Position numbers and translations under genes: made by a program
Shown here: piece by piece, positions 1 to 64,000 of the stretch
How positions within the stretch are numbered: position 1 is the stretch's first letter
Layout: every line of letters starts with the position of its first letter
Source: a virus
Taxonomy: Duplodnaviria; Caudoviricetes
Length of the DNA stretch: 64,000 bases
IMG/VR virus record: IMGVR_UViG_3300031992_000007
Coordinates: 64,001-128,000 of that record
Direction: 5' to 3' (one strand)
Notes under the pieces: model-generated
The model's input: only the letters and a program-made list of their open reading frames with translations
What the model was told of the DNA's origin: nothing
Database searches by the model: none

Positions 1-2
1 CA

Positions 3-725
3 ACATCCAGGGAATACATAGCTCCCATACTTGACTCGACATGTCAGCCTCATATCGCGTGCTACGAGATACAGGATGACGGTTGTATCATGATGAGAAC
101 TCCAGATACCTATGCTGTTGAAGGTAAGGTGTACTACAAACTTGTCAATACGTCCAATGTGAATGATGAATTGGAAAACGATGAGTTTGAGGTCATTGAC
201 GTTCCTGTCATCATTGGTGAACAGGAGGTTATGATACCGACCATTGAGGTTACGGACAACAACGATCTTGACGTCGTCACTTACGAAGGGGTGTCGTTCG
301 AAGAGGATACTCTTCTTCCTCCTAACACCTACTACGAGAAGATAGACATCCGTAGAACACTTGGTGTGTCCGGTAGATCGATAGTGGTTGAGTTCAAGAG
401 AGAAAATGGAAAGTGGTATTGTAGAGTAGGCGCTTCGGTTGTGAAGACTAAGGTTGTTCCAACCTATGCTTCTGACTGGGAGGCTGATAAGTCTCAGGAT
501 ACATTTATCCAATCTCTCAAGATAGACGAAACTGAGAAAAAGAAACTCATCTCGTACAAGTACAGGAAGACCATAGCTTACAACGACTATGGCTGGACTG
601 CTTGGATGGATGCACCTAAGAGTCTCAAAGACCACTTGGCAGTATTTGCTGCCTCGAGAACTGTCTATCTCCATGACACCATAGACCTAGACATCATAGT
701 AGAACGTGCTGCCTCGGAAAGCTAA
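3..725 (+). CDS. C-terminal part of a probable virion structural protein (5' truncated by the window)
   Basis: Frame is open from position 3 to the TAA at 723-725; lies directly upstream of another structural-type gene; contains a GKVYYK...TYYEK motif. Confidence 0.55.
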   Translation, partial: TSREYIAPILDSTCQPHIACYEIQDDGCIMMRTPDTYAVEGKVYYKLVNTSNVNDELENDEFEVIDVPVIIGEQEVMIPTIEVTDNNDLDVVTYEGVSFEEDTLLPPNTYYEKIDIRRTLGVSGRSIVVEFKRENGKWYCRVGASVVKTKVVPTYASDWEADKSQDTFIQSLKIDETEKKKLISYKYRKTIAYNDYGWTAWMDAPKSLKDHLAVFAASRTVYLHDTIDLDIIVERAASES

Positions 726-737
726 AAGGAGTTAACA

Positions 738-1577
738 ATGAGCAATACTACATTTCGTGATCAGAACACAGTGACGACCATCTTGGCCATCCGGAATCAG
801 TTGGCGGCTAACATCGCCATCTCTCTCCAGATAGACCATCCAACGACGATCAATACCAAACGTGGTGTCCTCAAGGACTGGACTCCTACGACGTTCCCTA
901 AGATCCGGTACTTCGGTATTGGTATCGGAGGTTACGCCAACCTTACGTCCGAGGAGAACATCGCTCAGCCGTATGTCCCGTCCCCTGAGAACTGCGACCT
1001 GTACCATCCGATCCCGTTCCGTTGTGTCAGAACAACTGCTGACTTGACAGACGATGAGAAGGCTCAGTACAGAATGCGTACCAAGACTACCATCGATGGT
1101 GTTGAGTATTTCCAGTACTGGCTTAAGAAGATCGTCTTCGAGAGCTCTGTAGCTAGAACTACCAAGATCGTGGATGGTGTCGAGTCTGAGTATACCTTTA
1201 CCCAGGCTAATCTCACTCCATCTCCAGTTGACCTTTATCCTACGGACTTGGCTGATACCAAGAACCGTATCGTTGCCTCCGTTACTGGCATCTGCCGTGT
1301 GACTGGCAAAGAGGTCCTCGAGGTGTGCAATGCGATGTACGGTGGAGACATCCGTCGTATGCGTATCAGTGAGTTCGGTACCTACTCTGGATGTGAGTGG
1401 GGTGTCAACAACAAAGAGAACCCCGTGAATCCTACCGACGCTTCTTGTGTCCGTAAGGAAGCTGGATATGTTCAGCTGTGCACCCACAAGTGTACGCTTG
1501 GACAGATCCTGTCTAACGAGGAAGACATCCTGATTGAGAGAAAGGTCCTGGAAAACTCAAGCTGTGTCGTGGTCTGA
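738..1577 (+). CDS. phiKZ-like virion structural (tail/baseplate) protein
   Basis: RBS AAGGAG; YFGIGIGG, HPIPFR and YRMR...YWLKKI motifs recalled from phiKZ-like virion proteins. Confidence 0.6.
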   Translation: MSNTTFRDQNTVTTILAIRNQLAANIAISLQIDHPTTINTKRGVLKDWTPTTFPKIRYFGIGIGGYANLTSEENIAQPYVPSPENCDLYHPIPFRCVRTTADLTDDEKAQYRMRTKTTIDGVEYFQYWLKKIVFESSVARTTKIVDGVESEYTFTQANLTPSPVDLYPTDLADTKNRIVASVTGICRVTGKEVLEVCNAMYGGDIRRMRISEFGTYSGCEWGVNNKENPVNPTDASCVRKEAGYVQLCTHKCTLGQILSNEEDILIERKVLENSSCVVV

Positions 1578-1595
1578 CGCAAAAAGAATCAACCA

Positions 1596-1623
1596 ACCTG
1601 CTGGGCCTTGCGGCCCAGCAGGT
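1596..1623. terminator. bidirectional intrinsic terminator
   Basis: ACCTGCTGGGCC-ttgc-GGCCCAGCAGGT between convergent genes, A-tract before and T-tract after. Confidence 0.85.
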
Positions 1624-1634
1624 GGTCTTTCCTT

Positions 1635-3281
1635 TTATTTCCAGTAACGAGAACAGCCCAGCCAGATTCCGCTATCAACGGTCCAGCCATAGTTCATTGC
1701 AAACGTGGACTCTTCGTACTCGAAATAGATCGATCTTGGGATGCGCTTCTTGGTCGCATCAGAACCTTCTTCGACCGCTTTCAGGAACTCCGCCACGAAG
1801 AACTGAATATCCGTCTTGGGATTGTTGAGATTCCACGTGGAAGGCTGGCACTCTCCAGTCTCGGAATATCCGACTGTGGACGACGCGGGATAATCGGTCC
1901 ATGTTGTCGTGCGCCACACCCAGAATACCGTGAACTGTTTGTCCAGCTCTTCGATCTTCTTCTTAAGAGCAGACCCTGCTGCTACAGCACCATCTGTCTT
2001 CGACCCGTTGATTTGGACGTTGGATGTTACCCAGAGCTCCATCAGGTCATCCGTTCCCTGCATAGCCAGATTGTTATCTGTTGTCCAGATCGGCGGCAGA
2101 GCACGCATATAACTCCCGAGCATAGCCAGGTATTTGTTCGGATCAAGGATCTTCTTCGAGAAGTTCAGTGCAAGGTCATAGACGATATCGTCGATGATCC
2201 TGTTCAAGGTCTTGTAATAGTCGGGGATGTTCTCCAACGCAGTCACAGTCGACCTGTCGATCTCCTTGGCCGCGAAGGACACAATATCCGCTATCGAGTT
2301 GAACCTGTTCAGAACCATCTTTGTATTCTTCATGGTCGTCAGCTCGCCGCACTGCATGTGAAGATCGAACTCGTCACAGAACAGTTTGTTGTACGCTTCC
2401 GAACACGCGAAGGAATACCTTGACCCACGAGTGATGCTGACGATCGTTTTCAGTCTTGCGACCAGATCGTTCTCCATCTTGCTGATGCTCAGCGCCACAT
2501 CGTTCGCCAGCTTGAGCATTTCCTCGCGACCAACAGGAAGAGCCTTGAGCTGTTTGTACTGAATGGTCACGAACTTCCTTGTGCTGTGAACAGTCTTGAA
2601 ATACGGCTTGAACGTTTCGATGACATCCATGTCGGAGATGTACCGGAGTCTCGGATCACTGATCAGCATCCGCGCACAAGTCGATCCATCGTGCAAGTTG
2701 AACTTGCCGTAGAGGACGTTAACGCTGTTGCACACAGTGAACTTGGACGTCGAGAACTCCTGATCGAACTCTGGAAGCTTCCATGGTTTTGGTGGCTCTG
2801 CTTCCTTGAGCTTAGTCGTAGGAGCCTCTTTCGGTTCTTCCTTCTTCTGAACAGTCGGAGAGGACTTGAGTTCTCCGAACAGTCCGGCAGCCATAGACCT
2901 TGCGGAACCAAATGAAGTCATGGGCGGAGTCTGACGACCCATCGTACCTATGCCTCCCATTCCCATTCCACCCATAACGGACATGCCGCCACCTCCCATC
3001 ATCATCAACCTCTGTCGAGCCGACTGACGCATGGCTGGGAGATAAGAGTCATCGATCTCTGTACGCATCTGCTCTTCGGTGATACCGTTGGGATAACGGA
3101 CACCTAAACTCTGAATGAACCCTACTGTCTGCTGCCCAGGATTCTGAGCCATCGCAGCCATGAGCTGAAGTTCTTGTGGAGTAATCGCACCCTGGGAAGA
3201 CCAGTACTGTATGCGCTGACGTAGCTGATACAGAAACTTCTGGTAGTAGGGGTGGGACTCCAGTGCATTGTTTCCTAGCAT
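1635..3281 (-). CDS. hypothetical protein (Q/M/G-rich N-terminus)
   Basis: 548-aa ORF, RBS AGGAGG, downstream of the RNAP subunit gene. Confidence 0.8.
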   Translation of the reverse strand: MLGNNALESHPYYQKFLYQLRQRIQYWSSQGAITPQELQLMAAMAQNPGQQTVGFIQSLGVRYPNGITEEQMRTEIDDSYLPAMRQSARQRLMMMGGGGMSVMGGMGMGGIGTMGRQTPPMTSFGSARSMAAGLFGELKSSPTVQKKEEPKEAPTTKLKEAEPPKPWKLPEFDQEFSTSKFTVCNSVNVLYGKFNLHDGSTCARMLISDPRLRYISDMDVIETFKPYFKTVHSTRKFVTIQYKQLKALPVGREEMLKLANDVALSISKMENDLVARLKTIVSITRGSRYSFACSEAYNKLFCDEFDLHMQCGELTTMKNTKMVLNRFNSIADIVSFAAKEIDRSTVTALENIPDYYKTLNRIIDDIVYDLALNFSKKILDPNKYLAMLGSYMRALPPIWTTDNNLAMQGTDDLMELWVTSNVQINGSKTDGAVAAGSALKKKIEELDKQFTVFWVWRTTTWTDYPASSTVGYSETGECQPSTWNLNNPKTDIQFFVAEFLKAVEEGSDATKKRIPRSIYFEYEESTFAMNYGWTVDSGIWLGCSRYWK

Positions 3282-3306
3282 TTCTTTCTAACCTCCTGAA
3301 GTTTGT

Positions 3307-4875
3307 TTAGTCGTAGACGTGGATGATCTCGTCGGCGTAATCTGGTCTGATGATGTTCCCGCTCTCTGGATCTATCTCTGCGTACGGACTCATGTCTCCT
3401 GTCTTCACCGGTGCTGAAGCCGGGATGGTCAGAAGTGCAGTCACAGTCAACTGAGAATAGTGTGCCTTGAGCAGATACGGAGAGGTAGTGGTCTTGCTAC
3501 CTGTTTTCTTCCGTTTCGAGAACGACGAAGCAATAGGCTCCAGAGACAGGAATCGTTTGAGACCCATCTGAGTCAGCCAATTGTCATTATACAGAACAGG
3601 GTTCGGCCTGAAGATCGTATCACCAGCCTTGATCCAAGACGGCCTTTGCGAGGCGCGTTTGCAGAACTGTTCGACAGTCTTCGCTTCCAAGATAGACTTC
3701 TTCGAATTGATGATGTTGTACTGCGTCTTCACGATGTTGCGTGCTGGGCAATACGCCAAGTCATCAAGACCTTCAATCTTCTTATCGTACAGATTGGTCG
3801 GATCGTACGTCACGAGCTGATCGTCAATGTTAAAGTACATCCAGAACAACAGGTCGTAGATGTCTTCACAATTGCAGTTCACAGATCTAAGCTGTTCCTG
3901 CGCGACCTTATCCAGCATGGGGTCGGTCATCGCAAGGTGTTTGTTCGCATTCGGAATGAGAAGTTTGTTCTGGTTGTCATCACGGGAACCTATGAACTTC
4001 CCGAGGACGGCTTTGTAATATGAAGGATCGTTTCCGAAGATATCGGTATCACCGAACTCCGGAATTTCCATGAACATTCGATAGAGAGACAGAACCATTC
4101 GCCGCTTATAGCTCTCGGCAAGCACAGTCCTACGAACCTTCAGATAACGTTTGTGATCCGGCAGTTCGAAGTACTCCCACTCAGGGTCTTTGGTGTCAAA
4201 TGTGTGAGATATCTGGATGTCACTCGGATCCATCCCATATTTCTGCATGGCTCCATTATAGCCCAACTTACAGAAATGGTACAGAACCAGAGGTGTGGTC
4301 TCACTCTTCTCACCCGATGTTGCACCCTGGTGTATCTTGACTGTGATCAGCAACTCCGGATAGAGCGTGCCGCTCACAGAGATCATCTTGTATTTGTTCG
4401 TCGAACGACGCCCAAAAGTAATCGGTACACGCATGACTTTGACGATGATCGTACCATGATCCGTACGGTTGATACCACCCTTCTCCACGATCGGGAACTG
4501 CGGATAGTACTCAGTGTCGTTATACACAACACGTTCGTTGATCAGGTACGGCACATCAATGTACACGTAATACGGACGACCTTCGAATCGTAGCTCGAAT
4601 GCAACCAGACTCGTTTCGGTATTGCGTATCTGTACGCTTCCCTTGGTAAGCTGGTTGTTGACCAGATAGTCGATATGCTCCTCTGGTGTCAAGACCCGCC
4701 AACCTGCATACTCCAACTGGAAACTGAAGAACGCCACGATCTGATGGAATATCTTGTCGAGATACTCAGGGATCTTGTCGATCTTGTTCCTGCGGAAGTC
4801 GTAGATTAGTGTATCGTTGAACGGCCTTAGCTGTTTAGCCGCTTCACCGAACAGATAATCCCATTTGTCATCCAT
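3307..4875 (-). CDS. non-virion RNA polymerase beta N-terminal subunit (phiKZ gp123-like)
   Basis: Start MDDKW overlaps the upstream stop (TAATG); YIDVPYL...YYPQFPI, TPLVLYHFCKLG and LYDKKIE motifs and C-terminal SPYAEID resemble split nvRNAP beta. Confidence 0.65.
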   Translation of the reverse strand: MDDKWDYLFGEAAKQLRPFNDTLIYDFRRNKIDKIPEYLDKIFHQIVAFFSFQLEYAGWRVLTPEEHIDYLVNNQLTKGSVQIRNTETSLVAFELRFEGRPYYVYIDVPYLINERVVYNDTEYYPQFPIVEKGGINRTDHGTIIVKVMRVPITFGRRSTNKYKMISVSGTLYPELLITVKIHQGATSGEKSETTPLVLYHFCKLGYNGAMQKYGMDPSDIQISHTFDTKDPEWEYFELPDHKRYLKVRRTVLAESYKRRMVLSLYRMFMEIPEFGDTDIFGNDPSYYKAVLGKFIGSRDDNQNKLLIPNANKHLAMTDPMLDKVAQEQLRSVNCNCEDIYDLLFWMYFNIDDQLVTYDPTNLYDKKIEGLDDLAYCPARNIVKTQYNIINSKKSILEAKTVEQFCKRASQRPSWIKAGDTIFRPNPVLYNDNWLTQMGLKRFLSLEPIASSFSKRKKTGSKTTTSPYLLKAHYSQLTVTALLTIPASAPVKTGDMSPYAEIDPESGNIIRPDYADEIIHVYD

Positions 4876-6086
4876 TACTTTCCTTTCTTGTTTTGAAGAG
4901 CGACTATTGCGACAACTGCGGAAGCCACAGCTGTTACAGTAGCCCCGATCATCTTCATATTGTCCCAAAATGCCTTGTCCGATGCAGCCTTGGCATCTTC
5001 AGCTAGCTTGAGAGTTTTATACCGCTCCTGCAGAAGTTTCTCCTGCATTGCATGCATGTCATTCATCGAGTTAGACGAAGACTTCCAATTGCCAATCTGC
5101 GCCTTCAATTCACTGATCTCCTGGTCCTTCTTCTGGATCTCCGCTCTCATCTGGATATTCTTAGTTTCCTGATCCAGTTTGAGATTCTCGATCTCTTGCT
5201 TATGTGCAGCGTTGATTCTGTCTATCTCCGCTTTGAACCTACGTTCCGCATCATCGTAAATATCCTTGGAAATCATGTTCGGAAGAGATGTCACCTGAGG
5301 AGCATTAGTTATATAACCAGCTCTCTTCTTGGCAATCACCTTTGCAAGAGCATCCATGGTTGGAGCAATGCATATCACATCACCACCGGGAACAACTATG
5401 GGCTCTTCCTTGAGAACATTCTCCAGAGATACTTCGAAGACCGTTGTCGTCGGTTGAGAGACCGAGCTGTATTGATGAGGATACCTCAAGTAACAGCAGA
5501 GTTTTCCATGATCACTCAAATCACTTGATTCAGACCCTACAAGTGGGCACGGATCTGCCCAATGTCCAGCCCTCAGGATAATCGTCTGACCGAATACTGA
5601 AACATAAAGTTCGCCCCATCTACGTGCAGGATCAAGTACCTGGAAGCACAGTCTTGGATCTGTTATTTCTTCGTCTACGGACGTTTCATATACAACCGGA
5701 TTAAAGTTACTCTCGCTAAGCATTTGTGCAGCTGCGTAAGAGTGATCCACAGTTGAAATGATAAGGTCGTATTCACGAACCCTGTAAGGCGCAGTTCTAA
5801 TCAATTCATAAGGGATCCTAGTCATGGAGCCCGGAATTGGAAGAGCTTCTTTGCCGAACCTAGTTTCTTTAGATCTAAGACCATTGAACTTCAGTCTCGA
5901 TAACTCAACACTTGCCTCAGACTCTCGATAGTTCGGGTTATCCGTAGGAAGCACTTCCTGAGTGCCATCCCTGAATGTAACCACCATATCCACGTGAGTA
6001 AAGTTTCTGACTTGTAACTCACGATAAAGCCCAGGATAAGCGTTGCTCAATGCACAGACGGAAATTTCTTGGGTTGTAGGTCCCAT
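4875..6086 (-). CDS. hypothetical protein with coiled coil and C-terminal membrane anchor
   Basis: 403 aa; E/K/Q-rich coiled coil followed by IGATVTAVASAVVAIVAL. Confidence 0.8.
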   Translation of the reverse strand: MGPTTQEISVCALSNAYPGLYRELQVRNFTHVDMVVTFRDGTQEVLPTDNPNYRESEASVELSRLKFNGLRSKETRFGKEALPIPGSMTRIPYELIRTAPYRVREYDLIISTVDHSYAAAQMLSESNFNPVVYETSVDEEITDPRLCFQVLDPARRWGELYVSVFGQTIILRAGHWADPCPLVGSESSDLSDHGKLCCYLRYPHQYSSVSQPTTTVFEVSLENVLKEEPIVVPGGDVICIAPTMDALAKVIAKKRAGYITNAPQVTSLPNMISKDIYDDAERRFKAEIDRINAAHKQEIENLKLDQETKNIQMRAEIQKKDQEISELKAQIGNWKSSSNSMNDMHAMQEKLLQERYKTLKLAEDAKAASDKAFWDNMKMIGATVTAVASAVVAIVALQNKKGK

Positions 6087-6127
6087 TTGTTCTCCTAATT
6101 GTGCAGTTGTGAAACTACTTCAACTAG

Positions 6128-6135
6128 GTAATATA
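6128..6135 (-). promoter_or_regulatory. phiKZ-type early promoter TATATTAC
   Basis: GTAATATA on + strand about 40 nt upstream of the minus-strand start at 6086; motif recurs before many minus-strand genes. Confidence 0.7.
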
Positions 6136-6208
6136 TGCGTGATAGGCGAACGAAGAAATGTCCAAATAACTAATTGCATAAGGTTGCTTCCGTGGATAAA
6201 AAATAATA

Positions 6209-6237
6209 CCAGCATCCGGCACAAAGCCGGATGCTGG
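6209..6237 (-). terminator. intrinsic terminator
   Basis: CCAGCATCCGGC-acaaa-GCCGGATGCTGG with an A-tract on its left. Confidence 0.85.
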
Positions 6238-6242
6238 AGTGT

Positions 6243-8447
6243 TTACCATTCAGGAAACTTGTCAAGAATAGTAGGGATTCTCACTGCTCGAACATCAGCT
6301 GGAACCTGAGTTCCATTGACATCGTGGTCCAAAGCATATGCCATATTCAGATCGTACGTATCAAGCCCAATGCCAGACAGTTTAACCATCTCGGCAACAG
6401 GGACTTGGTTACGTGTAATCAGACTGGGTGTAAAGACAACATTGTCTTCATAGTCCTTGGAGCTCACTGACACAATAGGTTCATAAGCAAAACCTGTAGG
6501 AAGAACCACAGGATCACTTATCTTCTCAAGTGCTTCAAGTGCTCTTGCAGCAACGATGATGTCTTCCGGATCTTTACCAGCATCTCGTCCGTCAACTAGA
6601 TTGTTTTCGAACAGAGCTTTGCTAGCAGCTCCTCCACCACCAGACACTGGAATGACAGATGAATCATACGCAGCTTCAGTTGCTTCGATAGAGGGGATCT
6701 TCTCCTTAGGTTTGCTAACCTTCTCAGCAGAGATAGATGGCGGAGCATCATCTGCGCTAAGAGTAGGTCCTCTTTCTTTGGCAGCTTTCTGGGCAGCAGC
6801 ATTAGCACGAACATTCATCGTAGTGTTGCCAGGGGTGATACCAGATGCAGGAGGTGCATTGGTGTGGTTATCCACAACAGCAGTCTCCAACATCTCCTCT
6901 ATCAAGTCCTCCAAAGGAGTTCCTGTGCGCTTAGCTTCTTCTACGAGATTCTTGGCAACCTCCATAGCTGGAGCAGGGGTTTTGGTGATAACATCGACAA
7001 GGTTACCGATGTCCTGCTTTTCGTACAGAGTTCCATATTCCTGTTCGTACTGTGCAATAGGTTCACCAAGCTTCGGCTGAACAGGCAAGGGTTGATAAGT
7101 TCCAGTGTCGTCCAGATAGTAGTAAGTCTTGGGAACTGGTTCACCTGCGTCATTCGAAGGTTTCTGGGGATCGATCTGAACAGTCCTATCCGACACCGGA
7201 ATGTGAGTTTCCGTGGTTGGACTCTTGGTTGGAGGATTGGAAGGCTCTGGCTTGACCAAAGCATCAGTTACCGACTTAACAGAATCAGCACATCTCTGAG
7301 CTCTCTCAGAAACAGGCGTTCTTCCAATTATGTCGTTAGCACGATGATCTGTCATCCTTGCGCCAGTGCAATTTCTTCCACCACCTTTACCACCACGAGA
7401 CCAAGGTCTAGCTCTGAACATATCTCCAGAGTCTGTTCCAAGGTTGCACATGATGTCATTGAGCAACTCGACATAGTGGTCTCCACCACCACCTGATCTG
7501 ATAGCGTCACACAAGGTAGCTGTGAGTTCATGACGAAGATCATGATGAGCAGCTTGTCTGGAGAAACTCCTAAGAGACTTAAGAGCACCATGAACAGCCA
7601 TACTGCCAATGATAGCAGCAGCTGCTGTTCTACCAGCAAGCAAACCAACAGTACCGAACTCTGCACCAAGCATAGCGGCTATCTGGCCAGGACAGACGAA
7701 TCTCTGCTCAGCCCAACCAACCTGTCCCTGATTAAGAGCATTGAGACAATCACGAATACCTCTGAGATAGTCGACAATGTCAACTTCACTCATCTGCATG
7801 ATAGCAGCGGCATACTGACAGAACTCACATTCAGGATAGGGTCTGTTAGCACAGAACTCCGTCTGGAAGTCACGAGCTGTTTCCCACTGTGCCTGGTTGA
7901 TAACAGGAACGTCAGAATTCAGAACGTCGTCTATGGTAGACAGAATGGTCGTGCCTATACCAGGGGTCTGTTCCTGCACAGGTTGCTGTACAGGCGCTTG
8001 CACTCCCTGTTGGGTGCTTTTGAATGCATCGGCTATTTGAGCCTGAGGCTGCTCCTGCTGCTCTTCATTAGCGAAAGCAGCTTGTTCCTTAGCAGCAGCT
8101 TGATCGAGCACATTCTGAGTTGCCTCATCATTAGCTCCACTACCACTATAAAGGTTAGGAGGGCAACCCTTTCCTCCACAAGCACTTTTACCACAACAAC
8201 CACCACAACAACATCCACCACCGCCACTACCAGTCTTAGAACTGGTACCGCCAGCACAGCAGCTAGAGGTAGAAGCAGCGAATTCACCAGAAGCAAGTAC
8301 CTGCATGTCGGACTTAGCTTTGCAAGCACAAGGTAGGTCTGCAGCAGACTTCGCCATTTTCATCAGATAGGTCTTGACGCAGGCAACAGGAACACCAACA
8401 TTAGAACAGCATTTTGCTACGCCGTCTGTTTGACCAATCTTGTACAT
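6243..8447 (-). CDS. hypothetical protein with Cys/Gly-rich N-terminus and low-complexity linkers
   Basis: 734-aa ORF, RBS AAGGAGG; GGGGCCCGGCCGKSACGGKGC segment. Confidence 0.8.
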   Translation of the reverse strand: MYKIGQTDGVAKCCSNVGVPVACVKTYLMKMAKSAADLPCACKAKSDMQVLASGEFAASTSSCCAGGTSSKTGSGGGGCCCGGCCGKSACGGKGCPPNLYSGSGANDEATQNVLDQAAAKEQAAFANEEQQEQPQAQIADAFKSTQQGVQAPVQQPVQEQTPGIGTTILSTIDDVLNSDVPVINQAQWETARDFQTEFCANRPYPECEFCQYAAAIMQMSEVDIVDYLRGIRDCLNALNQGQVGWAEQRFVCPGQIAAMLGAEFGTVGLLAGRTAAAAIIGSMAVHGALKSLRSFSRQAAHHDLRHELTATLCDAIRSGGGGDHYVELLNDIMCNLGTDSGDMFRARPWSRGGKGGGRNCTGARMTDHRANDIIGRTPVSERAQRCADSVKSVTDALVKPEPSNPPTKSPTTETHIPVSDRTVQIDPQKPSNDAGEPVPKTYYYLDDTGTYQPLPVQPKLGEPIAQYEQEYGTLYEKQDIGNLVDVITKTPAPAMEVAKNLVEEAKRTGTPLEDLIEEMLETAVVDNHTNAPPASGITPGNTTMNVRANAAAQKAAKERGPTLSADDAPPSISAEKVSKPKEKIPSIEATEAAYDSSVIPVSGGGGAASKALFENNLVDGRDAGKDPEDIIVAARALEALEKISDPVVLPTGFAYEPIVSVSSKDYEDNVVFTPSLITRNQVPVAEMVKLSGIGLDTYDLNMAYALDHDVNGTQVPADVRAVRIPTILDKFPEW

Positions 8448-8458
8448 GGCGTTCCTCC

Positions 8459-9169
8459 TTAAATGTTATTCGATATCATCATTCCTTCAAGAAGGACTCT
8501 ACCGATAGTTGCCGACCTGGCACGGGTTCTTGGATCAAGAGAAGACAGCTTAGCTTCACCATTCTCCTCAAGCTGACGGCTGAAATCACCATAAGCGTTG
8601 ACGTCGCCTCCACGAACTCTTACAAGTTCATTCAAGGTCTGGTCAAGACCTCTAACGTGCAAGGACTGGATTTCAATACCCGAGATAGCCGAAGCTTTGT
8701 CAGTCGAAACAACCTGTCCGGTCAGAGCATCGATCTTGTTGTCACGCTCAGGGACAGATAGCTTCTTATCAACTTCTTGCTGAGCCCTTCTAATAGGAAG
8801 AGTGAGAACAAGATACTTCTCGTTGGTAAGGTATTTCTTACCAGGTCTCGTTCTGTCAGGAAGCCACAGTCTGTGAGATGTCTTGTAGTTGACAGCTTTG
8901 GCTGCTTCAAGAAGATCCGCAATACGAAGCTGTTTCTTCATGTTGGGCATGACAAGGTTCATCGCAACCTTCTTATCTGCAAGATGCTTCATGAACTTCT
9001 CAAAACCCTTATCATCCAACTCCTTGAAGAATGTCTTCCAGCGTTTCGTATTATCGCCAGCGGGATCGAGGATATCCATTACCTTGTAAACATAGCTCTC
9101 TATCTTCGACCGAGCAGCCTTGTGCTTGGCATCAAGACTCTCTGTAGACGGTGTTGCTTGTTCAGACAT
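8459..9169 (-). CDS. virion RNA polymerase beta C-terminal subunit (phiKZ gp149-like)
   Basis: LPIRRAQQ..DKKLSVP...IDALTGQV...ELVRVRGGD motifs; start MSEQAT with RBS GGAGG. Confidence 0.8.
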   Translation of the reverse strand: MSEQATPSTESLDAKHKAARSKIESYVYKVMDILDPAGDNTKRWKTFFKELDDKGFEKFMKHLADKKVAMNLVMPNMKKQLRIADLLEAAKAVNYKTSHRLWLPDRTRPGKKYLTNEKYLVLTLPIRRAQQEVDKKLSVPERDNKIDALTGQVVSTDKASAISGIEIQSLHVRGLDQTLNELVRVRGGDVNAYGDFSRQLEENGEAKLSSLDPRTRARSATIGRVLLEGMMISNNI

Positions 9170-9264
9170 AAATCCTCCGTACAATAAGCATTTACATAAA
9201 ATAAGGAAAAAGAAAAAGAGAGAAGAGCTTGCGCCCTTCTCCTTCGAGTGAGGCCTTTTCGACC

Positions 9265-9471
9265 TCACTCCCTGTTCGCAGTCTTGCTAATGATGATGCA
9301 TTCAGCAGCGACAGCCGCCGTGATAACCACGGCCAACGTCGCCACAGGATGCGCCTCAACCGCATCGAAGAAGCGCTCGATGCACCCCTTCTTGTTCTGT
9401 TGCTGGAGCTGCATAGCCTTGAGCTGCTGCTCCTGGATCTTCGTGATCATTTCCAACATTTCCTTGTCCAT
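9265..9471 (-). CDS. small membrane protein
   Basis: 68 aa, one hydrophobic helix, RBS AAGGA, own promoter motif at 9552. Confidence 0.65.
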   Translation of the reverse strand: MDKEMLEMITKIQEQQLKAMQLQQQNKKGCIERFFDAVEAHPVATLAVVITAAVAAECIIISKTANRE

Positions 9472-9551
9472 TGTCTTTTCCTTTTTGTATCCCGGCTCCC
9501 GCGCATCATGCGCAGGAGCTCAGGATGGGTTTTATTGTTTCGTACGCCAAG

Positions 9552-9581
9552 GTAATGTATAAACGAACAAATTTGATTAAC
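9552..9581 (-). promoter_or_regulatory. bipartite early promoter GTTAATC-N15-TACATTAC
   Basis: GTAATGTA then 15 nt then GATTAAC on + strand. Confidence 0.65.
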
Positions 9582-9587
9582 ACGAAA

Positions 9588-9914
9588 TCACGAACGACTC
9601 ATTACAGTGATCTTGAAAGGCTTCTTCTTGGAGCCAATGCTGACCGTGCACTCGTACCTGCCATCCTGGGTCACACCGTGAGGAACCTCGGTCTCGAATT
9701 GGAACACGAAGTTATCCGCGTCGTATTCGAGCATATGACTCATCTCAGAGAGTGCGATTTCCGTATCCTCAGCGGACAGGGAGTCAACAGTCTCCTGGAG
9801 AATGTCAGTAAACTCAGTGAGAAGTTCCTGCCAGTCATCAGTCAGTATAAACTGGGCAAGCTTGGAACCGAACTCATTCAAACGTTCTTTAGTAATCGTC
9901 GGGGTCTTCTTCAT
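9588..9914 (-). CDS. hypothetical protein
   Basis: 3' part of ORF 9588..10064 has natural composition; start uncertain. Confidence 0.6.
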   Translation of the reverse strand: MKKTPTITKERLNEFGSKLAQFILTDDWQELLTEFTDILQETVDSLSAEDTEIALSEMSHMLEYDADNFVFQFETEVPHGVTQDGRYECTVSIGSKKKPFKITVMSRS

Positions 9915-10200
9915 TGTCATCATCCTCTGTTTGGCAGCCGTCATCTTCATCAGGGAAGATATCCTCACTGCCGTCAGGGATATCCTCTGGAGTTTGCTTT
10001 GCTTCAGACTCTTGTTCTTCGGCAACAGTTTGAATTTCCTCTTTATGAGGTAAGATGTTCTCAAGTTCAGGGAATAGAATTCCTCTGGACGGATCCTCTT
10101 TGTAGCAATCGAAACACAGATTGCTTACCGAGTATTCCCGATATTCCTCAGGCCACTCGTAACGATCTGTGTGCTTGCCACAGTATTTACACAGTGCCAT
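9889..10200 (-). CDS. small zinc-finger protein with acidic tail
   Basis: CKYC...CFDC motif, RBS AGGAGG, TATATTAC at 10255-10262. Confidence 0.7.
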   Translation of the reverse strand: MALCKYCGKHTDRYEWPEEYREYSVSNLCFDCYKEDPSRGILFPELENILPHKEEIQTVAEEQESEAKQTPEDIPDGSEDIFPDEDDGCQTEDDDNEEDPDDY

Positions 10201-10346
10201 ACATTTGGTTTACCTCCTGTATAAGTTTCGATATCATTAGACATTTGCGATAAAGTAATATATAATCACGTGTCCAATGGGATCCTTTACACTTTTATTG
10301 GCACACACATACTTATGAATAATTTTGCAACCGAAAGGAGGCCGAT

Positions 10347-10817
10347 ATGTTTGGCCCTGTAAACAACGCATCTACTCTTTGGGTTCCTGTCAAAGTTCCT
10401 GTTGGCAAAGCTGCCCTCCAGGACTTCATGCGCAACTGGAAAGAAGGACAAATGCAGGGAGCCCCGTTCAATGGTGAAATCAATTTGCCTTCCGAAGATC
10501 CTAAACGGAAGATAACAATCGACGAAAACAAGATCAGTCATTGCATAACAGAGATCGACGAGAACTCGTTCGATCCGACCAAGAACACAGTCATGGCGAG
10601 AGTTAGATTCTGTGGTCCGTACGGAGCTGAAGCTCGAGAGAAATACATCAGGAAAGATCTCCGCTTCATTACTCGTACTGTCGGAGTCAAGCACAAGACT
10701 ACTGGCGAGCGCAAAGATGCAATCGTTACTGTCGACTGTGTATCTCGTCCTACGGATCCGAAACTTGTTGACGACTGCAGGACTTATTTGGATAGTGTTA
10801 AAGCAAAACGCGGTTAA
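10347..10817 (+). CDS. hypothetical protein
   Basis: 156 aa, RBS AAGGAGG, followed by a terminator hairpin near 10834-10869. Confidence 0.75.
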   Translation: MFGPVNNASTLWVPVKVPVGKAALQDFMRNWKEGQMQGAPFNGEINLPSEDPKRKITIDENKISHCITEIDENSFDPTKNTVMARVRFCGPYGAEAREKYIRKDLRFITRTVGVKHKTTGERKDAIVTVDCVSRPTDPKLVDDCRTYLDSVKAKRG

Positions 10818-10879
10818 AAATAAAAATGAATAGACATCCAGGGCCCCCGAAATGGGAGCCCTGGTGTCCAGATCTTTTT

Positions 10880-12094
10880 TTATAACGAAAGTTGGATCTC
10901 GTGATTGGCTCTTATACAAGCAGCCAACACTTCATCTGATTCCGTACCATCGATGATCTCCATGAGCGGAAGTCCACACGCCTTGTAGTCGTGTTTGGTG
11001 AAGAACCTGATAAGGCGGATGGTTGCATCCACGTCTTCCTTGACCTTGTCAAAGATGTGGATATTCTCACCTACATTCAGGATCACCATGAACATCTCCG
11101 CACGAGCGTCGGCGTTCATTCCATCTACAGCAAGATCAACAAACTTCTTGATAGCCAAGATGAGTTTGACTGTCTCGCTGTCTGGATGTCGGAACTGCTC
11201 GAACAACTCAGGAGTGAAGATCTTCCTGGATATCCGATCAGGTTTGCTCTTATTGATGTACTTGTACAGACGTTCTACGAAGTCTGATACCAGTTGTCTG
11301 CGCTGCTCAGCAGCTTCCTCTTCAGCTTTGCGCTTCAGTTCAGCTTGCTTCTCGAGCTCGATCTGTTCCTTCTCTTCCTCAGTGAAGTAGACCTGCTGAT
11401 CGCAGTGTTCCAAGACCATTGATCCTTTCTCATCCCAGAACTTCATAATGAAGCCCTGATCACCAGAGTCTTTTAAGACGGTGTTCTCGAACGACTTGTC
11501 CCAACCTATGCATTCGCACACTTTGGTCAAATAGTAAGCAGCATGCTGGAGAACTGGGCTGAGGACAGGAAGAGTCACGATCCTTGAGTACAGACAATAC
11601 AAAGCATAGAGGTTTTCTTTCCACGCTTGAGTATCGAAGATCTCCCAAGGTCCGGCAATATGGTCATCGATAGAAGGGTTATCGTACTCCTTCTTGATGT
11701 AATGTACCAGAACCTTGGCATCATACACTGCCTTCCTCAACTCCGGCACCATAGCGACATGCTCACCAAATGGATCGGTGGACATCATCTCTGTAGGCAC
11801 ATCGGGGTTAGCGTAGACTGTACCCAGACCATTCCTGTTCAGTACGGTATGGAACCACTGTACTCTGTCAGTGATCTCACTCATTCGAACAATGTAGTTG
11901 CGAATAAACGCATGTCTGAACATCTTCGGGATGTTGGTGAGCTTCCAGTTAGATCTATCCGGAAGGAAGTGATCCAACCCGTTCTCCAGTTTCTCGATCT
12001 CGTCCGCTATATCACCGACCTTTTCCAAGTCAAGCTTGAATGGAGTCGGCACAATCTGACTGTTGAGCAAGTCTTCAGCCTTCTTTGTGTCCAT
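10880..12094 (-). CDS. hypothetical protein
   Basis: Start MDTKKAE with RBS GGAGG. Confidence 0.75.
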   Translation of the reverse strand: MDTKKAEDLLNSQIVPTPFKLDLEKVGDIADEIEKLENGLDHFLPDRSNWKLTNIPKMFRHAFIRNYIVRMSEITDRVQWFHTVLNRNGLGTVYANPDVPTEMMSTDPFGEHVAMVPELRKAVYDAKVLVHYIKKEYDNPSIDDHIAGPWEIFDTQAWKENLYALYCLYSRIVTLPVLSPVLQHAAYYLTKVCECIGWDKSFENTVLKDSGDQGFIMKFWDEKGSMVLEHCDQQVYFTEEEKEQIELEKQAELKRKAEEEAAEQRRQLVSDFVERLYKYINKSKPDRISRKIFTPELFEQFRHPDSETVKLILAIKKFVDLAVDGMNADARAEMFMVILNVGENIHIFDKVKEDVDATIRLIRFFTKHDYKACGLPLMEIIDGTESDEVLAACIRANHEIQLSL

Positions 12095-12680
12095 TGTTGT
12101 CCTCCGGAAGTTTGGCGGCTTCAACCGTAGCTTCCTCTACAGAAGCATCGATCTTGCTGAGAATTTGACTGTATTCGTTGAAGACGAAGGAAATCTTCGC
12201 CACGTAGGCTCCAAGAACAGGATCCTTTGGCTCCATATCCGAGAGCTTCAGACTCTGCGGCTTCTTCTCATCCCTCTTGTAGATGTTGAAAGCCAGCTTG
12301 ACGATAGCCGAGTCCGTCAGCTTAACCACATCCTCGTCGGTGTAGTCGAAGAGCTGAGCCAGAGTTGCAACAGCCGTGAGAATATTACGCATATCCTCAA
12401 CATCCTGCTGAGAGAGGGGATGCTCCCTGTACTTCTCCTGACCGCTCTTGAATGCCTGGTTGACCATCAGGGCTTCGCCGAGATGGACACCATCGAACGG
12501 ATGCCAGAACTTGTTGCCGTCCAAGTCATCCACGAGAACGTAGAACTGGAACTTGTTGGCGATCACACGACATACGTCATGCAGGTTGTGTTTCTCGATG
12601 GCTGCAACTGCATCATCCATCGTAGAGTAAACCTTGACGACCTTTTTACTTTTTGTTTCTGAAGTAGATTGCTCGCTCAT
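12075..12680 (-). CDS. hypothetical protein
   Basis: Start MSEQSTS with RBS AAGGAG. Confidence 0.7.
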   Translation of the reverse strand: MSEQSTSETKSKKVVKVYSTMDDAVAAIEKHNLHDVCRVIANKFQFYVLVDDLDGNKFWHPFDGVHLGEALMVNQAFKSGQEKYREHPLSQQDVEDMRNILTAVATLAQLFDYTDEDVVKLTDSAIVKLAFNIYKRDEKKPQSLKLSDMEPKDPVLGAYVAKISFVFNEYSQILSKIDASVEEATVEAAKLPEDNNGHKEG

Positions 12681-13347
12681 TGATGCGCTCCTTTCTGAGT
12701 TGTAGAAGTTTGCCAGTTGTTTTTCTTTCGTCTTCGTTGTAGCTGAAGTCAACGTTAGACAGTTCGATGGGTTCGTCTGTACCACAGGGTAAAGACCAGG
12801 AAGAACGATGAAGGTCGATATAGTAGAAACTCTTAGGTGTGTCGAACACCTTGAGAGTAATCACATACCTTATAGCTGGGATAGTCCTAGCTGTAGAACC
12901 TTTCTTAGTCAGCCAGTTCTTGACTCTGTCAGACCACTCTTGTTTGATCTGTGTACGTTCGAACCTAGTTGACAACTCGATGTATGTTTCCTCGGTTTTG
13001 GTCTGGATCAACCAGGCTGATTCACCGTAGTAGTACTTGGAACCCAAGCTGCCAGATGGGTTATTCTTGTGCGTGTAGTCAAACAAAACCAGATCCGTGC
13101 GGATCGTGCGGTCGTTGACAAAATTGATCAGTGAATTATGAACTCGTATAGAGGCTGTTTCGAATGTGTTCTTGATTCCGAACTCTCCACTCTTTCCCAA
13201 CCCCTGTGACAGGAACTTGACCTCATCGACCGTTGCGATCTGTTTCATCAACTTAGCAGCCAGAGTTAGCTGGGTAGTATAAGGAAACAGACATTGTGTT
13301 TCTTGTTGTTCACCGTGATAGTAGATAGGAACTCGTTGTACTCTCAT
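12646..13347 (-). CDS. hypothetical protein
   Basis: 233 aa, RBS AAGGAG. Confidence 0.7.
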   Translation of the reverse strand: MRVQRVPIYYHGEQQETQCLFPYTTQLTLAAKLMKQIATVDEVKFLSQGLGKSGEFGIKNTFETASIRVHNSLINFVNDRTIRTDLVLFDYTHKNNPSGSLGSKYYYGESAWLIQTKTEETYIELSTRFERTQIKQEWSDRVKNWLTKKGSTARTIPAIRYVITLKVFDTPKSFYYIDLHRSSWSLPCGTDEPIELSNVDFSYNEDERKTTGKLLQLRKERINERAIYFRNKK

Positions 13348-13412
13348 TCGAACTCCTTTCTTTAAAGCCCCAACACCTACCGGGCAGAACCCGGTAGGCG
13401 CCAGGGATTACG

Positions 13413-15719
13413 TTAGATAGGCTTCGCAAGGACAATAGTTGACTTACGACGCCAGACTGTTCCTGTGAAGTGGGATGTCTGTTGACGATCTCCACGACCA
13501 TACAGGAAACCTTTCTTCTCGCCCAGTTTCAAACACTGTCCAAGATTCTCGAATATGATGTGCCTGACCTGACAACGAGCACGCAACTCCTTAGGAATGT
13601 TGATGCACACTCGTTCAGTATTGACTGGAAGAACAGCTAGAACATGCCAGTCTCCATAGACGACCGTATGAACCTTCTTGGATCGGTTGATACGTTCCAG
13701 GACCAGATAGTTCGGCTGTGTGGTAGACGCATGGATAACAATACACTCATCGTCAAGAACATCAGACACATACACGGCATCGCGCAGTGTAGCCATGACA
13801 TTCAACGACCTTCTGGTTGTCTTGTCATCGACGGTGTACTCAAGCCACTCGCCCTTCTTCGTAATGACTGTGAACTTGTCGTTGACCAGGATTGTTCTGC
13901 TGACGTTGTCTGTCGCCGCAGCTACTCCTGTAACAGCAAGCACACCACCATCCTTAGCAACGGCGGCTGTATTCTTCTGACCATTGAACTTATAGATCGA
14001 CCTAGCCTTCATGTACTTCGGAAGGTCATCACCTTCCTTGAGATTCTCCTCGTGACCAAGGGCCAACAGATACTGGAAGTCGTCTGTTCTGTCGAACAGC
14101 TCGAACTCAACCTGTTCAGCTGGGAAGGTTTTGAGGACATCATCCATCTCTTCAAGAGATTCCAGCATGATGTAGCCCGTCTCCTTGTACCTGGCATAAC
14201 CGACATACTTGGGGATCAAGCATCTCTGCGGGAACTTCTTGACAAACTCTTGTTCAAACTTCTCAATAGACTCGATCATCAGGTCATTGACCTTAGTCGA
14301 CAGAGTCTGAAGTTTCTTGCGCTTCTCATCCACTTCCTTCATCGCGCGGATAAGCTCATCCTTACCGGTTCCGGTAAGCTGACTCAACCTAAGACTGTTC
14401 AGGTAATTAGCCTGGAAGCTAGTCAGGTTGAATCTCTTAGCGATCTCTCTAACTGCATCCTCTGGAGAAGCAGCTGTATTGTAGATGTTTGTAACTTCTT
14501 TAGCATGATCTGCGATGATGATCAACGCCTTGAGCTGGCGAAGTCTTTCGATACACGCATCGATCTTCTGTTTGAGGTCACCCAGAACAGATTCATTGCG
14601 GACCTTGTACCAGCGGTTGAGAAGAGTGAAAGGTGTCTCAACAAGCTTCTTACCACGGTTATCCACGAAGGTTGGTTCAGGTACCCAGGAGGATGAGAAC
14701 ACAACTCTCTTCTTCAGTTCTGCAAGAATATCAAAGGGGTTGACACCTCTTCTCAAGATACAGTTGAAGTTACCGCGCATGATGCCCGCACCAGACTTCT
14801 TGCCCGTAAAGTCCTCCATCTGCTGGAATGTTCTCTGCTCCCAAGTATTCTTGGCAAGCTTTGTACTCATCTGACAACCAACAGCATCTGTGGTCGAGTG
14901 AAACTCCTCATTCGGAGCAATGGTAGAGAAGATGATGTTGAAAGCGAACGAGTTGTTGTCGTACACTATCTTCATCTTACCATCAGTCACGATCGGGAAG
15001 TTGAACTCACCTCTCTGATAGGCTTTAATCAAAGCCTTGCTGTTGCGAAGATAACTGTCAGTGGCATAGTCCGGAATCAGATACTTGCAGAGGGTCTTCT
15101 CCCACCGCTGCCAATCCTGCCTTGTTGCTCTGAGCTTGATATACTCCTTGGCCAACTTGCAGACATTAGCCAACCCATATGCTGGTGTGCACGTTCTGCA
15201 GCCAGATGCAATACCGAAAGACCTTATCAGCAATGTTGTCGGGATCCTCGGTTTAAGATACAGAGGTTCCAAACCATCTTCGGACTCAGGCGGAACCATG
15301 TGGATAGTTGCCTGGTTGGTATCACCGAAGAAGATTGCTTCTGCTACTTCAGATCTCGCAACGTCCACATATCGCATTGCAGCTGCACCATGACCATCAT
15401 TGGAGTAAGCTCCGATGTTGGATTCGGAATACACCAACGGAACCACATGTGTAAATGGCTGAGCCAAGTTGACGATGGCATCTGCGATGGATTGGTCACC
15501 ATGTGGATGCAGTTTCATCACATCACCAACCAGGATCGTTTCCTTGTGAAGAGTTTCGAAATCTTTGTTCTTGTGTATGGCCCAGACAATTCGGCGCTGA
15601 ACGGGTTTAAGACCATCGATACAGTTCGGAAGTTTGGTCCACACTGTGTAGTCTGTGTACCTGGCCATATTGTCGCATATGGACTCCGAACAGGACATCT
15701 CAGATTTGAATTCTGTCAT
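13413..15719 (-). CDS. gyrA: type IIA topoisomerase subunit A (GyrA/ParC-like)
   Basis: DGLKPVQRRI, HPHGDQSI and catalytic AAMRY motifs; TATATTAC at 15789-15796. Confidence 0.92.
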   Translation of the reverse strand: MTEFKSEMSCSESICDNMARYTDYTVWTKLPNCIDGLKPVQRRIVWAIHKNKDFETLHKETILVGDVMKLHPHGDQSIADAIVNLAQPFTHVVPLVYSESNIGAYSNDGHGAAAMRYVDVARSEVAEAIFFGDTNQATIHMVPPESEDGLEPLYLKPRIPTTLLIRSFGIASGCRTCTPAYGLANVCKLAKEYIKLRATRQDWQRWEKTLCKYLIPDYATDSYLRNSKALIKAYQRGEFNFPIVTDGKMKIVYDNNSFAFNIIFSTIAPNEEFHSTTDAVGCQMSTKLAKNTWEQRTFQQMEDFTGKKSGAGIMRGNFNCILRRGVNPFDILAELKKRVVFSSSWVPEPTFVDNRGKKLVETPFTLLNRWYKVRNESVLGDLKQKIDACIERLRQLKALIIIADHAKEVTNIYNTAASPEDAVREIAKRFNLTSFQANYLNSLRLSQLTGTGKDELIRAMKEVDEKRKKLQTLSTKVNDLMIESIEKFEQEFVKKFPQRCLIPKYVGYARYKETGYIMLESLEEMDDVLKTFPAEQVEFELFDRTDDFQYLLALGHEENLKEGDDLPKYMKARSIYKFNGQKNTAAVAKDGGVLAVTGVAAATDNVSRTILVNDKFTVITKKGEWLEYTVDDKTTRRSLNVMATLRDAVYVSDVLDDECIVIHASTTQPNYLVLERINRSKKVHTVVYGDWHVLAVLPVNTERVCINIPKELRARCQVRHIIFENLGQCLKLGEKKGFLYGRGDRQQTSHFTGTVWRRKSTIVLAKPI

Positions 15720-15883
15720 ACCTGCTTCCTTCCTATTAAAGGATAGACTGACCTAGTAAAACGATATCCAATGTCCTTCATCACAAAAGTAATATATCGC
15801 TATTAGCAAGACTAAATATCCTGGCTACAATAAGCAAAAATAAAGATAGAAGCATCTGGCGGACGAACCGCCAGATGCCCCAA

Positions 15884-16324
15884 TCACTGCACACTTTTGT
15901 ATTTCTCTTTGGTCTTCGAGGTACTGAAAGTGTGCACCTCTCCGAGATCGTCTTTGAACGTGACAGACCTGTCAATGATTTCAAATCCGAGAGTTCTCAT
16001 GGTTTCTTCAAACCTGTTGTTAGAAATGCCGCCTTTTTCCAAAGTACGAATTAGGTTTTGAGTGTCACTCTTAGCCTGTTCGCGGGTGCGGTCCTCGACA
16101 GTTCTAAAGTACTCTACGGACTTATCGCTGAAGTATGATCTGCCTATCTCAAACGAAACGAAGACATCGCGCATCAGCAAGTCCAAACTATTCTGAGAGT
16201 CTCTCACGTCTTGCGCACTGAAGACAGGAGCACCATCTCTCATTCTAGAATGACTTATTGCAGACACGGACGGTCCAGCGCTCAGTAGCGCACGGATGTT
16301 CTCGTCTGGTGTTGGAATGTGCAT
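15884..16324 (-). CDS. hypothetical protein
   Basis: 146 aa with RBS GGAGGAG; terminator hairpin at about 15851-15878. Confidence 0.65.
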   Translation of the reverse strand: MHIPTPDENIRALLSAGPSVSAISHSRMRDGAPVFSAQDVRDSQNSLDLLMRDVFVSFEIGRSYFSDKSVEYFRTVEDRTREQAKSDTQNLIRTLEKGGISNNRFEETMRTLGFEIIDRSVTFKDDLGEVHTFSTSKTKEKYKSVQ

Positions 16325-16360
16325 ATGTCAATAACTCCTCCAAGTGAAGTTTTGTTCTGC

Positions 16361-17191
16361 TTATTCCCGCTTGACTTTCTTCTTGGGATGGATCCCAGTT
16401 AGGTCAAGAAGTCCCGAAAACAGGGAGGGTTTGTCTATCCGTAAGGGTGCGGTATCTAAAGCGCGTTGTAGCAGCTGAACCTGCCCTTGCAGTATCGACT
16501 CAACCTCCCCGAAATGATCTAGATCTAGTGAAGGTTCTGAACGATGAACTCTGACTACTTTGACCAAGTTGACGAACCATGCAAGGTAGCTTATCGTCGA
16601 TAGAAGGTCATCGTTAGTCAATGTCCCAATGGTGAACAAAGCATGGATCTCGTTGGACAGCCAAGAAGCGTAGAGCATCGGCGCGCTCGCAACGAACTCC
16701 ACAACAGCGTTCGTGTTGACCTTGTATTCAATATGTCTCTGGTAGAAAGCCAGGCAGTCATACAGACACATCTTTACAGATGGTAGTTTGGGTTGCGCCA
16801 ACAGAGTCAGCGCCAGCGTCATGTACGACCTTCTGACTCCATTGATCCCAACCAAGTCTGTTACTAGCCATTTCGGATCCCTCAAGAAATCCAACAGCAA
16901 GTTCCACCGAGGTGCCCTGTTGCATGGATCTGTGAAGTCCAGCAACTTCTCGAACACCTCGGTTCGTCTTTCATCGAACAAATGCGACTCTGCTGTGGAT
17001 GTCACAGGGTCACACCCTAGTAATAAATATCTGAAGTACGCGTGGACTATTCGAAGATCCGCATCTTTTACCTTCGGGCCTAACAAACTCACCAGGCTAG
17101 CGAAGACATGCAGATGCTCGTCTGCCGAAGGACGCGCACATGTGCTCGGTCTAATGAACCATGTGTTCGTCCGTTCGGCTAGTTTAGTCAT
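16361..17191 (-). CDS. hypothetical protein
   Basis: Start MTKLAER directly after the gyrB stop, RBS GGAGG. Confidence 0.65.
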   Translation of the reverse strand: MTKLAERTNTWFIRPSTCARPSADEHLHVFASLVSLLGPKVKDADLRIVHAYFRYLLLGCDPVTSTAESHLFDERRTEVFEKLLDFTDPCNRAPRWNLLLDFLRDPKWLVTDLVGINGVRRSYMTLALTLLAQPKLPSVKMCLYDCLAFYQRHIEYKVNTNAVVEFVASAPMLYASWLSNEIHALFTIGTLTNDDLLSTISYLAWFVNLVKVVRVHRSEPSLDLDHFGEVESILQGQVQLLQRALDTAPLRIDKPSLFSGLLDLTGIHPKKKVKRE

Positions 17192-17192
17192 C

Positions 17193-19709
17193 TTAGTCCT
17201 CCAGATAACCTCTGTTGATGAGTTTCTTGCGTGCCGAGGTATCGACACCCAACATCTCGTAGATCTTGTCCACATCACCGATAGATCTGATCGTAACGAA
17301 CGATCTCTCCTTCGGATCGACGCACGTTTTCGTAATAGCTTCAGCACTCATCTCGCCAAGACCTTTGAACCGTCTAACAGTGAAGAGGCGGTTAAGATCC
17401 TGGAAGACTCGGAAGAGCATCGCGAACGTGCACGGCGTTCCTTTGTAGAGCTCACTGTACTTAGTCGAGATGTACAGGTTGATCTGATCCCAGTGACCGA
17501 TTTCGTACTTGGGCAGGATGACGTGCTTCAAAGTGTACTGAAGTCTTGGTAACGGAATTCGATGTTCGATCTCCTGCTGGTCAACAAGAACAAGAACATT
17601 GTCCTCCTTCATCCAGATCGCATCGTTGAGCAACAACCTCTTCACGATCTCTTTCGTGTTGATGTTGTTCTCATCGAGGCAGTCGATGACATGGAGAAGC
17701 TGCTCCAGTTCCTGGTACGGGATATTCAGAAGCTCAGCCTGCTGAACCAAGGTATTGCCGATCTCCTCAACCAACATACACAGATCACGGAAAGCATCGT
17801 GATGTTTGCTAACCGAGATGGTGTTGTTGAGATGGACCCACTTGCCTTCGTTGTTCTTAGCACGAACTTCCATATCAATGTCAAGCAGCGCCTTGTACAC
17901 AGTGATGCGAGAATCTCTAAGCGCAGCTTCATCACGAAGATAGACTGCGCCCAGTCGTTTATCGATGAACGAATACAGCGGCGGAGTCGTAACGATAACT
18001 CTACCTTCTTCAATGATGCGCTTGTTGATCCTGTATATGATGCCCAGCAGTAGAGCAACTATGTGATAGCCGTCAGGGTCGGCATCGGTCATGATCACGA
18101 TCCTAGCGAACCTCATGTTAGAAAGATCTGTATCAGAAGGCGTCACACACAAGATCTGCTGAAGATCGCAGAAGATGGCATTCGCATCGAGCTTCTTCTT
18201 GTCACTGCGGATGGCGTTCAAAGGTTTACCAGACAACTTGAGAACTGCCTGGGTATTCTCATCACGCTCAGTCTCTACACGACCCGCAGCAGAATCTCCC
18301 TCAGTGATGATAAGTTCAGTTATGCGGTTGTCTTGAGACTTGCAGTTACGGAAAGAATCTTTACGACGCAGATCATACGTCATGTTCTTGAGATTCTTAG
18401 CTATACCAAGAGAACGTTTGGAGAACTTGGCGTACTCCTGAGTGAAGTGCTCCTGAATCAGTTCCCACAACCTGTCCCACATACCTTCACCATTGGTGTC
18501 AGTAAGCTTCTTCAGGTATCTGCGGAGATACTGTCTGTAACACTCGGAGAACTGTCGGTTTTCGAACCTGGACTTATCCTGACCGATGAACTCAGCTCCA
18601 ACCCATGTCACAAATACCGTGCCAGAGAAAGGAACTTTGTATCTGGACTCTAAGAAAGCCTTGGCGTCTGGATCCTCAACGTTGTCGTCAAGGAAATCCT
18701 TCAAAACCGTCTGAAGCATCGCGATGTGAGAAGACTCTGGATGGTTGATCGGAGTGTAGTTAACAGCACCAATTATTCCATTCTCACCTTTCAAAGACCT
18801 GTCATCTATGAAGATGTCGATGTCTATCCCAAGTGGATCGTCATTGTCTTCATCTGGTTCTTTAACGATCTTTGGAAGCTCCCAAATAGGTTGACCAAGA
18901 CCAAACTTCTTGATGAGATAGTCCCTGCGAGAAATGGCAGGATCAGTTTCATACACAACAGTTGTCTTGAAGTTTGTTAGGTCGGTCAGATACTTCCACA
19001 GTTCATACGGATCCTTGTTTAGATCTTTCTTACTGAGTAGACCTTCTACAGTACGAATCGTGAGTTTTACATTTCCCCTGAACAGAGATGTCATCTCCAT
19101 CCTAGAAACGTGTTTCTCGAATCCGTTCATGTCTCCGACTACAGCAGGTTTCCCAAACATCTCAGAGATGGCCGCGAACATGTCTGGATCTGGCTGAAGT
19201 AGAACCGTTGTGCCTACAGACTCGTCTGACTTATCTGCAGGTTTCTTGAACGTTTGACTGTCTTGAATCTCACCTCTCGACATCTTTAGATAGCCAAAGC
19301 CATCTTTACGATTGGTGAAAGCAATGAACAATATAGAGAATGCTGCAGCTGCTTTAGAACCAACGCCGTTCGTTCCCGAGCTCGCGCCTCCATACGTTCC
19401 CTTGTACTTACCACTCGTAAACTCGCGAGTGAAGCAGCTCTCTAACTTCCCTACAGGTATCCCGCGTCCATGATCTCGAATGAGACACTGATACGTAGAC
19501 TTATCTTTCGCAACAAAGAACGTTATATCTACCGGATAGATCTTTGTTTTATCCAAAGCTTCATCGGCAGCATTGTCGTAGACCTCTTTGATCTGAATGA
19601 GTGGGCCTTCAATGTTTGCAATAGGAAATCCCCACATTGATGGGCGCAATCTCATTTGAGCGCACATGCTCAACGTTGTGATGTTGTCATCGTTGTAGCT
19701 TGAACTCAT
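17193..19709 (-). CDS. gyrB: type IIA topoisomerase subunit B (GyrB/ParE-like)
   Basis: GHKL motifs EVYDNAADE, DHGRGIP, GTNGVG; TOPRIM EGDSA and DADPDG; RFKGLGEM; TATATTAC at 19753-19760. Confidence 0.93.
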   Translation of the reverse strand: MSSSYNDDNITTLSMCAQMRLRPSMWGFPIANIEGPLIQIKEVYDNAADEALDKTKIYPVDITFFVAKDKSTYQCLIRDHGRGIPVGKLESCFTREFTSGKYKGTYGGASSGTNGVGSKAAAAFSILFIAFTNRKDGFGYLKMSRGEIQDSQTFKKPADKSDESVGTTVLLQPDPDMFAAISEMFGKPAVVGDMNGFEKHVSRMEMTSLFRGNVKLTIRTVEGLLSKKDLNKDPYELWKYLTDLTNFKTTVVYETDPAISRRDYLIKKFGLGQPIWELPKIVKEPDEDNDDPLGIDIDIFIDDRSLKGENGIIGAVNYTPINHPESSHIAMLQTVLKDFLDDNVEDPDAKAFLESRYKVPFSGTVFVTWVGAEFIGQDKSRFENRQFSECYRQYLRRYLKKLTDTNGEGMWDRLWELIQEHFTQEYAKFSKRSLGIAKNLKNMTYDLRRKDSFRNCKSQDNRITELIITEGDSAAGRVETERDENTQAVLKLSGKPLNAIRSDKKKLDANAIFCDLQQILCVTPSDTDLSNMRFARIVIMTDADPDGYHIVALLLGIIYRINKRIIEEGRVIVTTPPLYSFIDKRLGAVYLRDEAALRDSRITVYKALLDIDMEVRAKNNEGKWVHLNNTISVSKHHDAFRDLCMLVEEIGNTLVQQAELLNIPYQELEQLLHVIDCLDENNINTKEIVKRLLLNDAIWMKEDNVLVLVDQQEIEHRIPLPRLQYTLKHVILPKYEIGHWDQINLYISTKYSELYKGTPCTFAMLFRVFQDLNRLFTVRRFKGLGEMSAEAITKTCVDPKERSFVTIRSIGDVDKIYEMLGVDTSARKKLINRGYLED

Positions 19710-19902
19710 TGATCCCTCCTATTAAGGTTGCTATAAGACCTTGAACATTAAGGTAATATATGCACACGTGTTAGACGAGAAGTGGGTCTTCAAGCCTAAA
19801 GAAAAGATGCATAACTTAGTACAAATTTATAGAAAAATATAAAAAAGAAACCCCGAGGATCAGACGGGGAAAGAACCACCTTTCGGCAGTTCTTATTTTT
19901 GG

Positions 19903-20097
19903 CTAGCGCAACTTGATCAGCAGCGCCTTCACCCATTCAGTAAGGTGTTGCATACCGAGATCGTAATAGAGAGAACCCTTGGGGGTTCCGTCCAAACACA
20001 TCACGGTTACAACAAGCCAGTAGCCAATGTACAACATCGCGATGAGCGCGATGCATCCAATGACATTCGAAATGATCTCTTTGGTCTCTTGCTTCAT
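19903..20097 (-). CDS. small membrane protein
   Basis: 64 aa, one TM helix, RBS AAGGAG, promoter motif at 20138. Confidence 0.65.
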   Translation of the reverse strand: MKQETKEIISNVIGCIALIAMLYIGYWLVVTVMCLDGTPKGSLYYDLGMQHLTEWVKALLIKLR

Positions 20098-20303
20098 TTA
20101 GTTCTCCTTGAGAGGGTTAATTGTTTTAGACACATGAGTAATGTATAAATGAGCAGAAATGAATGACATTGTTTCTCTATTTTTTGTGTTGGTCGAGGAA
20201 ATAAAAAGAAAGGGTGATCACGTATGACAGGCGCGTCACCCTCTCCCTTCTCAGAATAATACCACTATGTACGGAGTAATTCTCAAATGAGTACCTTCAG
20301 TAA

Positions 20304-20495
20304 CTAGAAGAATATACGGATCAGAATGGCTACTGTTATCCGGTACAATCCTTCCAGTATGTACGTGAGTCTTGGGTAAACCTTGAGCTCACGTATTTTG
20401 GCGAGACCTGCCAACGGAGTCAGAACAACCATCAGCAAGAATGCCACAATACTAGAGATATCCATAAGGGAATCCTCCTTAGTGGTTATGAACAT
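20304..20495 (-). CDS. small hydrophobic membrane protein
   Basis: Two hydrophobic segments; AAGGAGG RBS favours the internal start MDISS; promoter motif at 20539. Confidence 0.55.
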   Translation of the reverse strand: MFITTKEDSLMDISSIVAFLLMVVLTPLAGLAKIRELKVYPRLTYILEGLYRITVAILIRIFF

Positions 20496-20636
20496 CGGAC
20501 TATGATCACCCGGTCATTGTCTTTGTTCTTACACCAAGGTAATGTATATCTGAGTAGAATCGATTGACACTCTTTCTGTAAAAAAGAAAGAACCTTAGCC
20601 TACCCCCACCATCAGGTGGGGGTAGGTTGGGGAACT

Positions 20637-21116
20637 TTACTTTCTGTCGAACAAGGCTAGCTCTCTGGTTCGTCTAGCAACCAAACCATTGCTAACTTTA
20701 CCACCAGATAACCTGAACTCTGCCCATTCTTTCTTGGCCTGTTCATAGTTGCCAGCTACCAGACATTTGAACGTCATCGACTTGGAGAACTTAGTCCTTC
20801 CCAGGTTGTACAGCAAACTAGTCACTGCAGCCAACTGGTTGTTGTTGAGGTTCGGGCATTTGAACTTCAGCCAACGCATCTCCAACTCAACCCTCTTCTT
20901 AAGGATCGCTTTGGCTTCATCCTTAGTAACCTTACCCTTGGCAAGCACATCTTCATCTGTACACCCGTATCCGATGGTACGCTGACCACCCGGGCAGATG
21001 TACGGCGTAGCGACGAAGTTCTCCTCCGTTGCTATGAAGTTGACTGCCTTGTCTACTACCGATGCCTCCAGAACAATGTTCATCAGGGACATAACTATCA
21101 CCACCACTTTCTTCAT
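20637..21116 (-). CDS. GH24 (T4/P1-type) lysozyme with N-terminal hydrophobic segment
   Basis: E-x8-C-x5-T triad in EENFVATPYICPGGQRTIGYG; YNLG; C-terminal GLVARRTRE. Confidence 0.88.
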   Translation of the reverse strand: MKKVVVIVMSLMNIVLEASVVDKAVNFIATEENFVATPYICPGGQRTIGYGCTDEDVLAKGKVTKDEAKAILKKRVELEMRWLKFKCPNLNNNQLAAVTSLLYNLGRTKFSKSMTFKCLVAGNYEQAKKEWAEFRLSGGKVSNGLVARRTRELALFDRK

Positions 21117-21490
21117 TTGGTTTCCTTTCCGTTTAGAGTTTAATGGTTTAGACATTGGTGTAATATATGCTTGTCTAGATACCATTAACACTCCACAGCG
21201 GAGCAAAATATAGAACAGCACTCACCCAGGTACGGCCGACCTAGCCGTACCCGAGTAAGTGATGCCTTCTTTTGGTTAGAAAGAAATTCTCATGAGGCGA
21301 CAGTAGAACTGACGATGGTGTTGAATCGGTAGTTGTTCGCATAACACCCTAGACTAGCCATCATCAGAGGCCGTTCTACTGGAACTAACCCAAGTCAGAT
21401 AAACACGGCAAATTACCTTGCTTGAGCGAGCCTCGTTTTCATATAATATGTGCTGTGGTATTTGTATTTTAATACTCAAAAGGAGTTAAA

Positions 21491-22021
21491 ATGGCTAACA
21501 GTAGCGAATTGGATCAAGCTTTCAAAGAACTGGAAGAAGACTTTGGATTTTCCAAAGAAGCGCGCCGTGAAGTAATTCGCAACCTTCGTTCTCAGGCAGC
21601 GAGTGTCAAGATCAGCGAGTATGATAAGGCCACTACCATCATGGCCAAGATGTCTATCGTCAAGACATTCGATGACCTTCTCAAGAGCGATAGCGACTTG
21701 ACTCTGCAGAAGCTAAAGATGAAGCTTGCTCGCAAAGACTCTGAGACCAACGGGCTAGTAGGTCAGACAATTGCTTCTATGCTCAAGAGCATTCGTGTCA
21801 GTGATACTCTCAATGCACAGGCTAAGGTTGATCCTACAGAAGGTGCGATGGATGCTATCAAGCAAAGAGCTGAAGAACTCCTCAAGTCTGGAGACAAGAA
21901 AACAGCTAAAGCTCTTACTGTCACGGAAGGTGAAACAACTGACTGTGGTGGTGCTGGTCCAACGACATCTACTCCAGTCGCTAAGCTCAAACCTCTCAAG
22001 ATGGAAACTGAAGAAGAATAA
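21491..22021 (+). CDS. hypothetical protein
   Basis: 176 aa, RBS AAGGAG; terminator hairpin at about 22033-22062. Confidence 0.8.
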   Translation: MANSSELDQAFKELEEDFGFSKEARREVIRNLRSQAASVKISEYDKATTIMAKMSIVKTFDDLLKSDSDLTLQKLKMKLARKDSETNGLVGQTIASMLKSIRVSDTLNAQAKVDPTEGAMDAIKQRAEELLKSGDKKTAKALTVTEGETTDCGGAGPTTSTPVAKLKPLKMETEEE

Positions 22022-22079
22022 AAAGAGAACTCAGCTTACGGCCCCGATGAGGGCCGTAAGCTAGGGATTATTTTTCGAG

Positions 22080-22913
22080 TTACTTACGCTTCTGAGCGAG
22101 ACGTTTCTCGATACCGACACGAAGGTTCTCGATAGCTGTCATGACAGCAGGACTGTCAATGATCTTAGCGAGACGATCGTTCATGAACGCGATGTGGTCG
22201 GATGCACCGGTAGCAGCCTCTACCAACTGGATCATTGCTCCAGTGAAGATATCCATCTTGTCGATCACCGCCGGGTTACCGAGAGAGTAGTCAAGACGGA
22301 AAATAGAACTGTCCGTATAGATCTTGCCCCAACCTTCCATCAACTCGTTGAAGAAGATCATGACCAGATCCTTGCCGACCTGAGTGTTCTTGAGCTTGTA
22401 CGGACAAGTCTGCTGAACAATAGCTGCCAACATCTTGGCACGCTTGGAGTGTTCATACCTATCCGTAGTCTTGACCGACATAGCTGTCTTGTATTCCTTG
22501 AACATCTCAAGGAGTTTGAGACCAGCCGGAGTGTGGAGTTGTGCTTGACTCATAACGCATCTTTGCATGGGAGAAATCTTCGTCGGAAGAAGATCCTCAG
22601 CCATCACCTTTCTTGCTGGGAGTTTGATCTGTTTGATTTCGATCGCAGAAGGCGTCGGACCATCGGGAGGTGCACTAGGCTGCTCCTCAACAGCAGGAAC
22701 TTCCTCCGCAGGAGCTTCCGCTTCTTTAGCAGGAGTGGTTTCCTCTTTGTTTTCCATCGCCTGAGCGAACACATCTTCCAGAGAGGTCTCTTCACCCTCG
22801 ACAGGGGAAGTCTCTTCCGGTTCAGTCACAGTTCCAGTGTCGGGTTGAGATGGAGTCATCACGACACCCGGAGCATTTTGTCTGTTCTTGTTACGGTTCT
22901 TGTTCTTACTCAT
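22080..22913 (-). CDS. hypothetical (possibly virion) protein with P/E-rich N-terminus
   Basis: Start MSKNKN; directly downstream of the RNAP beta' gene. Confidence 0.7.
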   Translation of the reverse strand: MSKNKNRNKNRQNAPGVVMTPSQPDTGTVTEPEETSPVEGEETSLEDVFAQAMENKEETTPAKEAEAPAEEVPAVEEQPSAPPDGPTPSAIEIKQIKLPARKVMAEDLLPTKISPMQRCVMSQAQLHTPAGLKLLEMFKEYKTAMSVKTTDRYEHSKRAKMLAAIVQQTCPYKLKNTQVGKDLVMIFFNELMEGWGKIYTDSSIFRLDYSLGNPAVIDKMDIFTGAMIQLVEAATGASDHIAFMNDRLAKIIDSPAVMTAIENLRVGIEKRLAQKRK

Positions 22914-22951
22914 TTCAACCTCGTCTTTCTGGAATTGCAACCATAAAGATA

Positions 22952-24382
22952 TCACAGAAAAATATCTTCCAGTTTAGGTTGCACTACCTGGAGTACAGTT
23001 CCATGCATGGACTTCATAGCAGTCTGCATGAACTTGGATGTGATGTTGACTACCTGTACGCCGATGATGTTGCCATAGAATTCCTTGGTCTTGAGACCAC
23101 AGCACTTAAAGCACAGGTCACCCTTGCATTGACAAGTCAACGGTGAATACATGTCAACGACTTTGCCATCGTATTTCGCCATGTTGTCTTCTGTTATAAC
23201 AATGTCAGAAGAACCTACACGAATAGTCCGACCAATAAAGTCTTTGATGCGACACTGCTTAGCGAAGTCAACCTTGATGGTCTTCTTCGTACCACAGTCA
23301 TCAATACTGACAGTAAGATCCTGGAACACACGGACAACGAGTTTAGTTTCTGCACCGCCTTTAGCGGTTTCCATACCACGGTCGTACGATCCCTTACGAG
23401 TTTCGTTAGCACGGGAAGGAAGATCCTTGATAGTCCAGCCTTCATCCAGGGAGTTGGCGATGAAGTCATACTTGCCAGTAGACTCATCGAACGCCGGAAC
23501 ACCACCTGTCGTGAGAAGAAGTTTCTTACGATGCAGATTGTAGGACTTCTTACCAAGACCATCGAAGAACAGAACAGAAGCATCCTCGTGATCAGTTCCC
23601 TGACCAAGCCACTCCTTGTCCAGTTTGATCAGTTCATCCTCAAGCTGTTTAACAACAAGTGGATCTGTCATCTGGTCCTTGTGTTCTGCGATGAACTTCT
23701 TCTTGAACTCCTTCACCTTGGGGTTGGTGACCAAAGACCTTTCAGTAAGCGAAGGAACAGAGATCTCCGTGATGTGGTTCAGGAAGAAGAAATTATTGTC
23801 GAACGACTCATACTCGTCAACCGTGATCTTCTTGTTGATCAGAAGGTTGGTCATCCTGTCGATCATCGTCGCAGGAGTCATCATCTCGTTGTAGTACGGG
23901 AGGGACTTGAAGTTGGTCGGGTATTGGAAACAGAACATGTTTTCCAACCACCTTCCCAAAGTCGTTGCGTACAGAGGCATCCCGTCTTTGTCCTTCAGAG
24001 GACCAGACTTGATGCTGTCTGTCATCGGGTTAACCCCAAGGTACTCCTTGAATAACGCGGGGTTAAAGGCCAACACATCGAATCTGTGGAAGATGGGGTT
24101 CTTACCGTCACTGAGTACTGCAACCTGGACTACTCCAGATTTGTTCTCCAAGACGATACCAACATGATGTTCGCCAACTCCGATAACAATGCCTTCTTTA
24201 ATCTCGGTCAAGTTACCTGTATGGTCTTCAACAGTCGACCCTACCTTGGGGTTCTCTGCCTCAACTTTGACATCAAATCCGTTCGTAACAGTGCAGGCAT
24301 CAAGCAACCAAGCCCTCGTCATGAGAGCTCTGCTTCTCGTCGCTGCCAAAATAGCCCTGACCTGTAGATCATTGAGCAACAT
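22952..24382 (-). CDS. virion RNA polymerase beta' C-terminal subunit (phiKZ gp80-like)
   Basis: RKGSYDRGMETAKGG bridge helix, DDCGT, SPLTC...CFKCCG zinc site, MKSMHG trigger loop. Confidence 0.88.
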   Translation of the reverse strand: MLLNDLQVRAILAATRSRALMTRAWLLDACTVTNGFDVKVEAENPKVGSTVEDHTGNLTEIKEGIVIGVGEHHVGIVLENKSGVVQVAVLSDGKNPIFHRFDVLAFNPALFKEYLGVNPMTDSIKSGPLKDKDGMPLYATTLGRWLENMFCFQYPTNFKSLPYYNEMMTPATMIDRMTNLLINKKITVDEYESFDNNFFFLNHITEISVPSLTERSLVTNPKVKEFKKKFIAEHKDQMTDPLVVKQLEDELIKLDKEWLGQGTDHEDASVLFFDGLGKKSYNLHRKKLLLTTGGVPAFDESTGKYDFIANSLDEGWTIKDLPSRANETRKGSYDRGMETAKGGAETKLVVRVFQDLTVSIDDCGTKKTIKVDFAKQCRIKDFIGRTIRVGSSDIVITEDNMAKYDGKVVDMYSPLTCQCKGDLCFKCCGLKTKEFYGNIIGVQVVNITSKFMQTAMKSMHGTVLQVVQPKLEDIFL

Positions 24383-25466
24383 TCGTCACCCCTCCTTCCT
24401 GTTTCAGGACTATGTTTGCTAGAGCATTATCCGTCTCTTCCCGGATGAACTCATAGTTCTTCCCGAGAAGATCACGAACTTTTTCAATAGCATCGATAAC
24501 CATCGCCTTCGCTGCAGAGTTGTTGATCCCGGCATCTACGAATAGTGTGGCCACCATGATGTCAACATCAAGTTCAGTCGGGCTTTGGGAAGCACTTATC
24601 TCCGGTCGTATCCAGTGCTCAAGACAATGCGTCCAGTTCGGCGTGAACTTACTGCGGATCTCATTCAACGTCTTGTTCTGGTCGGAACTCTTGGCACATT
24701 CGATAACATACTTGGTTCTACCAAGCTCTTTCTCGAAGTCAACCATCGCCCCACTAACAACCTGCTTCCTGTAAGCACTCATGTCCGCCATACTCTCCGT
24801 AGACGGCGCACTCTTGATAACGACACTGTACATCGTGGAAGCGATCTCTTCGATCATCCTCTTCCGACCGCCGAGATAAGCAACGAATTTGGTAGCTGCT
24901 TCCTGGTAGTCCTCCTCAACAGGATCAGGAGGCCCCATCCGATCGATCCTCTCGATCGTCCCAGTAACCCCCTCTACGAACGCCTCACTGCTAACCACTA
25001 TTCCGGGACGATCTTCCATCGTCCGTCCGATGTATTCCCAACCTTCGTCAAGAGGACACGCTCTGTTGCAAGCAAGAACAACCTGCTCTACGCAGTCAGT
25101 GTCCTCGCTGACGAACTCTCCGATCTCTTCCCTGAGCTCCTCACGATCCCTGAGGAAGTTATACAGTCTGTCCCAGTCGAATTTAGAGCGAAGGGTTAGC
25201 GCAAGGTGGACGAGGACAGGGTCAACACAGATCTGCGCTCGGTCAGCCTGGATGCTAACACCCCTGTCCTCGAGCTCTTCAACGATCTTGACGATCAGTC
25301 GGTTACGCAGCCACTGAGGGTCTACAACCAACTGATCTTCGACTTCCGTCAGGTACCGCTGCGTAACGACGTACTCCTCGATCTCGGCTGAGAGCTCTCG
25401 AGCTTTTGCGATGATCTCAGCCGAGTAAGTATCATCGACCGATAGATTCTCTTGAACCGAATTCAT
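24369..25466 (-). CDS. hypothetical protein
   Basis: 365 aa, RBS AAGGAG, overlaps the start of the beta' gene. Confidence 0.75.
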   Translation of the reverse strand: MNSVQENLSVDDTYSAEIIAKARELSAEIEEYVVTQRYLTEVEDQLVVDPQWLRNRLIVKIVEELEDRGVSIQADRAQICVDPVLVHLALTLRSKFDWDRLYNFLRDREELREEIGEFVSEDTDCVEQVVLACNRACPLDEGWEYIGRTMEDRPGIVVSSEAFVEGVTGTIERIDRMGPPDPVEEDYQEAATKFVAYLGGRKRMIEEIASTMYSVVIKSAPSTESMADMSAYRKQVVSGAMVDFEKELGRTKYVIECAKSSDQNKTLNEIRSKFTPNWTHCLEHWIRPEISASQSPTELDVDIMVATLFVDAGINNSAAKAMVIDAIEKVRDLLGKNYEFIREETDNALANIVLKQEGGVTNVAQ

Positions 25467-25717
25467 GATAGTCTCCTTCGGAGAGAAGTTAAGTTTCTAA
25501 AAATCAGGTACAAAAAATAGTCTGCCAGTAGAGCTCCGCTCGTCTTTTAGAACTTAGCCCCGATCCCGTAGCTACGCTGTAAGCTATGCTAACGGATCGG
25601 GGCTTCGCCTTTCTTTCAATGATTCTTCTGCTGACGCAGAAAGTTTTGAAAAAGAAAGAAAACACACGAGCTGCCTCTGCGGCAGCTCGTTTTCGTACCT
25701 TTCTTTAAGTCTGTTAT

Positions 25718-25789
25718 GGTATGCCTTAAAGGTATGCCTTAATGGTTTGCCTTTCTTTGGTAATGAAAGCCTTAAAGGTTTGCCTTATT
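25718..25789. repeat. 13-bp tandem direct repeats GGT(A/T)TGCCTTAA(A/T) in a long AT-rich intergenic region (candidate origin)
   Basis: Copies at 25718, 25731, 25744 and 25777 plus a partial GCCTTAAA at 25769. Confidence 0.7.
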
Positions 25790-26282
25790 AGATATATAAA
25801 AATTTGGGCACATATGAATGTTACATTCCGTAAATAAAAAAATATACCTTTTCCTTCATTTTGACAGAAATTGATTTCGATACTTTTCTACACGACCATC
25901 CGCTATCATTATGAATCACAACTGGTCTTGCATTGTTGAACTTCAGATTCTTCCACTTTTCGAAATCACGTCCAACTTTCTAATAAGACCTTCACCGTAA
26001 GCTGGCACACAAAGGTTGAGCTCAAGAAAATTCCTAGTGTGGCTCAGTAAGTTAGTTCATTCGATGCTCAATAACTCGGATTCGTTTGTTCTACACCTGT
26101 CGGCCCAAGGTGACACAGGATGCAATGACCAGATCTGATGGAGTTCAAGTTCGTACGGTGATGTAGATTCTTTTGTGATTTATTTTGTTCACTCCTCACC
26201 CAGGGAGGGTGAGGAGGACATTTAACCTTTTTCTTTTTACTAAACTGACACATTGTCATAGTTTAACCCAAGGAAGACAAAC

Positions 26283-26801
26283 ATGAACGAAAATCGTGAG
26301 TTCGATGTGATCGCTGCGTCTATGCCTAGCGTTACCATCTTCAGCGATGGTTCGTTCAAGCCGCAGCTTGGTACAGGTGGATATGGGTCGATAGCTGTGT
26401 GTGGTGGATATACTCAGTTCTTCTATGGCGGTTATTACGATACCAGTAACAACGCCATGGAACTTAGTGGAGCCCTTGTTCCGATAAGGAGTTTAGTTGT
26501 CCCATGTAGAGTTCTCATTGTCTCTGACTCCCAGTACTTGGTTAATGGAATCAACAAGTGGGTTAGCAACTGGCATGCTAACAACTGGAGGAAGTCAGAT
26601 GGCCTTCTTATCCAGAACAAGGAGTTGTGGGAAGAGATGTACATGTACATGCAGACCCACCTAATCTCTGCTCAGTGGAGAAGAGGTCACACTGCAGGGA
26701 ACTTTGATAACACTATCGCAGATCAGTTCGCTTGCATAGGTGCGTACGGAGAAGCAAGAAGAGACATTCCTCCTCATCTCCTTGACATAGCCAGAGCGTA
26801 A
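26283..26801 (+). CDS. rnhA: ribonuclease HI
   Basis: FSDGS, NNAMEL, SDSQY, NKELW, W.RGH and N..AD catalytic motifs. Confidence 0.93.
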   Translation: MNENREFDVIAASMPSVTIFSDGSFKPQLGTGGYGSIAVCGGYTQFFYGGYYDTSNNAMELSGALVPIRSLVVPCRVLIVSDSQYLVNGINKWVSNWHANNWRKSDGLLIQNKELWEEMYMYMQTHLISAQWRRGHTAGNFDNTIADQFACIGAYGEARRDIPPHLLDIARA

Positions 26802-26862
26802 AAAGAAAAGATCAACCTCTCCCTGGCACAAGCCAGGGAGAGGGTCAACTCTTTATTCTTCG

Positions 26863-27417
26863 TTAAAGTGAGAGTTGGTAGTAGCAGAGGAAGATGGTCA
26901 TCCCTATCTGGATCAGGTGAAGTATCTGATCCGTACACAGGTTGATCTTTTCCTTGTTGCATTTGAGATGATCGATCACTCCATGGACCAGGATGTTCAG
27001 GAGAAGAGCGATGGAGAAAGCTTTGGCTGAGACAACGAACATCAGAGGGAAGAATGTTACAACTCCCCACATGACGCAGTGACAAGCCATGCCAGCGATG
27101 TAGTCGTGGTTGTAAGTAGGACCACTCTCTACACCTTTGACACACTGTATGTATTCGGTAAACTTCTCAGTCAGAGCAATGCGTTTATCGTTATCGGTGA
27201 TGTTGTTGATCCCTTCGAGAATATTCTGTCCGATCTTCCCGAGGTTACCGATACGACTATTGCGCTCACTGATCTGTTTGTCCCACCAGCTTTCTGTCTT
27301 GAACTTGTGAAGGTTCCCAAGGATCTGTAAGACGAAGTCTGAGAACACATGTAGTCCCAGACATATCCACAGAAGGTTGAACGGATTAGTCAGAGCATTT
27401 ATCATAGATCCTCCCAT
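26863..27417 (-). CDS. DUF3307-like membrane protein
   Basis: HVFSDFVLQ, HGVIDHLK and DQILHL motifs with TM helices. Confidence 0.75.
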   Translation of the reverse strand: MGGSMINALTNPFNLLWICLGLHVFSDFVLQILGNLHKFKTESWWDKQISERNSRIGNLGKIGQNILEGINNITDNDKRIALTEKFTEYIQCVKGVESGPTYNHDYIAGMACHCVMWGVVTFFPLMFVVSAKAFSIALLLNILVHGVIDHLKCNKEKINLCTDQILHLIQIGMTIFLCYYQLSL

Positions 27418-27781
27418 CTACGTTGATTGTGACGGTGTTTCCTAGGTTAACCTTTACATCTGAGAGAGAAATTGCCTCTAGTTCACATCCGAGTTTTGTT
27501 TTCGGATAGAATACAGCGTATAGGTCTTTGTGATCGTGCCTGATGTTCTTGTTGAACACAAGGAACGTCATCCTTCTGGATAGTGTAGCCTTAGGTGGAG
27601 CTGATTCCAGTTGGATATCGAAGTTGTTGCTGATCTCTTGATGACTATTCAGATCATCGACAAGCACATTAGCTTCTTTTAGATGGCTTCTGTGAAAACA
27701 CATAGACCATGCCTGAATAACATCGACGATCGTTGAGGCCACATTGCGGTGAGCTCTTTCGTACGTTACTTGTACTTCCAT
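27386..27781 (-). CDS. hypothetical protein
   Basis: 131 aa, RBS AAGGAGG. Confidence 0.65.
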   Translation of the reverse strand: MEVQVTYERAHRNVASTIVDVIQAWSMCFHRSHLKEANVLVDDLNSHQEISNNFDIQLESAPPKATLSRRMTFLVFNKNIRHDHKDLYAVFYPKTKLGCELEAISLSDVKVNLGNTVTINVDGRIYDKCSD

Positions 27782-27790
27782 AGTTCCTCC

Positions 27791-27934
27791 TTAAAGTAGA
27801 ACTAGGATAACTAAACCTAAGATCACCAAGAGTAAGGTGGAAGGTTCAATAATCCCAGCGATGACAAGTATGATGAAGATGACGATGAGACATCCACATC
27901 CTTCTTTGCTATCTTGATCTAGTTCCTTACTCAT
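27791..27934 (-). CDS. small membrane protein
   Basis: Start MSKELD with RBS AAGGAGG; GCGCL followed by a hydrophobic hairpin. Confidence 0.6.
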   Translation of the reverse strand: MSKELDQDSKEGCGCLIVIFIILVIAGIIEPSTLLLVILGLVILVLL

Positions 27935-27947
27935 GGTGACCTCCTTG

Positions 27948-28430
27948 TTAGTAGATCGATGTCCATCGGACGATGCTGCCGTCTGCTTCGACAACAGGCA
28001 TCATGACGGTATTGAGACCGACTACGAAATTCGCAGGTAGCTTGGATATACCCACGAGTTTGACATCATAAGGTGATCCACTGCAGACGTACACGTCATG
28101 CAAAGCAGACATGGCTTCTACAGGGAAAGGTTCACGCAAGCAAAGGATGTGAAGGGTTTCCTTCGACTCAGCATGTACGCACACCTTAGCGATGTTGAGA
28201 AAGTTCTCCGCGTGGTCTTGATCTTCATCTCCAGTGCTGACGAGATCGAACGCGACTGTAGTTACACTTGTAGTGTATTTACGGTCGGTTTCTGTCTCCC
28301 TGCGGATAGTGCGGATCATGTCCAGCACCATCTCTCTATCTTCGGGGGTGAAGGGGATTCCTTTGGGCGACCAATAAAGGATCTCTACATGAGTAGGATC
28401 CTTGTGTGTAGCAGGTTTGTTCTCGTTCAT
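27948..28430 (-). CDS. hypothetical protein
   Basis: 160 aa, RBS AAGGAG. Confidence 0.7.
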   Translation of the reverse strand: MNENKPATHKDPTHVEILYWSPKGIPFTPEDREMVLDMIRTIRRETETDRKYTTSVTTVAFDLVSTGDEDQDHAENFLNIAKVCVHAESKETLHILCLREPFPVEAMSALHDVYVCSGSPYDVKLVGISKLPANFVVGLNTVMMPVVEADGSIVRWTSIY

Positions 28431-28459
28431 TTGACACTCCTTTTATCTGAACGGATGAG

Positions 28460-28723
28460 TCACATTGACTTAAAGTTGTGAGACTTAGAACGCTTCCGTT
28501 CATATGTGAATTTGCTGTGATCGATTCTTCCAAGTGAACCTCCTGGAGGAGGAACTGGTGTAGTATCTCCAATGTGATATTCCCAGCGATGGTCTGAAGG
28601 ATTCTGACCTTTGTGCGTTTTGCACCAGCACTCCTTAGAGCATATCTTGATACCCCAGGGTTGCGAGTTCTTCTCTTCTTCGAGTGTAGGTTCGAAAGTA
28701 GAATTACAAACAGGACATTTCAT
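28460..28723 (-). CDS. small zinc-finger protein
   Basis: CPVC...CSKEC, RBS AAGGAG. Confidence 0.7.
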   Translation of the reverse strand: MKCPVCNSTFEPTLEEEKNSQPWGIKICSKECWCKTHKGQNPSDHRWEYHIGDTTPVPPPGGSLGRIDHSKFTYERKRSKSHNFKSM

Positions 28724-28802
28724 TTAGTCGCTCCTTTATGATAGACTGAAGAAGATGCTCACCCTAGGTAGCCCTAGGGTGAGTCTTGGGAAGTAAGGGA
28801 AC

Positions 28803-29780
28803 TTACTTGGTCTCGCCAGCTTCAGTTTCCTTTGCCTTGTTCTCCTTTTCACGGATGAACTTGAGCAGACCCTCTTCGAGCTCCTTGGGAAGTTCACCAG
28901 GCTTGATGATCCCAACTTTCGGAGTCTTCCTCTCGCCCTTGTACTCTGGGGTTTCCTTAAGAACAAGCTTTCCGTCCTTGACGGTATAGTTCTCTTCGAG
29001 ATCCTTGTCATTCGGGAACACTTCAGGATCTTCTGTGAGATCCATCTCGTTTATCAGACGAGCATGACGATCACTGTTGTCACGAACGAACTTTAGGTAA
29101 GCCTCAAGCTGCATCAACCCAGTACGGATGCAGTCGTGACACGGGCAGTCGCCGTACTCGATCTCATGAGCCAAGGAGCTCAGACGCTTGCCAACCAAAG
29201 CGGTGGCTGTGCGGAGAGCAACCTCCTCAGTGAGCACATAGCCCTCATCCAAGAGTTTGCGTTCTGCGTCCTTGAGAGTATCCTCTGCTTCGTTCTGATG
29301 GGTGGCCGGATCTTCGTTCATGAAGACCATAAGCGTCTTGACGGTACGCTTTGGGTGACCATTGTCATCACTGAAGACGTACATGACGCCACGAACAACT
29401 CCAACGAAGAAGGGTTTCTTTTTTGGAGAATTGATAGGCTTACCAGACAGCTCAAGGATCGGAGCGGTCTTGCCATGTTTAGTCTTTACATGACTTGCGG
29501 CTGAATCCCCTTCTGTGATGATGAGTCTGTCCTTCTTGCTGACCTGGTAGGTTGCGAACTTCTTGCCCGTGTCAGGATCAAGAGTCCTGCCAACGTACTT
29601 GACCTCGATATCCGGGTAGTTGACCAGAACGCGCTTGGCACATTCCGCGAGGGTTTTGTGTGTCTTCTTCTTGAGTTCAATGACTTCGATGATCATCGGC
29701 TGAAGTTCCTCAACACGATCGGCCAACTCTTTGGTGTAGTCGAAGGTGTAGTTTTCCTTGATTGGTTTCTTTGTTTTCAT
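28803..29780 (-). CDS. hypothetical protein containing a GyrB TOPRIM-like segment
   Basis: 325 aa; internal [10 protein letters not shown]...LELSGKPIN. Confidence 0.75.
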   Translation of the reverse strand: [325 protein letters not shown]

Positions 29781-29943
29781 TTGTTTTCTCCTTTTAGTGG
29801 TGTTTGGTTTTCATCGATTACAACTTGAATGACATTTCCATTGACCTTTATAGTGGCTTGAGCATGACCAGCGTGAGCAGCTTGTATACAAAGCGCTTCT
29901 AGTTTAGCGACTGTGCAAGGTGCAGTGATGGAGGAGAACACTT

Positions 29944-30462
29944 TCATGGCGGCGATACCTCCGAGCTGCGTGCAAGTATTGCACTTGAGTTATACCTATA
30001 ATCACGGCAACCTTTGCAGACCTGGAACTCTTCAACTGTTACAAGAACCTGCTCCCAAGGAAGCTGTTCCACGAAATGCTTCTTCATCGACTCGAATGCC
30101 TCCGTGGGAACCTCGTGTACATTCTTGAAGAACTTGAGGTTCTTAGGATCCATCGTGTAGATCCTGAAGTCATAGTTGAACTTCTTGGCGAGTTCAACCA
30201 GTTCGGCAACTGAACCTTCGCTACAACCAACCCTGCTGACAGCAAGATTGACCTTCTGCTGCATCGCTGTAGTGACCATAGCGTGCACATAGTCCCTGAC
30301 GCGACCACGAGGATCGCCTTCATTGACGTACACATACGAGCCTCCAGGCGTGATCCACACCTGATCGTTCTCTATTTGAAGCATTCCAGGGAATGCCTTT
30401 TGAACAAATGTGGTCTTGCCAGTACCAGGCAGACCACGAACAATATGGATGATGTTATTCAT
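29944..30462 (-). CDS. P-loop kinase (AAA_33 / polynucleotide kinase-like)
   Basis: Walker A RGLPGTGKTT; NVHEVP motif. Confidence 0.8.
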   Translation of the reverse strand: MNNIIHIVRGLPGTGKTTFVQKAFPGMLQIENDQVWITPGGSYVYVNEGDPRGRVRDYVHAMVTTAMQQKVNLAVSRVGCSEGSVAELVELAKKFNYDFRIYTMDPKNLKFFKNVHEVPTEAFESMKKHFVEQLPWEQVLVTVEEFQVCKGCRDYRYNSSAILARSSEVSPP

Positions 30463-30760
30463 TTGTGTCCTTTTTGGTTGGTAACCGATCTCTCGGTATA
30501 AATTGCCCATCGATGTAGACTATGTCGAACCCTAGACATAGATCTCGAATGCAGAACGCGTCTGTTGGGACTTGGAAGAACTTTGCTAATTCAACTAACT
30601 TGGTAGCTAGCTCTTCCTTGCTCTCAGAATAGTACTGAGTGATATTGATCAACTTGAAGGTCCATGCCTTATGGGCATGATAGGGCTTGAGTAGGAACCT
30701 AGCTTTTTGTGGACTGGTTACTATCATCGCTACACAATCCTTTCTTGTTAAAGAATTCAA
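30455..30760 (-). CDS. hypothetical protein
   Basis: 101-aa ORF coupled to the kinase gene; start uncertain. Confidence 0.45.
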   Translation of the reverse strand: MNSLTRKDCVAMIVTSPQKARFLLKPYHAHKAWTFKLINITQYYSESKEELATKLVELAKFFQVPTDAFCIRDLCLGFDIVYIDGQFIPRDRLPTKKDTNE

Positions 30761-30843
30761 GCTTTACATATCAGACTACACAAAAGTAATTTATAACTGA
30801 AATAGGGTCGACCCTTCTCCCATTAAGGGAGAAGGGCCTTAGT

Positions 30844-32487
30844 TCAGAACGAGTCCTTAGGAGGGTTCGCTGTCAAAGCATGAACTGTAATTGCTACAAG
30901 GTCGTCTGTACCTACCTGGGTTTTGCCAGAAGGAAGGATGTAGTTCTGCGGAGAGTTGCAGTACTTCTCGCATTCCTCGTTGGCTTCTTTGCCGTAGATA
31001 GGGTTCCAGGACACTGTATCCCCGTCGTAGTCCGCCGTCAACCCAGCACGTTTACTAGGATGGAACTTAAGAACGTCCTCTACCGTCGCTCCCATCACTG
31101 GATACTCAGGGAGAAGTTCACCAGCTCCAGTTGAAGCGTTGGTAACGAAGTTAACAACTCTTGCAGGAGCGGTGCTCATCAGGTGAGTCTTGGAAGGGAA
31201 GATCGACTGCTGATCAGTTACAGGATAACGAGTGATCAAACCGTACTTGCCTTTGCTGGCGTAGTACGTGGCTATGTACATCATCTCGATATAGGTAAGA
31301 GGATGCAGCTTCTTGGGATCGAATGTTCCTTTGTAGTCCTGTTTGAACTCGTTCAGGTTACGGAAGATGTAGATGTCCTTGACATCGTCATACACCAGAT
31401 AGAGGTAATAGGGTTTACCCTTAGACCTGACTATAACAGGACGGAACCTGAAGTCAGGATCCCTGAACCTGTCGATAGTCTTCTGTATTCCATTGGAAGT
31501 CAGAAGAAGGTCTTTGTCCTTGTCGTCTATTGGAACGTAACCAAGTAGGTTAGTTTCAGGATCGATCATCGATACGGAATCTGAACCCTGACTTATTACA
31601 TTCGAGTAGAACAGGAGTCTCATCCAGTAAACAACCAAAGACGAGAAGCCTTTAGCAGCCTGGTAAAGAGGAACCTTGACTTCATTAGGTCTGTGAGCCT
31701 GAGGACTGTCAGGTTCAGGAGCTTCCATATTGGTAGCTGTAATGACGTTACGAGTACCACCAACGATGTGACGGTGGGCAAGTTTACCCTGGAGGAAGCC
31801 CTTCTTACCTTCAACCATGTTGTACAAGCACTCATAGATTTCCATCACTTTCCTCTGGATAGAGAAATGGACGGAGTCATAGAGAGGATCTTCATTGCCG
31901 AAGGGAGGCATGGCTTTGGTAGAGCTAAGCAACGAGGTGTAAAGTGAGTTGATAGAACCCTTCTCTATCCTACCTTCTTCCTCGGACATATCTCTGATGC
32001 CAGCAGGTATAACGATGCAGTATTCGATGAGAGCCCTGTCCTTATACTTGATCATGATGTTGATCTTGTCTTCACGGCGAAGAGACTGATTCTTCTTGAA
32101 GTTGATTTCTTTGAAGTGCTTCAAAAAGAAAGAATATCCAGTATCAGCACCTTCTTCGGTCTCACTGGACCGAATGAAGTCTTTCTCTTGCTTGTCCCAG
32201 ATGGCATACTCTCTACCAGCCATGATCTCCACGTAGAACCTCTTCATAGCCTGCAAGTTCTGGTAGATGACAGGATGAAGGACTTTACAGTTAAGACGGA
32301 TGAACGCGTGTCTGGTCATGCGCTCTTCAGAAGTAACTGGGGCGAAGATGAGTTCTGAGAAGAGCCCCTCTGGGTGGAAATCTGAACTTGAGGAATTATG
32401 GATAAGTGGAGATGTGACCTCTTTGAGAGCGTGATCTTTGATGAACTTTTCTACATCCATGATCGCTATGTTCAAAGGCGCAGCCAT
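30844..32487 (-). CDS. virion RNA polymerase beta' catalytic subunit (phiKZ gp180-like)
   Basis: FHPEGLFSELIF, KKGFLQGK...TRNVITA, TRYPV, catalytic ADYDGD; start MAAPL with RBS AAGGAG. Confidence 0.9.
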   Translation of the reverse strand: MAAPLNIAIMDVEKFIKDHALKEVTSPLIHNSSSSDFHPEGLFSELIFAPVTSEERMTRHAFIRLNCKVLHPVIYQNLQAMKRFYVEIMAGREYAIWDKQEKDFIRSSETEEGADTGYSFFLKHFKEINFKKNQSLRREDKINIMIKYKDRALIEYCIVIPAGIRDMSEEEGRIEKGSINSLYTSLLSSTKAMPPFGNEDPLYDSVHFSIQRKVMEIYECLYNMVEGKKGFLQGKLAHRHIVGGTRNVITATNMEAPEPDSPQAHRPNEVKVPLYQAAKGFSSLVVYWMRLLFYSNVISQGSDSVSMIDPETNLLGYVPIDDKDKDLLLTSNGIQKTIDRFRDPDFRFRPVIVRSKGKPYYLYLVYDDVKDIYIFRNLNEFKQDYKGTFDPKKLHPLTYIEMMYIATYYASKGKYGLITRYPVTDQQSIFPSKTHLMSTAPARVVNFVTNASTGAGELLPEYPVMGATVEDVLKFHPSKRAGLTADYDGDTVSWNPIYGKEANEECEKYCNSPQNYILPSGKTQVGTDDLVAITVHALTANPPKDSF

Positions 32488-32570
32488 GATGTTTCTCCTT
32501 TTAGATTCAAAATAAAAATGGCATAGGATGTTTGCCCTCCCCTCCTTATTAGGGAGGGGAGGGTTGTGGT

Positions 32571-32897
32571 TTAGTCGTGGTCGTGTGGGTTGAGTTCCTC
32601 TTCGACCTTTAACCACTTTCTTGCGACGGGCATGTAGAAGAGTATTCTCTGCTCCACATACGGAGTGAGTTCTTCTGACACCCAGAACTCGGTTCGGTTG
32701 TAATACCTCCGAGCTTCGAATACTGTGCCTGTTATCAGACGCCAACCCATGATCCGGACATACTTCTCATCTGCACCGTCGTGACGACAGAAGAAAACAT
32801 ATCCGTTGATGGTTATGCCTCCGGTTATTTCTCCATACTGACTCAGGAGTTTGTCTATCTCCTCAGCGAGTTGAGAGTTTGTCTCTAGCTTCTTCAT
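32571..32897 (-). CDS. hypothetical protein
   Basis: Start MKKLETN, RBS AAGGAG, own promoter (32938-32967) and terminator (about 32535-32563). Confidence 0.7.
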   Translation of the reverse strand: MKKLETNSQLAEEIDKLLSQYGEITGGITINGYVFFCRHDGADEKYVRIMGWRLITGTVFEARRYYNRTEFWVSEELTPYVEQRILFYMPVARKWLKVEEELNPHDHD

Positions 32898-32970
32898 CGG
32901 GGATCTCCTTTTGTTGTTGGTGGTTGTTAACAATATCGTAATATATAAATCAAGAGTATTGATTAACTTT

Positions 32971-33791
32971 GAGGTGAGCATCCAGAACTTGGATATTGGA
33001 TAGCATATCACGAAGGTGGTTCTGATAGAGAGGGAACGTGTGTTTCAGCGTGGACTCGCAGTGGATATTATTCAGTAGACAGACTAGCATGTAGGCTCTC
33101 CTATCTGGAGGTGAGGGTGAACGCTATTGGCATGCTGGGTGGTATGGAGCAATGGCTGTAGACAGAGAAGGAAAGAAATTGAATGTGACTATCTACTGGG
33201 TAGTTAATCTTGATATACACAATAGGCTCTCCTCAGAGGTGAGAACAGAGAAGGACAGTCGATATGTCTACGAGCAGTCGCTGATCAAGAGAATAATTCC
33301 TCACACGATGTCTTAACGTTCTACTCAAATAGAATCATGAACTCGATGTATCCTGGATCTGTGTATCGTAAAAGGCTCTCCCCCTCCAGAGGTGTAACTG
33401 ATCAGTCTTACGACACAAGATTTATTGTTGATAACAGAACTGTTGGTGGAACTGTTCCTGGTTCGACATATTCAAGTGGTTCTAGTTTGAATCGAGTTTA
33501 TGGAATGACTAACAGGCTCTCCTAAGGAGGTGAAAGAACAGGCTACGTATGTCAGTGTTACATTGGACTTGCAGGATATTGTGGGACTGATACAGGCAAC
33601 ACTACAATGAATCCAGCACGACCGTTATACGATGCAGAATTTCCCAGGCTCTCCTAAAAGGTGGACAGTCTAATGGCGCACCTCTCTTTGAATATGCGTG
33701 GAGACACTGGTTCATGATGAAGAATGGGTTTCACGGAACGAACTTCTCACCTAACTGGGATAATGATGTCTCCATAAACACAAGGCTCTCC
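32971..33791 (+). repeat. array of six variable cassettes bounded by (G/A)AGGTG ... AGGCTCTCC
   Basis: AGGCTCTCC at 33093, 33224, 33373, 33514, 33646, 33783; (G/A)AGGTG at 32971, 33108, 33236, 33389, 33527, 33658; each unit is an open frame G...RLS. Confidence 0.9.
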
Positions 33792-33811
33792 AAAAAATAA
33801 AAGCAAGCAAT

Positions 33812-33841
33812 GCCTTCCCTAGGCCGAAGCCTAGGGAAGGT
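33812..33841. terminator. strong hairpin terminator closing the cassette array
   Basis: CCTTCCCTAGGC-cgaa-GCCTAGGGAAGG preceded by an A-tract. Confidence 0.85.
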
Positions 33842-33844
33842 TAT

Positions 33845-34235
33845 GCCCATCACTATCCCTGATGTTGAGACATTTCCAGTATCACACCCCATGAGAGCTC
33901 GTCTCTAACACGGGTCAATCACTCCCGTGCCGCAGAAAGGACGCCGGAGAGTCAGCTCTCTCCGGCAGTTCGACGAGGGATAGCCGTGTACAGGTAGGAT
34001 AACCATTAACCCACCTACGTGCTAACTGTAGCAAGTCCATGCCCTCCATACAGAGAACACGCCTGGTTAAGATACACGGCTGGAGCCCAGACCATTTGAC
34101 AAGTGTGTTTTCGATGTCCCTGGCACGAGTTCTGTAGTACACCACTATACCCCTAAACAAGGGCGGAGATCAGTGGTGGAAAGGACTCGGGGCGGCCCAA
34201 CTCCGGCTACATACATTCGTGATGACTGTTTAAAT
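33845..34235. ncRNA. candidate structured non-coding RNA
   Basis: About 390 nt without a convincing ORF, with several complementary helices (see findings). Confidence 0.4.
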
Positions 34236-34238
34236 CGC

Positions 34239-35843
34239 TTACCAGTTCCTACGACGGTAACCGCCATGGAAACTGGGACCATCCTGAACTTCTGCCAGTG
34301 TTACCCAGCGTCCAGGTATATGATGAGTTGCGATCCAAGATTCATCCTCGAGACCGTAGTCGCGGCGGGCGATAGCGATCCTCCAGAACTTGCCATCTTT
34401 CATCTTGACGAATGCCCAAACGACGTCGTCGTAGAACACGTCAGATTCAGTCGGGTAAGTTCCCTGACCATCGATCTTCGTCTCCAAGAACGACTTGGTC
34501 TTAGCCTGGTTGTGGTAGTCGTTCAGGAAGGTGTGAACGTGGTTGGCTGACGGAGCTGTTGTTCCGAACATTGCCATGAGCGTTCCGTTGCGATACTCAG
34601 GATCGGTGATATCAACGAAGTCAGTTTTCACGGGCTTGTCCTCCTTGTCTGATTGCATGGTATTCTGAAGTTCCCTTTCAGGTTCCTTGATCCTGATCTC
34701 GACAGTGTAACCCTTGTCGAAGTCATACTTGACTCCACCGATCTCGTAGTCGCGATCAAGCAGCTTGCCTGTCGCTATCGGGGATTCGATGAGTTTGTTG
34801 AGCACGATTTCGGCACGGTCGTGTTCAACTTCGAGGCAGTTTATATCGTTGCCCAATACAGTCTGTCCAATTTCATCCTTGATCTTATCGTAGAGTTCGG
34901 TCTTGCTCTTGTCAACGTACGGGCTGACATCAAGCTTGGAGTCTGCATACTCGGGCATTACTTCGACCCAAATGGTAGTGCTTCCTGTATTCACTTCTGG
35001 TTCCTCCTTAGGTTGTTTTTGCTCTTCGACTGGTTCAGGTTCTTCAGCAGGAGCTTCTTCTACTCCTGGTGCGTCATCCCCGTCGGTTCCTCCGTCGGAT
35101 TCGGATCCAGCATCTCCTTCTTCAGGCTCTGCAGGTTCCTGCTCGTCTCCGGAGTCGTCGGGATCGGGGGAGTCTGGCTCGGATTGTTCATCTGTTCCGC
35201 TATCTGTGACGACACCGCTTTCCAGAACGGACTCTCCAGTGGATCTATCATCTTTGACCTCCTGTTTTTCTTCGGTTGATTCTAGTGTCTCGGTAGAAGG
35301 CTGTTCTTCTTCTTCAGGTTCATGGTGAACCTCCACGACCTCTGGTGGTTCGTGGAAGAGGGACTCATTCTTGAGTCCCTTCACGAAGTTCTCCTTCTGG
35401 TCGACTTTGAACACAGTAATCCTCTGACTGCTGTATTCGATGAGAGGACGGCTGACAACCGCCTCGTATTCAGATCCATCGAGTTCCTTGGCGAGCACTT
35501 CGTATTCAAGCGTGATGCGAGAAACGTTGTGTCCGTCTGGACGAGGGAGTTTGCTTAGAATGATGTTCAGACCATAATCGGTCGTAAACTTCCACACAAC
35601 TCCGAGACGGAACTTGTTGATGAGATGCATTCCGAGTGCATGGCTCTGATCGCCACAGGAGTTCAAGATCCCATTGGCGATGTCATGGATGCTGCTTTCT
35701 CCATAGTTGTTGCTGGAGATACTGAGCAGCATGCGGCAAAGCTGCATGCTGTCGATACGATCCAGACATCCGAATCCTTCCTTCTTGATGCGATCTCCAA
35801 GAGAAGTAACATTCGGACCTGATAGCTTGATTGTACTAATCAT
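34239..35843 (-). CDS. hypothetical protein with long acidic linker
   Basis: Start MISTIK with RBS AAGGAG; E/D/P-rich central region. Confidence 0.8.
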   Translation of the reverse strand: MISTIKLSGPNVTSLGDRIKKEGFGCLDRIDSMQLCRMLLSISSNNYGESSIHDIANGILNSCGDQSHALGMHLINKFRLGVVWKFTTDYGLNIILSKLPRPDGHNVSRITLEYEVLAKELDGSEYEAVVSRPLIEYSSQRITVFKVDQKENFVKGLKNESLFHEPPEVVEVHHEPEEEEQPSTETLESTEEKQEVKDDRSTGESVLESGVVTDSGTDEQSEPDSPDPDDSGDEQEPAEPEEGDAGSESDGGTDGDDAPGVEEAPAEEPEPVEEQKQPKEEPEVNTGSTTIWVEVMPEYADSKLDVSPYVDKSKTELYDKIKDEIGQTVLGNDINCLEVEHDRAEIVLNKLIESPIATGKLLDRDYEIGGVKYDFDKGYTVEIRIKEPERELQNTMQSDKEDKPVKTDFVDITDPEYRNGTLMAMFGTTAPSANHVHTFLNDYHNQAKTKSFLETKIDGQGTYPTESDVFYDDVVWAFVKMKDGKFWRIAIARRDYGLEDESWIATHHIPGRWVTLAEVQDGPSFHGGYRRRNW

Positions 35844-35859
35844 GTTTTCTCCTTTTAGT

Positions 35860-37944
35860 TTATGGTACAGGATAGACATCCGAAAATAGAAGTTTACTGT
35901 CTTCAAAACCACAAGCTACACCTATCTGCTTCAAGAGAAGATGACAAGGCTTGACGTTGTGATAGATAATGTCAGTGAACTTCACAAGAGGGATGATCTC
36001 GGGTGGCACCTTACCACCAACGGGATTGATGACGAATGTAGATGGCGGCTTGTTCTTCGCAAGGAATGCCATCATGCGCTGATAGATGTCTGGACTGGTC
36101 TTGGACAACCAGTTCAGATATTCCTTGTTCGGAACATGCACTTGAACTGCTGGAGCCTTGGTAGGAATCAGGATGTCTCCGTATTTCTGAGCAAAGATCT
36201 CCTGCCAGGCGTAGTAGTAATACCAGTTGGACTGAAGAGGTGTGGCGTAATCAGTCTTCTTGCGGATAGACAGACTCTTGAACCAGGTGGAACTACCTTC
36301 CTGCAAGTCCTGTCTAATCTTGTTCTCGAATGTACTGACTTTGTGCACCAACTCATGTCCTGAGATCTTACCATTGTTGTTCATGTTTATCAGAACGTCG
36401 TTCTCAGAAAAGTTCTTAGCGAAGGTAACTGCTTCCTTGCAGATATCAGATCCCTTGAACTGAACACCTTTAATGTCGATCTCTGGCTTGGGTAGCAGAA
36501 CACCTTCCTGAATAGCCACGATGCCAGCATAATGTTTCTTCACATCAGCCAGGATCATAACCGTATACAGGAACTCGTTCTTCATAGCCATCACTGTCTT
36601 GTATTCATCCCTTGCTCCATGAGCTTCACTGTAGATCAAGAGAGTGTGGGCGATAGCCTGGGTTATCCAGTAGATCATCACACAAGCGATGTGATAGGAT
36701 TCAGGAGCAGTGCTGTAGACATCTCCAGTATACCACTTAACCCAGTCCTTAACTGTAAAGATGACCGAGTCAGTATCGGAAATAACTGCAGAGTTCCTGA
36801 TCATGTTGGGTCGGGTTCTGACAGAAGTCCTATTAATAGGAGTAAAGAGGAACGTGTTGAACAGTTTGTCCATGTCCTTGAGCTTCTTGTCCACATACCT
36901 TGCGATATGCACGAACTTGACAGCCAGGTCAGGGAAGAGTTTAGGAAGGTCGTAGACCTGAACCTCAGGATCGTGTGGGTCAACATGCTCTCTGAACGCC
37001 ACGTTGCACAGAATAACTAGAGCTCCGTCTAGTTTGAACAGATCGTCTGGGACTACTTTGCTGTCGGAGAAGTCGACATTGTTGATGTCGAACAGTTCCT
37101 TGAACCAGCCTTTCATTGTCCCTTCGTTACCCATGAACATGTGACGAAGATTCTGGAAGTACCAGAAGTACTGAACCTCCGAATCATTCAGCTTGCTTAT
37201 CATGTCAGTGAGCATGGAGAAGTCATCATACCTGTGGTACATGGTAAGACACTTCTTGTAGAACTCGAAAAGATCGTTGTGAGTGGCTCTCTTCAACTTG
37301 TAGGTGGACATGACTTCTTCAACAGCAGCACAGTCTATACCTTTATTGAGGTGAGCTACGATGTGTTGAAGAAGTTCGTCCATAGAGAACCAGGCAAAAT
37401 TGCCTCCAAGAACAGCTTCGATCTCAGAGTTGGCATAGCCAATCAAAGATCTGCCACACGAAGTGATGGCGTTGTAGTTAGCCTTGCTGTAGAACAACGA
37501 ATACGGAGATCCGTAGTTACCAGGCAAGCTGTTCATGGTTATCTTGATTAACGTCTGAGCGTAGTAGTGCTTGAGTTCCTCGGTGGTATTACCGGCAGCC
37601 TTAGCTTTAAGCTGGAGTTTCTTCTCCCTCTTCCGGTTAGCCATCATCTCGATGATCATCTCGATCGTCTTGGACATCTTGACACTGTGCTGGCAGAACA
37701 CAGAACCCGAGTCAGACAGGATGTTATCCTTCTGAGCATCGAACCACGAAGCCAGGTCGACTGCCTTGATGACAGGGACTCCGTCTTCCTTGGTTTCCTC
37801 GATTATTGCTGTTAACGGGTGGTACGTTTCCTTGCACAGTTCCAGGCTGTATGTCCTGGCTTTATCTTCTGGTAGTCCGTACTTCCTCATCATGTACGTA
37901 GCTACTTGGTCTCGGTAACATTTGAGCAATGGTTGACGAGCCAT
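35860..37944 (-). CDS. phiKZ-type family B DNA polymerase (polymerase-domain subunit)
   Basis: KITMNSLPG.YG, SDTDS, KKHYA and IKG motifs; RBS GGAGG; TATATTAC at 38014-38021. Confidence 0.85.
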   Translation of the reverse strand: MARQPLLKCYRDQVATYMMRKYGLPEDKARTYSLELCKETYHPLTAIIEETKEDGVPVIKAVDLASWFDAQKDNILSDSGSVFCQHSVKMSKTIEMIIEMMANRKREKKLQLKAKAAGNTTEELKHYYAQTLIKITMNSLPGNYGSPYSLFYSKANYNAITSCGRSLIGYANSEIEAVLGGNFAWFSMDELLQHIVAHLNKGIDCAAVEEVMSTYKLKRATHNDLFEFYKKCLTMYHRYDDFSMLTDMISKLNDSEVQYFWYFQNLRHMFMGNEGTMKGWFKELFDINNVDFSDSKVVPDDLFKLDGALVILCNVAFREHVDPHDPEVQVYDLPKLFPDLAVKFVHIARYVDKKLKDMDKLFNTFLFTPINRTSVRTRPNMIRNSAVISDTDSVIFTVKDWVKWYTGDVYSTAPESYHIACVMIYWITQAIAHTLLIYSEAHGARDEYKTVMAMKNEFLYTVMILADVKKHYAGIVAIQEGVLLPKPEIDIKGVQFKGSDICKEAVTFAKNFSENDVLINMNNNGKISGHELVHKVSTFENKIRQDLQEGSSTWFKSLSIRKKTDYATPLQSNWYYYYAWQEIFAQKYGDILIPTKAPAVQVHVPNKEYLNWLSKTSPDIYQRMMAFLAKNKPPSTFVINPVGGKVPPEIIPLVKFTDIIYHNVKPCHLLLKQIGVACGFEDSKLLFSDVYPVP

Positions 37945-38092
37945 ATTCGTTTTCCTCCAATGTTCATTCAATGACCAAAAGTTGTAAACATTTAGAGGTC
38001 GATTTACATTAAGGTAATATATGTGCCAGGAGTAGACGGGGTAAATCTATCCTATGGTCCTTACTTTAAATGAATAAGAAAGGTAAAAGACA

Positions 38093-38839
38093 ATGTTCAA
38101 CTTCGCTCTTAAGAAACAGACCAATAAACCGGCCCAAGAAAGCCTCGTGGAAAAGACGCCGGAGATACGCGACTATGTTGCGCTCAACCTAAGTGAAGGT
38201 GGACGTTATGTCGTCATCACTGGGACCGTCCGTGGCATAGTGTCAGCTCTGGCCAAGCTCCTCCGTTTGCGCGGAGAGAAACCAGATGCTATCGCAGAGA
38301 AGATCAAACCTTTTATCGCCAGCTGTGTATCGGCTGGAGACCTTCGTAAGGATACGGCTGAGTACATCCTTAGCGATGACTGGTATTTTACACAGAGTGA
38401 TTACATCCCGTGCTATTGCAGGCCTTCGGATTCCATGTGGTCGTTGTTCAATGACATCCTTGAGGAAGCCAAGGGTTCCAAGTATTGGAACTCAGATCTC
38501 AAGAACGATCTAAAGCTAAACATCAACCCGCAGGAGAAAGCTATCCTCGATGCATTCGAGACAGCCCGTAAGGCGTACTACGACGCCATGCGAGTTCGTG
38601 ATGACTATTTCTCCAAGCGTGGTGCCCTCATCGTTCATGACGTCCTCCGTAAGTATGCGCAGCATATTTCCAGCATTGACGAGGAGTTCTATAAGTTTAT
38701 GGCAGATCAGATAGCTGAGACTCTGTCCCAGCTCGATGACGATCAATCGTGTCCGTCTGATCCTAGCATCAAGAATGAACTTGCTGTTAGTAGGGCTGGG
38801 CTCACGTTGTCTGAGCAAGCAGAAGAGTCAGACAGCTGA
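38093..38839 (+). CDS. hypothetical protein
   Basis: 248-aa ORF, RBS AAAGG. Confidence 0.75.
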   Translation: MFNFALKKQTNKPAQESLVEKTPEIRDYVALNLSEGGRYVVITGTVRGIVSALAKLLRLRGEKPDAIAEKIKPFIASCVSAGDLRKDTAEYILSDDWYFTQSDYIPCYCRPSDSMWSLFNDILEEAKGSKYWNSDLKNDLKLNINPQEKAILDAFETARKAYYDAMRVRDDYFSKRGALIVHDVLRKYAQHISSIDEEFYKFMADQIAETLSQLDDDQSCPSDPSIKNELAVSRAGLTLSEQAEESDS

Positions 38840-38870
38840 GTTAACCCTTGTAGGAGAAAGGAGGTGTTGC

Positions 38871-39089
38871 ATGAACAACACCAGAAACTTCCCTGTCGCA
38901 AGACAGGAGACCAACCACAAGGTGGGCGACTCAGTACTCAGCGTCTTCGATAAGAGGATAGCTGTGTTAGAAGCACTGCACTTCGATATAGGCGCTAGAC
39001 TGGGTAAGGCGAAGATACGTCACCTTCACACGTACAACTATGCAGATATTGTGCCTCTTGAGGTTGATCATACTTTAATACCAGCTTGA
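38871..39089 (+). CDS. small hypothetical protein
   Basis: MNNTRNF start with RBS AAGGAGGT. Confidence 0.5.
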   Translation: MNNTRNFPVARQETNHKVGDSVLSVFDKRIAVLEALHFDIGARLGKAKIRHLHTYNYADIVPLEVDHTLIPA

Positions 39090-39124
39090 CCTATCCGATG
39101 ACCACAAGTCGGAAAGGTTTAGTT

Positions 39125-39943
39125 ATGGCTACTGAAGTATCGTTCAATAAGAAACTGAACGAGGTCAAGTTACTGCTGTCTTCGCTGTTCGCCAGGAAAC
39201 TAAACTGGGTGATATTTAACGGAGATGATCCCAACAACCTTATCTTCACCACAGTTGAGGTTAACAGGATTGCGTTTTATCGCCCAGAGATCGATGATCA
39301 GATGGCACTGGTCAAGTTAACGGACGAGGGTATCAAATACCTCTATGAGTTGTTCCCTATCTTCAGGTCAACATGCGGGGTTATATTCTTGCCGACTTTC
39401 TTGTCGACGATGAATAAACTCATAGCTGAGACCAAGGGAGTAGCACCGAACATTAGGTTGGATATGGGTACGGAAGCCTTTTACATGGCAGCGCCCAAGT
39501 CAACCAGACCAGAGTTCGAGTTGGATGAGGACTCCAGACCCACGGAAGTGTGTGTAGGGAACCTGACGATATCTGCTTTCTACGAACAGTATAAGCAGGT
39601 ATTTACCAACCATGTTAACTTTGGTTCTCAGCTCATCGAGAAGAACATAACTCTTGGAGATCAGGCTAAGAGAGATAAGATAACAAGTATTGATGTTGAT
39701 GTTCCCAATCATCTCTTCAATACGGACACTTTCTTCAGACTGCCTATCCAGGATGGTACGAACATCGTTTCGTTTACGGAGTACTTGAGCAAGCGCAAGG
39801 CGGAATGGAAATACCGTCTTCTGATCTACTACGATGAACGTCACAGTGTAGCACGGACTGCTTACGTCTACAAGGATGAGTGGTTGGAGGCAGTCTCTAT
39901 AACTCCAGCTGCGCTGTGGTTCCCATTCAGGAAAAAGAAATAA
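39125..39943 (+). CDS. hypothetical protein
   Basis: Start MATEVSF; terminator hairpin at about 39957-39981. Confidence 0.75.
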   Translation: MATEVSFNKKLNEVKLLLSSLFARKLNWVIFNGDDPNNLIFTTVEVNRIAFYRPEIDDQMALVKLTDEGIKYLYELFPIFRSTCGVIFLPTFLSTMNKLIAETKGVAPNIRLDMGTEAFYMAAPKSTRPEFELDEDSRPTEVCVGNLTISAFYEQYKQVFTNHVNFGSQLIEKNITLGDQAKRDKITSIDVDVPNHLFNTDTFFRLPIQDGTNIVSFTEYLSKRKAEWKYRLLIYYDERHSVARTAYVYKDEWLEAVSITPAALWFPFRKKK

Positions 39944-40060
39944 CGACCAAGTGTAACCACCGACGGGCAACCGTCGGTGGTGTACTTAACTTTTTATTTA
40001 TCCCTACGGCTACTATTTAATACATGTTGACAATTCACAACCAAATAAGGAGAAGTCACT

Positions 40061-41878
40061 ATGGCTGAGTCCAATGAACAAACCCCCGTGAAGCCGGCAG
40101 AACCTATTGCCGTCGATGTAGATGCTGCCGTGGACGAATCGGCCGGTGTTGTGTCGACCGAACCTACTCCGGCTCCTATCATTCCCCCGTCCGGAGATGC
40201 ACCTGCAACCACAGTTGAAGATTTGTTCCGTGCTGGAGAAGAAGAACGTGCCAAGCAGGAAGCTGCCCAGCAGACCGGAGCTAGTACTAGCGAAGCACCT
40301 GACCTTCCTGCAGCTGAGGCCCCGGCAAAAGAAGCTGCTCCCTCCGCTGAAGAACAGCCTGTTCCTCAGGCTAAACCCGCAGAATCTCCAGCCGAATCGC
40401 CGGCAGCACCAGCTGCCGAACCTAAGTCTTCTGTAGAAGATGAAGACGTCTTCGGCGAGGAAACTGAGGACGATGATGATGAACCTTTCGATGATATTCC
40501 TACCGACCTCAAGGTGAACTCCATCCTTCTGGACAACATCGATGTTGCCCTCCAGGATATTCGCGCTACGTACAAGACAGCCAAGGAGTTCGATGCTGCT
40601 CAGAACGACCCAACCTCCAAGCTGAGCAAGTACATGACAGCTGCTCTGCATGGTTGGCCCACGGGCAAGCGCAACTTCCTTATCCCTGTTATCAAGGGAA
40701 TCGAGGGTAACCTCGTCAAGCAGGCTGAAGCAGGAGTCCAGCCCATTGTTGATGGTCGTCCTACCATCACTCATAAGCGTGGAGTTAACCTCAGTGGTAA
40801 GGAAGCCACTCTCGTTCTCCAGAGCTGCCTTGGCGGTCTGCATCGTGTGTGCCTGCTCAACTCTGGTTTCTGGGTGCTTCTCCGTGCTCCTGGTATGGAT
40901 GAACTCAATGAGCTCTTCAACACAATCGATGCTGAAGGTAAGGAACTCGGTCGCTCGCTCGGTGCGCACTACGCACTCATCTCTGACATGTACATCAAGA
41001 AGCGTTTCTTGGATATGCTCATCAAGAAGAGGATCATCCAGGATTCGAACTTCAAGGATATCTTCGAGAAGGATGCATTCAATCGCGTTCTGTCGTTCAA
41101 TGACTACGACGCCCTTATGCACGGCATCCTGTCCATGTGCACCCGTCAGGGTCTGCGTCTGCAGCTTTACTGTCCGAAGTGCCACGAGGAGTCCACTGCG
41201 ACGAACATGGACATCAGCGCTTGCAAGTTCATCAACCGCAACTTGCTCACTGACAGCATGATCGACCACTGGAACAGGAAGCGTGATGCCAAGGGTCAGC
41301 GTATCATCCACACTCGTGATGATCTCCAGAAGTATCAGGAGATGCTCCCTGTGCAGACTGAGACGATTACCCAGGTTGTCGATATGGGTCTGAATAAGAC
41401 GAAGATTGAACTGGTTCTCTCTGTTCCGTCCTTCGCTCGTTTCTTCCGTGTTGGTGACAAACTCATTGCTGCCATCAACCAGACGATCAACAACATCGCC
41501 AAGGGTAACGAGGCTAAGGAGGAACTGGTTCGTGACTCTCTCGAGATTCACGGTTACCAGCTCATTGCTCCTTGGGTCAAGACGCTCAAGGTCTTCGAGA
41601 ATGAAACCGATACTGAACCAATGATGATCACTGAGGATACCGATGTTATCTTGGATTACCTTGACAGCATCGTTCAGCAGGATCTCACTCTCGATACGAT
41701 CAAGGTGCTTAACGACTTCGTCCAGAAGACTCGTATCACCTACATCGGAACGTTCTCGCTCGACTGCCCGTACTGCCACGCGAAGCCCGATACGGATGGA
41801 ATGAATTTCTACCCGATCGATGTGCACACCGTTTTTTTCGGCCAGTGCTTCCGGTTGTTTCAGAAGGGTTCGAAATAA
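40061..41878 (+). CDS. conserved phiKZ-like protein, possibly baseplate hub assembly, with two CxxC pairs
   Basis: P/A/E-rich N-terminus; LLNSGFWV motif; CPKC and CPYC. Confidence 0.6.
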   Translation: MAESNEQTPVKPAEPIAVDVDAAVDESAGVVSTEPTPAPIIPPSGDAPATTVEDLFRAGEEERAKQEAAQQTGASTSEAPDLPAAEAPAKEAAPSAEEQPVPQAKPAESPAESPAAPAAEPKSSVEDEDVFGEETEDDDDEPFDDIPTDLKVNSILLDNIDVALQDIRATYKTAKEFDAAQNDPTSKLSKYMTAALHGWPTGKRNFLIPVIKGIEGNLVKQAEAGVQPIVDGRPTITHKRGVNLSGKEATLVLQSCLGGLHRVCLLNSGFWVLLRAPGMDELNELFNTIDAEGKELGRSLGAHYALISDMYIKKRFLDMLIKKRIIQDSNFKDIFEKDAFNRVLSFNDYDALMHGILSMCTRQGLRLQLYCPKCHEESTATNMDISACKFINRNLLTDSMIDHWNRKRDAKGQRIIHTRDDLQKYQEMLPVQTETITQVVDMGLNKTKIELVLSVPSFARFFRVGDKLIAAINQTINNIAKGNEAKEELVRDSLEIHGYQLIAPWVKTLKVFENETDTEPMMITEDTDVILDYLDSIVQQDLTLDTIKVLNDFVQKTRITYIGTFSLDCPYCHAKPDTDGMNFYPIDVHTVFFGQCFRLFQKGSK

Positions 41879-42303
41879 AGAACTATCTAGAGGACACGAT
41901 GCACTTTAGGACAGCTTTGATGTCTGTCATTGCTGGAGTGGGTGACGTGTCCAATGGCGTACTGAAAGACTTTGTCCTGCGAACTGCGTTCGCTAAAGAT
42001 CTCGGTTGGTGGGACAAAGTCATGTCTGAGTTCAAAGTAACTGAGAAGTTCCATAGGTTCGAGGTAGTTAACCATGAAGGTGAAGCGGTGGGGGTTGATC
42101 ACCTCACCGCCTTACCTTTTGAACGCGCTTTGGATCTGTGTGGATACGATGTGACTAACGCCAACCTCGGGTTAGGTCTAATGGACCTAATGAAACTAGA
42201 CGTTGCATCCTTCAACCGAGTAGAACAATGGGTGCACAAGTACGCCGAAGAACAACGGAAGCGAATGCCCAAACAGCTAAAAGAAGAAATGGGAGGTAAA
42301 TAA
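41845..42303 (+). CDS. hypothetical protein
   Basis: Fills the gap between the 605-aa gene and the chaperonin; start uncertain. Confidence 0.6.
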   Translation: MLPVVSEGFEIKNYLEDTMHFRTALMSVIAGVGDVSNGVLKDFVLRTAFAKDLGWWDKVMSEFKVTEKFHRFEVVNHEGEAVGVDHLTALPFERALDLCGYDVTNANLGLGLMDLMKLDVASFNRVEQWVHKYAEEQRKRMPKQLKEEMGGK

Positions 42304-42305
42304 AC

Positions 42306-44246
42306 ATGTCAGAAGCAGAAGTTCCCCCGTACTCGAAAGCCATTCTCAATGCCAACCGAGGAGTGACTAACATAATCGAGGCGGATGTCATTCGAGATGA
42401 TCTGATCAAAGTGATCGACAAACTCTTCAATACTCTCAAGAAGCACTACGGACCTCTTAGTGAGTTCGCAGCTCTTGACAGTAGAGATCCTCTGTCCAAA
42501 ACCAAGTTCACTAAGGATGGTATCAACATCGTTCGTGCTATCGAGTTCACTTCTCCTCAGGAGGACTGGATCCGCAAGACGGTAGCCTTCATCGGTGAGC
42601 GAGTCGAAGCATCTGTTGGCGATGGTACGACATCAGCGATGATGTTCACCTGCGCTATGATGAAGCGCATGATGCAGTCCATTGATAAACTTCGCCCGAT
42701 TTCTTACATCGAGCTTCAGCAGAAGTTTATGAATCTGGTGTACGACATCGAGGACAACATCAAGTTGGTGACCTACGGACCAAAGGTTGACGGAGAGGTC
42801 GATAGTAATCGAGTCCACCAAATCGTCTACAACCAGGTGTATACCGCTTCACACGGTGATGTTGAGTTGGCCAAGGCTGTTGCTGAGCTGTATGACTCAA
42901 CACCTGAGGAACTGTGGGACAAGATGATCTACGAACGTCTGACCTACGAGTCGGACAAGAGATTCGATGTTGTCTACACTGGCGGTCAGTATCAGATGCC
43001 ATGTGAAGTCATGATGAACGGAATGTTGAACCAGGAGTTCTGCTCCAGGTACGATCACGAGCACTGCACGTTCGTGGTTATGAACAACCCGATCATGATG
43101 GACACGGATGCGTATCAGTACGTCATCGATACGATCGAGTCGGATGAAGTTAGCAAGGATAAGCCCCTTGTAATACTCTGTCACTCGAACATCGATACAG
43201 CCACTTATCAGGACCTAATAGCCAGGCTGAACGAGTATGTTACTCGCGATAAACCTGTTGTCATCTTCTACGTCAATACAACGATGGGTGATTGGAATCC
43301 TGAGGTGAACGACTTCCGTACACTTCAGCTTCTCTGTGGAATGGAGATTACCAAACTTCGTCGTACACAGAACAGGAATGAGTTGGTTATCGTCAAGGAT
43401 GTCCATGTGTCCTGGACGAACAAGACCCTTGTTCTTGATCACCTCTACGAAGTTCCTGAAGAGTGGAAAGACGAACCTCGTCGTCACATGGCTATCGACG
43501 GCAAGCACATGCAGTATACGGACTACCTGGCTGCAGTCAAGAAGTACGCCGAAGCATACGCCAAGCTCCCTGCCAACAAGAGCAACAAGGAGATGACGAC
43601 TCTCATGTACAGGACTTATGCCAAGCTGATGTATACCAAGCTCGGTTGCATCCGCATCGGTGGTTCTGTCCATGACAATGTGGCTCTCTTGGATATCGTG
43701 GATGACTGTGTAAGAGCTTCCTCTAGGGCACTCTGCAAAGGTATCACCTTCGGTAACAACAGGTCTCTGTACATCATCCTTAAGGAGTTCGAGGATATCG
43801 AGAAGTACGACCGCGTTCGTTCGTGGTTGATCTCGAACATGATCGCTGCTCTTGAGGATATGGCCGTTGCTCAGATGGAGTTGATCTTCCCTGGTGAGAA
43901 ATTCAGCAAACGCAGGAAACGTCAGTTCGTAGAGACCTGGTACACTCACGCGATCAACGTCATTGGTCTCTTTGACAAGTTGCACGATGATGATGCGGAT
44001 CAATTCGATCCTCTTGTGGATCTGAGTGAGACTAACTTGGTTAATAAGCTGGCAGACGCCCTGGTGTCTACCATGGACTTCCAGGAACTCCTCACCGATC
44101 CTCTTATTACCCAGCCTGCTGATACCGACATTTCTATGCTCAAGCGTTTTGGAGAAGTTGCTCTCAAATTTGCTCTCTCTGGGAGAATCATAGTGAGCAA
44201 TTCTGCCTACGTGAATGATAATGAAAGGAAGGCAGGTAAGAAATGA
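42306..44246 (+). CDS. GroEL-like phage chaperonin
   Basis: YGP, TKDGINIV, GDGTTSA ATP-binding motifs; IRIGG...DDCV. Confidence 0.85.
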   Translation: MSEAEVPPYSKAILNANRGVTNIIEADVIRDDLIKVIDKLFNTLKKHYGPLSEFAALDSRDPLSKTKFTKDGINIVRAIEFTSPQEDWIRKTVAFIGERVEASVGDGTTSAMMFTCAMMKRMMQSIDKLRPISYIELQQKFMNLVYDIEDNIKLVTYGPKVDGEVDSNRVHQIVYNQVYTASHGDVELAKAVAELYDSTPEELWDKMIYERLTYESDKRFDVVYTGGQYQMPCEVMMNGMLNQEFCSRYDHEHCTFVVMNNPIMMDTDAYQYVIDTIESDEVSKDKPLVILCHSNIDTATYQDLIARLNEYVTRDKPVVIFYVNTTMGDWNPEVNDFRTLQLLCGMEITKLRRTQNRNELVIVKDVHVSWTNKTLVLDHLYEVPEEWKDEPRRHMAIDGKHMQYTDYLAAVKKYAEAYAKLPANKSNKEMTTLMYRTYAKLMYTKLGCIRIGGSVHDNVALLDIVDDCVRASSRALCKGITFGNNRSLYIILKEFEDIEKYDRVRSWLISNMIAALEDMAVAQMELIFPGEKFSKRRKRQFVETWYTHAINVIGLFDKLHDDDADQFDPLVDLSETNLVNKLADALVSTMDFQELLTDPLITQPADTDISMLKRFGEVALKFALSGRIIVSNSAYVNDNERKAGKK

Positions 44247-44650
44247 GTTCATCTACAAATGTGACGATCAATGGCATCGTCTGTGTCAAAGAGCTGGAAG
44301 TCTCCTTTAAGACCAAGAGTCGTGTTGACTCTCAGACCTACTACGGAACTATCGTCGGTACTGTGAACTTTGATGTCGCCGCTAACTTCGACGACATCAT
44401 CGCTATTCACAAGAACATGGTTGCTTCTGTAGCCAAGTCTGAAGTGACGACTCAGGAGTTCCTTCTTGTCAAGACACGTGATGGTGCTACGAGGCCCTTC
44501 GCGGTGAATTGGATCGACGCTGAAACGTTTGAACGAGTTGATGCTCAGTCTGACGCAGTTATCGTCATCCACAGAATCACTGAGGAAAAGCTGATAGAGA
44601 TCATGACTGAGATCAGAGGTCTTGGTTACGAAGTCGAGAAACGCAGCTAA
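44243..44650 (+). CDS. hypothetical protein (possible SH3-like fold)
   Basis: 135 aa overlapping the chaperonin stop; bidirectional terminator at about 44670-44698. Confidence 0.7.
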   Translation: MSSSTNVTINGIVCVKELEVSFKTKSRVDSQTYYGTIVGTVNFDVAANFDDIIAIHKNMVASVAKSEVTTQEFLLVKTRDGATRPFAVNWIDAETFERVDAQSDAVIVIHRITEEKLIEIMTEIRGLGYEVEKRS

Positions 44651-44708
44651 CGAAAAAATAAGTTGGTTACCTAGGGCTGCCAGTGCGGCAGCCCTAGGAT
44701 GTTGGTCT

Positions 44709-45926
44709 TTATTTCAACTCAGGGTTGAGATCCTTCATTACAGAAGACATCTTTGACTGGATGACACGAGCGTCCCTATCAAGAGTGGTAGAGACACGCA
44801 TCAGTTTGGTTACGATGGTTCCGAAGATGTTGGTCAATGTTGTGAAGTTCCGGAGGGTCACCTGTTTACGCAGGTATTCGGGATCCTCGTTATCTACATT
44901 CACATTGGCTGTCATCTGACGAACATCACTTTCTATCTTCCGTTTGACAGAATCAAGAAGTTTCTGTTTGTCGTCAAGACTCTTCACAGTGTCGTACGCA
45001 AGCTGAGATGCAACACCAAGCTGTTTGAGATAGTGCTCTTGTTGTGGTTTATCAAAGCTGGAATACCCAAATTTGATTACAGGAATCTGATCCCCACTCT
45101 CGCAGACAGGAGCAAACTGGATACCCATGTTGTCCGAGGCCACGAACATGAAACCGTTGTGCTTCATGTCCGGAGGTACTTTGAACTCAGGATGATCTTT
45201 GGAAGTTACCCACCAGGTCTGCAAGACTTGGATCACACAGCCGCGAGATCCTTCGATCTCTCGAGAGATAGCTTCCTGGAGTTGCTTACCAAGAGGGGAG
45301 TTGGTAATGTCATACATTATACTACCCATCTGGACAACTATATCCGAAAGCGCAGCATAGCTCTTGATGATCGGGATGATAGCATCAGGATCCTTCTGGG
45401 AGATATCGGCGAAGCAATACTTCACAGCAGCTTCAGTTTGACCTCCGTTCTTCTCCATGAGATCAACAACCTTTCTGTAGGTTGTCTCAAGTTCACCTTT
45501 CGGACGACCCTGGTGTACCCAGAGTCCCATGATCCACACAAGGGCTTTCTTAATCTTGACGTAGAATGCTTTGATCCATTCCCAGACAGCCTTGGCCCAC
45601 TTCTTGATGGTGTCAATAATGGCACCTTCACAAGCAGCTTGCTTGGCCTCATCTCCACCGAAGAACTTGGGCATCTCAACATCAACAACAGCCATGAAGT
45701 TGTTGTCTCTATTGATGATGTCAAACCACTCGGTGGAATAACCAGCAGTTTTGAGAGAGTCCTTCGCCAAGGTCAGCTCATCGATAAGATGCATGCAGCC
45801 CTGGATCTTCTGACTGAGTTCTGTGAGTTCGCCCATAAGCTGGGCATTCTCAGTAACTGCATCCAGTCTCCTCAGCTCCTCAGTCTGTTCGTATGCTCCG
45901 ACCAGATTTGATGCAACAAGTTTCAT
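44709..45926 (-). CDS. probable internal head protein
   Basis: ACE-GAIIDTIKKWAKAVWEWIK: putative A-x-E protease site followed by an amphipathic helix, typical of phiKZ head paralogs. Confidence 0.6.
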   Translation of the reverse strand: MKLVASNLVGAYEQTEELRRLDAVTENAQLMGELTELSQKIQGCMHLIDELTLAKDSLKTAGYSTEWFDIINRDNNFMAVVDVEMPKFFGGDEAKQAACEGAIIDTIKKWAKAVWEWIKAFYVKIKKALVWIMGLWVHQGRPKGELETTYRKVVDLMEKNGGQTEAAVKYCFADISQKDPDAIIPIIKSYAALSDIVVQMGSIMYDITNSPLGKQLQEAISREIEGSRGCVIQVLQTWWVTSKDHPEFKVPPDMKHNGFMFVASDNMGIQFAPVCESGDQIPVIKFGYSSFDKPQQEHYLKQLGVASQLAYDTVKSLDDKQKLLDSVKRKIESDVRQMTANVNVDNEDPEYLRKQVTLRNFTTLTNIFGTIVTKLMRVSTTLDRDARVIQSKMSSVMKDLNPELK

Positions 45927-47513
45927 TTATTTAGATCCTTTACGTTTTTGTGCCAGAGCCTGAAGCTTCATTCCATAGAAGTGGATCATGTTGTTGCTCA
46001 GTCTCTGAATGTCGTCAAGAAGGTTGTCAAGCTCACGGGAGATCCGCCCATGAACGATACAGTCGAAGATACCAGGGATGGAGATGTACGAGTTAAATGT
46101 CTCGTAACCTTTAATAACTTTGGCCATGTATTCATCATACTGACTGCAGTTATCGATCTTCTCCTTGATAACCTCGATGTCGTCCATATACTTACGGACC
46201 AGTTCAGGATCCGCAGAGTTGGCTTTGAGTTGCTGAATCGAGAGTGCCATCAGTTCCTTGAACCTCTGACATCCAGCAGGATAGAGACTATAGCTCCAAT
46301 CACCACAAATAAGCGGTGCGTACACAAGCAGTTTCATCTTGTCGAGGATGCTTATGTTCTTGTGAAGCCTCTCTATTGCATTGATTTTCTCGATCTCCTC
46401 CTCACTCTTACCAATACGGTTGAACAGCTGTCCAAGTTTGGTAAGCGCACTGACTTGGTCTGACCCATAGCCGTGCGAGAAAGCGTACTCATCAGCTTTA
46501 CGCTCCTGCCAGGTAACCATCCTTCCGTTAGCACGGAGATCACCGAATTTCTTCTTCTGATCGGATGCTTTGTACTTGGAATTAGCCTGGGTACCGAACA
46601 GCATCTGGGCTGGAATAGCTATCGCATCGAAGATGATGTAGATGACAGCCATGATGAGTCCACCAATGAGTTTCTTCTTGGTAGGAGGATCCCCAGCAGC
46701 TCCAGCCTTAGCGAAGTCAGCTTCGAACCTCAACGCAAGAGCATTGACTTTCTTGGCAGCATCTTCGTTACCACGGAGTTTCATTACCGCAGCTGCTTCC
46801 TTAGCCAGACTTACAGCACCCTTGTAGTCTGTATCGTGAGCAGCCATGTAAGCGGCACTCAGATAGTTGAAGGTAGCGGTTCTGGCATACAGGTCTGCAC
46901 AGTGCTCAACGAGAGTAAGAGTGTGCCCTATCTCGTGAAGGACAATAGCCGTGATCTCTCTAGCAGTGAAGTTGTTAACACCACTGCCTTTAGGGAGGAA
47001 GTCAGCCATCAAGAAACCTGTACGGATATCGAATCCGATAACAGAAGTGACGAGCTGTTTGATCTTATCGCGATCTTCCTTCTTGATAGATCCAGATATC
47101 TTGTCGTAGCTGCTAGCCAAAGTCACAAGATCCTTGGCAGACAACTCATCTGGGATATTCGTGTGCCAATACTTCTCAGTATAGCCACCATTGAGAATGT
47201 TCTCGATCTGAAGGGTGCCAGCACCACTTCCGGAACCACCGAAGGTCATCCAGGTGCAGAAGCCACTGTCCCACAGTTCGACGTATCTAACCTCCGAGAT
47301 CCAGAGACCAGTATACCTCCAAGTAAGGTCCATGAACTTCTTCGCGCAGTTGTTGTGGAAGAACTCTTTGACCTTCTTGTAACGAATGCGGTAGTCCAGG
47401 TTAGCAAGTTCCTTGTCACGGTAGTCTATAACAGACTGCCAGAGAGCATCGAGCTCTTTTCCGAACTTGCTTTGGACGGTAGCCTGCATAGCCTCAAGAG
47501 CTAATTTAAACAT
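45927..47513 (-). CDS. virion-associated zinc metallopeptidase-like protein (HExxH)
   Basis: EITAIVLHEIGH and ERKADEYA; N-terminal ALE site; start MFKLALE with RBS GGAG. Confidence 0.75.
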   Translation of the reverse strand: MFKLALEAMQATVQSKFGKELDALWQSVIDYRDKELANLDYRIRYKKVKEFFHNNCAKKFMDLTWRYTGLWISEVRYVELWDSGFCTWMTFGGSGSGAGTLQIENILNGGYTEKYWHTNIPDELSAKDLVTLASSYDKISGSIKKEDRDKIKQLVTSVIGFDIRTGFLMADFLPKGSGVNNFTAREITAIVLHEIGHTLTLVEHCADLYARTATFNYLSAAYMAAHDTDYKGAVSLAKEAAAVMKLRGNEDAAKKVNALALRFEADFAKAGAAGDPPTKKKLIGGLIMAVIYIIFDAIAIPAQMLFGTQANSKYKASDQKKKFGDLRANGRMVTWQERKADEYAFSHGYGSDQVSALTKLGQLFNRIGKSEEEIEKINAIERLHKNISILDKMKLLVYAPLICGDWSYSLYPAGCQRFKELMALSIQQLKANSADPELVRKYMDDIEVIKEKIDNCSQYDEYMAKVIKGYETFNSYISIPGIFDCIVHGRISRELDNLLDDIQRLSNNMIHFYGMKLQALAQKRKGSK

Positions 47514-47654
47514 ACCGAAATCTCCATTAAAAGACGGGTTATAGTATGGATTCAAACAAAAAAGAAAGGCAGGACCGGTCCCTTTTCGGGGACCGGTCTG
47601 CTGAAAGAACTAGTTGTTACAGAACCGATGACCATCTGAATAAGTTTGACCAAA

Positions 47655-47717
47655 TTAAAGCAGCACAATAGCCGCTTTGCCGCCAGTCCAGGCAGCCAGA
47701 ATAGCCACGATCAACAT
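47655..47717 (-). CDS. 20-aa hydrophobic micropeptide MLIVAILAAWTGGKAAIVLL
   Basis: RBS GAAAGGA, own promoter at 47753-47782, terminator at about 47573-47598. Confidence 0.55.
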   Translation of the reverse strand: MLIVAILAAWTGGKAAIVLL

Positions 47718-47783
47718 TTCGATATTTCCTTTCATTGCTTAGTTGCAACTAAGTAATATATCGACATGCAAATTCGATTAACA

Positions 47784-48794
47784 CTAGCTCCTAATGAACT
47801 CATCGAACTTCCTAGCGAATGTTTTATCGACCATTCCATTATCCTCCATCAACTTCAGAGCCTGAGAGTGAATGGCTTTGAGTACATTCGTCGTCCCAGT
47901 CGTCCTGTTGTTGATGATGGCTATGGAATTTCCGATGATTCTAGTCAGTCGGAGTTTGAGGGCGATGACCTTCTGCAAGTCCCTGACGTTATCGACAGAA
48001 GTGTTGGCGTTCATCGAATCAGCAATACGCTTCTCGAGGACCTTGATTTCCTTTTCCAGGTTAGTCTTGGTTTCTTTGAGCGTCTCAACTCCCGATAGAG
48101 AGTTGATGTGTTCGTCAACACACTTCTGAAGACCGCTGAGAGTCCAACCAGCCTGAGCGAAGCTGTTCCACCTTCTACCAGATATCTGAGCACACAGATC
48201 CGTGAACTGATCGTTCTGAACCTTAATGGCTCCGACACTGGAGAACTGAGCAAGCAGATCATCTACTGACTGATGATCTGTGCAAGCAGCACAGAACTTG
48301 ATCAGGTTGATGAGGTGCTTACTCTTCTGGATAACACTTATCGTGTCTGTCTGAGAGATAACTGCACAGGGAATCGATTCGAATTTCTTGACTATATCAG
48401 GACGGCTAGCAAGAAGAACGAGATGTTTCGTGATACCAAGGAATTGCTTCCTAGACCTGTAGTGTTTGTCAAACAGAGTCTTGAAGATATCGACGATGAA
48501 CTCGTAGATCTTGATGATAGCATTCTTGAGGCCAGCCAGGATCTTCTTGATGAAAGCGACTACACCACTAGAGTTCTCTCCCTTACCACCGATGTTGATA
48601 GTCAACCCTTCGGCGCAGATGGCAGAATACTTCGTGACATAGTCAAGGACTTCCTGAGGAATCTCCTCATCCCTGTCAAGCATGTTGACCCTCTGAAGCA
48701 TTTCGGAACAATGCTCGTACTCGTCGAGTTTGAGGTTTAAGGAGTAGAGCAGATTCGAAATTACCGCAGTGCTGTCACTTACGTTACAAACCAT
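47784..48794 (-). CDS. probable internal head protein
   Basis: CAEG followed by amphipathic FIKKILAGLKNAIIKIYEFIVDIF helix, similar layout to 44709-45926. Confidence 0.6.
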   Translation of the reverse strand: MVCNVSDSTAVISNLLYSLNLKLDEYEHCSEMLQRVNMLDRDEEIPQEVLDYVTKYSAICAEGLTINIGGKGENSSGVVAFIKKILAGLKNAIIKIYEFIVDIFKTLFDKHYRSRKQFLGITKHLVLLASRPDIVKKFESIPCAVISQTDTISVIQKSKHLINLIKFCAACTDHQSVDDLLAQFSSVGAIKVQNDQFTDLCAQISGRRWNSFAQAGWTLSGLQKCVDEHINSLSGVETLKETKTNLEKEIKVLEKRIADSMNANTSVDNVRDLQKVIALKLRLTRIIGNSIAIINNRTTGTTNVLKAIHSQALKLMEDNGMVDKTFARKFDEFIRS

Positions 48795-48813
48795 AATGTT
48801 TCTACCTCCTTAT

Positions 48814-50031
48814 TTAACCACAGCAGGGATCTTCAGCACAATCACAGCCACACGGACAGCAGTCCCGTGTCTGTCCAGTCTTTTCCATATGCCGTCTAGC
48901 ATATTCCGACAGATGACGAAGTTTCACCCTCTCAAGAGCGATCTCGTATTTCACGAACATCTTGACTGCAGACGAAGTTGCCGGGAACAGAGATGTAAGG
49001 TAATGCTTGATCATCTTCTGGTCCCAGTGATGCATCGGGAGGCAGTCGATTTCGTCGTTGTACATGCTGAGCATGTTCATCCTGCCATTATGTCCCAGCA
49101 TGAACGAAGCAAGCGGAGACATCTTGGAGCATAAGTCAACAGTGTGATCTACTGAGGACATACGGAGGTTGTGCTGATCACGAACTCCGTAGAACGGCTC
49201 ATCGTACCTGCAACCACGTTCACGACCCACCTCAGCCATCTTGGCATACTCGTGGACAGTAAAGATGTTGGAAGCAGCGACATAGCCATTCTTGTAGTCC
49301 AGGACAAGCAGAACATCAATCAGGTTGCACAGAGCATCCCACACGAATTTGTTAGGCAGCTTGCGAGACAATTGGAATTCTCCAGTGACTCGGCGAGCGA
49401 TGCTCCTGAGTCGGCAAATCGTGTTAGCCTGCTTTGGTGTCACTGCATCGAAACCATATTTCCGCCAGATGTCAGTCTGAGCCATGTGGTTGTACTCAGC
49501 CAGCTTAGCCCGACGATCGTTGGTAATGGTGAGCGACTCGTTGATGATAACTGCCCTGAGGGAGTCAATGACCGGACGATGGTCAATGAGCTCAGCCTCA
49601 TTGGTAATATTAGCAGTGTCGAGAATATCCCGAACCTTCTTTGGAAGTGCGTCGATCCTAGTTCCCCACCCGTCACAGGGTGAGTAAAGTTCACCATAAT
49701 CACAGCCACTGTACAGAAGTGCACAAACTTCGTGGAAGAGCACTGCCATTCCGTAGTCGTACGTCATCTTCCTGAGTCCAGTAGGGATATTCAGGAGAGT
49801 GTCCTTCTTATTAAGCGCAGCACTGTGCCAGTCCTCATGAGTGGACCTTTCCAGGTCACTCATCACACATTCCTTAAGACCCGAGTTGTCGCAACAAACC
49901 AGATACATAAGGACTGCGTCGTCCTTGACTGATTCCCCGACTTCACGCAGTACATCAACAGCGGCGATGTTTCTTGCCAACTGTAGCCTAGAATCGACAG
50001 GCACTAGTGGCCAACTGAAGTTATAATCCAT
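48814..50031 (-). CDS. probable virion protein with Cys-rich C-terminus
   Basis: 405 aa in the structural operon; ends CCPCGCDCAEDPCCG. Confidence 0.65.
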   Translation of the reverse strand: MDYNFSWPLVPVDSRLQLARNIAAVDVLREVGESVKDDAVLMYLVCCDNSGLKECVMSDLERSTHEDWHSAALNKKDTLLNIPTGLRKMTYDYGMAVLFHEVCALLYSGCDYGELYSPCDGWGTRIDALPKKVRDILDTANITNEAELIDHRPVIDSLRAVIINESLTITNDRRAKLAEYNHMAQTDIWRKYGFDAVTPKQANTICRLRSIARRVTGEFQLSRKLPNKFVWDALCNLIDVLLVLDYKNGYVAASNIFTVHEYAKMAEVGRERGCRYDEPFYGVRDQHNLRMSSVDHTVDLCSKMSPLASFMLGHNGRMNMLSMYNDEIDCLPMHHWDQKMIKHYLTSLFPATSSAVKMFVKYEIALERVKLRHLSEYARRHMEKTGQTRDCCPCGCDCAEDPCCG

Positions 50032-50054
50032 AGTGCTTTACCTCCTAGGTTAAG

Positions 50055-51026
50055 TTAGTCATTTTCGTACTTGGCTATCTTGGCGTTCAGCCTGTCGATA
50101 AGAGCCTGGTAGTTCTTGATGATGGTTGCGTACTTCTTGTACTCAGGGCTGTCCTGCGCAACACCATTGAGCTCGAGCTGGAGAAGCTGAGCACGGGCAT
50201 CGAGCTGGTCGCGTTCAGCAATCAGTTTCCTACGCTTGGCATCCGCAAGGCTGACGAACCAGTCACCGATGATACGGAAGATAGCGAGACCCTTGGCGCC
50301 AGCCTTGATATCACCATCCGTAACTTCATTGTTGATCTTGGCGAACTGGACAGTCGACTTGCTGTCCGTATTGACAACACCGATGTCGGCGCCAGAAGCA
50401 TGATACTTCTTGATAGCCTGGACGAAGGACTTGTCAAGCTGACCACCAAGCGTACGGTTGATCGTATCCGTAACTTCTGTCACATGAGCCTTGAGAGAAT
50501 CAAGCGTGTACTTGGCAGGCTTGAACAGCGTCTCGCTACGATCACTCATGAAGAGAGCGATGTAGTCCGTCACGAACTGAGCGAACACTCGGGCACTCTG
50601 TAGCATGCCATAGACAGCCACATGAGAGATCTTGGTGTTGTAGATCGTGATATTCTTGTCAGCGAAGAGCTGATCGATATTGTCGATCGTCTGATTGAGT
50701 ACCAGATAGAGCCCACTGAGAGTGTCCTGGAAAGCGCCAAGGAACTTCGACTCCATGGACTTCTTGGCAGCAGACATCAGCTGACCGTTGATCTGGTTGT
50801 AGATCTTGATCGACTCAAGGTTACTCCTGGCATTCTGATCCAAGTAGGCCTTGAGCTTGGGTCCAACCTCACCTTGGTTGATGATGCTGAGGAAGGAGTT
50901 GACATTGGACAGATAAGCTGTCGTATCGTCGATAACCGTGATGAGTTGATCCTTGGTCATCGTCTTGCCAGCAGCATCTTTGACTGTCTCGGTTACAGCC
51001 TTGTCGAGCTGATCGATGGATTTCAT
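50055..51026 (-). CDS. phiKZ-like virion structural protein
   Basis: 323 aa, strong codon bias, C-terminal coiled coil. Confidence 0.6.
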   Translation of the reverse strand: MKSIDQLDKAVTETVKDAAGKTMTKDQLITVIDDTTAYLSNVNSFLSIINQGEVGPKLKAYLDQNARSNLESIKIYNQINGQLMSAAKKSMESKFLGAFQDTLSGLYLVLNQTIDNIDQLFADKNITIYNTKISHVAVYGMLQSARVFAQFVTDYIALFMSDRSETLFKPAKYTLDSLKAHVTEVTDTINRTLGGQLDKSFVQAIKKYHASGADIGVVNTDSKSTVQFAKINNEVTDGDIKAGAKGLAIFRIIGDWFVSLADAKRRKLIAERDQLDARAQLLQLELNGVAQDSPEYKKYATIIKNYQALIDRLNAKIAKYEND

Positions 51027-51050
51027 TGTTAAGTTACCTTTCTAAGGATA

Positions 51051-52127
51051 TTAGAATTTCGGGGCTGAACCAGCAGCGATAAGAGTCATGACCTGCTTGA
51101 GGTCAACTCCATCATCCTTCTTAGTGGCAGCCTCAACCATCTTGGCGTTGTACTGCCCGTAGTTCTGGATGCCGTTCATGAAGAGGTCGATAGTCTCGTA
51201 GCTGGGATCATAAACCACAATCATGAGAGTCATAAGTTCACTCATGAGCTTCTGCCTCTGTTGGAAGTTCTCCAGCTTGATGCCATTATCACGGCAGATG
51301 CGATCCATACGCTGCTTTGAGATAAGGATCATCGAGTTAGCAGCATTGTGATTCGTAACGACAGTGTTCGGCTTTATCCAGTTCCAAAGCTTCTTGAAGA
51401 AACCCTGGTCACGAGTATCTTCGACTTCACGAAGGATGCCGTCCTTGTCAAGCTTGAGAGCTTTCTTCCTCTTGGCGATACGATCAGCCTCGAAGACGAA
51501 GTCTCTCCAGAACTTGATCTCGCCAGCCTTCCACTGTGCCCAACGAAGAGCCTTGGACGGTTCAATGTGGTTACCGATGAACTGATCGAGAACAAGACCC
51601 GGGAGGATCTTGGGAAGCATCTGAATGAAGAAGTAGAGCTTGGCCGTATTCTGACCAGAACCGAGGTTGGCTTCAAGAAGACGTCCCGTGAAAAGTTTGG
51701 AAGCATCTGTCTCGATCTTCACGTCCTTGATACCGAAGTTGTCCTTCTGGTCATTCGATTTCTGCTTGTCCTCGTTAGCCTCGGTTGAAGGTTCGGCGTC
51801 ACCGAAATCCTTGACCATGTCCATGACAGACTTGTAGACGTCTTCAGTTGCAACAGCACCGAGCATCTGACGAACAGTGCGTCCACCAGAGATGACATTG
51901 TTCAGACCAAGTGCGCAGAACACCATGCCAGCGTAGATCTGGTTGCACAGTTTGAGAATGTTCAAAACAGTCGGTTCGCCCGAGATGATATCCTCGATGT
52001 AAACACGGCTCGTGATAAGAGTTTGTTTGGTGTACTCTGACAGAGAAGAGATACCACGGTCTTTAGCTTCCTCAACAACTTCCATGAGGTTCGACACGGT
52101 ATCGATGGTTTCTTTAATAGCAGCCAT
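51051..52127 (-). CDS. phiKZ-like virion structural protein
   Basis: SLSEYTK...SRVYIE and WKAGEIKFWRDFVF motifs; ATE/STE putative processing sites. Confidence 0.65.
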   Translation of the reverse strand: MAAIKETIDTVSNLMEVVEEAKDRGISSLSEYTKQTLITSRVYIEDIISGEPTVLNILKLCNQIYAGMVFCALGLNNVISGGRTVRQMLGAVATEDVYKSVMDMVKDFGDAEPSTEANEDKQKSNDQKDNFGIKDVKIETDASKLFTGRLLEANLGSGQNTAKLYFFIQMLPKILPGLVLDQFIGNHIEPSKALRWAQWKAGEIKFWRDFVFEADRIAKRKKALKLDKDGILREVEDTRDQGFFKKLWNWIKPNTVVTNHNAANSMILISKQRMDRICRDNGIKLENFQQRQKLMSELMTLMIVVYDPSYETIDLFMNGIQNYGQYNAKMVEAATKKDDGVDLKQVMTLIAAGSAPKF

Positions 52128-52220
52128 TTTAATGCCTTTCTTGTGTCTATGGAAAACCCATTTTTGACCATAGTATAGTTTTTTGTTTTCCTCAGAAAAA
52201 CCAAGGGTAGAGGAGGAAAA

Positions 52221-53768
52221 ATGGCCAATACGACAGTCATGCATGGGGGTGTGAAATATCGCATCCCGATTGCAAGTTCCAACCCTCAGCGGGTGCGTCA
52301 AATTTACAACAATTTAGCGAAGAAAGAACGTGCTGAAGTCTGGGATGGTCGACCCCTTGATGCGGAGGATAGACGACGCATTATGTCGGAAGCCAGAGCC
52401 CAGGAAATGAATGAGCGTGAGAATGCTGCAAGAAATGCATTTATAGCTGCCCATCCGCTTCCTAGGGATATCTCAGATCCTCAAGCAGAAAACAAAGCTC
52501 CCAATGGTCCTGGCAAAGGTGATGTCGGATTGTCTCAAAGACGAGTAACTCCAGTGCAGTCACTTGGAGGAATCGTACCTGATGAGAAGCACTATCTGGA
52601 CGATGCTAATGCCAAGGTCATGACGGATGCAGAACGAGATGCTCTTGTTCCTGCTTTGGCTGAGAAGTTCCGTAGGGATATCGCAGCTAACAAGAAGCCA
52701 GGTGGATTTGTTCACAAACCCATCGTTCCTTCTAACGATGGAGAGTTCGGTGATAAGCTGGTGGACATGGCTTTTCAGGCTGCTGGTTTAGGACGTCAAC
52801 ATTCGCAGATATCCAACTTCTTCAGAGAACATGATAGGTTTGAGCAGTCTTTCGTTCCTCCATCGGATGACTACGTTGGGTTCACCTTCTTCACAAGACC
52901 CCGGTTGAACCTTTCCGATGTCAACCTTGCTGGTGACAGAGTCTTTGCCCCAATGATGACAACGAGAACCAATGATGCGGCTTTTGCTATCAGGTGCTTG
53001 TTGGATACAGAGTTCTGTGACCAGCACTTCGCAACAGTTGCCGGATGCCCTCTCGTCAATGTCATGAACCCGTTCAATACTCTCTGGGGAAATGCCTGTA
53101 AGAGTATCACTGGTTTCCAGGATCCTCAGGTTTCTGTTGAAACCTCCAATCCAGGCTACTTTGGTGAAGAGCAGACAACTGCTATCGGTGGTGACGAGAA
53201 CAACAAAACCATCGACATCACTTGCACTTTCAGAGATACTGCTGGAACTCCAGTAGCTATGTCCTTCGAATGGTTTAGGCGTTATCTTACTAACCTCTAT
53301 CTAGGGAACTTCGTCCAGTATGCCAAAGATATCGACGCTAACAGGTTAGGCTACACGATGTCCATCTACAGGTTCATCGTAGACCGTACCTGGAAGACGA
53401 TAACCAAGGCTGCTAAACTCACTGGATGTTTCCCTGCCCACTCTCCGATAGGAGTTCCGTTCAACAAGAACGAAGGTGATAGAAGGATAACAGCCCTGGA
53501 CAACTTCAGTATCACTTTTAAGTGTAACCATGTGGATTTGGTTGACAACATTGTTCTCCACGAGTTCAACATGCTTGTCCGTAAGTTCAACCACTTGAAT
53601 AAATTCAAACAAGTTCAAGCCTATGGATATGAAGCCTCTGATAACCATGCTGGTATTCCTTACATCCGCGTAGGTCCAAGAGGTCCAGAGTTGATCTTCG
53701 CCAAGTTCGATAGCGATGCTGTTATCAACAGCGGTAGCGGGTTTGTCTCTGGAACTGGGTTAATTTAA
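52221..53768 (+). CDS. phiKZ-like virion structural (tail/baseplate) protein
   Basis: FTFFTRPRLNLS, IRCLLD and IYRFIVD motifs. Confidence 0.65.
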   Translation: MANTTVMHGGVKYRIPIASSNPQRVRQIYNNLAKKERAEVWDGRPLDAEDRRRIMSEARAQEMNERENAARNAFIAAHPLPRDISDPQAENKAPNGPGKGDVGLSQRRVTPVQSLGGIVPDEKHYLDDANAKVMTDAERDALVPALAEKFRRDIAANKKPGGFVHKPIVPSNDGEFGDKLVDMAFQAAGLGRQHSQISNFFREHDRFEQSFVPPSDDYVGFTFFTRPRLNLSDVNLAGDRVFAPMMTTRTNDAAFAIRCLLDTEFCDQHFATVAGCPLVNVMNPFNTLWGNACKSITGFQDPQVSVETSNPGYFGEEQTTAIGGDENNKTIDITCTFRDTAGTPVAMSFEWFRRYLTNLYLGNFVQYAKDIDANRLGYTMSIYRFIVDRTWKTITKAAKLTGCFPAHSPIGVPFNKNEGDRRITALDNFSITFKCNHVDLVDNIVLHEFNMLVRKFNHLNKFKQVQAYGYEASDNHAGIPYIRVGPRGPELIFAKFDSDAVINSGSGFVSGTGLI

Positions 53769-53834
53769 CCTTCAATAGAGCGAAGGTGTTTCGGCACCTT
53801 CGCTTCTATAACCTCTTTATTAAAGGAGTGAGTC

Positions 53835-56800
53835 ATGAACAATACAGATTGGACAATGGACGGAATGAACGATCCGTTGCTCCTACAAGAGAAACTGCTC
53901 AACAGGTTCGAACAAGAAACTGGGACTGCGATCGTCGATCCCAACAACACACCTTCTCTACTCATGGAGGCTTTTGCTGACACGACGTCTGGGTTGATAA
54001 GGAAGATCGAGGATACTGTACGCCCTGCTATCTACCCGGCACGAGCCAAGGAAGCAGTAGAGCTGTACAAGCATCTCAGCGACTACGATTACGTCAATGT
54101 CTTTGCAACACCTGCTCAGACAACTCTTCTGATGACCTTGGACAAAGCGTACGTGATGGCTAATGCCATGTCGTTCACTGACAAGGACGGGGTTCTCTAC
54201 TACAAGCTCATCATACCCAAGACAACCATCTTCACTATCGGCGACCACAAGTTCGGTCTCTACTACCCGATAGAGATAAGGTGTAATGTCACGACCAACC
54301 GACTATACATCGTCTACGATACTTCGGAAGTCAACCCGATGCACTCTCTTGCCTCCAATGTCCTTGAGTACGACATCCGTGAGGTTGAGGGTCATGACAT
54401 CATCTACTTGAAGATACCAGTCTATCAGTTCCAGGTCGATGTCTACGATGACAACGTCGTTATTGGCTCTGGCTACAAGAGGGTTATCAGTTACAATGAT
54501 CGCTTCTATGCCATCCGCGCAAGGGCTTCTGTTCTCCAGAACCCCGGACACGACGAGAATGTTGATGATGAATGGGCGATGGAGGAAATCAAACTCTGCG
54601 CGTCTGGCATGAACTACGACACCGACCAGGTGACGATGGTGTTCACACCAGATCCGGATGCTTTGACTGTCACTCTCGAGATTCCCTACATCTACTTCTC
54701 CAAGGGTCTTATCAACGGAGATGTCGAGGTTGAGATCTACACCACAGAAGGTGAGATCAACTACACCCTTCCTACCATCGAGGAACAGGAAGAGCTCGAA
54801 CTCTGCACGGTTGATATGTTCAACCGCCTTGTTACGGATGATGGCATTACTCCTTATGTCGATCCTTTCCGCAAGATGCCTGCTCTGTCTATCGTTCCTT
54901 TGAACGCGGCGGTAGTTGGTGGGTCTAACGGGATGGACCTCGATACTCTAAGGAGACATGTTGTCAACGGAACTCTCAAGAGCAAGACTCTTCAGACCCC
55001 TGCCGACATCAACGCCTATTTCGAAACCCAGGGTTACAAATCGACTATCCTCAGGGATGGTGTAACTGACCGTATATTCTTGGTTCACTCTTCGGTTCAG
55101 AATGTCTCCAACGAGATCATCTCGGCTGGTACTCTGAACACGATCTTCGACTTCAGGGATAACAACCTGAAGAACTACTCGACGATTACCAAGAGTGATA
55201 ATGGTCATATCTTCACGGTCCTTCCATCTACTGTCTACAGGTTCGATTATGACAAGAACGTTGTTGTGCCTTTGACGGACAATGAGAGAACTGAGCTGGA
55301 TGAGCTTGCTATGGCTGACCAAGTTGCTGAATACAACAAGAGCATCTACACGGTCAACCCATTCCACTTGCAGGTAGATACTTCTTCTCGCTACCCGACC
55401 TCTATCACGTACGACATGCGTGACATCGAGATCAAGTCTAGGCAGTTCATCGGGGACAGGGACTCCCAGGAGTACCAGCTTATCCTCAACTCTATCTCGG
55501 TTGCTATCGAGAAGAGTGAGAAGAACCCTCTGACTGACAAGTACGTCTTTACATTCAGAGTCAGCCACTCTGGTCTGGATGATGTTCCTCCAGTTGTTGT
55601 TCAGGAAGATGGATCTGTTGTCAAGAACTTCAGAGTTATTTGCGGTCTGAAGAACATTGATGGAGCTTATGTGTTCAATGAAGCTGAGTTCGTCAAGGAG
55701 GAAGATGGTTTCTACTACTTCAAGCTCAGCATCTATTCGGACTACAGGTTCCACCAGGACAACAACGAACACTCCGTCGAGTTCACGATGTTCGGTAATA
55801 ACGACGAAGTGACCAATATCTTCTACCTTACTTCGGAGATGCGTGTCATGCTCACCATCAATGGTGACATAGGCAACGTCAAGGATCCTGATGGTGATGG
55901 TATTGTTACAGCTTCTCGTGGTATCATCACGGATTACACCAATGCTCCGCTCATCGACAATGTTGATGACTACTATGCTCTTACGGAGTACAGACTTGCT
56001 TGCAAGTTCGGTTCGGTAGTGGATGAGCTGGACCAGAGGGTCAACCTGACTTACAGTCAGATGGAATACCTCAGGTACGGCTACACCAAGTTCAAACAAC
56101 TTGCTCAGCCTCTGTACAAGACGGACTACAAGGGCGACCTTGAACTCGAATCGTACGTGGATGAAGAAGGAGTTACTCAGTGGCGTCCAGTCAAGCTGTT
56201 CCCTGCTGGTATACTCGAGTGCCTCACGGAAACTCTTGAGGAAACTATAACTTTCAATAAGTTCACTATCAAGAACTACGTTGGATGTGAGGTAACAAAG
56301 GGTCCGTCTGAAACCAGTGGAACTATAGTCCCCGAGTACGACTCGGCACATCCTGACATCCAGCAGAACTGGTGGAACAAGACATTCACTGTGCTCAAAG
56401 CCCCGATAGTTCCTAGGTTCAAGGTAATTGATGCCAGCGATGTTGAGGGAACCTCGACCATTGCAACTGGTGTGTACGAATTACTGAATGCCAAGGAAGC
56501 TGCAAGAGCTACAGCTTACTTCACCGACAAGTGGGTCAAGACGGTCCCTGCTGTTACAGTAGGTCAGCAGACCAACTGGGTGAACAACTTCGAAGTGGTT
56601 GACATACTTCAGTTCATTCGTGACTCCTACTCGATCGTGGAACATTCTCAGATGAGCAAGTATACTCCAAAGGTAGGCGAGTTCATTCTTGAGACCAATA
56701 TCGCAGCTGGTGAGTTCGATGACCTTGAGAAGGGTGAACTTCTTGGGCAGATTCGGTCCAATGTGAATTGGGCTCGTATCTTGTACTGCTGCAACAAGAA

Positions 56801-57908
56801 CCTCGAACCTGCGGTTCTTGCTTCGGTACAGAACGATGTCGCTCTTGGAGAGATCATTACTGCTGGTGGGTGGAAATCCATTCCGGGCTTCGATGACGAC
56901 GGAAATCCTCTTCCGCCTGTCTACCACTACTGTGGATTCGTCTACAGAGCTCACATGCTTGAAGACAGTGCCATTACTGGAACGACGATCAATCAGGAGT
57001 TCGTCCACTTCTTCAAGACAACTACACTTGAAGATGGTGGAGTTGTACCTGCTCTTACGTACACGACTGTTGAGAAACAGTACGAGACGGATGCAGAGAA
57101 TCTCAGTTATGCCAAGGAGAAGGCGTGGTACAGCAACTGCGAGAAATATCCTTGGGACTGCGAGACCTGGTATCTGATCGATGACAGCTCTACACCGATC
57201 ACCATCAAGATCGACCAGAAGTTCGACATTCAGCTTGATGAATCCCGCATGTACAAGTACCTTGTACACAGTGGACGTCAGTATGACTTGGACGAGAAGG
57301 GCAATCTTCAGGAGGATCCGAATGCAGACTCTCGTCACATTGAATACATGATCGCCATGCTTCAGCTGGATGCCAAGCACACCAAGGTAACTGGGCAGAG
57401 TAACTTCCTCTCCACTATCTCTGGTGTACTCAGGACGCACTTCGATAACCTCGGTAACGCTCGTAACGAGATGTTCACCAACACAAGGTTGTTCTTCGAG
57501 GCATTCAAGTCCATCGGTTACGGAGTATTCCGTGTTGGACCAGATGTCAATGAACAGCTTCAGTTGGACATCGAGGTGTCTCTCAGATTGCATGTTGCTT
57601 CTGACACAGCTGCTGATGCAACTCTTCGTGAGTCCATCAAGAACCAGATAGTCTACATCATCGATACGAAGCTTCAGCAGGGTTACCTCAACCTTAATGA
57701 AGTTGCCAATCAGGTGATGTCTGACTTGGCCGGCACGATCATCCTGGTCGATGTGCTTGGGATCAATGGACGTCCTGATATTCAGACTCTCAAGTCTTTG
57801 GATAGCAGTGTTCGTCCTCACCTCAAGCATTCTCTTGTTCTCATGGACGATGGAACTACGACAGTTGTCACACGTGGACTCAACCTTGAGTTCGTCGTTG
57901 ATGATTAA
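53835..57908 (+). CDS. large baseplate wedge-like virion protein
   Basis: DPNNTPSLLMEA, YPARA, LYKHLSDYDY...FATP, GGSNG and DGVTDRIF motifs; 1357 aa; terminator at about 57920-57948. Confidence 0.7.
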   Translation: MNNTDWTMDGMNDPLLLQEKLLNRFEQETGTAIVDPNNTPSLLMEAFADTTSGLIRKIEDTVRPAIYPARAKEAVELYKHLSDYDYVNVFATPAQTTLLMTLDKAYVMANAMSFTDKDGVLYYKLIIPKTTIFTIGDHKFGLYYPIEIRCNVTTNRLYIVYDTSEVNPMHSLASNVLEYDIREVEGHDIIYLKIPVYQFQVDVYDDNVVIGSGYKRVISYNDRFYAIRARASVLQNPGHDENVDDEWAMEEIKLCASGMNYDTDQVTMVFTPDPDALTVTLEIPYIYFSKGLINGDVEVEIYTTEGEINYTLPTIEEQEELELCTVDMFNRLVTDDGITPYVDPFRKMPALSIVPLNAAVVGGSNGMDLDTLRRHVVNGTLKSKTLQTPADINAYFETQGYKSTILRDGVTDRIFLVHSSVQNVSNEIISAGTLNTIFDFRDNNLKNYSTITKSDNGHIFTVLPSTVYRFDYDKNVVVPLTDNERTELDELAMADQVAEYNKSIYTVNPFHLQVDTSSRYPTSITYDMRDIEIKSRQFIGDRDSQEYQLILNSISVAIEKSEKNPLTDKYVFTFRVSHSGLDDVPPVVVQEDGSVVKNFRVICGLKNIDGAYVFNEAEFVKEEDGFYYFKLSIYSDYRFHQDNNEHSVEFTMFGNNDEVTNIFYLTSEMRVMLTINGDIGNVKDPDGDGIVTASRGIITDYTNAPLIDNVDDYYALTEYRLACKFGSVVDELDQRVNLTYSQMEYLRYGYTKFKQLAQPLYKTDYKGDLELESYVDEEGVTQWRPVKLFPAGILECLTETLEETITFNKFTIKNYVGCEVTKGPSETSGTIVPEYDSAHPDIQQNWWNKTFTVLKAPIVPRFKVIDASDVEGTSTIATGVYELLNAKEAARATAYFTDKWVKTVPAVTVGQQTNWVNNFEVVDILQFIRDSYSIVEHSQMSKYTPKVGEFILETNIAAGEFDDLEKGELLGQIRSNVNWARILYCCNKNLEPAVLASVQNDVALGEIITAGGWKSIPGFDDDGNPLPPVYHYCGFVYRAHMLEDSAITGTTINQEFVHFFKTTTLEDGGVVPALTYTTVEKQYETDAENLSYAKEKAWYSNCEKYPWDCETWYLIDDSSTPITIKIDQKFDIQLDESRMYKYLVHSGRQYDLDEKGNLQEDPNADSRHIEYMIAMLQLDAKHTKVTGQSNFLSTISGVLRTHFDNLGNARNEMFTNTRLFFEAFKSIGYGVFRVGPDVNEQLQLDIEVSLRLHVASDTAADATLRESIKNQIVYIIDTKLQQGYLNLNEVANQVMSDLAGTIILVDVLGINGRPDIQTLKSLDSSVRPHLKHSLVLMDDGTTTVVTRGLNLEFVVDD

Positions 57909-57959
57909 AATAACCTTAGCCTACCCCGACCGTAAGGCCGGGGTAGGTGATGGGTTCTT

Positions 57960-58760
57960 TTAGTTAAAGAACGCAGTACTGTTGAGTTGTTTGCAGAGTT
58001 CAGTAAGGAACTTGATAGACCAAGCTTCAGGGCTAGCAGCATCGTTGAGAATATCCCTGTCAACTTGCAGCTTATCTATCTGGTTCTCAGAAGCATGGTT
58101 CATGAAATGATCCTGACCTTCTCTCTTGATACGGAGAACAATACCTCCTTCAGACTTGATCATATCCCTTTCGTTAGGGAAACGAACATCCGTAATCAAG
58201 AGTATTCCAGGATAATCTGATTCCTTACGGAAATCCAAGATCTTCTTCCTACAGAGCTCTACCCAGATATCATCCCTCCAGACATTGCGGAACATTTCAG
58301 TACCGCACATCTGCAGGAACTGACGAGGAGATATTCCCCAGAAAGGATCAATCTCGTTCTTCAACTTGGGATCGTAGCACTGTTCGAATGTGAATCCAAC
58401 TGCCATTGCAATCTGCTTGAGCGGCTGAGCAAAAGCAATCTTGGAACAACGAAGAGATTTCAGCAGTCCAGTCGTTGTCTTGCAGGGGGTACTTTCCGCA
58501 TAGCCATTGGGTGTTCTTACTGACCAGTCATGGTAAACATTCCCCAGATCCTGAAGTAGTTCAACTCCAGTATCCTTGCCAGATCCAGCATAGCCAGTAA
58601 TACCGACTATTAGAACCTTATTGGGCTTGCTATTGCAAGCATCTGTGATAGTTCGAGCTACGCGTTCGAAATACCAACTGGTACTGGGTTGTGCCCAAGT
58701 GTACAGATCAGATCTGTTCAAATGGGTATTGAGCTCACTTATCAGTTTTGATGTATTCAT
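57960..58760 (-). CDS. deoxynucleoside monophosphate kinase
   Basis: GYAGSGKDT, FAQPLK, PRQFLQ..GTE, ITDVRFPNE, HASE. Confidence 0.9.
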   Translation of the reverse strand: MNTSKLISELNTHLNRSDLYTWAQPSTSWYFERVARTITDACNSKPNKVLIVGITGYAGSGKDTGVELLQDLGNVYHDWSVRTPNGYAESTPCKTTTGLLKSLRCSKIAFAQPLKQIAMAVGFTFEQCYDPKLKNEIDPFWGISPRQFLQMCGTEMFRNVWRDDIWVELCRKKILDFRKESDYPGILLITDVRFPNERDMIKSEGGIVLRIKREGQDHFMNHASENQIDKLQVDRDILNDAASPEAWSIKFLTELCKQLNSTAFFN

Positions 58761-59224
58761 TTTCTGTCTCCTAACAGTTGAACGAACCTGTCTAACTCGG
58801 ATGGAAAGATCTCGATGTAGTGGATACCCGCAGCAAGACTGTCAACGTCAATCGTAGTCTCACAACGCAGTCTCCTGGTAGCAAGAGAAAGTTTAAAGCT
58901 TGCAGAATGACACTTGAAAGGAATGTGTACCTTTAAAGTGACGCGTGCTTTGGATCTACCACCAAGATACCTTGCTCTTTTGATCGAACTAATATCCTTG
59001 GGTTCGGATATAGCCGTCTCATGAATACCTGGCTTGTATGTTGGGTGACAACAAACAAAGTCTGCTTGTGTCATAACCAAGATATCCTTGTCAGGAAGAA
59101 CACTACAGTTAGTGAGTCGCTTGACTTGTACCCTCCACATATTGGAGGCTATGATGTCATGGTCGAACCACCTAAGCAGGGCTACGAAAGGTCTCTTTAT
59201 TTTCCAAAACAAGTCGTAGAACAT
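58757..59224 (-). CDS. hypothetical protein
   Basis: 155 aa, RBS AGGAGG, coupled to the kinase gene. Confidence 0.65.
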   Translation of the reverse strand: MFYDLFWKIKRPFVALLRWFDHDIIASNMWRVQVKRLTNCSVLPDKDILVMTQADFVCCHPTYKPGIHETAISEPKDISSIKRARYLGGRSKARVTLKVHIPFKCHSASFKLSLATRRLRCETTIDVDSLAAGIHYIEIFPSELDRFVQLLGDRK

Positions 59225-59235
59225 AGTTCCACCTC

Positions 59236-59433
59236 CTACACAACTCTTGAAGGTATGCTGTGGTTAATAGGTGAAGGCTTGCCGCAAGGCATGATGTCGA
59301 CTTCTCCATCATGAGAGCATTTAATAGAGTGCTTGCAAGTGAGACATGTGTCCTTCCCAACAGCGTGAAAATCCTGTGGGAGACTGTCGTCTCTCTCATA
59401 ACGTGAACAGGTCGAAGACGAATACATTTCCAT
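59236..59433 (-). CDS. small Cys-rich protein
   Basis: 65 aa, CSRY...CLTCKH..C...C, RBS AAGGAG. Confidence 0.55.
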   Translation of the reverse strand: MEMYSSSTCSRYERDDSLPQDFHAVGKDTCLTCKHSIKCSHDGEVDIMPCGKPSPINHSIPSRVV

Positions 59434-59583
59434 TGCTTAACTCCTTTGATTGGTTAACTTTGCAATATATGTCAAACTAGGTTAATTAACTAAACCCTTG
59501 TCTGAACCATGCTATGGAATTCCGTTTCGGTTAGCTACCGAAAACATCCGTTAACGTTAACTCATAAATGAGGAATTAGGCCA

Positions 59584-59763
59584 ATGGCTGCGATAAACAA
59601 ACGACAAGTCCTCGCAACACTGACTGCATACGCGATTGTGCGGTCTGTTGTTGATGAGGTCAAGCCGAACACAGGTGGTCCTGAACTCGAACAGAAGAAG
59701 GATCGAGTGGTGTTCGATAAACTTATGAAAGCAATGAATGCAAAGGAGGCTGCAAATGGCTAA
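59584..59763 (+). CDS. small hypothetical protein (59 aa, absent from the ORF track)
   Basis: MAAINKRQVL...AANG*, RBS GAGGA, overlaps the next start. Confidence 0.55.
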   Translation: MAAINKRQVLATLTAYAIVRSVVDEVKPNTGGPELEQKKDRVVFDKLMKAMNAKEAANG

Positions 59764-61444
59764 CCTGCAAGGCTTTCGTGCGATGCTGACAGAATACGTC
59801 AATACTGGACGTGGTCTCCCTTGCATTGCGCTCAAACAGGACAACGAATTCGGTCAAGCGTTCTCCCGCATAGTTACTGTGGACAACCGCAGGACTGGTG
59901 AGAGTGACTCCATGGTGACCGGCAGATATGTGGATGAGATTTGTGCAGCTCTTGCTGACGAATCCAATGCCGAGACTATCAAGGTGTTCGACTCTCTCTG
60001 CGACGCATTCGCTGCTAAAGTCACAGCTGCGTGGAAGAGCATCGGTGGAGTAAGAGAGTCTGCCAGGGAAATGGCTCACGAGATCAACACTCTCGCTGAT
60101 GCCCTTGCCAAGGCAGATGGTTACATCGAGACTCACGCTGCTTATGGTCAGCTCAGTGAAGACTTCCCGTCATTCACCTGGGGTGGTCTTAGTGTCATGG
60201 GCGCTATCAACGAAGTGATCAAGTCTGTCCATACTCTCGCTGCTCCTGGTTCTGATGGAATTTCAGATCAGGTTGACAAGCGTGCCTTCGATATCGTCGT
60301 TGCGAACATTGACAAGTTCGTCACGATCAAGAAGGTTCCTGGTGTAAAGGAAGAGGATCGCACTGCTCTCGTTGATGCGACCAAGAAGGTTGTTCCTGAT
60401 ACCCCTGTCGCTACAGTGGTTGACATTGTGGATCTCGTTCTCGGCATCAAACCGTTCATCGAGATCTTCAAGAGCCTTAAGAATGTCACTTCCAGTATCG
60501 GCAAGGACTTCTTCAAGGATCTCCGTAGGTTCGACAGCTTCATCAACGATGTCTATCCTGTTGTGGATGGAATGGTCAACAACAGCATCGCTCTTCCTGA
60601 AGCTATCAAGGCCGAAGTGGCAGCCAACGCTATGTCGATGGTGACCTTCTGCAAGATAGCTGCCTACTACGAACACATGCTCCGTACGACTATCTTCCGC
60701 GAAGCTTTCCTCCTCCAGGACGGAATGCTCAATGAGGATAACCGCAAGGCATTCGAGGAAGCTGGCGGCAAGCCCGAGATGATCTCCACCTACATCCGCA
60801 AGATGTATAATGACAAGCGTGAAGAGATTCCTGCTCTTGGTGTCAAGAGCGAGAGCATCATCAAGGCTTATGGCAACATCTCTGAGCAGGTCAAGGAGGA
60901 CATCAAGGAAGTTGAACGCAAGGTTGCTTTGGCTCGTACCAAGGCTAACGTGTCGGCTTTCGTACGTGTTGCCCGCGAGTATCTTGCCAAGCATGCAACG
61001 CCCGAGTTCGCTAGCACTGGCACCTACATCGATGCCAAGATGCGTGACTATGGCATGTGCATAGCGGATACCATCCGTCATTACAACATCAACATGGTCG
61101 ATGCGTGCATGTCGCTCATCGTCAAGACTGAGTATCCTGGCACGTTCGTGGAAACCCTCCATGACAAGCTCGGTGTTGCTTACCTTGCGATGGTCAACGA
61201 CGGCAACGGAGAGGTCAACGAGGAAGATATCTGCTGCGCAGAGGTTGGTGTCATAACTGACGTCGTCTGTGAATTCGTGATGGATCGCTTCTTCGAAGTT
61301 GTTGTTTGTCAGGAGAGGGTTGTTCCTTCGGCTCTTCAGAACCAGAAGATCGAGGAGACTACTCCTGAACAGACCGATCACATTCAGACTCCTGAGGAGA
61401 AGGTAAAGGATAATCCTGCCGCCACTCCTGCCACGGAGTCCTAA
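59756..61444 (+). CDS. probable virion structural protein
   Basis: Start MANLQG with RBS AAGGAGG, strong codon bias; terminator at about 61480-61507. Confidence 0.65.
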   Translation: MANLQGFRAMLTEYVNTGRGLPCIALKQDNEFGQAFSRIVTVDNRRTGESDSMVTGRYVDEICAALADESNAETIKVFDSLCDAFAAKVTAAWKSIGGVRESAREMAHEINTLADALAKADGYIETHAAYGQLSEDFPSFTWGGLSVMGAINEVIKSVHTLAAPGSDGISDQVDKRAFDIVVANIDKFVTIKKVPGVKEEDRTALVDATKKVVPDTPVATVVDIVDLVLGIKPFIEIFKSLKNVTSSIGKDFFKDLRRFDSFINDVYPVVDGMVNNSIALPEAIKAEVAANAMSMVTFCKIAAYYEHMLRTTIFREAFLLQDGMLNEDNRKAFEEAGGKPEMISTYIRKMYNDKREEIPALGVKSESIIKAYGNISEQVKEDIKEVERKVALARTKANVSAFVRVAREYLAKHATPEFASTGTYIDAKMRDYGMCIADTIRHYNINMVDACMSLIVKTEYPGTFVETLHDKLGVAYLAMVNDGNGEVNEEDICCAEVGVITDVVCEFVMDRFFEVVVCQERVVPSALQNQKIEETTPEQTDHIQTPEEKVKDNPAATPATES

Positions 61445-61525
61445 TCTTTAACACCTGTTAGGGATATAAACAAGCAAGCCCCTACCCCGGGAGTACCGGG
61501 GTAGGGAACCTACTTTTCTTTTTGT

Positions 61526-61765
61526 TTATTTCAATACAGTTCGGATCTTGTCGAGCTTCGTGTTCGCTTTCTTAAGCTGTCTGCGAAGAAGTTTGGTTTC
61601 ATCGATGTTCTTGGCATTCGGCGAAGAAGCCTTGAGTCGACGAACCACTTCGAACAGCTTCGCCCTGGCTATGTCGTCGTTGAGGGAATGTCTACGCAGT
61701 TCCTCTTCGATCATGTTAGCCAGAGAAGCGTTAGATGCGTTCTCGTACCCCATGTGACACCTCAC
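61526..61765 (-). CDS. small hypothetical protein
   Basis: Coupled to the DHH gene; basic coiled coil. Confidence 0.55.
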   Translation of the reverse strand: MRCHMGYENASNASLANMIEEELRRHSLNDDIARAKLFEVVRRLKASSPNAKNIDETKLLRRQLKKANTKLDKIRTVLK

Positions 61766-63129
61766 ATTCTAGGTTGTTGTGGCTTTTGAATGGGTTTGAT
61801 GGGAGGTTTAACAGGGAGTTCCCTCTGGTACCACCACAACCCTCCGTTGTATTCCGTAATTGTATCAGCTGCTTCAGGGGTAGCCCTTACTACAGCATCT
61901 CGAACATCCTGAAGCTTCGTAGTTTCATCGGCTTTGTACACACAGACTCTGTACCAACCAGAGTTGGTCAAAGTCCATCCAAGATAGAGCTTGATGATCT
62001 CGCCACTATCAGGGATGATGCAGTTGCTGGAAGTCGTGACTACCCTGAGCACATCAGGAAGGAATTGATGGTTGATCGCTAGTACAGGATACCCGCAGAA
62101 ATCCCTGTACGGGAAGATGCAAGCCTTGGTAGAGATGCTCGTTCCACGGTCAAGCCACTGCTTGATCACGATCGAGTTTTCTCTCATTCTCTGCAACCTC
62201 GTGTAAGGCTCCAGGGCTTCTGCTATTGGAGTAGGTTTCCTGACGCTAGGAAGTGGAAGTGGATAACAGTCTGGCTGTAACCCTGCAGCTTTCGGGTGTC
62301 CACTACCATCAAACATCTGAGCAATAGGCAAAATGATCTTGACGTTGTCCGGGCTGTAGAAAGAGCATCTCCACCTGCCGATGTTCGCCGTGTACTGTCC
62401 GGTGAACACTGCGTCGCAGTTGGATTTATCCACTCTGTCGAACACAGAGCTATTGCCGGTTCTTACACCCATGGCAAGAATGTTCTTCTTGCCTTCCGGA
62501 GTTGAAATAGAAGTGAAGTACGCAAGATCCTTGCAGTAGGTATCATCCCTAAGCTGGACGTACTTGTTGATGTGTCCGCCAGCTTCGAGTACCTGCTTAA
62601 GTCTTGCTGGGTTCTCTGCGATGAGATCTCTCCAGAAAGCATCGCCTGCTGGAGTACCAGGACGAATCTCCCACAGACCAAGTCCGTATGAAAGATCCTT
62701 AGTTCTTGGATCCTCGAACTTCCACAGATCGTAGTCGTTAACCAACTTAACGATAGTGGGCATAGTTTCTGCAGGCATGCCGTTGTGGAGATACATCCAC
62801 GTCAGTGCAGCACCGCAGTAGTCATCTCTGCGAATGCCATCGCACTGCATCCATCCAGGATCACGTGCGTAGATCTCGTCGTAGTTGGCTTTGTGATGGT
62901 CTATCCACACGATCTGTACATTGCGCTCTTTGAGGCGCATGAACTCATCGTAGTGCAGAGTGAAGTCAGTAACGAAGACCAAGTCACCAGGCTTGATACG
63001 GAAAAGGTTTCTGTACTTTCCGTAATTGGTGATCATCGGGATGGCGTTCGGGTAGACTGACTTCACAAGAGCTGCTGATAGAATTCCATCTGAGTCGGAG
63101 TGCGAAATCGCCCAGACTGTTCTTTCCAT
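61762..63129 (-). CDS. DHH-family phosphoesterase
   Basis: HSDSDG, VTDF, IDHH and DHHA1-like GSGHPKAAG. Confidence 0.88.
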   Translation of the reverse strand: MERTVWAISHSDSDGILSAALVKSVYPNAIPMITNYGKYRNLFRIKPGDLVFVTDFTLHYDEFMRLKERNVQIVWIDHHKANYDEIYARDPGWMQCDGIRRDDYCGAALTWMYLHNGMPAETMPTIVKLVNDYDLWKFEDPRTKDLSYGLGLWEIRPGTPAGDAFWRDLIAENPARLKQVLEAGGHINKYVQLRDDTYCKDLAYFTSISTPEGKKNILAMGVRTGNSSVFDRVDKSNCDAVFTGQYTANIGRWRCSFYSPDNVKIILPIAQMFDGSGHPKAAGLQPDCYPLPLPSVRKPTPIAEALEPYTRLQRMRENSIVIKQWLDRGTSISTKACIFPYRDFCGYPVLAINHQFLPDVLRVVTTSSNCIIPDSGEIIKLYLGWTLTNSGWYRVCVYKADETTKLQDVRDAVVRATPEAADTITEYNGGLWWYQRELPVKPPIKPIQKPQQPRM

Positions 63130-63198
63130 ATGTGTTGTCTCCTTCTGAGGTTTTAAAGATCATACTACGGAGACAAAAAGTGAAATAATAAAATAATG

Positions 63199-63525
63199 TC
63201 AGAGCTTCATCATGGTATTGAACTTCTCCACGGACAGAACGGCGATTATTTCACAGACACTCTTTCGCATGTATTCCAACGAAGCCTTTGTCCCACGTCT
63301 GAACTTCTTTTTGCTGTACAACTGCCATTTGCAAAAGAGATCTGGATTCCTCGTCATGTAGACGATGGACTGATCGAGGTAGTCTCGGCAGTTAGTCAGT
63401 TCCTTAATTGGGTCTTTACCGGCGGTCTTGAGCTGGGCAATTATCCTTGTGATGTCAGGACTCAAACGCCCAGCCGCATCAAGGACTGGACGTCGAGTTA
63501 TCTTTCTTATAAATTCGCAATTCAT
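63199..63525 (-). CDS. hypothetical protein
   Basis: 108-aa ORF. Confidence 0.5.
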   Translation of the reverse strand: MNCEFIRKITRRPVLDAAGRLSPDITRIIAQLKTAGKDPIKELTNCRDYLDQSIVYMTRNPDLFCKWQLYSKKKFRRGTKASLEYMRKSVCEIIAVLSVEKFNTMMKL

Positions 63526-63623
63526 GTTTACCCCATACCAAATTAAATTCTACACGACTAGATTCTTGTATGAAACAAATCGTGCATACGATGGCAAACC
63601 CTTGTCTAACAAAGGAAGAAACA

Positions 63624-64000
63624 ATGAAACTCAAGTCAACCCCCGAAGAAGTCGATAAACAAACCGAACTCCCGCCGGTGGATGTGTCCTTCGTCGATTA
63701 CACAGTCGAAGTTGTGGACCCTTCCAAAACCATGCAGGAGAAGATCGCTCTCGCTGCTAGAACCTGCTACAGGAGCGAGGGTGGTAAGACCAGCGACAAG
63801 AACCTTATCGCTGGTTGTGTGAAGCGTGGTCACACGTCCGTTCTCGAACATGGAGCTCTCTCACTCTATCTCCCTGTTTCGCCTGATCCCGAAACAGCCA
63901 AGATGATCGCGACTGTTCTTGGTACCAAGGGTCAGCCGATTCCTCTCAGGAAGATCTGGGATCGACTCCCGGTTCTGTCTGGTCAGCGTTATTCCAGTCA
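63624..64000 (+). CDS. thyX: flavin-dependent thymidylate synthase (3' truncated)
   Basis: Hand translation gives IALAARTCYRSE...KRGHTSVLEHG, the ThyX N-terminal signature. Confidence 0.85.
   Translation, partial: MKLKSTPEEVDKQTELPPVDVSFVDYTVEVVDPSKTMQEKIALAARTCYRSEGGKTSDKNLIAGCVKRGHTSVLEHGALSLYLPVSPDPETAKMIATVLGTKGQPIPLRKIWDRLPVLSGQRYSS

Follow-up and report, generated by a model that had tools for sequence, protein, structure and literature searches.

The stretch of DNA analysed here (the window, 64,000 nucleotides) spans bases 64001-128000 of a virus record of 265,480 bp, for which the CheckV rating is complete. At window positions 32971-33791 it contains six head-to-tail units, each of which opens with GGT, after an A in every case, and closes with CTC TCC as part of the invariant 9-mer AGGCTCTCC (Table 1). 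This 9-mer is seen six times in the window compared to 0.63 expected, and none of 100 shuffles reached six. A preliminary description of the window had interpreted the units as silent, in-frame variable cassettes, and their positions, lengths, frame, lack of stop codons and translations were all found to be as given there. It had furthermore been claimed that the linkers break the frame or contain TAA with read-through between units 3 and 4 only, and that no start codon lies at a consistent distance from the units. Both claims hold for the window sequence, the linkers measuring 8, 5, 9, 6 and 5 nt in order.

On the minus strand, the hairpin to the right of the array is followed by a T-rich run, and it is thus inferred to be, probably, the terminator of the minus strand genes to the right of the array, leaving the array in a gap that is probably untranscribed. 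No sigma-70-like promoter facing the array was found in the sequence around it, nor was there an Rfam match at E<=1 within window positions 30000-37000 or a tRNA within the window. The ~400 nt between the array hairpin and the next large gene (window 33841-34238) are without an ORF of at least 100 aa, the short ORFs present measuring 53, 81 and 45 aa, and a G+C-rich terminator-like hairpin is located inside this gap at window 33942-33967 (minus strand). The adjacent 557-aa ORF (window 34239-35912, minus strand) has no Pfam match and overlaps by ~50 nt a divergent family-B DNA polymerase (window 35860-37971, minus strand; PF20286, E 5e-113).

Table 1. Coordinates of the window array and its surroundings, of the cassette arrays of the whole genome, and silent cassette counts in relatives.
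Feature	Coordinates	Strand	Description
Silent cassette 1	window 32973..33101	+	129 nt, 43 codons, GGT...CTC TCC; in frame, stop-free, without start codon; first of array
Silent cassette 2	window 33110..33232	+	123 nt, 41 codons; preceding linker 8 nt, frame-shifting
Silent cassette 3	window 33238..33381	+	144 nt, 48 codons; preceding linker 5 nt
Silent cassette 4	window 33391..33522	+	132 nt, 44 codons; preceding linker 9 nt, the only in-frame linker (ORF 33337-33525)
Silent cassette 5	window 33529..33654	+	126 nt, 42 codons; preceding linker 6 nt with TAA
Silent cassette 6	window 33660..33791	+	132 nt, 44 codons; array end, followed by A-rich run and hairpin, likewise at other arrays
3' anchor GGCTCTCC	window 33784..33791	+	window holds six copies, the other five ending at 33101, 33232, 33381, 33522, 33654
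Hairpin	window 33813..33840	-	perfect 12-bp; on the minus strand a T-rich run 12 nt further on
AT-rich spacer	window 32901..32972		separates array from start of minus strand gene 32571-32900
Array	genome 1424-2268	+	6 units
Array	genome 11111-11913	+	6 units
Array	genome 56724-57695	+	7 units
Array of the window	genome 96973-97791	+	6 units
Array	genome 136018-136719	+	5 units
Array	genome 234729-235269	+	4 units
Array	genome 243018-243857	+	6 units; the last one is the donor 243698-243857
Array	genome 246106-247384	+	9 units
Single unit	genome 262969-263112	+	1 unit
Silent cassettes in relatives			L027: 1; L028: 1; L029/L150: 9+2+3; L030: 3; same grammar

A whole-genome search for the anchors, proposed in the preliminary description in the expectation of further arrays and a full-length gene, revealed both: additional arrays and a single full-length gene with the two anchors in frame. 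GGCTCTCC occurs 50 times on the plus strand and three times on the minus strand. Two of the three minus strand sites close extra cassettes beside the 11-kb array while the third sits in the recipient ORF, giving a total of ~52 cassettes (50 plus, 2 minus), which are spread over some 10 arrays between genes. All units start with AGGT and end with GGCTCTCC, measure 111-153 nt (37-51 codons), are a multiple of 3 in length and are stop-free in the GGT frame. For the plus strand units, which measure 114-153 nt, frame +0 is open in 50/50, and any other frame in at most 13. At the genome base composition, the probability that all 2239 codons of these 50 units are open is 3.5e-50, and the probability that all 50 lengths are divisible by 3 is 1.4e-24. 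Codon usage likewise prefers frame 0 in 49 of the 50 interiors, with the anchors left out.

The 3' anchor GGCTCTCC is invariant in all 50 units as well as in all relatives, with identical Leu and Ser codons each time. The 5' anchor had been described as (G/A)AGGTG. The AGGT core of this motif was confirmed in all 41 internal units, but the final G is present in only 39 of them and the (G/A) prefix is not invariant. Apart from AGGT(G) and GGCTCTCC the cassettes have nothing in common and are mutually unrelated, two pairs excepted, with encoded peptides of high Gly, Ser, Asn, Tyr and Trp content. The arrays sit behind terminators and lack a visible promoter; that they are transcriptionally silent is an inference, made without transcription data. 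The two minus strand cassettes are the only ones oriented like the recipient, and lie back to back with a six-unit plus strand array, the two sets, together at genome 10854-11913 (L011), diverging from one point.

The recipient gene is located outside the window, as a 1412-aa ORF at genome 224574-228812 (minus strand). Among the long ORFs of the genome, it alone carries the two anchors in frame. Neither Pfam nor PHROG gives a match for the protein. Its C-terminal end consists of a constant YWWLRSAGG, a 50-codon tip, RLS and then PLITIG followed by the stop codon, with the 3' anchor GGCTCTCC extended to GGCTCTCCCCGCT; in general form, the residues between tip and PLITIG are (R/W/G)LS. Residues 1357-1406 are identical to the final cassette of the 243-kb array. 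At the DNA level the tip matches this donor (243698-243857) in 160/160 nt, the match starting at CTCCGCCGGAGGTG and stopping exactly at GGCTCTCC, while the outer flanks are unrelated. No copy of the recipient's downstream flank, which could have served as a crossover site, was found elsewhere in the genome. One recipient with both anchors in frame, containing an exact copy of one cassette, supports the earlier proposal, in which two short anchors serve to copy stored tips into an expressed gene. We infer that the recipient is a receptor-binding virion surface protein, in the absence of binding data.

Relatives were sought in collections of 5.8 and 1.8 billion proteins, in which only a small family was found. 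Including cluster members, the recipient family comprises about 30 proteins, on contigs of up to 260 kb. The constant framework precedes the tip in all 28 relatives reaching the motif, and 22 of these 28 retain the LSPLITIG end (absent in P0006, P0007, P0009, P0011, P0022 and P0023). Between framework and end, about 20 unrelated tips are found across the relatives. Both GCCGGAGGT and GGCTCTCCCCGCT are unchanged across lineages with 41-64% protein identity in the region, while the codons beside the anchors (Leu-Arg-Ser, Ile-Thr-Ile-Gly) differ synonymously between lineages. The anchors are frozen while adjacent codons drift, which is a constraint at the level of the nucleic acid and not of the protein. 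Several individual tips are unusual: the tip of one strain carries a 15-nt internal duplication (P0024 compared with P0005), P0022 and P0023 have short aberrant tips without the closing RLS that may be frameshifts or contig ends, and in P0009 the reading frame seems to run on from the framework into several units that resemble cassettes and have a variant end motif.

Silent cassettes of the same grammar are also present in the relatives' loci, where they lie between terminator hairpins (Table 1). About 25 kb of DNA was read for each relative, and the donors for most observed tips are not within it. Array content differs between close relatives. Homologous cassettes occupy different arrays in different genomes, and the number of cassettes in the syntenic array is 1, 1, 3, 4 or 9. 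Evidently, cassettes are able to move from one array to another. Genes nearby match PF12699 (phiKZ internal head protein), which positions the group close to the phiKZ-like jumbo phages. No match was obtained in a phage record collection, and protein-based locus searches in IMG/VR and JGI found nothing. A triple-anchor pattern gave 14 loci in IMG/VR, all of them unrelated tandem repeats, collagen-like genes or CRISPR-like arrays, and 119 loci in JGI metagenomes, of which only one is a true, more distant array. This six-unit array (L093:3264-4114, JGI contig Ga0310786_10039241) has the 3' anchor unchanged and TGGAG as 5' anchor, suggesting the 3' anchor is the more deeply conserved element.

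Comparison of related genomes for alternative cassettes at the expression locus, also proposed in the preliminary description, revealed near-identical strains with different tips, one of which was drawn from a resident store. L029 and L030 are 87-92% identical, with the alignment interrupted only between the expression-site anchors. L028 and L152-L155, each from a different one of five samples, share 99.5-99.7% identity across 14.5 kb, yet their five tips are unrelated; between L028 and L152, identity is 99.66% and 99.58% on the two sides of the tip, with no alignment inside it. The L152 tip matches a silent cassette of the same strain (L152:598-756, minus strand) in 156/159 nt. This cassette lies ~14 kb away in inverted orientation and is still in place, and in the other four strains it is found in silent form only. 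Two of the three mismatches look like later changes in the donor. Both observed copies, in our genome and in L152, are whole cassettes. The exact duplicate in our genome together with the L152 case shows that copying is non-reciprocal and leaves the donor in place. In principle, an assembly effect could have produced the duplicate in our genome, but the three mismatches in L152 argue against this. As a separate observation, three independent metagenome contigs assembled with SPAdes (L153, L154 and L155) break off once 51-55 nt of the shared 3' flank have been read. Such breaks would be expected if the samples contained mixed tips and the assembly graph (k=55) branched there, a hint that rests on inference only.

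To assess selection on the silent cassettes, six homologous pairs were compared with the anchors excluded: four cassettes of our genome with homologues in L029 or L030 arrays, and two within-genome paralogue pairs. Pooled pS was 0.50 versus a pN of 0.23. By this measure of substitution, the silent cassettes are shown to evolve under purifying selection as protein. Occasional use in the expression site is the simplest reason why start-less, out-of-frame DNA should be kept as coding.

Further clues come from the joints. The 3' joint is always at GGCTCTCC, and three different 5' joints have been seen: GCCGGA + GGT in most strains, GCCGGA + GAGGTC in L153 and GCCGGA + GTTGGTGAT in L154. In P0025 and P0006 the expression site holds two tandem cassettes with an in-frame linker. 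Many of the array linkers are suffixes of the recipient upstream flank (A in 41/41, GA 26, GGA 16 and GCCGGA 5 times), with GCTCCGCCGGA occurring once in our genome and as a near-copy in L029, such that linkers repeat up to 11 nt of this flank, or 15 nt including the AGGT anchor. None of the array linkers carries the recipient's downstream CCGCT. Taken together, the joints and linkers show that, whichever way the transfer runs, copies are fixed at the 3' end and ragged at the 5' end.

The observations made directly are the library, the recipient, the anchors, donor retention, switching between near-identical strains and protein-level selection. We consider it probable that the window array is one of about ten silent stores, with ~52 tips between them, that feed the C-terminal end of one 1412-aa surface protein by duplicative, non-reciprocal transfer of whole cassettes. 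In the proposed mechanism, one whole cassette would be copied from an array into the single expression site while the donor stays in place, as in gene conversion. The copy would be bounded on the 3' side by GGCTCTCC (in the recipient GGCTCTCCCCGCT), and on the 5' side by a short, somewhat ragged match to GCCGGAGGT. The 3' anchor may be where the event starts: the extended site found only in the recipient could be cut or nicked, for instance, with the CCGCT extension acting as a mark. A DNA polymerase would then copy the donor towards its 5' end, and the new strand would be rejoined by microhomology of a few bases, as in synthesis-dependent strand annealing. Tips might occasionally be copied back into arrays. 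The near-universal inversion of the donors is not accounted for by this strand-annealing model. The inversion may prevent the DNA from the expressed copy to its donor from being deleted, or may reflect the mechanism itself.

A more specific version of this proposal is possible, and we put it forward only tentatively. Here, a phage factor would recognise GGCTCTCCCCGCT, prime the copying of any cassette ending in GGCTCTCC, join the product on 4-9 nt and write used tips back, making this a homology-independent, anchor-addressed copy-and-paste process. The arrays would in that case constitute a two-way memory of binding specificities, as opposed to a fixed donor set.

The enzyme responsible has not been identified. 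Six-frame Pfam searches of the genome for Phage_integrase, Resolvase, RecA, RecT and GIY-YIG found none, while HNH gave only a sub-threshold match far away at 177 kb. A Pfam analysis of 26 neighbouring proteins provided no enzyme candidate, nearly all of these being without a significant match. Given that nearly all phage proteins tested lack a significant Pfam match, the absence of an enzyme is weak evidence, and the switching enzyme may be unrecognisable by Pfam. We know of no recombinase that makes do with anchors as short as 5-9 nt, and as far as we are aware, anchors of such length are also too short for ordinary homologous recombination.

The lack of a detectable enzyme leaves room for a passive origin of the arrays, as a graveyard or archive. 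Replacement of a tip would then be a rare outcome of ordinary recombination between phages, and intergenic DNA would collect the tips that had been displaced or duplicated, without dedicated machinery. Such a process could explain why linkers hold pieces of the recipient upstream flank, as if tips had moved out of the expression site, and why the arrays of close relatives differ in content. However, a graveyard would not be expected to preserve frame and anchors intact in all 52 cassettes, nor to remain under purifying selection. The fixation of the anchors at the DNA level despite 41-64% protein identity, and the presence of five tips among strains that are 0.3-0.5% diverged, with one drawn from the strain's own store, similarly argue against it. 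We therefore regard passive accumulation as unlikely, and favour active transfer from the stores.

The nature of the recipient's last domain bears on a second alternative. The preliminary description had invoked a C-type-lectin fold, for which support is only indirect, consisting of sequence links to DUF6273. DUF6273 has been described as a C-type-lectin-like domain diversified by DGRs in phage receptor-binding proteins (PMC10743442; bioRxiv 10.1101/2024.10.15.618418). Its variable region lies at the C-terminal end of the domain (bioRxiv 10.1101/2024.10.15.618418; PMC10743442 for one target class), and in tentaclins the DUF6273 domain is found at the protein N-terminus (PMC10743442). The recipient itself does not match DUF6273 at E<=0.1, but P0012, which has the recipient framework, scores 24.1 bits against the Pfam model (PF19789; curated cut-off 23.5), and P0012 is also recovered, at 1e-20, when the C-terminal region of the recipient is used as a profile. 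In a relative, the second gene downstream of the recipient encodes P0013, which clearly is a DUF6273 protein, and BLASTP between the recipient and P0013 gives an E of 2e-5. The hhalign comparison of the recipient family with DUF6273 gives 97.9%, with P0012 included in the target alignment. Among the Atlas feature matches, 26/30 are DUF6273 clusters, and a second DUF6273 gene is located in the same genome about 4.4 kb downstream of the recipient stop codon. The last domain of the recipient may thus be a divergent DUF6273 domain, a putative assignment that is supported only indirectly and with the fold unconfirmed. The structure models are too poor to bear on the fold either way: AlphaFold2 runs on the last 277 and the last 508 residues, based on 8 and 13 aligned sequences, are of low confidence, with pLDDT values of 39.5 and 43.6, and a profile search of PDB sequences with the recipient found nothing.

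It is therefore conceivable that the system is a relative of DGRs, with array transcripts reverse-transcribed by a very divergent or host-encoded reverse transcriptase and the cDNA replacing the tip. The target domain would be of the same kind (DUF6273), with a variable region of similar position and size (PMC10743442), and the arrays share one orientation. The joints also offer a parallel. BPP-1 DGR retrohoming combines a precise, G+C-rich 3' boundary with a 5' boundary that is ragged and depends on homology, and here too a precise G+C-rich 3' boundary is paired with a ragged 5' boundary. The preliminary description had set the system apart from DGRs, and this distinction stands. A six-frame search of the whole genome with RVT_1 (PF00078) gave no match at E<=1, while control genomes did match. 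Donor and expressed copy in our genome are identical at all adenines over 160/160 nt, and just one of the three L152 mismatches is at a donor adenine. Furthermore, there is no single template, the 52 cassettes being mostly unrelated to each other, and the arrays sit behind terminators with no promoter visible. A DGR-like origin hence appears improbable, and cassette copying at the DNA level is retained as the preferred explanation.

Donor orientation could instead point to a site-specific inversion switch, a shufflon of the Gin/Cin/Rin type, in which the anchors would be crossover sites and tips would be swapped by flipping the intervening DNA. Donors are indeed nearly always inverted with respect to the recipient, in 50/52 cases in our genome and 19/19 in the relatives' loci. 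However, the donor persists after the switch both in our genome and in L152, and its retention excludes inversion switches. The ~14 kb between the L152 donor and recipient are collinear in switched and unswitched strains, and gene order is identical across all relatives' loci read. Neither an invertase nor an integrase was found in the searches of the genome, and a flip at one anchor would replace the constant PLITIG tail. We consider an inversion switch very improbable.

Independent expression of the units as small peptides or structured RNAs, with the copy in the large gene being incidental, is scarcely credible: GGAGGTG, a perfect Shine-Dalgarno match, precedes many units, but a start codon at a consistent distance and Rfam or tRNA matches are absent, the tip of the large gene is framed by the same grammar in every relative, and strict codon periodicity rules out a purely RNA role. 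Linker bypassing or frameshifting, spliced mini-exons, tmRNA-like tags and CRISPR-like arrays were also considered, and were dropped given that a cassette DNA copy sits in the recipient gene.

Phages are known to retarget their binding proteins by point mutation, DGR hypermutation or DNA inversion between two to few alternatives. Duplicative transfer of ready-made, selected tips, of which about fifty are stored, would add a fourth route to these, and would show that a reverse transcriptase is not required to diversify binding domains of the DUF6273 type. The analysis supplies a testable sequence grammar of two anchors, one slot and an inverted-donor rule. Tip switching may also explain the contig breaks just past the recipient gene in three metagenome assemblies. 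The system points to an as yet unidentified enzyme that replaces ~130 bp between anchors of <10 nt. If true, anchor-addressed copy-and-paste would represent a new class of targeted DNA rewriting. We found no description in the literature of a silent-cassette system in a phage or virus, which is not proof of absence.

Among phage systems, Mu Gin, P1 Cin and the Rin shufflons of Bifidobacterium prophages similarly keep alternative fibre C-terminal ends silent in opposite orientation. These switches rely on conservative inversion by a serine or tyrosine recombinase between few gene-adjacent sites, whereas the transfer proposed here is duplicative, with donors up to >200 kb away and the recombinase undetected. 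The DGRs acting on C-lectin/DUF6273 phage proteins (BPP-1 Mtd, tentaclins) resemble the system in kind of target domain, C-terminal position, variable-region length and presumed change of binding (PMC10743442; bioRxiv 10.1101/2024.10.15.618418). In contrast to DGRs, the phage library lacks reverse transcriptase, Avd, template repeat and adenine mutagenesis, and its diversity is finite and stored, not generated anew.

The logic matches that of antigenic variation in spirochetes, Neisseria and trypanosomes. In the vls system the cassettes are inverted relative to the expressed gene, and the cassette region is bracketed by 17-bp direct repeats. The vls system of Borrelia burgdorferi comprises the vlsE expression site and start-less, in-frame, head-to-tail silent cassettes, with unidirectional transfer and the donor retained (PMC2632889; PMC11499132). 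The phage system shares with it a single expression site, start-less in-frame inverted arrays, donor-retaining transfer and short bracketing sequences. However, vls cassettes are ~90% identical to the resident one and conversion is segmental, while the phage cassettes are unrelated, have anchors of 5-9 nt and are replaced whole. The vls target is an immune-evasion lipoprotein, whereas here the carrier is a virus and the target a virion protein. In Treponema pallidum, tprK is supplied by 53 silent donors (PMC10063172). Both tprK and Neisseria pilE/pilS resemble the phage system in having dozens of silent donors, one expression site and non-reciprocal conversion, but they build mosaics within the conserved frameworks of a homologous gene family, where the phage exchanges whole cassettes in one discrete slot. 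Unlike those of vlsE, pilE and tprK, the phage donors have no extended homology to the recipient, and no RecA-type gene was detected. By analogy with these systems, the logic would be that of silent-cassette antigenic variation, and the mechanism may prove to be new.
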